25,366 bases of DNA from a virus (Duplodnaviria > Caudoviricetes): the IMG/VR virus record IMGVR_UViG_3300032321_000593, positions 1-25,366 of that record, one strand, 5' to 3'. Of this stretch, positions 1-25,366 are shown piece after piece. How positions within the stretch are numbered: position 1 is the first letter of the stretch; every line of letters starts with the position of its first letter. Made by a program: the position numbers and the translations under genes. Below the pieces are notes generated by a model. That model had not been told where the DNA came from, did not search any database, and was given only the letters and a program-made list of their open reading frames with translations.

Positions 1-645
1 TACCCAATCTGCAACACCGTTTGCCGTTCCTATTTCCAGTTTAAACTTCCGGAATGGGGTAGCTGATAGCGTCTTTGTATCGTAAAGCTCATCAACAAAT
101 GATGCTCTTTCTCTATCAGGAGTGAATGACATCACCTGAGCCTCACATCTGAATTTTGGAACATAAGATGTACCTACAAACCATGCATCAAAATCATTGT
201 AAGAATTGGAGTAAGTAAATACAGAAGTGTTGGGCCAATTTACTGCAACATGAATCGGCTCACTGATCCACTCAAAGATTGTATCTAATAACTGGCATTT
301 GAAATACAGATACAAAGACTTATTTGCTCCGGAAGCATAAGAGCTATCAAGGTCGATTGTGGCATGATATACTGAAGCCGTTCCTGATGTGATCAGTGTC
401 CAGGCAATAGTGCCGACCTGCACCTGTTTGCAATTATAAACCTTGATCGATGCCGGTGCAATTGTAGTAGTGATCTGTAATTTTGTTTGATCACCTACCT
501 GCCACTTCTGACGGTATCGGATTTTTGATTCAAAATCCTTAATTTGATTGTAGCACCAATTATCATCGAAGTGAACGCCTGGCGTATTCGTATGCGGAAC
601 GAATTTAATCGGGCTCAAAAGTGGTATGTCGCAATATTGTGCCAT
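1..645 (-). CDS. Tail-tip/structural protein, truncated by window edge (not in ORF track)
   Basis: Manual translation: ATG at 645 overlaps the upstream TAA (TAATG); MAQYCDIPLLSPIKFVPHTNTPGVHFDDNW... stays open for 215 codons to base 1; position two genes after the tape measure. Confidence 0.8.
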   Translation of the reverse strand, partial: MAQYCDIPLLSPIKFVPHTNTPGVHFDDNWCYNQIKDFESKIRYRQKWQVGDQTKLQITTTIAPASIKVYNCKQVQVGTIAWTLITSGTASVYHATIDLDSSYASGANKSLYLYFKCQLLDTIFEWISEPIHVAVNWPNTSVFTYSNSYNDFDAWFVGTSYVPKFRCEAQVMSFTPDRERASFVDELYDTKTLSATPFRKFKLEIGTANGVADWV

Positions 646-2900
646 TAGTCAATCAGATTTAAAAGGTTAGTATTTGGGCCGCAAAGTAATTTGAACTTAG
701 CTGCATCCCTTGTTGCAGGCTTTACTCCTCCATCCCAGAGGTAGCCACTGTAAGTATTGCCACGGTATGTGAATGTGATTAGTCCGTACGGGTTTGATGC
801 CATCACATCAAGAAAGTTATCCGGAACAGTGCATTCAAAGTTCAAATAGTAAGGCTTGAATAGCCTTGGTGCCAGTGTTGAAACCGGCACGTCCGCTTTT
901 TCAATTAGCCCATCTGCAACCATATCACTATTCTTTTCTCCGCTGGTAAACTCAATATTGGAACTATCGTCTTCAATGAAGGAATGAATGAAGCTGCCGT
1001 TTTGGCCAAAGGCTCTTTTGGGAGAAAGATTTATGTTATAAGCCGTTGATGGATTGATAAGTCCGGTTATAGCATAGGCAGGTCGATTTACAAGGTATGC
1101 CGATGCAGAATAGATTAATATTTGTCCGTTATATGTGCCGTTAGTAAGTGATCCCGATACCTGGATAGTAGTACTGCCAGCCACGATAAGCGTTGCACTG
1201 GTTACAGTGTACTGTGTGCCGCCGATAGTAATCAAACCTCCGACAGTAGGCAGTGCAAGCACGTTAGGGATGGTGATTGTATTGGTGCCTGTAATCACAT
1301 ATTGCCCTTCATAATAGAGGTATGTGCCGCCCTGTACACAATCAACCATGTAAACATCCGTATCCGAACTTGAATCGGTAGTATCTTTTCTGAAATAATC
1401 GGCTCTTGTGATTTCAATGCCGTACATATCAGCTCTGGCCGGGCTGGTGAGATCCAGTTCCTTCACAACTTTGGTGATATTTGTTTTCCAATTCTGCTGA
1501 ACATTAAACTCATCAAGGCCGTTTACTTTATCGTAAGTATAATTTCCGTAGCCTACTTTGATGGTATTGTAAACCATATCTTCTGCGAGCTCAACAGTTA
1601 GTTCTTTTACTTCACCAAGATTCAGAGATGTTGTTGATTTGAAAAAATAGGCATATGGCTCAATTCTTATAAAATCACCTTCAATTCCAAGTGCGAGGCC
1701 AAGCCTGCGAAGTGATTTGTAAAAGTTTTCAAAGCTGAATTTCAGTTTCGCATCTGCGAGCTGCCTGATAGCAGGAGCTGTGGTGTACAAAAGGCCGGGG
1801 AGTGCTGTTAAGGCATTTGATTTAAACTGATATTTGTTATCAGTCATTTTTGCTACCAGCTTTTCTCCGAGTTGCTGTGCTGTGTAAGCCTGTGCAAATG
1901 TTCCGGTGAAGCGTACATCATATTCGAGTGTAATGATACCGCTTAAAGTTTTTACCCAAACTGTAGAGGATCCAATATTCTTACCGGCAATCCTAAAATA
2001 TAATTTATCTCCATTCGTTACTGGAATTGTTCCGGAAAGTGCAATATCATGCACACCCACCGAACGGTTTATTGTATTGAAACTATAAGTTGTGGTAGTA
2101 GTGCCATCAAAATTTACTTTTAATATCTGTACCGGAACAATGTAAGATTCTTCAACCACATTTATCTTTACGCTACCCGAAACTGTTATAGTAGTGGTTT
2201 TGCTAATTGATTTAAACATAAATGTATCATCAGTATAGGTAGATGCCGGGCCTACCTGATCCTGATATAGTATGCCTTGTGTTCTTCCTTCTTCATTAAT
2301 TATTCCTATTCCCATTACTAAAAACTGCCCGTAAACCTCTTGCTGCTCATAAAGCGTCCACTCTACTTTATTTCTGAAATTTATACCATCAAAATAAATA
2401 TTCTTGGCTTGTGCATCGTTTGCGATATCGAGTTCGTAATCCACATTTTCAAAGGCTTTTAAGTACTTAGATGGGCCGCCTTCTGTAATCGATACTGTTA
2501 TCGTGTCTTTTTCATTTCTGAATTTTGAAAGGTCAACTTCTCCATAATACCAATCCTTATAAGTAGCCGGAAAAGTAAATTCATCCAGTTTACTTATGCC
2601 TAAAAAAAGTTCTGCATTAAATCCCGCATTGAATAAAATAGTGCGGATGATCTTTGCGCCATCAAGAGCAAATTCAACCGGTACAGAGTAATCTCTGAAA
2701 AGTCCGAGGTACTTGATATTTCTCGCATACTTTATAAATGTATCACGCCATCCGGTAGGGGAGCTGCTTAATAAAGCAGGTTGCCCATTAGCTTTGAGCA
2801 GCGTTACGGGGCTACCTTCCAGCACAAGCGGCCCCTGTGTGTACAAAGGCTTTTTATCCTGATTAAATAGCCAATACCGTAACTTTCTTACCCTGCTCAT
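645..2900 (-). CDS. Tail-tip/baseplate hub-like minor tail protein (751 aa)
   Basis: Directly after tape measure (ATGA overlap); beta-rich with Thr/Gly-rich Ig-like insertions. Confidence 0.7.
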   Translation of the reverse strand: MSRVRKLRYWLFNQDKKPLYTQGPLVLEGSPVTLLKANGQPALLSSSPTGWRDTFIKYARNIKYLGLFRDYSVPVEFALDGAKIIRTILFNAGFNAELFLGISKLDEFTFPATYKDWYYGEVDLSKFRNEKDTITVSITEGGPSKYLKAFENVDYELDIANDAQAKNIYFDGINFRNKVEWTLYEQQEVYGQFLVMGIGIINEEGRTQGILYQDQVGPASTYTDDTFMFKSISKTTTITVSGSVKINVVEESYIVPVQILKVNFDGTTTTTYSFNTINRSVGVHDIALSGTIPVTNGDKLYFRIAGKNIGSSTVWVKTLSGIITLEYDVRFTGTFAQAYTAQQLGEKLVAKMTDNKYQFKSNALTALPGLLYTTAPAIRQLADAKLKFSFENFYKSLRRLGLALGIEGDFIRIEPYAYFFKSTTSLNLGEVKELTVELAEDMVYNTIKVGYGNYTYDKVNGLDEFNVQQNWKTNITKVVKELDLTSPARADMYGIEITRADYFRKDTTDSSSDTDVYMVDCVQGGTYLYYEGQYVITGTNTITIPNVLALPTVGGLITIGGTQYTVTSATLIVAGSTTIQVSGSLTNGTYNGQILIYSASAYLVNRPAYAITGLINPSTAYNINLSPKRAFGQNGSFIHSFIEDDSSNIEFTSGEKNSDMVADGLIEKADVPVSTLAPRLFKPYYLNFECTVPDNFLDVMASNPYGLITFTYRGNTYSGYLWDGGVKPATRDAAKFKLLCGPNTNLLNLID

Positions 2901-5900
2901 TTCTTAAATGCGTTTTGCCAGCTTGCCGTAACCTCCACTGGCGCATGATTGATTACTGTTACCCTTGGGCGATTTTCTGTAACTGCCTTAATAATTCCCC
3001 TGCCTGTCTTATCGGTCATTACATCAGCCTGCTGTGCGTTTTTTGATGCAATTCTTGCATAAGGGCTTGATGCATTGATTAAGAAGTTCAGTAGTGCATT
3101 ATCATCTTTCAATACCCTGTCTTTTGGCATCAGGTGCGTAAGAGTTGGAACTGATGGCGTAGCTTCAATGGCTCCCGATCCCCGGACGATATACTCAGTC
3201 TTTCCACCATCACCGGTTATCGCCAATTCTTCTTTACCAGTGCCTCTACCTGATTTATACCTTGGCAGCGGTGTGCTGATTGCTTTTGCTAATTGTGCGG
3301 CACCAATAGCCCCTGTGAGAGCAGCCAAGCCGATATTGGCCGGTGTGTAAGGTCTTGAACCAAGCGCATTAATTACAGCAACCGCAGTAGCCTGAATAAT
3401 GCTTGCTATACTTGCCAACTTCTCAAACCTTGCCCTCTGAACAGCCAACTCACGTTTCCTTCTTTCTATAGACTCCGTTTGTGCGGCGGCATTTTTCTCA
3501 ACGATAGCCGTTTGGCGAATTCTTTCCTGCTCAGTAAGGCCAAGAAGATTGATTTGATTGATGCGCCTTGCAGTGTCTTCATCAAGCAGTCTTTTTCTTT
3601 CGTTTAAAGCCTGTTCTTCAATCGTGAACTGGTCATTTACCAACTGGATAAAAAGAGACTTCAACTCATCTTGCAATTGCTTTTGAAGCTCAATCCTTTT
3701 TTCTGCCGCTGCGGCCTCTTCATCAGCTTGCTCCTTGATAGCAGCTTTAAATATTGCTCTTGATTTTTGGCTTATTTCTTGTTGATCCTCCTCGAATTTC
3801 TTTATCCTGGCAATCTCATCATCTCTGATGGCTTGCCTTTGATCAGCAAGCTCTTGCCCGGTCTTTACAAATTCTTTCCCGATTTCAGTGAGCCTTATGG
3901 TGGATTGTAGCTCTATTAGCTCAACCCTTTTTGCAGATGCCGCTCGCTCCTTTTCAATCTGATTGTTAAGTTCTTTTACATTAGCGCCTTTTTGCTTCTT
4001 TTCTTCTTCGAGAGCCGCAATAATTTCAGCAAGCTTTAATTTTTCAACATCCCTTGCAAACTGCACTTCCAGTTGTGCGATTGCCTGCTGCTTTTGTGTA
4101 AAATCAAGCAGGGCTTGTTTACGGATGAAATACCCTCTGTTTTCACTATCAATAATTTCCTTGTCAGCCTTAGAAGATTCTTCCAGCCTCAGCTTGTTAA
4201 TTTCAAATTGAGAGCGAAGGATATCTTCTTTGGTTTTATCATTTACCTTTTTAATTTCGGCGGCAGCTTCTTTTACGCCAGCAGTAGTGTTATTTGTAAC
4301 TTTTTTAGGATCTCCGCCAAGTGTCTCTAATTCTTTATTTGATTTTTCAATAAAACCCTGAATGAAAGCTTCCAGATCATTATATTCTTTTTTTGTTTTA
4401 TTGACATTATCAGTTGCAGCCTCTGCTAATGCTTTAAAATCATCTGCGTTTGGCGAACCTGAAGCAGTTCTGATTGTAGATAGTGGATTGCGAAGCGCAA
4501 CGCCTGCTTTTTCAAAGAAATTTAAAGATGATTGCGGATCAAATGTTTCATCAAGAACCTTTTTGTATTTTTCTGTAAGTAATGTTTGAGCAGCCTGCAC
4601 TTTTGCCTGTATCAGCAAAGCTTTTGTAGCTCTATTCGCTGCATCTGCAATGCCGTTCTGAAATTCCGCTTCCGTTTTAAGATTCCCAAAATATGCAGGA
4701 TATGTTTTCTGCAATTCATCCTGGATATCCTTCTTTCTGCCAACCGAAGTGGAAGTGTTTAAGTATTCCTTTGTGAGTATCTTCAATTTAACAGCCTCTT
4801 CAGCATAAGAAGCATTTGCACTTTTTGTTATATCGTAAAGTGCTTTTTGGTTTTTTGTGAAACCGAATGTTGCCTCACTTGCTTTTGATATGGCATAAAT
4901 CAATCCTCCAACAGCAGCAACAACAATCCCGATGGTGCTTAATTTGAGTACAGCATTTAGCCTTGTAGTTGCAGCAGCCGTGGTGTTTGTAGCCGTTGTA
5001 ACCAGCCCTTGTATAAACACATAAGCCTTATTGGCAATCGTTCCTTTTCTTGTCAATTCTTGTCCAACAGTCTGAATGCTATTGGCAATCCCCTGAACAG
5101 CAATCAGCTTGGCCGTGATTTTGGCAGCATCCTCCTGACTGGCACCAAACAAAGCGTAGGCACCGGCAGCTCCTTGTGCAATACCCGCTAAAGCATTTAG
5201 CGAACCAACAACATTATCAATACCCTTTGTATCACTCGCATTGAGTTTTATCTCATCACGCAAATCACCAACGGCATCTTTGGCTTCCCCAATCTGGCCT
5301 GCTAATGTGCTAAGAAATTTAGTTGCTGTTTCATCACCTTTGGCAGTAGATATCGATAAGTCCTGAAAAGTTCTTTCAAGTATTTTTACCTGCTTGGCAC
5401 TACTGGCTCCCGCTGTACTGGAAAGCGAAAGCGCATCAGTTAGTTTCTGTATCTGAAATGTAGCACCTTTTAAATCGGCTTCGCTTCTTCCTCCACCAAG
5501 CCCGATGCCTTGTGCAAGATTAGCTTTTAGCTGATCGAGCCGAGTAATAAGAGATTCAAAAGGCTTCGCCAGTGATCCGGCATAGTTGCCGACATTTATT
5601 TTTTGCTGGGCAAGCAAGTCAACATTCTTTTTTATAAAATCATTGAGCTTATTGATCCGCTCATTGAGCACATCCCTTCTATCCTGTCCACCTGCTGTAG
5701 CAAGATTCAGTCCGTTCCTTTCTATGGTAAGTTTTTTTACCGCCGCCCTTGCCTTATCAATAGAAGCAGTCTCAGCCAATTGAAATTCAGTAGAGGCCTT
5801 TAATTCTTTGTTTGATTTACGAAGCTCTTCCCGGCTTCTTGCAGTGGCTTTGGCGTAATCAGTTTGAAGGGTTATTAATTTGGCATCAGCTGCAAACCTT

Positions 5901-6115
5901 TGATTTGCGAGCTGCTGAACTGATGCTATTTCTGCCTTTAATTTTGCATTAGCGAGAGAAAACTCCTTCACCGATTCACTACCCGAAACTTCGAGCTTTA
6001 TTTTTGGAATCTTCGAGATGCCAGTAACAAATTCAGATAAAAGTTTCTCAACCTTATCAGATTGCGCCTGTATCGCAGAAAGATCAAAGAGTTCATCAAT
6101 TGTTCCTTTGGCCAT
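2897..6115 (-). CDS. Tape measure protein (1072 aa from MAKGTID)
   Basis: Long Ala/Lys/Glu/Gln-rich coiled coil with hydrophobic Ala/Gly segments; C-terminal PLPRYKSG..AITGDGG motif; synteny. Start moved to the ATG at 6115. Confidence 0.9.
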   Translation of the reverse strand: MAKGTIDELFDLSAIQAQSDKVEKLLSEFVTGISKIPKIKLEVSGSESVKEFSLANAKLKAEIASVQQLANQRFAADAKLITLQTDYAKATARSREELRKSNKELKASTEFQLAETASIDKARAAVKKLTIERNGLNLATAGGQDRRDVLNERINKLNDFIKKNVDLLAQQKINVGNYAGSLAKPFESLITRLDQLKANLAQGIGLGGGRSEADLKGATFQIQKLTDALSLSSTAGASSAKQVKILERTFQDLSISTAKGDETATKFLSTLAGQIGEAKDAVGDLRDEIKLNASDTKGIDNVVGSLNALAGIAQGAAGAYALFGASQEDAAKITAKLIAVQGIANSIQTVGQELTRKGTIANKAYVFIQGLVTTATNTTAAATTRLNAVLKLSTIGIVVAAVGGLIYAISKASEATFGFTKNQKALYDITKSANASYAEEAVKLKILTKEYLNTSTSVGRKKDIQDELQKTYPAYFGNLKTEAEFQNGIADAANRATKALLIQAKVQAAQTLLTEKYKKVLDETFDPQSSLNFFEKAGVALRNPLSTIRTASGSPNADDFKALAEAATDNVNKTKKEYNDLEAFIQGFIEKSNKELETLGGDPKKVTNNTTAGVKEAAAEIKKVNDKTKEDILRSQFEINKLRLEESSKADKEIIDSENRGYFIRKQALLDFTQKQQAIAQLEVQFARDVEKLKLAEIIAALEEEKKQKGANVKELNNQIEKERAASAKRVELIELQSTIRLTEIGKEFVKTGQELADQRQAIRDDEIARIKKFEEDQQEISQKSRAIFKAAIKEQADEEAAAAEKRIELQKQLQDELKSLFIQLVNDQFTIEEQALNERKRLLDEDTARRINQINLLGLTEQERIRQTAIVEKNAAAQTESIERRKRELAVQRARFEKLASIASIIQATAVAVINALGSRPYTPANIGLAALTGAIGAAQLAKAISTPLPRYKSGRGTGKEELAITGDGGKTEYIVRGSGAIEATPSVPTLTHLMPKDRVLKDDNALLNFLINASSPYARIASKNAQQADVMTDKTGRGIIKAVTENRPRVTVINHAPVEVTASWQNAFKK

Positions 6116-6737
6116 CGGTCTCTTGTTTTTTTGATTCAGAAATGTAAAGACTGAAAATAGCCGCAAACTCATCCACCTTTACCACCTCCTTGTCAATGCG
6201 GTAGCCAATATATTTTGATAACGCAACAACCGTTCTATTGTAATCGTCTTCAGTTTGTTTTTTCCCGGTCGCCGTAGCATTGATCCGGTCAAATTCTTCT
6301 TGCAACTCACTTAACTCAATCACATAATTTTTTGCAAGTGCAACAACCCTTTTGAGTTGTTCAGGCTTTTTGTAATCGCCAATAAAGCCCATGGCAATCA
6401 GTTCATCAACAATATCCTGCTCATAGCGTAACCGGAGTATTGTAATTGCATTTTCGATATAAAAAATATCGGCATTCAAAAGGCTCATGCGCCTTTGTAG
6501 AGAAAGTATGTAGTTAGATTCGCCATTGGCAACAAGAGCTGAATACTCGAAGAGGATTTCATTCCATGCATCTTGCAACTCCTTTTCTGTAGGGTTGCCT
6601 TGCCTGATCAGTACTGATAAATTGCCATTGCAATAAGCATCAATAAAAGCACCTATTGAAAGCGTTCTACAGCTCTGGTGTAAAATACATGACAATAGGC
6701 TCTGTGCCGGTGCAGATGCAGAGCCTTCCGTATTCAT
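6096..6737 (-). CDS. Hypothetical protein, possible tail assembly chaperone
   Basis: Helical protein immediately before the tape measure; start uncertain (6737 MNTEG chosen, ORF open to 6806). Confidence 0.55.
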   Translation of the reverse strand: MNTEGSASAPAQSLLSCILHQSCRTLSIGAFIDAYCNGNLSVLIRQGNPTEKELQDAWNEILFEYSALVANGESNYILSLQRRMSLLNADIFYIENAITILRLRYEQDIVDELIAMGFIGDYKKPEQLKRVVALAKNYVIELSELQEEFDRINATATGKKQTEDDYNRTVVALSKYIGYRIDKEVVKVDEFAAIFSLYISESKKQETDGQRNN

Positions 6738-6855
6738 CTCTGTAGAGAGCAACAGGCTTTCCTGTGTGGTTTGCTTTTTGCTTTGCAAGAATGATAATTT
6801 CTTCATCGGCTCTTTTTTGCTGCATGATTGATTGTGTGCAATTCTCGCAACTCAT
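6667..6855 (-). CDS. Small hypothetical protein with N-terminal CxxC (62 aa)
   Basis: ATGA-coupled to the upstream gene; MSCENC start. Confidence 0.65.
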   Translation of the reverse strand: MSCENCTQSIMQQKRADEEIIILAKQKANHTGKPVALYRDEYGRLCICTGTEPIVMYFTPEL

Positions 6856-7271
6856 TTCAACTGCTTTTTTACCAAATCAACAAACTCAGGTTGTAAATCA
6901 AGAGCGTATTCAACACGACTATTTTCAGTAAGTCCAAGTACCTGGCCGCTTTTTGTGCTGTATCTTTTTTCAAGCATTGCCCCTTTCTTATCAGAGCTTT
7001 GGTAAACAATGCTTTTGCCATCCGAAACAACCTTGATGCCTGCATAGAAAGCTCCTGTATCATAGAGCTTTATCGGTCCGGGCTCTTTGCCAAACATATC
7101 AACAGAAACTGCAGAGTAATCGGGCATTTCATTGCCATCAGATTTCAACCCCTTTCGGAGCTGTGCAGTGATAAGATCAGCGGCAACAAAACCAGTGTTA
7201 TCTACAGCACTACTTGCCAGCTCCTGAATCTTTAGGCTCGATATCTTTTCCTTTAATTGCAGGGCGTTCAT
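6852..7271 (-). CDS. Virion morphogenesis/tail completion protein (HK97 gp10/Mu gpG-like)
   Basis: IKLYDTGAFYAGI resembles the LxDTGxL motif of this class; size and location fit. Confidence 0.6.
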   Translation of the reverse strand: MNALQLKEKISSLKIQELASSAVDNTGFVAADLITAQLRKGLKSDGNEMPDYSAVSVDMFGKEPGPIKLYDTGAFYAGIKVVSDGKSIVYQSSDKKGAMLEKRYSTKSGQVLGLTENSRVEYALDLQPEFVDLVKKQLK

Positions 7272-7437
7272 CGGTTGCCTTTTTAATCAGTGAATAAGCA
7301 TCTTTTAACCTGGAAACTCTTTCCTTTTCTGAAATCAATGGATAGATGGCATCATTATCAAGATGGGTATTAACAAACTCATCCTGTGTTAATTGAGCCA
7401 TGACTTTCTCATCGTAGCTTACATTATCAATAGTCAT
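7210..7437 (-). CDS. Hypothetical protein after major tail gene (75 aa)
   Basis: ORF with A-rich start context; location typical of a tail chaperone. Confidence 0.6.
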   Translation of the reverse strand: MTIDNVSYDEKVMAQLTQDEFVNTHLDNDAIYPLISEKERVSRLKDAYSLIKKATDERPAIKGKDIEPKDSGAGK

Positions 7438-7453
7438 GATTTAAGTTTTATAA

Positions 7454-7481
7454 TGGCAGCACCCCAAAAGGAATGCTGCCA
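7454..7481 (-). terminator. Hairpin after major tail gene (weak terminator or mRNA-stabilising stem)
   Basis: Minus strand UGGCAGCAUUCC-UUUU-GGGGUGCUGCCA, 12-bp stem including two G-U pairs; no proper U-tract follows. Confidence 0.6.
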
Positions 7482-7488
7482 AATTTCA

Positions 7489-8451
7489 TTAAGGTTTAGC
7501 CACTTCAATTGCACCAAGCGATTCGTAACCATCGATTGGTGCTGCCAATGCTGCAAGAGCAGCGGCAGATGCAAGATTGACGGTAAAAATAGCCCCTGTT
7601 GCGGCACCAGTAAACGGAGTACCTGACAGCGTAAGGCTCATCACCTTGTTTGTGCTATCATAAGTAGCAGAAACTGTAGCGGAAGTTCCCGCCACCTTGT
7701 TTACCACAGTGAGTGCATTCGTCTGAGCAAGTTCAGTGTCAAATGCAGTAGAGAGGTTAGTTCCTCCTTCAGCAGTTACACTCAATTTCAACACATTTGT
7801 CGCAAAGCTGAACTTCTCCAGGCTTACATTACGAAGACCTGTTACACCTACGAGAGAAGAACCCATTTGAAGAAAACGTGCATTTTCTTTCCACTCAGTA
7901 ATGCTACCGAATTTGATTTCAAACGGATAGTAAGAAGGCTGGCCATTGTTTCCGAAGAAAGGCAAACCTGCATACACATCAGCAGTTGAATAGCCGGTGA
8001 ACTGAGAAGCGGAATAAGTTCCGTAAACGGTGTACTTATCATCCACTACCAACCAGGTCATACCTGCATTCTGAGCTGCAATGAGCTTAGCCTGCATGAT
8101 GTCTCCTTTACGATGCTGCAAGGCGAAAGCCGGAAGGCCATCAACCAAGGTGATATCAACATTGGTAAGGTTACCTGCAGATCCTTGTGTACGCTCTTTA
8201 CGCTGATCTTCAAAATTCGACCAGATACCAAACAGAGGATAAGCACGGTCACCCCTTGCAGCCCTTGTTTTGGTAGTTAAAGCTGATAGAAAAGCAGCAG
8301 GAGTTGCAGTCTCAGCATCACTGAAACCAACACCCGCATCAAGGCCAATAAGGCCATAGAAATTACTACGGATTTTGTCGCACAAAGGAATTCCACTGTT
8401 AAAAGTGCCTGTTGTACCGCCGCAATCCGGAATGTTAAGAATTGTTGGCAT
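7489..8451 (-). CDS. Major tail (tube) protein with C-terminal Ig-like extension
   Basis: 320 aa, Gly/Ala/Thr-rich, follows neck genes and is followed by a hairpin, as expected for an abundant structural gene. Confidence 0.7.
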   Translation of the reverse strand: MPTILNIPDCGGTTGTFNSGIPLCDKIRSNFYGLIGLDAGVGFSDAETATPAAFLSALTTKTRAARGDRAYPLFGIWSNFEDQRKERTQGSAGNLTNVDITLVDGLPAFALQHRKGDIMQAKLIAAQNAGMTWLVVDDKYTVYGTYSASQFTGYSTADVYAGLPFFGNNGQPSYYPFEIKFGSITEWKENARFLQMGSSLVGVTGLRNVSLEKFSFATNVLKLSVTAEGGTNLSTAFDTELAQTNALTVVNKVAGTSATVSATYDSTNKVMSLTLSGTPFTGAATGAIFTVNLASAAALAALAAPIDGYESLGAIEVAKP

Positions 8452-8473
8452 TTTTTTTAAATTTAAAATGTAA

Positions 8474-9028
8474 TTAAAAATTGTTTTGAGTTTCGCAGCC
8501 TGTTCTATTTTCGTATTGAACTTCCAGATTGAGCCGGAAACAATGTTTTGGGTGCATGTCTACATGCTTTAATCGTCCATCAATTGTATTGCCAGGGTAT
8601 TCCCTTAAACATCTTTCAACTCCAAGATCAATAGATTGTAGAATTGAATGAGAAAGCCCGGCGTCAAGTACTGCTGCAACTTCTGTTCTTACCTCCTCAT
8701 CAGCCCTTTGTTCAGAGCTTGCTTTAATAAGATCCAGGTTTACAAAGAATACCAGATGAACATTTGCCCGGTTTACTTCAGCGATTTGTATGCTGTCTGA
8801 AATACCGAAAAAACAAGTAGCAGAGTAGGCATCATCGTAATAGACTTCCTTATACTCCTTGTTGCCGACATAAACTTCAGCAACAAATCCATTGTCTTTT
8901 CGGTTACGGTAGCAACGGCCATAAAACTTTACGTTTCCCCAGGAAGCAGCAAGGGCATCATGTAGCTTTACTTGAAGCTCTTGAATAGCCTTATCAATAC
9001 CTACCGGAGTTGTTCTAAGAACTAACAT
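8474..9028 (-). CDS. Neck/tail terminator-like protein
   Basis: 184 aa just before the major tail gene; C-terminal HCFRLNLEVQY beta strand; synteny. Confidence 0.55.
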   Translation of the reverse strand: MLVLRTTPVGIDKAIQELQVKLHDALAASWGNVKFYGRCYRNRKDNGFVAEVYVGNKEYKEVYYDDAYSATCFFGISDSIQIAEVNRANVHLVFFVNLDLIKASSEQRADEEVRTEVAAVLDAGLSHSILQSIDLGVERCLREYPGNTIDGRLKHVDMHPKHCFRLNLEVQYENRTGCETQNNF

Positions 9029-10329
9029 ACGTTTCGGATTGTGCCTTTATTAGGTTTTGGAAAAAATGATTCCCGCATGCGGACAAGCTCTGCACTGATT
9101 TGTTTTCTCAATCCATAGCTTTGAGGCCCATCCGTAATAGGGGCAACGCCATCGAGAGCCATTGAACCAAGCATCTGGCCGGCAGTGTCCCCAAGTATTC
9201 TTTCATCCGAATTACTTCTCTTTGTAAACAGTATCTGCTCAACTACCTGTGCTGCCATTTGAAGCCCTATTGCATTATCGAACAATCCGGCTTTACTTGT
9301 GATGGAAGCAGTGTGATCTTTAAAAACAGTCAATTGAGCATTAAGTCCGGTTGTGTCACCGGTATAGTTTACTTGTGAAAAGTTTCCCGGAATGCATTTA
9401 AAAAACTCGATTCCATACATTCGATTGCCAATGGTTTCAATATCAGTTTCTGATATCGCTTTACAAGTGCCAAGTTCAGCTTGATGATAACCGAGATACA
9501 GTATTCTGCCATTGGTATTGTTGATCACTAAATTAGGGATGCTAACCGTGGTTCTTGCATTTGCAACACTGGTAACGGAAGTACTCCAAATGGGAGTAGG
9601 GTTTGTGTCTTCATACAGATACAGCATGAAAGTTTTGGCTTCATTAAAATACAGATCTACCTTATCAATCTGAATTGCATAATTCAGAGAAGAAGGGCGG
9701 AAGATTCTTATTCCGGTGAAAGCACCGGTATTTTGAATCTGCTTATCGCTACTATCAAAACGTGTATAGGTCATATCCTGAGAAATAAATTCAGGAACCC
9801 CAAATGTTGCAGATAGTAAACGAAGGATTACCCCTCTTTGTAATGCTTCGAGGTAAGCATTGAACTCAAAGTCGGTGGCGCCATTGAGCTCCATTACTTG
9901 TTTCAAATTTGAAAGTGTAACAAGTGAATGAAAGCTGCCATCATTAAAGCACCTTCCGCTTTTTGAGAATAGGTTATTTGTATTTAAAACGGGAGCTCCT
10001 GCTGACTGTAACCAACCAACCCTGCCAAACAAAGCAGAAATCACCTGAGGATAGTTAAATCCATTTGTGTAATTGCTGCTATATTGTAGCTGATATGAAG
10101 TGCCTAAGGCAAAAACAAACCATTTCTCTCCATCTTCAAATGTGCTTCCAATCAATCGAAAGCCACCAGTAGAGATAACAGTGTAAAGCGCATAATCATA
10201 AGGGCCGTAACCCTGCTTACTGATCCAAAGATCTTGGCCAGCTATGATTGAGATATTGCAATCCGTTGCCCCTGCAACTGGATCGTAAATCCCGGAACCG
10301 CCTACTGTTATCTCAATTGGTTTGGTCAT
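9022..10329 (-). CDS. Head-tail connector-like structural protein with extra beta domains (435 aa)
   Basis: Position after the capsid genes; helical segments flank a beta-rich insert. Confidence 0.5.
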   Translation of the reverse strand: MTKPIEITVGGSGIYDPVAGATDCNISIIAGQDLWISKQGYGPYDYALYTVISTGGFRLIGSTFEDGEKWFVFALGTSYQLQYSSNYTNGFNYPQVISALFGRVGWLQSAGAPVLNTNNLFSKSGRCFNDGSFHSLVTLSNLKQVMELNGATDFEFNAYLEALQRGVILRLLSATFGVPEFISQDMTYTRFDSSDKQIQNTGAFTGIRIFRPSSLNYAIQIDKVDLYFNEAKTFMLYLYEDTNPTPIWSTSVTSVANARTTVSIPNLVINNTNGRILYLGYHQAELGTCKAISETDIETIGNRMYGIEFFKCIPGNFSQVNYTGDTTGLNAQLTVFKDHTASITSKAGLFDNAIGLQMAAQVVEQILFTKRSNSDERILGDTAGQMLGSMALDGVAPITDGPQSYGLRKQISAELVRMRESFFPKPNKGTIRNVC

Positions 10330-10331
10330 TT

Positions 10332-10733
10332 TTAGTCGTATTTACGAGCGACAAATCTGGTTAATGGAACGAGCAAACAAGTACCGGAGCTTATAAATTG
10401 TACTCGGTAGAAGTTTGCAAAAGGTGGTGTCCTCTTCCAGATTCCGGTATTAGTTACAGCATTACTCAGCGTGATGCTGTCAAGAGCTGCGCTGTAATTA
10501 ACTCCATCAAAGGATTCATACAGATAAACCTTTCCGGCTGCAGTTCCTGAAATCCTTGTAACTATTGGGCTGATCACGATACCGTGATAGCCAGCAGTAG
10601 TTGCAAATACTTTTGTTGTCGTGTCCACATTGATCAATGAATCGGCAGCCAATAACTGCAACGTAGTTCCACGTTGAGCATTTGCAATTCCGAAAGAAAG
10701 AACCAAGGCGAACAACATTAGCAATTTTTTCAT
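10332..10733 (-). CDS. Small beta-rich protein with Sec signal peptide
   Basis: MKK + hydrophobic LLMLFALVLSFGI + ANA|Q cleavage site. Confidence 0.75.
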   Translation of the reverse strand: MKKLLMLFALVLSFGIANAQRGTTLQLLAADSLINVDTTTKVFATTAGYHGIVISPIVTRISGTAAGKVYLYESFDGVNYSAALDSITLSNAVTNTGIWKRTPPFANFYRVQFISSGTCLLVPLTRFVARKYD

Positions 10734-10759
10734 TTTACTTTTTCTTTTACAATGGTGAA

Positions 10760-11779
10760 TTAAGAGGTTTGTCCAAACTGAAGGATTACGCTATCAGTTC
10801 GGCCTGTGGTGAAGTTCAAAGGAGCTTTGTTGTATGAAGTATCAAATGAAACTTCAAACTCCAAAGAAACGTCCTGCGAATTACCGTTGGATGCGCTGGT
10901 GTCAGCACGCTGAGCATAACCATGAACAGCAAATGTGTAACCGGCAAAACTGAAAGTGCCGTAACCACCAACGAAACTGTTGTAGTCACCGTATCCGTTT
11001 CTGTTTTGCTGTGGAATCCAGTTAAGAGCTGATGCGGACTGCGATGGCATTGCTAAAACGATACCATCTGCATAGTTGGCATCATTAAGCTCAACTGATT
11101 CAACAATACGAAGGCCGGCAAACTGAAATGCCGTGTTGGTTGCATTGCCTGCCCCCTGGGCAATAAGCCTTTCAGCAGCTACTTGCATATTGCTATCGGC
11201 GATAACATCAATTTGCCCACCAAAATAGTTTTGGCGCATTACTGATTTCAAACGCTGATAGAAAACAATAGCATTGGTTGCATCTATGTCGATAGCATTG
11301 TTTGCAGCAGTGAAAGTTCCGCCTTTAAGGCCTGATGGCTGCTGAGTGGCACGCTGAGCACGTAGATAAGCGATTGCTTCGGTTTCTTTGTCTTCCAATA
11401 CGTTCATGCAAGCCTGCATCATTTTATTGGCGAAAACAGTATTGAAATCAAATACGGATCTGTCAAGCAGCTTCAAAGAAATTGCGAACTTATCTGATTT
11501 GGTAGTCCAGTTAAGGGTTATTTTTTGGCTGTCATCTATAGTTCCAGTGTGATTGTGGGTTCTTGTAGAACCACTTGAACGCTTTGTGCGAGCAAGCAAA
11601 TGGGCTTCTATAGCCCTGTCTTCCCTTGTGCGAAGGGTTTCAGCTCCCATGATGAGTGCATCATTTGAGGACAACAGTCCAAAGGCTGGTGCAGGCTTCA
11701 TCCTCATTTCGGGATTTGCGTAAATTGCATTCACCATCGTTTGAGCGGTGAGCAAGTTCGATACATCGAAATTTGCCAT
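10760..11779 (-). CDS. Major capsid protein (339 aa from MANFDVS)
   Basis: Follows the scaffold; size and composition fit an HK97-fold capsid; A/T-rich start context before the ATG at 11779. Confidence 0.85.
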   Translation of the reverse strand: MANFDVSNLLTAQTMVNAIYANPEMRMKPAPAFGLLSSNDALIMGAETLRTREDRAIEAHLLARTKRSSGSTRTHNHTGTIDDSQKITLNWTTKSDKFAISLKLLDRSVFDFNTVFANKMMQACMNVLEDKETEAIAYLRAQRATQQPSGLKGGTFTAANNAIDIDATNAIVFYQRLKSVMRQNYFGGQIDVIADSNMQVAAERLIAQGAGNATNTAFQFAGLRIVESVELNDANYADGIVLAMPSQSASALNWIPQQNRNGYGDYNSFVGGYGTFSFAGYTFAVHGYAQRADTSASNGNSQDVSLEFEVSFDTSYNKAPLNFTTGRTDSVILQFGQTS

Positions 11780-11810
11780 TATTAAAAATTTAAAATGTTT
11801 TGAAAAGTGG

Positions 11811-11901
11811 TTGAGGTCTATGTGGGCGGCGTCTTGCCCTGGTGTTGCCCTGCGTCTTGGGCGGTTAGCTTTTGAGCGATATCTTGCTCTGTAGACCACA
11901 A
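11811..11901 (-). promoter_or_regulatory. Structured 5' leader of capsid gene: four-way junction with three AAGAYRYM-loop hairpins
   Basis: GAGC-AAGAUAUC-GCUC (11889-11874), GCCC-AAGACGCA-GGGC (11862-11847), GGGC-AAGACGCC-GCCC (11839-11824), enclosed by GGUCUA/UAGACC. Confidence 0.75.
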
Positions 11902-11955
11902 TATTAAAACAAATAATTCAAAGTAATAAAAATTACAACTTTATTTTTTTTGCAA

Positions 11956-11987
11956 ATAAAAATGCCTCCTGTAGAAACAGGAGGCAT
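11956..11987 (-). terminator. Intrinsic terminator between scaffold and capsid genes
   Basis: Perfect 11-bp stem AUGCCUCCUGU-UUCU-ACAGGAGGCAU followed by UUUUAUUU on the minus strand. Confidence 0.8.
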
Positions 11988-12019
11988 ACCCTAAAATAAA
12001 CAATCTATGAAAACAATCT

Positions 12020-12835
12020 TTAGCTCATTACAAATCCATCCACTTTTGCGGCTTCCTGCACTGCTTGGCTGAACTCTTGGCCAAGTAAACTCTTTCCTTC
12101 TGCAATAAATTTTGCCTTTAATGCAGTAAGTGAACTGGCTGATGCACCCCCTCCATCACCGGCACCACGTCCGCCAGCACCGGCGCCTTCAACCGGCGCT
12201 AACTTCTTTTCTGCTATAAAAGCACTGATCACATCTTTTGGAGCTGTTGCATTACCAAGTTTATCAGTAAGCTTTGCGCCTGCTTTGTAAAACACGGTTT
12301 TGCTGTCTTCCATTTTTGCCTCATAGCCTGATGCCTTCATTAACTGAATAACATCATCTGCACCAAGGGCAGGGCCTTTATCACCAAAAGAAGGGATGTG
12401 TTTATACAGCTCGCTGTTTACACGAATACTATTGACCTCAGCATCTTTGGCTGCGATCTGAGATTCATAGTCTGATACGGTTGTGGTAAGGGTGGCTACT
12501 TTCGTTTCCAACTCCTTCACTTTTTTATCAGGCTCAATTTTTGCATCAGCAATAACCTTGGCTGCTTTTGCTTCAAGCAGTGCTGCAACTGTTTTACCGG
12601 TAAATTCAAGCCCTTCAGCTTTTTTTACAGCATCAACTTCCATTTCAATGCCGGCAGCTTTACCTTCTTTGTAGCTGTTGTTCTTCAGCGTCTTTAGATC
12701 GGATTCGCTAAAAGTCTGAAGGTTGGCATCTATTTCAATATCTGTTTCAGCCTCGGCTTTGATAGCTGATTCCAAGTCTGCCTTTTTGATTTTAAGCAGT
12801 GTGGCAATCTGCTCCAATGTTTGGTTTTTAAGCAT
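12020..12835 (-). CDS. Capsid scaffolding protein (271 aa from MLKNQTL)
   Basis: Lys/Glu/Ala coiled coil, Gly-rich linker GAGAGGRGAGDGGG and short C-terminal helix; directly before the capsid gene. Confidence 0.8.
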   Translation of the reverse strand: MLKNQTLEQIATLLKIKKADLESAIKAEAETDIEIDANLQTFSESDLKTLKNNSYKEGKAAGIEMEVDAVKKAEGLEFTGKTVAALLEAKAAKVIADAKIEPDKKVKELETKVATLTTTVSDYESQIAAKDAEVNSIRVNSELYKHIPSFGDKGPALGADDVIQLMKASGYEAKMEDSKTVFYKAGAKLTDKLGNATAPKDVISAFIAEKKLAPVEGAGAGGRGAGDGGGASASSLTALKAKFIAEGKSLLGQEFSQAVQEAAKVDGFVMS

Positions 12836-13088
12836 CTGCTTTGGTTTCAGGTGATAAATACATGATTGACTGGAGTCCATCGGATGAGGCGGAACCATCG
12901 TTGAGTACATCAGCTTCTTCTTGTGTAATCTTCACGCAAGAACGTAGCAATTTGTTTTTTACCCATTCGCCTTTTTCCTTTTCCATCCTCCACTCCTCAA
13001 AGTGTGCAGCCTTTTCAGGTTGTGCTGCTTGTGGTTGCTCTTGCACAATTTCCTTTTCAGGTTGTGCTGCTTGTGGTAATTTTCCCAT
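12828..13088 (-). CDS. Hypothetical protein (86 aa) with duplicated PQAAQPEK
   Basis: ORF between portal and scaffold; its stop overlaps the scaffold start. Confidence 0.7.
   Translation of the reverse strand: MGKLPQAAQPEKEIVQEQPQAAQPEKAAHFEEWRMEKEKGEWVKNKLLRSCVKITQEEADVLNDGSASSDGLQSIMYLSPETKADA
13010..13077. repeat. Perfect 26-bp direct repeat, 42-bp period
   Basis: CCTTTTCAGGTTGTGCTGCTTGTGGT at 13010-13035 and 13052-13077. Confidence 0.95.
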
Positions 13089-13107
13089 TTTTATTGATGT
13101 TTATTGA

Positions 13108-14763
13108 TTACTGAATTACTGTAGGCTCTGGTGCCATTTCCTGCGCTGCCGCATACTCTTTCAAGTTATCTCTGAGCTGCTGCTCATCCAATGCCGTCAA
13201 TTCTGCCTGACTGAGCATTGAAAGCCATTCACCATAAAAGATTTTCTGATTGAGGACTAACGGTCCAACTCCAAGTGCCTTTACCTTCTCCGCTGTCATG
13301 TGTACAAATGGCTCAACCTTGGTAAGCTTCTGCATTATGTATAATTTCACGGGATCAGTTCCGTATTTCGCCTCGTAATAATCATACAGCATATCGTCAA
13401 GTGCGCTAATAGCAACACCTTTGAGTTTGGCATCCTGATACTTTTCCCACAACACATCGGGGCCTTCAAGCATAAACCTTCTGCCATAATTTACAGATGA
13501 ACCTTTGTAATCGGGCTGTATGTTTACGGCTACAGATAAATCAATCAGGAATTTGTGCCGCTTCTCAGCCATCCTTGCTACTATTTCAAGCACATCCGCC
13601 TCAGGCTTTATATCCTGTACAATCTGTGTAGCCGTCTTAATCCCTTCCTGCTTCACATCAGCCTGTACACCCCATCTTGTGTACCTCATCAATGATTCGA
13701 GCATCTCCATGCTTTCGCCAGCAATCTTGTGATATACCTCAGATGGCGATACATAACCGGCAACATTTGGCGTTAAAACCTGCTCATCCTTTGATGGCCA
13801 TTCGAGCAGCTTAATATCCGATACCTTGCTCATGAAGTTCTTACCGGTTCCCTTGCAATCAGGGCAGTCCTTACCATCTACATACTTTGTACCGCCACAA
13901 GTTGAGCAGCTATCTGCATACTCCCAATACTTTGGATAAGCATGAAGGAAATCATGTGTAATTTTAATGCTGCCTTTTAAAAGGAATTCATCTGCCAGCT
14001 CAATCACCTGATCAAAGAATGACATCATCATTCCACCATTGCTCTCGCTTAGGATATCGCTATTGAGGATAGCCGGCACCTTGCCGAAATAGTTTATCAA
14101 TGGAGAATGTAGTGTTACCGATTCATCTTCAACCTTGACGTAAACATCCTGAGAATCATCAACAAGCCTGTAAACAGTATCATCCTCTTTCAATCCAATA
14201 GCTTTCTTCTCTTTCTTGCTCGTAACAAAGAATACAAACTCAACCTGAGAACCATTGCATAGGTATTCGTGGATATTGACAACCGATTTGAAAGTGGGGT
14301 AGCATATTGAATTACCCATCTGTTTCTGCCTTTTTGCCTCCTGAGTAGGGAACAGCTCCATCATCATTATACCCATTGGATCATCAATCATTCTATACCG
14401 CCACATACTACTGAGAACATCTTTTACACTCATGCCGCTGCGGATATTGGATGCAACCTGCCTTGCTTTATCTTCCTGCTCCCCTTCAAGGTTATAATAA
14501 ACAGATCCTCCTCTTGCACTAAACACTTTATCGAGTGGGCGGCTGAGGCGGGTAAATAAATCCCTGTTGCTTTTGGCGTACTTAACTCTTAGCGTCTGCA
14601 ATGCAGGAGCTTCAAAACCTCCAATAACAGGCAGGTAATTAGACATTTGCTCACCATAGAGATGCATTCGCATCTTTTGCCGGTATTCTCTGGCTTTAAT
14701 CAGCGTTGGAGCCGATTGATTTTCTTTCAAAACTTTTTCAATCTGATCAATGGTTAGTATCAT
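13108..14763 (-). CDS. Portal protein with inserted CxxCxGxG zinc-finger
   Basis: 551 aa directly after TerL; mostly helical; CSTCGGTK...CPDCKGTG insert. Confidence 0.85.
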   Translation of the reverse strand: MILTIDQIEKVLKENQSAPTLIKAREYRQKMRMHLYGEQMSNYLPVIGGFEAPALQTLRVKYAKSNRDLFTRLSRPLDKVFSARGGSVYYNLEGEQEDKARQVASNIRSGMSVKDVLSSMWRYRMIDDPMGIMMMELFPTQEAKRQKQMGNSICYPTFKSVVNIHEYLCNGSQVEFVFFVTSKKEKKAIGLKEDDTVYRLVDDSQDVYVKVEDESVTLHSPLINYFGKVPAILNSDILSESNGGMMMSFFDQVIELADEFLLKGSIKITHDFLHAYPKYWEYADSCSTCGGTKYVDGKDCPDCKGTGKNFMSKVSDIKLLEWPSKDEQVLTPNVAGYVSPSEVYHKIAGESMEMLESLMRYTRWGVQADVKQEGIKTATQIVQDIKPEADVLEIVARMAEKRHKFLIDLSVAVNIQPDYKGSSVNYGRRFMLEGPDVLWEKYQDAKLKGVAISALDDMLYDYYEAKYGTDPVKLYIMQKLTKVEPFVHMTAEKVKALGVGPLVLNQKIFYGEWLSMLSQAELTALDEQQLRDNLKEYAAAQEMAPEPTVIQ

Positions 14764-14774
14764 TGAGATAATTT

Positions 14775-16220
14775 TTAATTTAATCTTGGCACCGCAATAC
14801 TTCCCGTTTTCCTTCTCCTTCCCTTAAATGCCACAAACTCTTTTTCAAGTACGGTGGTTATAAAGTATCGCTTCGCATCTGAACAGTGGCCATGTGGCTC
14901 ATAAGTCACGCCTGTTTCCTTATCTTTTTCCTTGGCTTTCAACATCCTACCTTCTGCATCCTCTTTTACGATAATGTAATCCTCGATGCTTCCAAAACAC
15001 ATATCGCTGACCTCAATACTCCATCCCTCATGGTTGTTTTCGTAGATGGCATTAATAAAATCAGCACTTAGCGAAACTTCCGGTGCCGACCTCTGTACTC
15101 TGCTCACTACAGAAAATCCTAAATCCTTCAGCGTACTTATGTACTTATCAAAGAAACTGGCGTTGTTCGCATCGATGGTTGAACGCTTCCCGGCAGATGG
15201 ATCACCATACACAAAAACTGTGTCTGAATAACCAATTGAGTGCAACCAATCCGCAAACTGCTTTGCCGCTTTGGGCGCATTATTTGCCGGACTTCTGCTC
15301 AAAATCTCATGCACCTGTGATAAATTCTTTTCCGCCACAGTAATCTGCCAAACTATCTGAGTTACATAGGGATTCACATTTTCATCAAGTGAAACGTGAA
15401 TGGTTGTATCCTTTCTGGGCTTCAATGGCTTTACATGCTTAGACTCATCGAAGCATTTCCAAAACTCACCACCGGTCCTTATTGCTCCCCATTCGCCGTT
15501 TGCTATTGCATTGAGTACGGCAGCATTACCATTGGCAATAAGCTGTAGCGATTTGTAATACTCCTCCTGATTGATGAAGTAGTTACTCGTATAATTCGCT
15601 TTCAATGTAGCCACCTGCCCGGTATAGCCGCCATCAAAGAATATCTTTCGGATCCAGTGGCTTTGATAAATCTTCTCGGTATTGAATGCACCGTAAAACT
15701 GTGTTGCAGCTTTCTCAGTCCTTAACCTGGAAAAGATAAAACCAAAATCCTCAAATGTAAACTGGTCGAACTCCTCGCAAAAAAAGTGAGTAGGATCCTT
15801 GATTGATTTCAAAGAAGCTGCATCACTGGCCCCGAAAGGAATTAACTCATTTCCGTTTTTCTTGCAAAGGATTCGCATCGAACCGTTTGGCTTATCAGAA
15901 TAAACAAAGAACTTTTCGAGCTTTCGCTCTTTTATGCGGTCGGTGAAAGTCTTATGTACCGTGTTACGAACTGTATCTAAAACTTTCCTTCCGAAATAAC
16001 CCCTGAAATACTTATCATCCAAACACTTATTCAAAAACAGATCAACTATGAAAACCGATTTTCCTGATCCATAGCTGCCATATAACAGCGTGACCTTGCT
16101 CTTATTCTCAATCCAGGGTACAAACACATCATTCACAATCCAATTACCCCAATAGGCTTCAATAATCTTTTTTACTTCTGGCGGTTGGTGCCTGAATGCA
16201 CTTGCCAGCACTATGTTCAC
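14775..16220 (-). CDS. terL: Terminase large subunit (PBSX/Terminase_3-like)
   Basis: Walker A YGSYGSGKS, Walker B FFCEE, nuclease motifs SLDENVNP, GDPS and HCSDAKRY; GTG start in a GTGA overlap. Confidence 0.95.
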   Translation of the reverse strand: MNIVLASAFRHQPPEVKKIIEAYWGNWIVNDVFVPWIENKSKVTLLYGSYGSGKSVFIVDLFLNKCLDDKYFRGYFGRKVLDTVRNTVHKTFTDRIKERKLEKFFVYSDKPNGSMRILCKKNGNELIPFGASDAASLKSIKDPTHFFCEEFDQFTFEDFGFIFSRLRTEKAATQFYGAFNTEKIYQSHWIRKIFFDGGYTGQVATLKANYTSNYFINQEEYYKSLQLIANGNAAVLNAIANGEWGAIRTGGEFWKCFDESKHVKPLKPRKDTTIHVSLDENVNPYVTQIVWQITVAEKNLSQVHEILSRSPANNAPKAAKQFADWLHSIGYSDTVFVYGDPSAGKRSTIDANNASFFDKYISTLKDLGFSVVSRVQRSAPEVSLSADFINAIYENNHEGWSIEVSDMCFGSIEDYIIVKEDAEGRMLKAKEKDKETGVTYEPHGHCSDAKRYFITTVLEKEFVAFKGRRRKTGSIAVPRLN

Positions 16221-16753
16221 GATTTACCTCCGCTATTATTAACTGCTCTTATCAATTCCTCGTATTGTTTTGGACTTAATGGCGGCTGCACATCGTTGCC
16301 ATCCTTATCTGTATTAGCCACCTTAGTAGGAGCGTAGTCTCCTTCCATCCTGTTGAGTTCAGCTATTGCAGATATCCTGGTCTTTTCATCCGCTGGATTA
16401 GTAACCGGTATCATTTGCATTTTCTTTTGTTCAGGATTCCAAAATGGTCTTTTCAAAGTAATTTCAATCTCGCCAAGTATCATTTTCGTAAGGTATTCTT
16501 TGCGTTCAGCGGCTGAAATGATGTGATATTTGCGTGTTTCCACTTCCGTTTCTGTCAGTAATGCTTTTCTTTCAGACTGGCGCTGGGTGTGGATTTCAAA
16601 GGCATTTTTCCAATGGCGGCAAAAAGTTCTGTCGGTAAACTGATACTTACTGACAATCTTTCTCATGGTTTTATTGTAAGTCAATCCTTTTTCTATGTGA
16701 AGGATGATTTCCTCAACCACTTTAACGGTCTTCGCTGTTTTTGATGATGCCAT
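16217..16753 (-). CDS. terS: Terminase small subunit
   Basis: Directly before terL; N-terminal HTH-like region; ERKEYLTKMILGE and RISAIAELNRMEGDYAPTK motifs typical of TerS. Confidence 0.8.
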   Translation of the reverse strand: MASSKTAKTVKVVEEIILHIEKGLTYNKTMRKIVSKYQFTDRTFCRHWKNAFEIHTQRQSERKALLTETEVETRKYHIISAAERKEYLTKMILGEIEITLKRPFWNPEQKKMQMIPVTNPADEKTRISAIAELNRMEGDYAPTKVANTDKDGNDVQPPLSPKQYEELIRAVNNSGGKS

Positions 16754-16791
16754 TATTCACAAATGTAATAAATTTTATTACTATTGAATAA
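16753..16791 (-). promoter_or_regulatory. Bacteroidota-type -7 promoter box for the packaging operon overlapped by a palindromic operator
   Basis: TACATTTG (16767-16760) 6 nt before the terS ATG; palindrome GTAATAAA-T-TTTATTAC (16765-16781). Confidence 0.65.
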
Positions 16792-17046
16792 TTAAAAATT
16801 CAAATTTTTAGCCCACTTAGCTTCATCAAAGAATCCGTTGGTCTCAAAGTTCCAGTTGAAATCCCTATCCCGTTCTACTGTAGGCTTCACTTTTTCTTTA
16901 ACGATGCGTGGAGTGATACCTCTTATTCTTAAACGAACACGCTCTTTGGCGATGCACATAACATCGGCTATCTGTTCTGGGGTAAGCCCTTTGGAGTGGA
17001 GTAGGAAGATGTTATCTACTTGTGCCTGAGTTAGGGGTTTTGCCAT
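16792..17046 (-). CDS. Small helix-turn-helix protein
   Basis: LTQAQVDNIFLLHSKGLTPEQIADVMCIAKERV fits an HTH pattern. Confidence 0.7.
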   Translation of the reverse strand: MAKPLTQAQVDNIFLLHSKGLTPEQIADVMCIAKERVRLRIRGITPRIVKEKVKPTVERDRDFNWNFETNGFFDEAKWAKNLNF

Positions 17047-17068
17047 AGTGTATGCTTTAATTTTTTAC

Positions 17069-17076
17069 TATATTTG
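17069..17076 (+). promoter_or_regulatory. Bacteroidota -7 promoter box on + strand
   Basis: TATATTTG = TAnnTTTG in an AT-rich context, 4 nt before the structured element; no clean -33 TTTG at canonical spacing. Confidence 0.65.
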
Positions 17077-17077
17077 T

Positions 17078-17186
17078 GGGGTAACAGCACGTTTAGTACG
17101 TCTGAAAGACGGCTCGTAAGAGTAGCACTTATCCCTGTTACGCAAAATCGATTTTCCAGCCGGTATAGGAATATGCCGGCTTTTTT
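17078..17186 (+). ncRNA. Putative structured small RNA of unknown family (~110 nt)
   Basis: Closing stem GUAACAG/CUGUUAC, hairpins CGUC-UGAAA-GACG and GCUC-GUAA-GAGU, flanked by a promoter box and a terminator on the same strand. Confidence 0.7.
17158..17186 (+). terminator. Intrinsic terminator on + strand
   Basis: AGCCGGUAUA-GGAA-UAUGCCGGCU then UUUUU; G-U pair, GNRA loop and U-tract all work only on the + strand. Confidence 0.85.
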
Positions 17187-17191
17187 AAAGG

Positions 17192-17440
17192 TTAATAAGT
17201 AGCCGCTTTCACAGCCCACATTGCTGATTGTTCAGCAGCAATCATTGCCAAGTCTTTCAGCGTTAACCATTCTTTGAGTTCATCATCAGTCCATTTAGGA
17301 TTTCCTGCTGCACCATCAATCAGGTCAATTAAGTTAGCGGCAGCGACTTTGATGTCATTTACATAATCGCTTTCTGATGGGTTGTGATTAACCCTTACAC
17401 GTCGTTCTCCAAGTGTTACTAATTTTTCAATCTGTTCCAT
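17192..17440 (-). CDS. Probable Acb2/Tad1-like helical-hairpin immune-signal sponge (anti-defence)
   Basis: 82 aa, LGERRVR..NPS start, two long helices and C-terminal A..EQSAMWAVKA, matching my recollection of the ExAxMW motif of the Acb2/Tad1 hairpin family. Confidence 0.6.
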   Translation of the reverse strand: MEQIEKLVTLGERRVRVNHNPSESDYVNDIKVAAANLIDLIDGAAGNPKWTDDELKEWLTLKDLAMIAAEQSAMWAVKAATY

Positions 17441-17450
17441 AAAATTTATG

Positions 17451-17476
17451 TGAGTTTTACAAAGCCGCTCAAGGCT
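17451..17476 (-). promoter_or_regulatory. Compact H-type pseudoknot upstream of the sponge-like gene
   Basis: AGCC-U-UGAG-C-GGCU-UUGUAAAA-CUCA: S1 AGCC/GGCU, S2 UGAG/CUCA; ends 10 nt before ATG. Confidence 0.45.
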
Positions 17477-17478
17477 GG

Positions 17479-17732
17479 TTAAAATTTAATAATCGGTTGG
17501 GGGGTGTTGATTACTGGCTTTCACCTTGTAAATAAAATTGCTTTCAATTTCTCAACCATGAAAGCTGCTTCAGAACGTTTACCATCCCAATAGTGGTATT
17601 GGTAAGTTTCATAATTGTACAGATTGCTACTATTGTAAAATTCAGCCACCCTTAGTTCCATTTCTTCAATTAAATCATTCAATGTTTTTTCATCCATCAT
17701 GTAAATTTTTAAAAGTTAATAATAGGTTGTGG
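17479..17732. repeat. Imperfect 24-bp direct repeat flanking a small ORF
   Basis: TTAAAAtTTAATAATcGGTTGgGG (17479-17502) vs TTAAAAgTTAATAATaGGTTGtGG (17709-17732), 21/24 identical. Confidence 0.75.
17521..17700 (-). CDS. Hypothetical 59-aa protein (not in ORF track)
   Basis: Manual translation MMDEKTLNDLIEEMELRVAEFYNSSNLYNYETYQYHYWDGKRSEAAFMVEKLKAILFTR; A-rich start context; fills an otherwise empty gap. Confidence 0.75.
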   Translation of the reverse strand: MMDEKTLNDLIEEMELRVAEFYNSSNLYNYETYQYHYWDGKRSEAAFMVEKLKAILFTR

Positions 17733-17775
17733 AATCATAGTACAGTAGTCAGGTTCAACCTGATAAACATGAATT

Positions 17776-18270
17776 TTATATTTTAATTTCTTCTTCTAAC
17801 TTGTAAAGCATTTTTACAAGTTGGTTAATTTGCGCAGCACTTGCAGCACTTGCAGCCCTTGCATCACTTGCAGCAGCCCTTGCATCCCATGCAGCACTTG
17901 CAGCAGCCCATGCAGCAGCACTTGCAGCAGCCCATGCAGCAGCACTTGCATCAGCCCATGCAGCAGACAATTCTTCATCTGTAGCTTTACCGTTGGCGTA
18001 TTTTTCCGCAACATTACAAGCCTCAATACTTCTTTCATCAGGTTTATCTACCAGCTTCAATGCTTCTCTTGCACACCATACAGCGAATAAACGTAATGTC
18101 TTTGCATCAATAAACTTGTCTCGAAGTACAACCCAAAATCTGTCTTTAGCCGGGCAATTCTCCACGTTTAAAATATCTATTACCGTACCCGTCCAGTTTT
18201 CGGGTAAAAACTTTGCAGGGTCGTAGCATGGGTTTAAATCTCTGATTTCCTGTAGTGTGATTTGTTTCAT
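17776..18270 (-). CDS. Imm5-like helical protein with Ala/Trp repeat tail
   Basis: LRLFAVWCAREAL..DERSIEACNVAEKYANG..EELSAAW pattern resembles the Imm-5-like domain; AAAWAAAS repeats. Confidence 0.6.
   Translation of the reverse strand: MKQITLQEIRDLNPCYDPAKFLPENWTGTVIDILNVENCPAKDRFWVVLRDKFIDAKTLRLFAVWCAREALKLVDKPDERSIEACNVAEKYANGKATDEELSAAWADASAAAWAAASAAAWAAASAAWDARAAASDARAASAASAAQINQLVKMLYKLEEEIKI
17834..17966. repeat. Coding tandem repeat (24/21/9-bp GCA-rich units)
   Basis: GCAGCAGCACTTGCAGCAGCCCAT units and degenerate shorter variants. Confidence 0.9.
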
Positions 18271-18298
18271 TTTTATTTATTGTTTTAAAAGGTTTACT

Positions 18299-18712
18299 TT
18301 AACCAATATGATTTATAATTGTGTGTATATCGCTTCCAAAATCCCTGTAATTTTTAGCCGTGTATCTCAGCACTTTCCATCCGTTGAGCTGTGCCAGGTT
18401 ATACTTGATGCAATCCATCGTGAAACCCTCAATCGTTGTGTGCCGGCTTTTCTCGCTCATTAATCCTTCGTACTCAATGCCAACTTTTATATCCAGAATG
18501 GCAATATCAAACCTGAACTTTCTCATCTCATGGAAACGGTGCTCAGTAACATACTCGATACCCATTGCGTGCAATATCAGGCACATTTCTCCGATGGCAG
18601 CCGGCACCTTCTTGACCGATTTCACTTTTACTGCAGGCACAATAACCGTCTCCACACCATCAACCTTTAAGCCCGTCCGCTTCACATCATCTATAGTCCA
18701 TCGCTTCTTCAT
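18299..18712 (-). CDS. Vsr/DUF559-like PD-(D/E)XK endonuclease
   Basis: EHRFH..RKFRFDIA...KVGIEYEG...H...KYNLAQLNGWKVLRYT. Confidence 0.85.
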   Translation of the reverse strand: MKKRWTIDDVKRTGLKVDGVETVIVPAVKVKSVKKVPAAIGEMCLILHAMGIEYVTEHRFHEMRKFRFDIAILDIKVGIEYEGLMSEKSRHTTIEGFTMDCIKYNLAQLNGWKVLRYTAKNYRDFGSDIHTIINHIG

Positions 18713-18938
18713 ACTGGTTCATTTTGCTTGGTGCTACAAGAACAATTTCATAGACGCCCTTGTATTTCAGTATTGCATTCAGGTGCCTGATCCTCATCTT
18801 TTCAGCCTCGTGATGCAAATAAGATTCCCTGATTTTGATGTTATCCTGCCATGATAAATTCTCATCGGTACCCGGCAGCTCCACATCCACTTCGGTCAGA
18901 TAAACTCCATTCAGCGATAAAATCAGGCGTACTTTCAT
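18687..18938 (-). CDS. Hypothetical protein (83 aa)
   Basis: Co-oriented ORF with A-rich start. Confidence 0.7.
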   Translation of the reverse strand: MKVRLILSLNGVYLTEVDVELPGTDENLSWQDNIKIRESYLHHEAEKMRIRHLNAILKYKGVYEIVLVAPSKMNQYEEAMDYR

Positions 18939-18958
18939 ACTATTTTTTATAAGTACCT

Positions 18959-19201
18959 CTAAGGTTTGATTTTAAGAACGTGACGATCGTTAATATATCG
19001 TTCATCTCGTCCGTGAAAACCTTGGTATTTTAGCCCGTCGTCGAACATTATACCTTCTCCTATTTTCAGGTGGTCAACCAGAACCCATGATCCTCCGTAG
19101 TTTTCTTCAAGCTGTTTCATAATTTCCCGGGAGTATTCTCTTGGTGCATCAATTGCAAATTTTCTGGTGCCCCGATGCTCGGCAAAAACTAATGTGTACA
19201 T
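18959..19201 (-). CDS. Hypothetical protein (80 aa from MYTLVF)
   Basis: Co-oriented ORF; start at 19201 avoids overlap, alternative 19237. Confidence 0.6.
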   Translation of the reverse strand: MYTLVFAEHRGTRKFAIDAPREYSREIMKQLEENYGGSWVLVDHLKIGEGIMFDDGLKYQGFHGRDERYINDRHVLKIKP

Positions 19202-19208
19202 ATTGGTG

Positions 19209-19835
19209 TTATTTTGTTGAAAGATTGTTATCAGCATTGTTGTTATACTCCCAAATTACTTTTTGGATACTCACCTCATTTTCATCTGTAGAGCTTGAAA
19301 GACGGTCATGATCATACCCTGGCTTATGCTTTAAGTTTTCATCTTCACGATGCCTGTAAACTACCAGATGCCTTTCTTCCCGATACTTATCCAGCATTTC
19401 AAAAATTACGTGCTGATCAATATGGTCAAGTACCCTTCCATACTTACCCTGCTTTGCTCCTTCGAAGAAAATAACAAGGTCATTCAAGCTTAGCCGGTCT
19501 TCTTCTGCAGAACTGATGATAGCAAGTGCACAATCTGCAATCTGTGTGGCAGTCATGGGCCTGATCACTGTGTAACTATTCTGAAATTTTGTGACCTCAG
19601 CCATCACCAGTGCCGATAATGTGCGCAATCCTATCTTATCAACAAGATCTGGTATCCTTTCGCCAACTGATAACAAAGCCGGGTAATTGGGTTGATTAGT
19701 AACAGTGAAGTGCTTAACCATTTTATACCGGCTTATCGGATCGCCGCTCGCCAAACATTGCAGTGTGCGCTTGCATAAGGTCGTTACCGGTAACAGGCTG
19801 ATTTCTCCTTTGCTGAGAATGATTTGCTGCTCCAT
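19209..19835 (-). CDS. Replication accessory protein, possible helicase loader/inhibitor
   Basis: Follows the initiator; DLVIFFEGAKQGKYGRVLDHID motif; ATG at 19835 has an A-rich context and overlaps the initiator by 113 nt; alternative start 19721. Confidence 0.55.
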   Translation of the reverse strand: MEQQIILSKGEISLLPVTTLCKRTLQCLASGDPISRYKMVKHFTVTNQPNYPALLSVGERIPDLVDKIGLRTLSALVMAEVTKFQNSYTVIRPMTATQIADCALAIISSAEEDRLSLNDLVIFFEGAKQGKYGRVLDHIDQHVIFEMLDKYREERHLVVYRHREDENLKHKPGYDHDRLSSSTDENEVSIQKVIWEYNNNADNNLSTK

Positions 19836-20511
19836 TTGATTGATTTTTAAGTTCAAAAAATCCTTTCCATCCGTTAGCAACCGATTGATTAATGACTGCT
19901 ATTGCTGTTGATTTTTGCCCGCCAGATTTTCTTACCAAATCCGAGAGCGAGGCCTGTTCTGATTGGGGGGATTTGTACTGAAATTTATGCTCCACCCGCT
20001 TGTAATCCTTCCACTGTTCCCAATGGTTTTTGAAATCATCATCGAATGGATAAATAATTTCAACTACAGGCGGAGCGTTTCCTTTCCCTTCCTTTCCCTT
20101 CCTTTCCTTTCCCTTCCCTTCCTGTTCTCCCGGATGCTCCCCAAATGTTTCCCCAATGTTTCCCAGTTGTTTCTCTCCTCCTGTAATCGCCGGAAACTTA
20201 CTATCAGTCTCGCTTTCTTTCCCTGTGATGCGCTGATGAGTTGTGAAATTGATAATCTGAATCACTTTCAGTTCGCCAACTTCATATCTTTCAATGAAGC
20301 CTGCACTTTGAAGCCGTGACAGTTCTTTATCACAATCAAGGTTATCGTAGGGGAACAATTCAACTTTAATCCTCTTGGGTCGATCCTCCAAGCGCCCTTC
20401 CTTGTCGGCCAGTGTCCACAGTCCGATGAAAAGGAGCCGTGCGCTCATGGGCAGATCGGCTAATTGTTCATTTTTGAAAAACTCGGGTTTGATAGTCCGT
20501 ATCCTTGCCAT
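19723..20511 (-). CDS. Phage replication initiator / replisome organiser
   Basis: MARIRTIKPEFF..ARLLFIGLWTLADKEGR N-terminus, low-complexity linker, C-terminal W..YK....INQSVANGWKGFF domain. Confidence 0.85.
   Translation of the reverse strand: MARIRTIKPEFFKNEQLADLPMSARLLFIGLWTLADKEGRLEDRPKRIKVELFPYDNLDCDKELSRLQSAGFIERYEVGELKVIQIINFTTHQRITGKESETDSKFPAITGGEKQLGNIGETFGEHPGEQEGKGKERKGKEGKGNAPPVVEIIYPFDDDFKNHWEQWKDYKRVEHKFQYKSPQSEQASLSDLVRKSGGQKSTAIAVINQSVANGWKGFFELKNQSNGAANHSQQRRNQPVTGNDLMQAHTAMFGERRSDKPV
20078..20172. repeat. Putative replication origin: pyrimidine tract plus three ~11-bp iterons
   Basis: 46-nt C/T-only tract of CCTTT/CCCTT units (20078-20123); CCCCAAATGTTT, CCCCAATGTTT, CCCAGTTGTTT (20139-20172) in the initiator linker. 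Confidence 0.6.
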
Positions 20512-20528
20512 ACTTATTGAAGTAAATT

Positions 20529-20915
20529 TTATCCTGTGAAAATTATAGGCCAGAGTTCAACCTTGCCAACTTTTGTGCAGTTACTGCTGATGGTAGCCGA
20601 TGTGATTTTATCGCTTGAGAACTCCATTGCCTCAACGATAGCATTTTTGAGGCTGATGTTATTAAAGCCCAACATTGCTGTTGTTTTATTTAACAACCTT
20701 AAATCAAAGCCATCGGCATCTTTATGAATGTACCAGTTGATAGGATCATCAGCATCCTGAGAAATACCAACCTTGTCTTTTTCAGATAACTTCATAAGCT
20801 CTGAAACTTTCCTGTTTAAAGAAAAAACGCCTTTTGGACTGATGTTTAGCCTTGGCGTTAAACTACTTTGCCTCTCATTGGGCATTGTGGTTTTGTTGAA
20901 TGTTTGGAGGTTCAT
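20529..20915 (-). CDS. Hypothetical protein, possible AbrB-like fold
   Basis: ISPKGVFSLNRKVSELMKLSEKDKV loosely fits the swapped-hairpin pattern; ATGA-coupled. Confidence 0.55.
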   Translation of the reverse strand: MNLQTFNKTTMPNERQSSLTPRLNISPKGVFSLNRKVSELMKLSEKDKVGISQDADDPINWYIHKDADGFDLRLLNKTTAMLGFNNISLKNAIVEAMEFSSDKITSATISSNCTKVGKVELWPIIFTG

Positions 20916-21298
20916 AATTGAAAAAGTGAATTTTGGTTTGATAATAAATGTTTAAATCGTTTATGTAATGGAGCAAAATTGCTCATGATCTCTATTGCCC
21001 TTCCGTGGTTTGATTCCCATACTTTTTTCATTTCGTTTTCATCTGTACTGAACCAGTAACCACCCTGATCTGAAAGAATAAATCCCGGTGCACACAAATC
21101 ATTGCGCCTGATGTAACCGATAATTTGCCTCAGCTCTGCATCCCCGATGGCAAAGCCTCTTTCTCTGAGCTTTACAACTATCTCATTTGACTTAATCTTT
21201 CTCTCTGCACTGTTGTAATTGCTTGTAAGAGATACCACCAGCAACCGGGCTGCCCGGATATGCTTCTCACTGATCATATCGTCAACCCAGGTTCTCAT
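20912..21298 (-). CDS. Winged-helix DNA-binding protein (putative)
   Basis: IKSNEIV..L...IGDAELRQIIGYIR...ILSDQGGYW helix-turn-helix-wing pattern. Confidence 0.6.
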   Translation of the reverse strand: MRTWVDDMISEKHIRAARLLVVSLTSNYNSAERKIKSNEIVVKLRERGFAIGDAELRQIIGYIRRNDLCAPGFILSDQGGYWFSTDENEMKKVWESNHGRAIEIMSNFAPLHKRFKHLLSNQNSLFQL

Positions 21299-22953
21299 TT
21301 CTTCCCACTAAATAATCCAATTAAATCATCTACCATACTCATCTCAGTTTGTATGTCATTCTCTGCTCCGGTCACCTGTGCGACCATAGCCCGCTTTTTC
21401 TCAATGATATTGTAGATGTACTCATCAATAGTATTCTGTCCCAGCAGGTAGGTACACTGCACACTGTTTTTCTGCCCGATACGCCAAGCTCTATCCTCTG
21501 CCTGATCAGCGTGCGCCGGATGCCAAGGGAGCTCAATGAAGGCCACCCTTGATGATGCAGTAAGGGTAATGCCTACGCCACCGGATTGAATGTTGCAAAT
21601 GATCACTTGGCAGTTAGGGTTCTTCTGGAAAGCATCCACGTTCCTTTGCCGCTGATCCATGCTATCATCCCCGATAACCGTAACGGATCCTGGAATAGCC
21701 TGTTTCAATTCAGCCACAACGTCTTTATGAGTAGCGAAAACGATAATCTTTTCGCCGGCTTCCACCACTTCACGGATTTGCTCAATCATTGCATCAATCT
21801 TTCCTTTTGCAGATAGCTTTTTCAGGATACCCATCTGAACCATCGCTTCACCACGGAGAGCAGTAGTAATCTCACCCTCGCTTTTATTCAGGTTCTCTCT
21901 AAGGAAATTGATGAAGTCCGCCTGAGCTTTGTTGTAGTCTTTCTGATTAGTGATTTCACATGAAACAATTTGCCTCATCTTATCAGGCAAGTCATTGAGT
22001 ACATCCTTTTTTAACCGGCGGAAAAAACAGGTTTTGTTGAGCAGGAAGTTCAGCTCTTTAAGGTTCGATGATTGGTTGTAACCCTGGCAAAAGCGGTCGG
22101 TAAATCCTTTGTATCCTCCAAATTCAGTCAGCCGGCCAATTATTTGGAGCTGAGCCAGTAAATCAATCGGCTTGTTTACAACAGGCGTACCGGTCAGCCC
22201 GATTACATACTCCTTGCCTCTTGTGATACCCATGCAGAATTTACTGAGCTGGGTTTTATAGTCTTTTGTTCTGTGTAGCTCATCTATAACAACGGCATCA
22301 AACAGATCTATTGTTTCTTTGAAAACAATATGGTTTAAGCGAAGCGGTTTATCCTCCGGCTTATTAATTTCCTGAATGAAGTATTTTTTTAGGGATTCAT
22401 AGTTGCATATAAACACATTGATCATTCCCACCTTGTAATACTGAGGCCATGTGTTCTTTACCCGGTCATTAAGCACCATAGCTTCTTTTCCTGTCCACAT
22501 CTTCCATTCCCGCTTCCAGTTCTCTTTCAGGGTAGCCGGGCAGATTACCAGAATACACTTTGCGCCGGCACCGGTGAGGGTAGCAATGGTTTGTGCAGTT
22601 TTACCAAGGCCCATATCATCGCCATTGATGATCCGCTTCTTCTCTATGCCGTATGCCACACCATTGCGCTGATAAGGAAACAGATTCATCTTTAACGGGA
22701 TATCGATGGTAAGTTCTGGAAGCGGCTCTATGTCCCCGATTTCCTGCGTTGCGGGCTTTGTAGATACATTGCCATTGATGCCTTTTGCCCAATTAAGAAG
22801 AGCTCCACCGCTACTGGCTGGCACCCACCAAAACTTCTTGCCATCGTTCTGGCGAAAGCCAGCTCCTGGAATTTGTTTGATAGCTTCCACCAACCAGGGT
22901 TTGTACTGGAAGGTGACCTGATATCCGTTATTGGTTTCTAAAATATCGAGCAT
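21295..22953 (-). CDS. SNF2-family helicase with N-terminal HARP-like domain
   Basis: GDDMGLGKT, DELH, LTGTP, GVGITLT and QAEDRAWRIGQ motifs; N-terminal F.Y...LVEAIKQIPG..F....KFWWVP. Confidence 0.92.
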   Translation of the reverse strand: MLDILETNNGYQVTFQYKPWLVEAIKQIPGAGFRQNDGKKFWWVPASSGGALLNWAKGINGNVSTKPATQEIGDIEPLPELTIDIPLKMNLFPYQRNGVAYGIEKKRIINGDDMGLGKTAQTIATLTGAGAKCILVICPATLKENWKREWKMWTGKEAMVLNDRVKNTWPQYYKVGMINVFICNYESLKKYFIQEINKPEDKPLRLNHIVFKETIDLFDAVVIDELHRTKDYKTQLSKFCMGITRGKEYVIGLTGTPVVNKPIDLLAQLQIIGRLTEFGGYKGFTDRFCQGYNQSSNLKELNFLLNKTCFFRRLKKDVLNDLPDKMRQIVSCEITNQKDYNKAQADFINFLRENLNKSEGEITTALRGEAMVQMGILKKLSAKGKIDAMIEQIREVVEAGEKIIVFATHKDVVAELKQAIPGSVTVIGDDSMDQRQRNVDAFQKNPNCQVIICNIQSGGVGITLTASSRVAFIELPWHPAHADQAEDRAWRIGQKNSVQCTYLLGQNTIDEYIYNIIEKKRAMVAQVTGAENDIQTEMSMVDDLIGLFSGKK

Positions 22954-22955
22954 GA

Positions 22956-24533
22956 TTAATCGGCTTCTACTGGTTGTATTTCTTTTAGGATTTCGCTGTT
23001 TCCATTGCGGTATTCGTCAAGGATACTGTACAGGTTAAGGCCCAGAGGCTGCAACTCTTTTGCAAATTCAGCCGAATCTTCCTTATCATTAACGCCGTAC
23101 TGAACCGTATCAAGAGATTTCAGCACCTCAATCAGCGTAACCATTTTTGGGAGCATAATCTCAGATACATGATTATGCAGATAAGCTTTTATGCTTGTTT
23201 TTACACAATGATCAACCTGTTCATCATCTTCAGGATCCTTGATTTTTTCAATGTCGAGAATCTTAAAAACTATTTCCTGCAGATTTTCTTCAAGACGCCA
23301 GAACTTATCAGCGATATATTCTTTTATAAGTTCATTGAGGTTTTTATCCGGGAATGAATCGCTCTGCATCTCATACTTATTGCAGATTTTTGTAGCAATG
23401 AGCTCACAGAATTCCTCCTCATGGTTAACGTAAGTTGATTTACTACTTTTTGTAATCCCATTACCTTGATTATCATCCTCATCATTATCCTGCTCTTCCT
23501 GCTCTTCCTCTTCCGCTTCCAGATAAATGATATCACCCACTTTTCGCTCATCCCATGTTAGCGCTTCAACGATGATGCCTACGGTATCGGTTTCCTCTTC
23601 ACTTTCAATAAGCTGCCAATCTTTCTTGCCTTTAATAAGCGGATCGCTGGATTGATATTTTGCAGTGATCATCACAACCGACTTGCCGGCTTTTTTAAGC
23701 TCCTCGATTTTCTGCTCAACAAAGGCGTTCACCTTAGAATTGTAACAAGCCTCATCAAGGCATAGATCATCCTGGCGAACATCTTCGAACAGCACAAGTC
23801 TGCAACCGGTTCTTTTGGTGCAATCCATACAGCTACCGGCTTTCTTCACCAGCTTTTTACTGTTGATATCAAAAGGTGCATCTTCCAGCTTCAAATCGAA
23901 CTTGGAAAGGATCTCTTGTTTGATATCATCAACTGATAAATCATCATCATCTTGCACAGAGATCCAGAGCTTCATCTGATCATCGTAGGGCAACCTGGCA
24001 AACTGCTTGCCGTGGCTGATGGAAAACTTTCCTTCGCGAATAAGATTCTGCACATCTTCAATTACCCGCTGCAGAATCAACCGGTCATACACATAGCGAA
24101 CACTGGTGCCGAGCTTTTCAGCAATCAGTTCCGGTGTGCTGATGCCTCTTTTTACAAGCTGCTCAAAGGCATCGCTCTCTTCCATCGCATTGATGTTCTT
24201 GCGCTGCAGGTTCTCTGTAATCTGCATTTCCAGTACAGTATCTGCAGGAAGCTTGTCATAAACCATACACGGCACTTCTGTAAGCCCGGCAAGCTCTGCA
24301 GCTTTCAGCCTGCGTTCTCCGCAAATAAGTTCGAAAGAAATATCTCCATCCGACTTGTGTACCACTAAGGGCTGCAGAATACCTATTTGCTTGATGCTGT
24401 TGGATAGTTCAAGGATATCATCTAAATGAAAATGCCTCCTCGTGTTGCTCACTACATCAATTGCCGTGATTCTAATTGGAACCAGCACTCCACGATGCTG
24501 CTCTTTTTCTTTTGGGGCTTTTACTTTTGCCAT
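22956..24533 (-). CDS. parB: ParB/RepB/Spo0J-family protein with Cys cluster and acidic C-terminal region
   Basis: SIKQIGILQPLVV, GERRLKA, ENLQR, HTH, CMDC...C....C. Confidence 0.9.
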   Translation of the reverse strand: MAKVKAPKEKEQHRGVLVPIRITAIDVVSNTRRHFHLDDILELSNSIKQIGILQPLVVHKSDGDISFELICGERRLKAAELAGLTEVPCMVYDKLPADTVLEMQITENLQRKNINAMEESDAFEQLVKRGISTPELIAEKLGTSVRYVYDRLILQRVIEDVQNLIREGKFSISHGKQFARLPYDDQMKLWISVQDDDDLSVDDIKQEILSKFDLKLEDAPFDINSKKLVKKAGSCMDCTKRTGCRLVLFEDVRQDDLCLDEACYNSKVNAFVEQKIEELKKAGKSVVMITAKYQSSDPLIKGKKDWQLIESEEETDTVGIIVEALTWDERKVGDIIYLEAEEEEQEEQDNDEDDNQGNGITKSSKSTYVNHEEEFCELIATKICNKYEMQSDSFPDKNLNELIKEYIADKFWRLEENLQEIVFKILDIEKIKDPEDDEQVDHCVKTSIKAYLHNHVSEIMLPKMVTLIEVLKSLDTVQYGVNDKEDSAEFAKELQPLGLNLYSILDEYRNGNSEILKEIQPVEAD

Positions 24534-24554
24534 AAAATATTTTTTGGACGGTTA

Positions 24555-25061
24555 TTAATTTGTTTCTTCAACTACAAGATCATCCTCCGGGAACAGTTCC
24601 ATCTGCGCTTCTGGTGCCCGCTTGCCATCAAAGAGATATTGCTCAATCTCATACACACAGCTCTCAATACAAGCACCCAGCTCGCTAATAAACGGATAGT
24701 CGGATGCCTCATACTTTGTGAAAGGAGTATTGAGATTCACTGTGCCATACTTACCCTCCTTGCTTCCAGAAATGGTCACACCCTCATTTTCCGCATTACC
24801 ACCCACACTAAAACCACCTACAGAAAATTCCGGATAGGACACCCCTTCAAGGTCACCACGCTTTGGCGTCTTTACTTCATCACAGAGAATGGCCAAATGA
24901 ACATGGAGCTGCTCGAATGCGTGCTTCATATCTTCATGCACTGGCACTGTGCTGGATAGCTTAGTATCCTTTTTGTTGTGGCCAGGTAGTTCCTCGGTGT
25001 ATTCCACTTCCAGGAACATTGAATCTTTGATCTTAGCTTTTTTTATTTTTACTTTTTCCAT
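24555..25061 (-). CDS. Hypothetical phage protein (168 aa), acidic tail with QMELF
   Basis: TGATG-coupled ORF. Confidence 0.8.
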   Translation of the reverse strand: MEKVKIKKAKIKDSMFLEVEYTEELPGHNKKDTKLSSTVPVHEDMKHAFEQLHVHLAILCDEVKTPKRGDLEGVSYPEFSVGGFSVGGNAENEGVTISGSKEGKYGTVNLNTPFTKYEASDYPFISELGACIESCVYEIEQYLFDGKRAPEAQMELFPEDDLVVEETN

Positions 25062-25345
25062 CAGAATAGTGTGTTTTGATTTTTGGGAGCTGCTTTCTTT
25101 TTCGTTGCCGGCTCCCGGTTTATAATTGGTTTATTGTTTGGTGCTGCAGTATCGGGTGCAGCTTCATGAATTACTTTTTCTTCTGTCAGGGATTCAGGCT
25201 TCACGGCAAACCTGTGGTTATCAATCAGCCGTTCCACAATTAGCACTCCTGTATAATCCGCTATCACTTTTACCTCATCTCCGGCACTTCCATACTTCAC
25301 ACTTGGCTTCATCGTGCTGAATATGTCAATCTTTAGTTTCAGCAT
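25061..25345 (-). CDS. Hypothetical protein (94 aa from MLKLK; may extend beyond window)
   Basis: Frame is open to the window edge; first ATG at 25345; ends QNTLF. Confidence 0.65.
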   Translation of the reverse strand: MLKLKIDIFSTMKPSVKYGSAGDEVKVIADYTGVLIVERLIDNHRFAVKPESLTEEKVIHEAAPDTAAPNNKPIINREPATKKKAAPKNQNTLF

Positions 25346-25366
25346 TTCTCTATCTCGTTTTCCCAA

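Follow-up and report, generated by a model that had tools for sequence, protein, structure and literature searches.

Gene organization at the locus

The window, i.e., the whole 25,366-nt stretch of Caudoviricetes DNA that was analysed, contains head genes on the minus strand in the order terminase, portal, 86-aa gene, scaffold-like gene, terminator-like hairpin, hairpin element and capsid gene, the last of which heads a long tail operon (Table 1). An in-frame GTG would allow the capsid ORF to extend across the whole leader (10760-11899, minus strand; 379 aa), and one close database entry (P0002) is likewise 379 aa long. The capsid has 438 homologues; since most of those listed were 338-342 aa long, the GTG start was taken as a miscall, likely a gene-calling error.

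The scaffold-like protein, encoded between the portal and capsid genes, was modelled as mostly helical with a long helix at residues 104-144. Two of 35 members of its family matched the head scaffolding protein phrog_206 (best E 3e-11); the window's own protein showed no phrog_206 match, and its model gave no Foldseek match. The 86-aa gene product contains a 50-residue beta-beta-alpha-beta domain with near-invariant W, R and L-N that was present in all well-covered relatives, and its model (pLDDT 86.6) gave no clear fold match (best Z 3.8).

Table 1. Positions in the window of the head genes and of the features around the capsid leader.
Feature	Position	Strand	Remarks
Portal gene	13108-14763	-	
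86-aa gene, between portal and scaffold	12828-13088	-	Conserved; no family or fold match
Likely scaffold gene, 271 aa from ATG at 12835	12020..12835	-	Proposed leader binder
Scaffold helix 44-74; S54 (12674-12676), Y55 and E57 (12665-12667) co-vary with loop type	12614..12706	-	Predicted helix
Terminator-like hairpin and U-tract, 3' of scaffold gene	11962..11987	-	
Likely Bacteroidota -7 box TAATATTG, differs from TAnnTTTG at one position and lies 9 nt 5' of hairpin 1	11899..11906	-	Putative; alignment read by eye
Hairpin 1, GAGC-AAGAUAUC-GCUC	11874..11889	-	
Hairpin 2, GCCC-AAGACGCA-GGGC	11847..11862	-	
Hairpin 3, GGGC-AAGACGCC-GCCC; ends 44 nt before capsid ATG	11824..11839	-	Predicted probability 0.99
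Outer helix 3' arm, pairs with 11892-11901	11811..11820	-	Minimum-energy fold; lineage-specific, not conserved
Major capsid protein gene, 339 aa	10760..11779	-	PHROG 7231 virion structural; 28.6% identity to annotated Pan5 major capsid, same gene order

Three further observations were made in the window. An 82-aa protein (17192-17440, minus strand) contains an Acb2/Tad1 hairpin domain (PF24729, E 1.1e-8) and is, judged from this match, likely an anti-CBASS/Thoeris signal sponge. Tandem low-complexity repeats encoding an Ala/Trp/Ser-rich peptide (17840-17990, minus strand) lie in a 164-aa ORF, and these repeats were the only other place in the window with three shared-loop hairpins. Besides, a hairpin in the portal gene, GTACAC-AAGATGGG-GTGTAC (13665-13684, minus strand), has a loop that resembles the leader loops; it was not seen again in relatives under a stricter pattern.

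The leader in the window

The first-pass annotation of this DNA had described three 4-bp hairpins with different stems and the same loop, lying in a GC-rich island that ends about 30 nt before the capsid ATG. The three hairpins with differing stems were found on the minus strand as described. Their loops are alike and share AAGAY, but they are not identical. The element ends 31 nt before the ATG at 11779, and its GC content is 0.54 compared to 0.23-0.35 in the flanks. The minimum-energy fold of the sense strand consists of the three hairpins and an outer helix (-29.4 kcal/mol, z -2.4), with 2 of 200 shuffles as good, compared to a z of only -1.2 for the plus strand. When the 91 nt were dinucleotide-shuffled 5000 times, three 4-bp hairpins with common first four loop bases never arose. 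The statement that no named motif resembles the element agrees with the Rfam 15 scan of the window and six related loci, which gave 0 matches at the gathering threshold; the best weak matches at 11700-12050 fell on the terminator.

The enclosing helix that had been proposed is present in the minimum-energy fold of the window, but it did not hold as part of a conserved four-way junction. In a phage whose capsid is 97% identical, two changes in the outer helix are left unmatched (L001/L009), other relatives were found without an enclosing helix, and the 5' arm overlaps the likely -7 box. In other relatives, GGUCU/AGACC folds locally into a hairpin on the 3' side of the last unit.

The motif TAnnTTTG is given as the Bacteroides -7 box in PMC7366714. 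In the relatives, TAnnTTTR was found approximately 6-12 nt before the first hairpin in an alignment read by eye. From such a TAnnTTTR-like box just before hairpin 1, the leader in the window would likely be the 5' end of a capsid transcript. The predicted start site lies a few bases ahead of 11889, and most of the outer helix's 5' arm would then not be part of the RNA.

Conservation of the leader in related phages

Capsid searches, after removal of duplicates and of fragments without upstream DNA, gave 51 distinct loci including the window; locus L112 was added later, beyond the 51. The four relatives with named bacterial records were all from Chitinophagaceae. L006, recorded as Pseudanabaena phage Pan5, and L007, recorded as Rhodobacteraceae phage LS06, were seen to have the same head module as the Chitinophagaceae-associated phages. 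The expected conservation of loops and stems upstream of related capsid genes was borne out, with two to four hairpins kept before the start codon. Within the 29 loci chosen by eye for window-like loops of 7-10 nt, 78 hairpins were found with the loop consensus A-A-G-R-U-R-C. Their usual number is three, placed near -105, -72 and -42 relative to the start codon; in each of the 29 loci, 37-62 nt separate the beginning of the last hairpin from that codon. The stems vary, the loop core G-R-Y-R is conserved, and loop position 5 is U in 63 hairpins, C in 13 and A in 2. Base 4 of the loop is A or G (A in the window and G in L049, for example), and in every one of the 28 multi-hairpin loci all hairpins have the same base there, compared to a mean of 8.7 loci in shuffles. 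Likeness within a locus was 79% for loops and 42% for stems. In 21 of the 29 loci, the linker preceding the last hairpin contains a further, unpaired copy of the motif, whose A/G state matches that of the loops.

In an alignment of 26 leaders (MAFFT, not fitted to structure), two-sided compensatory changes were present in 11 of 12 stem pairs. Paired cells made up 85% of this alignment compared to 60% in shuffles and 52-57% in slid controls, figures whose shuffle counts are not probabilities because the sequences are related. Covariation was 0.65, compared to 0.24-0.25 after a slide of one column. Throughout the 51 loci, a 4-bp stem accompanied 47 of the 61 RRGRYRC motifs within leaders, compared to 38 of 643 elsewhere. 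That the repeats are double-stranded DNA sites, as their position beside a promoter-like box might suggest, is extremely improbable: the inverted arms vary freely while their pairing is kept, and only the sense strand keeps the asymmetric loop, with 35 occurrences in leaders compared to 3 antisense ones overall. The co-changing stems and the one-sided loop support the single-stranded structure that the first-pass annotation had favoured. The element is real, conserved and uncatalogued, and probably a cis-acting RNA.

In approximately 14 other loci the repeated loops are short, being GGU-type triloops or tetraloops in some and different short loops in others; among these loci is the isolate Pan5, whose capsid is ~28% identical to that of the window. 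LS06 has one hairpin, and no hairpins were visible on inspection of the P12002L and L072 leaders. A DNA pattern scan of viral contigs gave 20 loci, i.e., five known leaders and 15 loci without a capsid or scaffold gene nearby; genome samples at the phylum, order, class and genus levels gave no further locus. The L102 contig is without a capsid gene and contributes no test.

In many loci hairpin 1 starts directly after a terminator and a promoter-like box, and in the window it also precedes the long tail operon. This arrangement would suit hairpins that do not serve capsid translation but recruit a factor, possibly the scaffold, to act on the long late message, either on its transcription through antitermination of the nut/boxB kind or on its stability by protecting the 5' end. 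We consider this improbable, as the gaps of L051, L063 and L065 measure only 66-111 nt and show no terminator on inspection but contain two hairpins, which makes the start codon the fixed reference point, and as the distance of the last hairpin to the start codon is kept in all 29 loci. Eight loci (L014, L019, L023, L050, L057-L059 and L064) were seen to contain an extra 0.4-1.5 kb between scaffold and leader, often with small genes, and in these loci the leader remains beside the capsid gene.

Loop type is scattered over the capsid tree. L032 and L036 have a common leader sequence and capsids that lie apart on the tree, a sign of mosaic exchange. One contig (G377:C5) was seen to contain two members 77 kb apart (L052 and L062), one in which loops and scaffold are both of the A type and the other of the G type, a natural pair on which orthogonality could be examined.

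Covariation of loop type with the scaffold-like protein

Loop labels were assigned by eye before the scaffold was looked at. In the discovery set of seven A and nine G loci, scaffold residues 68 and 54 split the loop types. Residue 68 (D/K), the top column at discovery, broke down in distant loci; residue 54 held in seven of the seven distant loci that were added afterwards, and residue 57 emerged as its mirror. The strict set comprised 23 loci, L007, L030, L036 and L051 being left out as single or mixed. Within this set, E54 was present in 10/10 G-loop loci and 0/13 A-loop loci, and D/E57 in 12/13 A-loop loci and 0/10 G-loop loci, so that column 54 splits the types fully and column 57 nearly (0.91). 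Traits with an equal number of changes were simulated 400 times on each of three trees; two such columns never arose together, and a single perfect column was reached in 7, 2 and 1 of the runs. Residues 54 and 57 lie one turn apart in the same predicted helix.

The neighbouring residue Y55 was present in 22 of the 23 strict-set loci. All 13 loci with tri- or tetraloop leaders, judged by eye and including L112, have a scaffold without Y55. This rule was set down before L112 was fetched, and L112, with four GGU triloops, fits it. L067 has A-type loops and neither Y55 nor an acidic residue 57, and L030 and L036 have Y/F55 with mixed loops.

Eight other neighbouring proteins, all within the head-tail block, served as controls. 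The best columns of the capsid, cement, adaptor and tail terminator proteins reached only 0.33-0.53, and the 86-aa protein had no covarying column (best 0.46). The suggestion that the 86-aa gene is absent from leaderless phages was dropped, as look-alikes were seen by eye in LS06 and P12002L. For the tube and 139-aa genes, perfect columns were obtained from just 10 and 8 loci, respectively. Portal columns 211/215/228 looked perfect at first, but they shifted on realignment and failed on held-out loci. Loop-type changes needed on the trees were 2 for the scaffold (20 rows), 10 for the capsid (28), 6 for the 86-aa protein (19) and 7 for the cement protein (15), counts that rest on unequal row sets. 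Within the earlier proposal of a landing pad for the scaffold, the capsid or a regulator, the covariation points to the scaffold; the capsid and the 86-aa protein gave no signal.

The match could also reflect shared ancestry of neighbouring DNA, the leader being an operator bound by another phage or host protein. We regard this as unlikely, although several observations would fit it. There were only 3-4 independent A/G switches, and for this reason a sign test cannot reach significance (p 0.25). Ancestry can yield perfect columns, as the portal also gave one, which rested on 16 informative loci and was matched in 8 of 300 simulations, and the likeness of the L032 and L036 leaders despite their separate capsids is a sign of mosaic exchange. 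However, the portal signal was broken by both held-out A-type loci (L018 and L019; E215), at which the scaffold signal held. The covarying helix is encoded ~640 nt upstream of the stop codon, and linkage alone should make the 3' half of the gene track loop type best. The leader-proximal C-terminal half in fact required three loop-type changes, compared to one on the tree of residues 46-72, which includes the two covarying columns themselves. Lineage-specific loop changes would, besides, suit a host protein poorly.

The tie to a head-assembly protein and the multivalent loops might also fit a leader that is cut out, or carried along, as a pRNA-like structural RNA nucleating prohead assembly. 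This reading, which the first-pass annotation had raised as a processed RNA of head assembly, found no support and appears very improbable, as neither the closing helix nor a 3' end is conserved, and as the loops are not self-complementary across types, base 7 being mostly C when base 4 changes. Kissing loops were rejected, as no loop-base covariation was found.

Possible function of the leader

From the comparison of sequences, we propose with moderate confidence that the scaffold binds the leader and controls capsid output. Free scaffold would bind the hairpin loops of the capsid leader, likely raising capsid synthesis, and several scaffold N-terminal helices may dock on the G-R-Y loops, the copies being used multivalently. 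The putative code would pair E54 with G4, S54 and an acidic residue 57 with A4, and loss of Y55 with triloops. Acidic residues are unusual as RNA contacts, and the deciding scaffold residues are acidic. Capsid protein would draw scaffold into proheads, and because of this pull free scaffold would signal a shortage of capsid protein. The fuller proposal is put forward only tentatively: that the scaffold may be a sequence-specific RNA-binding regulator with a residue-to-base code, which would switch on capsid translation, receive nascent capsid and set the scaffold:capsid stoichiometry.

The direction of control is the weakest step of the explanation. Given binding, we would give activation, stabilisation or hand-over of nascent capsid slightly better than an even chance, and repression would be rather doubtful; activation fits a logic of supply. 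Repression would deepen the imbalance that is sensed. PMC6847099 describes Bacteroidota as without Shine-Dalgarno control and initiation in Bacteroidetes as tuned by mRNA structure. The 3' strand of the last hairpin had a competing partner nearer the start codon in 21/29 loci, compared to 11/29 in shuffles. When the last hairpin was forced, the start region opened in nine loci, closed in three and was unaffected in the window, in which a competing fold near the start codon was absent.

The balance of scaffold and capsid in tailed phages is known mainly from the autoregulation of P22. In this family, the RNA element and a candidate binder can both be named, and the swap involves two residues and one base; a short peptide and a hairpin of 20 nt would make a cheap test of the candidate. 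The proposal, if true, would assign a function to the N-termini of scaffolds and offer a general hypothesis on capsid leaders that are not catalogued. It would also supply orthogonal protein-RNA pairs of natural origin with which genes could be controlled in Bacteroidota.

Comparison with known systems

Leaders bound by CsrA/RsmA present GGA in hairpin loops, on several short variable stems near the start codon. The leader shares with them the variable-stem hairpins with one purine-rich loop near the start codon and the single-stranded copy in the linker. In contrast to CsrA/RsmA sites, its core is G-R-Y and not GGA in all loci examined except L074 (GGA triloops), the core differs between phages, and there is no Shine-Dalgarno overlap. 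No match to the CsrA family was found among the 29 ORFs of the window, a record that may be a fragment.

Lambda boxB is a single pentaloop accompanied by boxA and read by the arginine-rich peptide of N. The short GC stem, the purine-rich loop and a predicted alpha-helix as candidate reader are similar. Unlike N-boxB, the leader contains two to four copies tied to the start codon, and covariation involves the residues S/E/D and Y; unlike lambdoid nut sites, its loops are of 7-10 nt or triloops and not a GNRA-like pentaloop. It differs from the phi29 pRNA in that the outer helix is not conserved and the loops are not complementary.

The GP20-a/b motifs are reportedly structured RNAs located before phage head genes. 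The candidates of PMC10690425 are likewise structured RNAs ahead of phage head genes; the neighbours listed there (HK97, N4 and podovirus capsids, and Phage_GP20) are unmatched by this capsid or scaffold. No report of this leader was found in the literature searched, and PMC10690425 and PMC5737381 could hold it as an unnamed candidate.

By analogy, the leader likely works as a translational operator read by a virion-assembly protein, for which the N-terminus of the P22 scaffold is the nearest precedent. In P22, the scaffold restricts its own synthesis and its free pool is set by the coat protein. The N-terminus of the P22 scaffolding protein has been implicated in translational control (10.1101/2022.12.13.520362). 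In 36 loci, hairpins with the motif cluster ahead of the capsid gene; no recurring hairpin of the leader type was found before the scaffold gene, the 12 outside matches being scattered. As in P22, a scaffold N-terminus would be the candidate for translational control and the free pool would be set by the capsid protein; unlike in P22, the site precedes the capsid gene and not the scaffold's own gene.

Follow-up and report, generated by a model that had tools for sequence, protein, structure and literature searches.

Comparison of related sequences supports a stand-alone small RNA gene, absent from Rfam, on the plus strand of a 25,366-base linear virus record (the window, by which we mean the whole stretch of DNA analysed; the record is about 43% complete). 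An earlier note on this DNA, made from the sequence alone, had proposed such a gene, and we regard it as very probable. The core of the case is comparative and consists of seven distinct copies of a conserved 61-nt module. The module is portable, and the reading that we prefer, with a probability of roughly 0.4, is that its RNA is a decoy acting in trans, whose fold would capture a host protein and which would not pair with a message; a decoy or protein-binding RNA had been among the roles raised in that note.

The RNA gene and its surroundings

The genes for terminase, portal, replication initiator, SNF2 helicase and ParB, all within the window, lie on the minus strand, and the terminase has weak matches (25-39%) among cultured phages. 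From the depletion of TAnnTTTG in the window (12 sites versus 26.6 expected), together with a box of this type at 16760-16767 on the minus strand, 6 nt before the start (16753) of a terminase-small-like gene, we infer a Bacteroidota host for the phage. Judged by its position, the 16760-16767 box is a near-leaderless promoter heading the packaging genes; it is kept in the sister phage G003, a variant box is found at L007, and a TAnnTTTG box also lies ahead of the early arm of another phage, G001.

The element lies between two minus-strand genes in a gap that, as described in the earlier note, measures 145 bp (17047-17191). Its promoter box, the 7-bp closing stem (17081-17087/17135-17141), the GUAA hairpin (17112-17123) and the terminator were all located where they had been claimed (Table 1); the transcription start at 17081 is predicted from the promoter box. 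The terminator hairpin spans 17158-17181 and has a GGAA loop, and the U-tract reaches 17186, leaving 5 nt to the stop of the convergent 82-aa gene. The claim that the element contains no open reading frame needs qualification. A 62-codon frame with a GTG start crosses it on the minus strand (17031-17219), but this frame carries no coding signal (6/17 codon variants are synonymous, with 0.26 expected), and we rejected a coding role on this basis. The palindrome in the linker may be an operator or a weak hairpin. The T-rich direct repeats may represent recombination microhomology, for which they are weak evidence because the region is AT-rich.

Table 1. Sequence features at the RNA locus, in window positions
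Feature	Position	Strand	Remarks
84-aa protein gene, weak HTH similarity	16792..17046	-	Divergent neighbour; HTH_23 E 0.059, below cut-off
7-nt T-rich direct repeat	17061..17067, second copy 17181-17187		Bounds the module
TAnnTTTG promoter box, TATATTTG	17069..17076	+	Bacteroidota primary sigma type; -12 to -5 from predicted start
Conserved 61-nt RNA core	17081..17141	+	49/61 columns invariant, n=7 distinct copies
P1 5' strand, pairs with 17135-17141	17081..17087	+	95.9% of cells paired
P2 hairpin, ACGU/ACGU arms and variable loop	17089..17101	+	RNAalifold consensus; preferred over the helix of the earlier note
Conserved CUGA-N-AGA strand	17102..17111	+	5' side of 3-bp helix with 17129-17131 plus internal loop, or T-loop-like element
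4-bp hairpin, GNRA tetraloop (GUAA or GAAA), G-U closing pair	17112..17123	+	Mean pair probability 0.82-0.88
Conserved 3' strand AGCACUYAUC plus one variable base	17124..17134	+	Alignment of copies
Perfect 12-bp palindrome in linker between core and terminator	17144..17155		Kept in L022
Intrinsic terminator, 10-bp stem, GNRA loop, U-tract	17158..17186	+	z -4.8
Acb2/Tad1-hairpin (sponge-like) protein gene, 82 aa	17192..17440	-	Convergent neighbour; PF24729 above cut-off

The 82-aa gene product has the hairpin domain of Acb2/Tad1 sponges (Acb2_Tad1_hairpin, PF24729, 35.5 bits versus a Pfam cut-off of 27), and a role as a cyclic-nucleotide sponge is putative. Its top two matches in BFVD are both Acb2/Tad1-hairpin proteins (E 0.011 and 0.073), and the PDB returned no match, either by sequence or by Foldseek.

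Copies of the core in three gene settings

Pattern scans yielded seven distinct full cores, namely those of the window, L008, L010, L019, L022, L029 and L033; the L008 type is shared by L002, L003, L009 and L041, the L010 type by L006 and the L022 type by L036. A model of the RNA, R1, scores the core copies at 92-94 bits, and the copies are about 90% alike. Further partial copies were found in contigs assembled from runs X2, X3, X4, X6 and X12; three studies of freshwater or lake sites supplied X4, X6 and X12.

The distribution is narrow. The loop pattern gave real copies in 3/3 viral matches and 6/40 metagenome matches, and in 0/4 matches of a GTDB species scan. When we rescored 33 of the 34 other metagenome matches with R1, leaving out L046 on account of its size (its flanks equal those of L016/L045), the best (L035, 24.9 bits) was rejected, covering only the middle that the pattern had selected. 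The exact central 23-mer matched no viral record. A 5' pattern (104 matches) and an ACGT-ACGT pattern (22 matches) recovered the known copies only, a promoter-plus-stem pattern gave none that was real by nhmmer among 120 of about 730 stretches, and BLAST against cultured phages and plasmids gave chance matches only. Two kinds of unrelated sequence turned up along the way. Three viral records, L243, L268 and L177 (about 301-373), share a similar 7-bp closing stem around an unrelated, partly variable interior; this element, which does not match R1, is possibly another small structured RNA. In the metagenome data, the locus pairs L030:1501/L040:1501 and L013:1501/L027:29 have related hairpin-rich sequence around the loop pattern, with no Rfam match at the gathering score and, by R1, no relation to the window RNA. 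An Rfam scan of 20 pattern-hit loci gave no match.

The full copies occupy three unrelated gene settings: that of the window phage type, that of a different phage type and that of a chromosome-like contig. In the window phage type, the RNA lies between the HTH-like gene and the sponge gene. The X3 contig has the same HTH-like gene start and promoter as the window, followed by a diverged core, and in the X6 contig (aligned with window positions 17085-17125) the start of an HTH-like gene, with a spacer, runs straight into core position 5 and no promoter intervenes; this copy appears to be broken or differently used. The sister phage G003 matches 13.4 kb of the window at 98% identity and has no RNA; in place of 16860-17190, where the window has the RNA and the 5' portion of its HTH-like gene, G003 (and L004) has 27 nt that resemble the 3' end of the endolysin gene of the second phage type. 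This junction, at 16859-17191 of the window, suggests that the two phage types have recombined at the sponge gene. At L007 the HTH-like gene is present and the RNA absent. By these two cases, the RNA is dispensable.

The second setting is a phage type of 32-33 kb (G001 and G002) that shares only short early-arm blocks with the window. Here the RNA is flanked by a spanin-like gene (a label taken from a lipoprotein-like N terminus, as the gene has no family match) and, in most copies, by a peptidase M15 endolysin gene; it has no terminator, and its orientation relative to the sponge gene is opposite to that in the window. An early-arm gene common to both phage types lies at 17776-18270 on the minus strand of the window, with other copies at L002:459-962 and L006:176-712; the L002 and L006 copies carry an expandable AAW/DAA-rich repeat tract and differ in its length.

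In the third setting (L022/L036), the match to the window is confined to 17069-17187, at 90% identity, and runs exactly from promoter to terminator, with no open reading frame between the two; the boundaries drawn in the earlier note thus coincide with a block of homology to an unrelated contig. The contig, which looks chromosomal, carries genes for a PBECR3 nuclease and a trypsin-like protein and an ORF that is DEAD-box-like by its motif. The RNA is convergent to the PBECR3 gene; phages and plasmids contain distant relatives of the nuclease (25-49% identity), most of them parts of head proteins. Repeats surround the RNA-PBECR3 unit (84 nt at L022:1212-1295 and 2315-2398; 68 nt at L036:284-351 and 892-959), which is also flanked by inverted TATAAC/GTTATA-type arms and a perfect 22-bp hairpin. 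By its sequence organization the unit is a cassette-like island in the chromosome-like contig.

A fixed pairing of the RNA with the sponge gene, as implied by the idea of an RNA decoy working beside a protein sponge, did not survive this comparison: the RNA was found in 3/80 sponge loci, all of the 32-33 kb type, and in 1/50 whole records, that copy being already known, and the L022/L036 loci contain no sponge gene.

Several features of the alignment point to an RNA gene on the plus strand. In 7/7 full copies the promoter box occupies -12 to -5, counted with the first stem base as +1, as a TATA or TACA variant in which one n position changes, whereas the 4-nt spacer between box and core takes five forms. 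PMC9723704 reports a position for the TAnnTTTG box that matches this -12 to -5 placement, and the same promoter consensus appears in PMC7366714, so the Bacteroidota-type promoter that had been assigned to the plus strand is borne out. Core identity in six genome pairs is 92-97%, compared with 74-86% at endolysin third codon positions. The contrast is weaker on the spanin side, where the 3' end of the spanin-like gene in the same copies is 87-100% identical (this stretch is out of frame, which voids codon-position labels). Changes at the N position of the GNRA loop, at a G-U closing pair and at one compensatory pair are consistent with the plus strand, and the minus strand folds almost equally (-12.6 versus -13.2 kcal/mol). 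Much of the invariance of the core falls in unpaired bases. The terminator, claimed in the earlier note as part of the gene, is present in the window and in the L022/L036 copy, where its loop changes from GGAA to GAAA and so remains GNRA, but it is missing from the five copy types of the other phage type.

Fold and comparison with known RNA classes

The whole 118 nt folds with a z of -2.7 (1/200 shuffles equally good), a signal that derives from the terminator; the 61-nt core alone shows no unusual stability (z -1.0, 31/200 shuffles). The RNAalifold consensus is a three-way junction formed by P1, an ACGU/ACGU hairpin (P2) and an arm with a short UGA/UYA helix, an internal loop and a GNRA hairpin. 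P1 has one compensatory change from G-C to A-U and two single mismatches at the two outer pairs, and 17088/17134 becomes an A-U pair in 2/7 copies. In the CUGA-N-AGA strand, position 17106 is A, G or U and position 17110 is C or A, the 3-bp helix with 17129-17131 is 100% paired with one change from G-C to G-U, and the tetraloop changes only at its N position across the seven copies.

The fold proposed in the earlier note holds in its closing stem and GNRA hairpin; its AGUAC/GCACU helix and UGAAA stem are favoured in the window copy only, which prefers the UGAAA stem with a probability of 0.97. Averaged over seven copies, the ACGU/ACGU hairpin has a pair probability of 0.55-0.65, compared with 0.27-0.28 for the UGAAA stem, and it exceeds 0.7 in five of the six other copies, L022 being split. 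The P2 loop differs in L022, and the partial X3 copy, which covers the 5' half of the core only, retains the two ACGU arms, with another loop of 6 nt between them, and has lost the 5' strand of the AGUAC/GCACU helix. The consensus model pairs 98.4% of cells compared with 96.0% for the earlier one. Covariation was too sparse to be significant in either model (74/500 and 65/500 shuffles, respectively, with seven copies); P2 shows none because its ACGU arms never vary. The ACGU hairpin and the UGAAA stem are mutually exclusive, and the models therefore leave room for their alternation as a possible structural switch.

Searches against described classes agreed with the view that the RNA matches neither a tRNA nor a known ribozyme and left its novelty relative to Rfam standing. 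Rfam 15, searched window-wide at E up to 5, gave one irrelevant match elsewhere, and local scans at E up to 10 gave at best 18.1 bits against a cut-off of 38, driven by the terminator, with Ocean-VII at 12 and 8 bits against 53.5. ARAGORN found 0 tRNA or tmRNA genes, the only acceptor-like part being the 7-bp closing stem. We found no description of the RNA in the literature; it may be listed in the Fremin catalogue (PMC10690425), and it resembles the orphan phage RNAs collected there as a structured intergenic candidate of about 60-70 nt from uncultured phages.

Possible functions of the RNA

We prefer a shape-based, protein-binding role since the RNA lies behind its own promoter box, is dispensable and conserves unpaired bases across unrelated neighbours. 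The host primary sigma factor would transcribe it at an early stage of infection or during a carrier state, giving a predicted transcript of about 105 nt in the window and a longer one where the terminator is missing. The predicted fold of this transcript is a junction at which the closing stem meets the ACGU hairpin and a GNRA-capped arm, and the invariant unpaired bases would then form a surface for protein binding. A single base-paired target is unlikely because the partner gene changes (sponge, spanin-like or PBECR3). As the RNA is dispensable cargo and lies, in both phage types, in the accessory zone, the likeliest partner would be a protein of defence or RNA handling.

The main rival is a cis-antisense silencer, since the module always faces an opposite-strand transcript. 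An antisense promoter with a stabilizing 5' fold would, on this reading, dampen the opposing operon by collision or duplex cleavage, acting on the lysis genes in the 32-33 kb phages and on read-through from sponge to terminase in the window. Gene layout implies that an opposite-strand transcript would cross the module in 3/3 settings, with no minus-strand terminator detected between the co-oriented minus-strand genes; the opposite-strand gene downstream has a leader that shares sequence with the promoter box, and in L008 the first plus-strand terminator-like site lies about 360 nt downstream, inside the spanin-like gene. Lambda OOP and P22 Sar are short RNAs that have their own promoter and terminator and run antisense to a stretch between cistrons of a phage operon. 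The window RNA is like them in having a promoter and terminator and in lying antisense to an intercistronic stretch, but unlike theirs its sequence recurs opposite unrelated genes, and it is far more conserved than antisense action would require: 49/61 columns are invariant across unrelated settings. We found no fixed cognate target, only three different convergent genes, and in the window and L022 the terminator ends the RNA at or just before the stop of the convergent gene. We consider cis-antisense silencing unlikely.

A self-cleaving ribozyme that trims its own transcript, whether derived from the hammerhead or of a new class, appears quite unlikely. The RNA resembles hammerheads (RF00163, RF00008; PMC3088659) in its three-way junction, in the CUGA that follows a helix and in the GAAA of most copies; CUGA-N-AGA lies directly 3' of a hairpin, C-GAAA then follows in 5/7 copies, and AUC lies ahead of the closing stem. 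In phage intergenic regions there are hammerheads whose cores hold insertions and whose stems can be as short as one pair (PMC3088659). The CUGA-N-AGA strand has one base more than the CUGANGA strand of the hammerhead with its C3-G8 pair; an A6a-type insertion is associated with low activity (PMC3088659). Threading the RNA through the core requires several insertions and a change at A13. In the type I arrangement there are three insertions, U at the A13 position in 2/7 copies, GUAA instead of the GAAA strand in 2/7 copies and A opposite A in place of the A15.1-U16.1 pair; in type III, no GAAA precedes stem III. The GUAA/GAAA change is what a GNRA loop permits, and no Rfam ribozyme model, including the hammerhead, matched at E up to 10.

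It is also improbable that the module works from the minus-strand mRNA, as a cis element or through a short leader peptide, to control the endolysin or HTH gene downstream, with the plus-strand box incidental. The near-equal folding of the minus strand, on which the AGUAC/GCACU helix has its full 5 bp, one frame that is open in 7/7 copies and the promoterless X6 copy would fit such a role. Against it, no gene lies directly downstream on that strand in L022, whose terminator faces the plus strand, and the promoter box persists beside a spacer that drifts; a leader peptide is further opposed by the lack of a coding signal, by the window copy, which has no ATG, and by the 1-nt longer loop of the partial X3 copy, which would shift the frame.

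The probability is slight that the module is a functionless, decayed or selfish hitch-hiker spread by recent recombination among co-infecting lake phages and their host. Its copies are no more than about 90% alike and form a narrow set, with none in the GTDB species scan or in close sister phages, and the T-rich direct repeats bound it. The identity of the core, however, exceeds that of third codon positions in the same genome pairs, substitutions fall in loops, in the spacer or in places that preserve pairing, and the divergent copy keeps its P2 arms.

P4 CI and P1/P7 C4 are immunity RNAs that are small, have several stems and use a constitutive-type promoter. The window RNA is like them in size, multi-stem fold and type of promoter, which would be a host-driven one, and its single strands are conserved and could pair with phage leaders in trans. 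Such an immunity role, which the earlier note had suggested, is nevertheless highly improbable. Unlike those RNAs, the window RNA is dispensable in a sister phage and has no C4-type match in Rfam, and the search for antisense targets in three phage records (G001 and G002, 95-98% complete, and the window, 43% complete) found no complement of at least 11 nt outside its own locus, and 1-2 complementary 10-mers compared with 2.9-3.8 for shuffled RNA.

The GNRA-capped short stem of the core, followed by AGCA, resembles the symmetric loop of SRP RNA. Together with the position beside lysis genes in one phage type, this resemblance raises the idea that the RNA mimics the apical domain of SRP RNA, binds Ffh and so changes how membrane proteins are targeted. 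We consider such a mimic highly unlikely and rejected a host SRP RNA: the 61-nt fold is branched, whereas SRP RNA is an elongated rod (PMC4091067), the stem has one pair more and a different 5' loop strand, Bacteroidota genomes carry their own annotated SRP RNA, and 0/3 records matched RF00169 at E up to 10, a model that found 13/14 control genomes and missed Bacteroides thetaiotaomicron, so that its sensitivity in the phylum is limited.

The preferred reading, that of a folded RNA binding a host protein, also has a more specific form that we consider quite unlikely. By analogy, the RNA would be a host-side inhibitor of a PBECR3-type RNase, taken up by two phage types that lack the nuclease and used as an anti-defence factor. 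The phages would express it from a host-type promoter beside the protein sponge and so disarm a PBECR3 defence. This proposal is built on one chromosome-like locus. The pseudo-ToxI and hijacked ToxI of phage PhiTE (PMC3475682) make up a likewise small and non-coding phage RNA that also occurs in host-side DNA; set beside it, the window RNA adjoins a predicted RNase gene (PBECR3, in L022/L036) and is non-essential, and the two share the proposal of shape-based action on a protein, although binding by the window RNA is putative. The layout of a ToxI-like type III antitoxin was nonetheless rejected. Unlike ToxI, the window RNA is present as a single copy and not as tandem repeats, has no evident pseudoknot and is convergent to the nuclease gene instead of upstream of it, and the Rfam families ToxI, CptI and TenpI gave no match to it.

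On present sequence comparisons, the RNA represents a small uncatalogued family within a known kind, the stand-alone small RNAs of phages, with a narrow distribution and thin covariation. Phage counter-defence is known mostly from proteins, and RNA examples are few; here a 61-nt module passes intact between two phage types and host-like DNA. If the RNA does inhibit the adjacent PBECR3 nuclease, the PBECR3 domain would gain a function.
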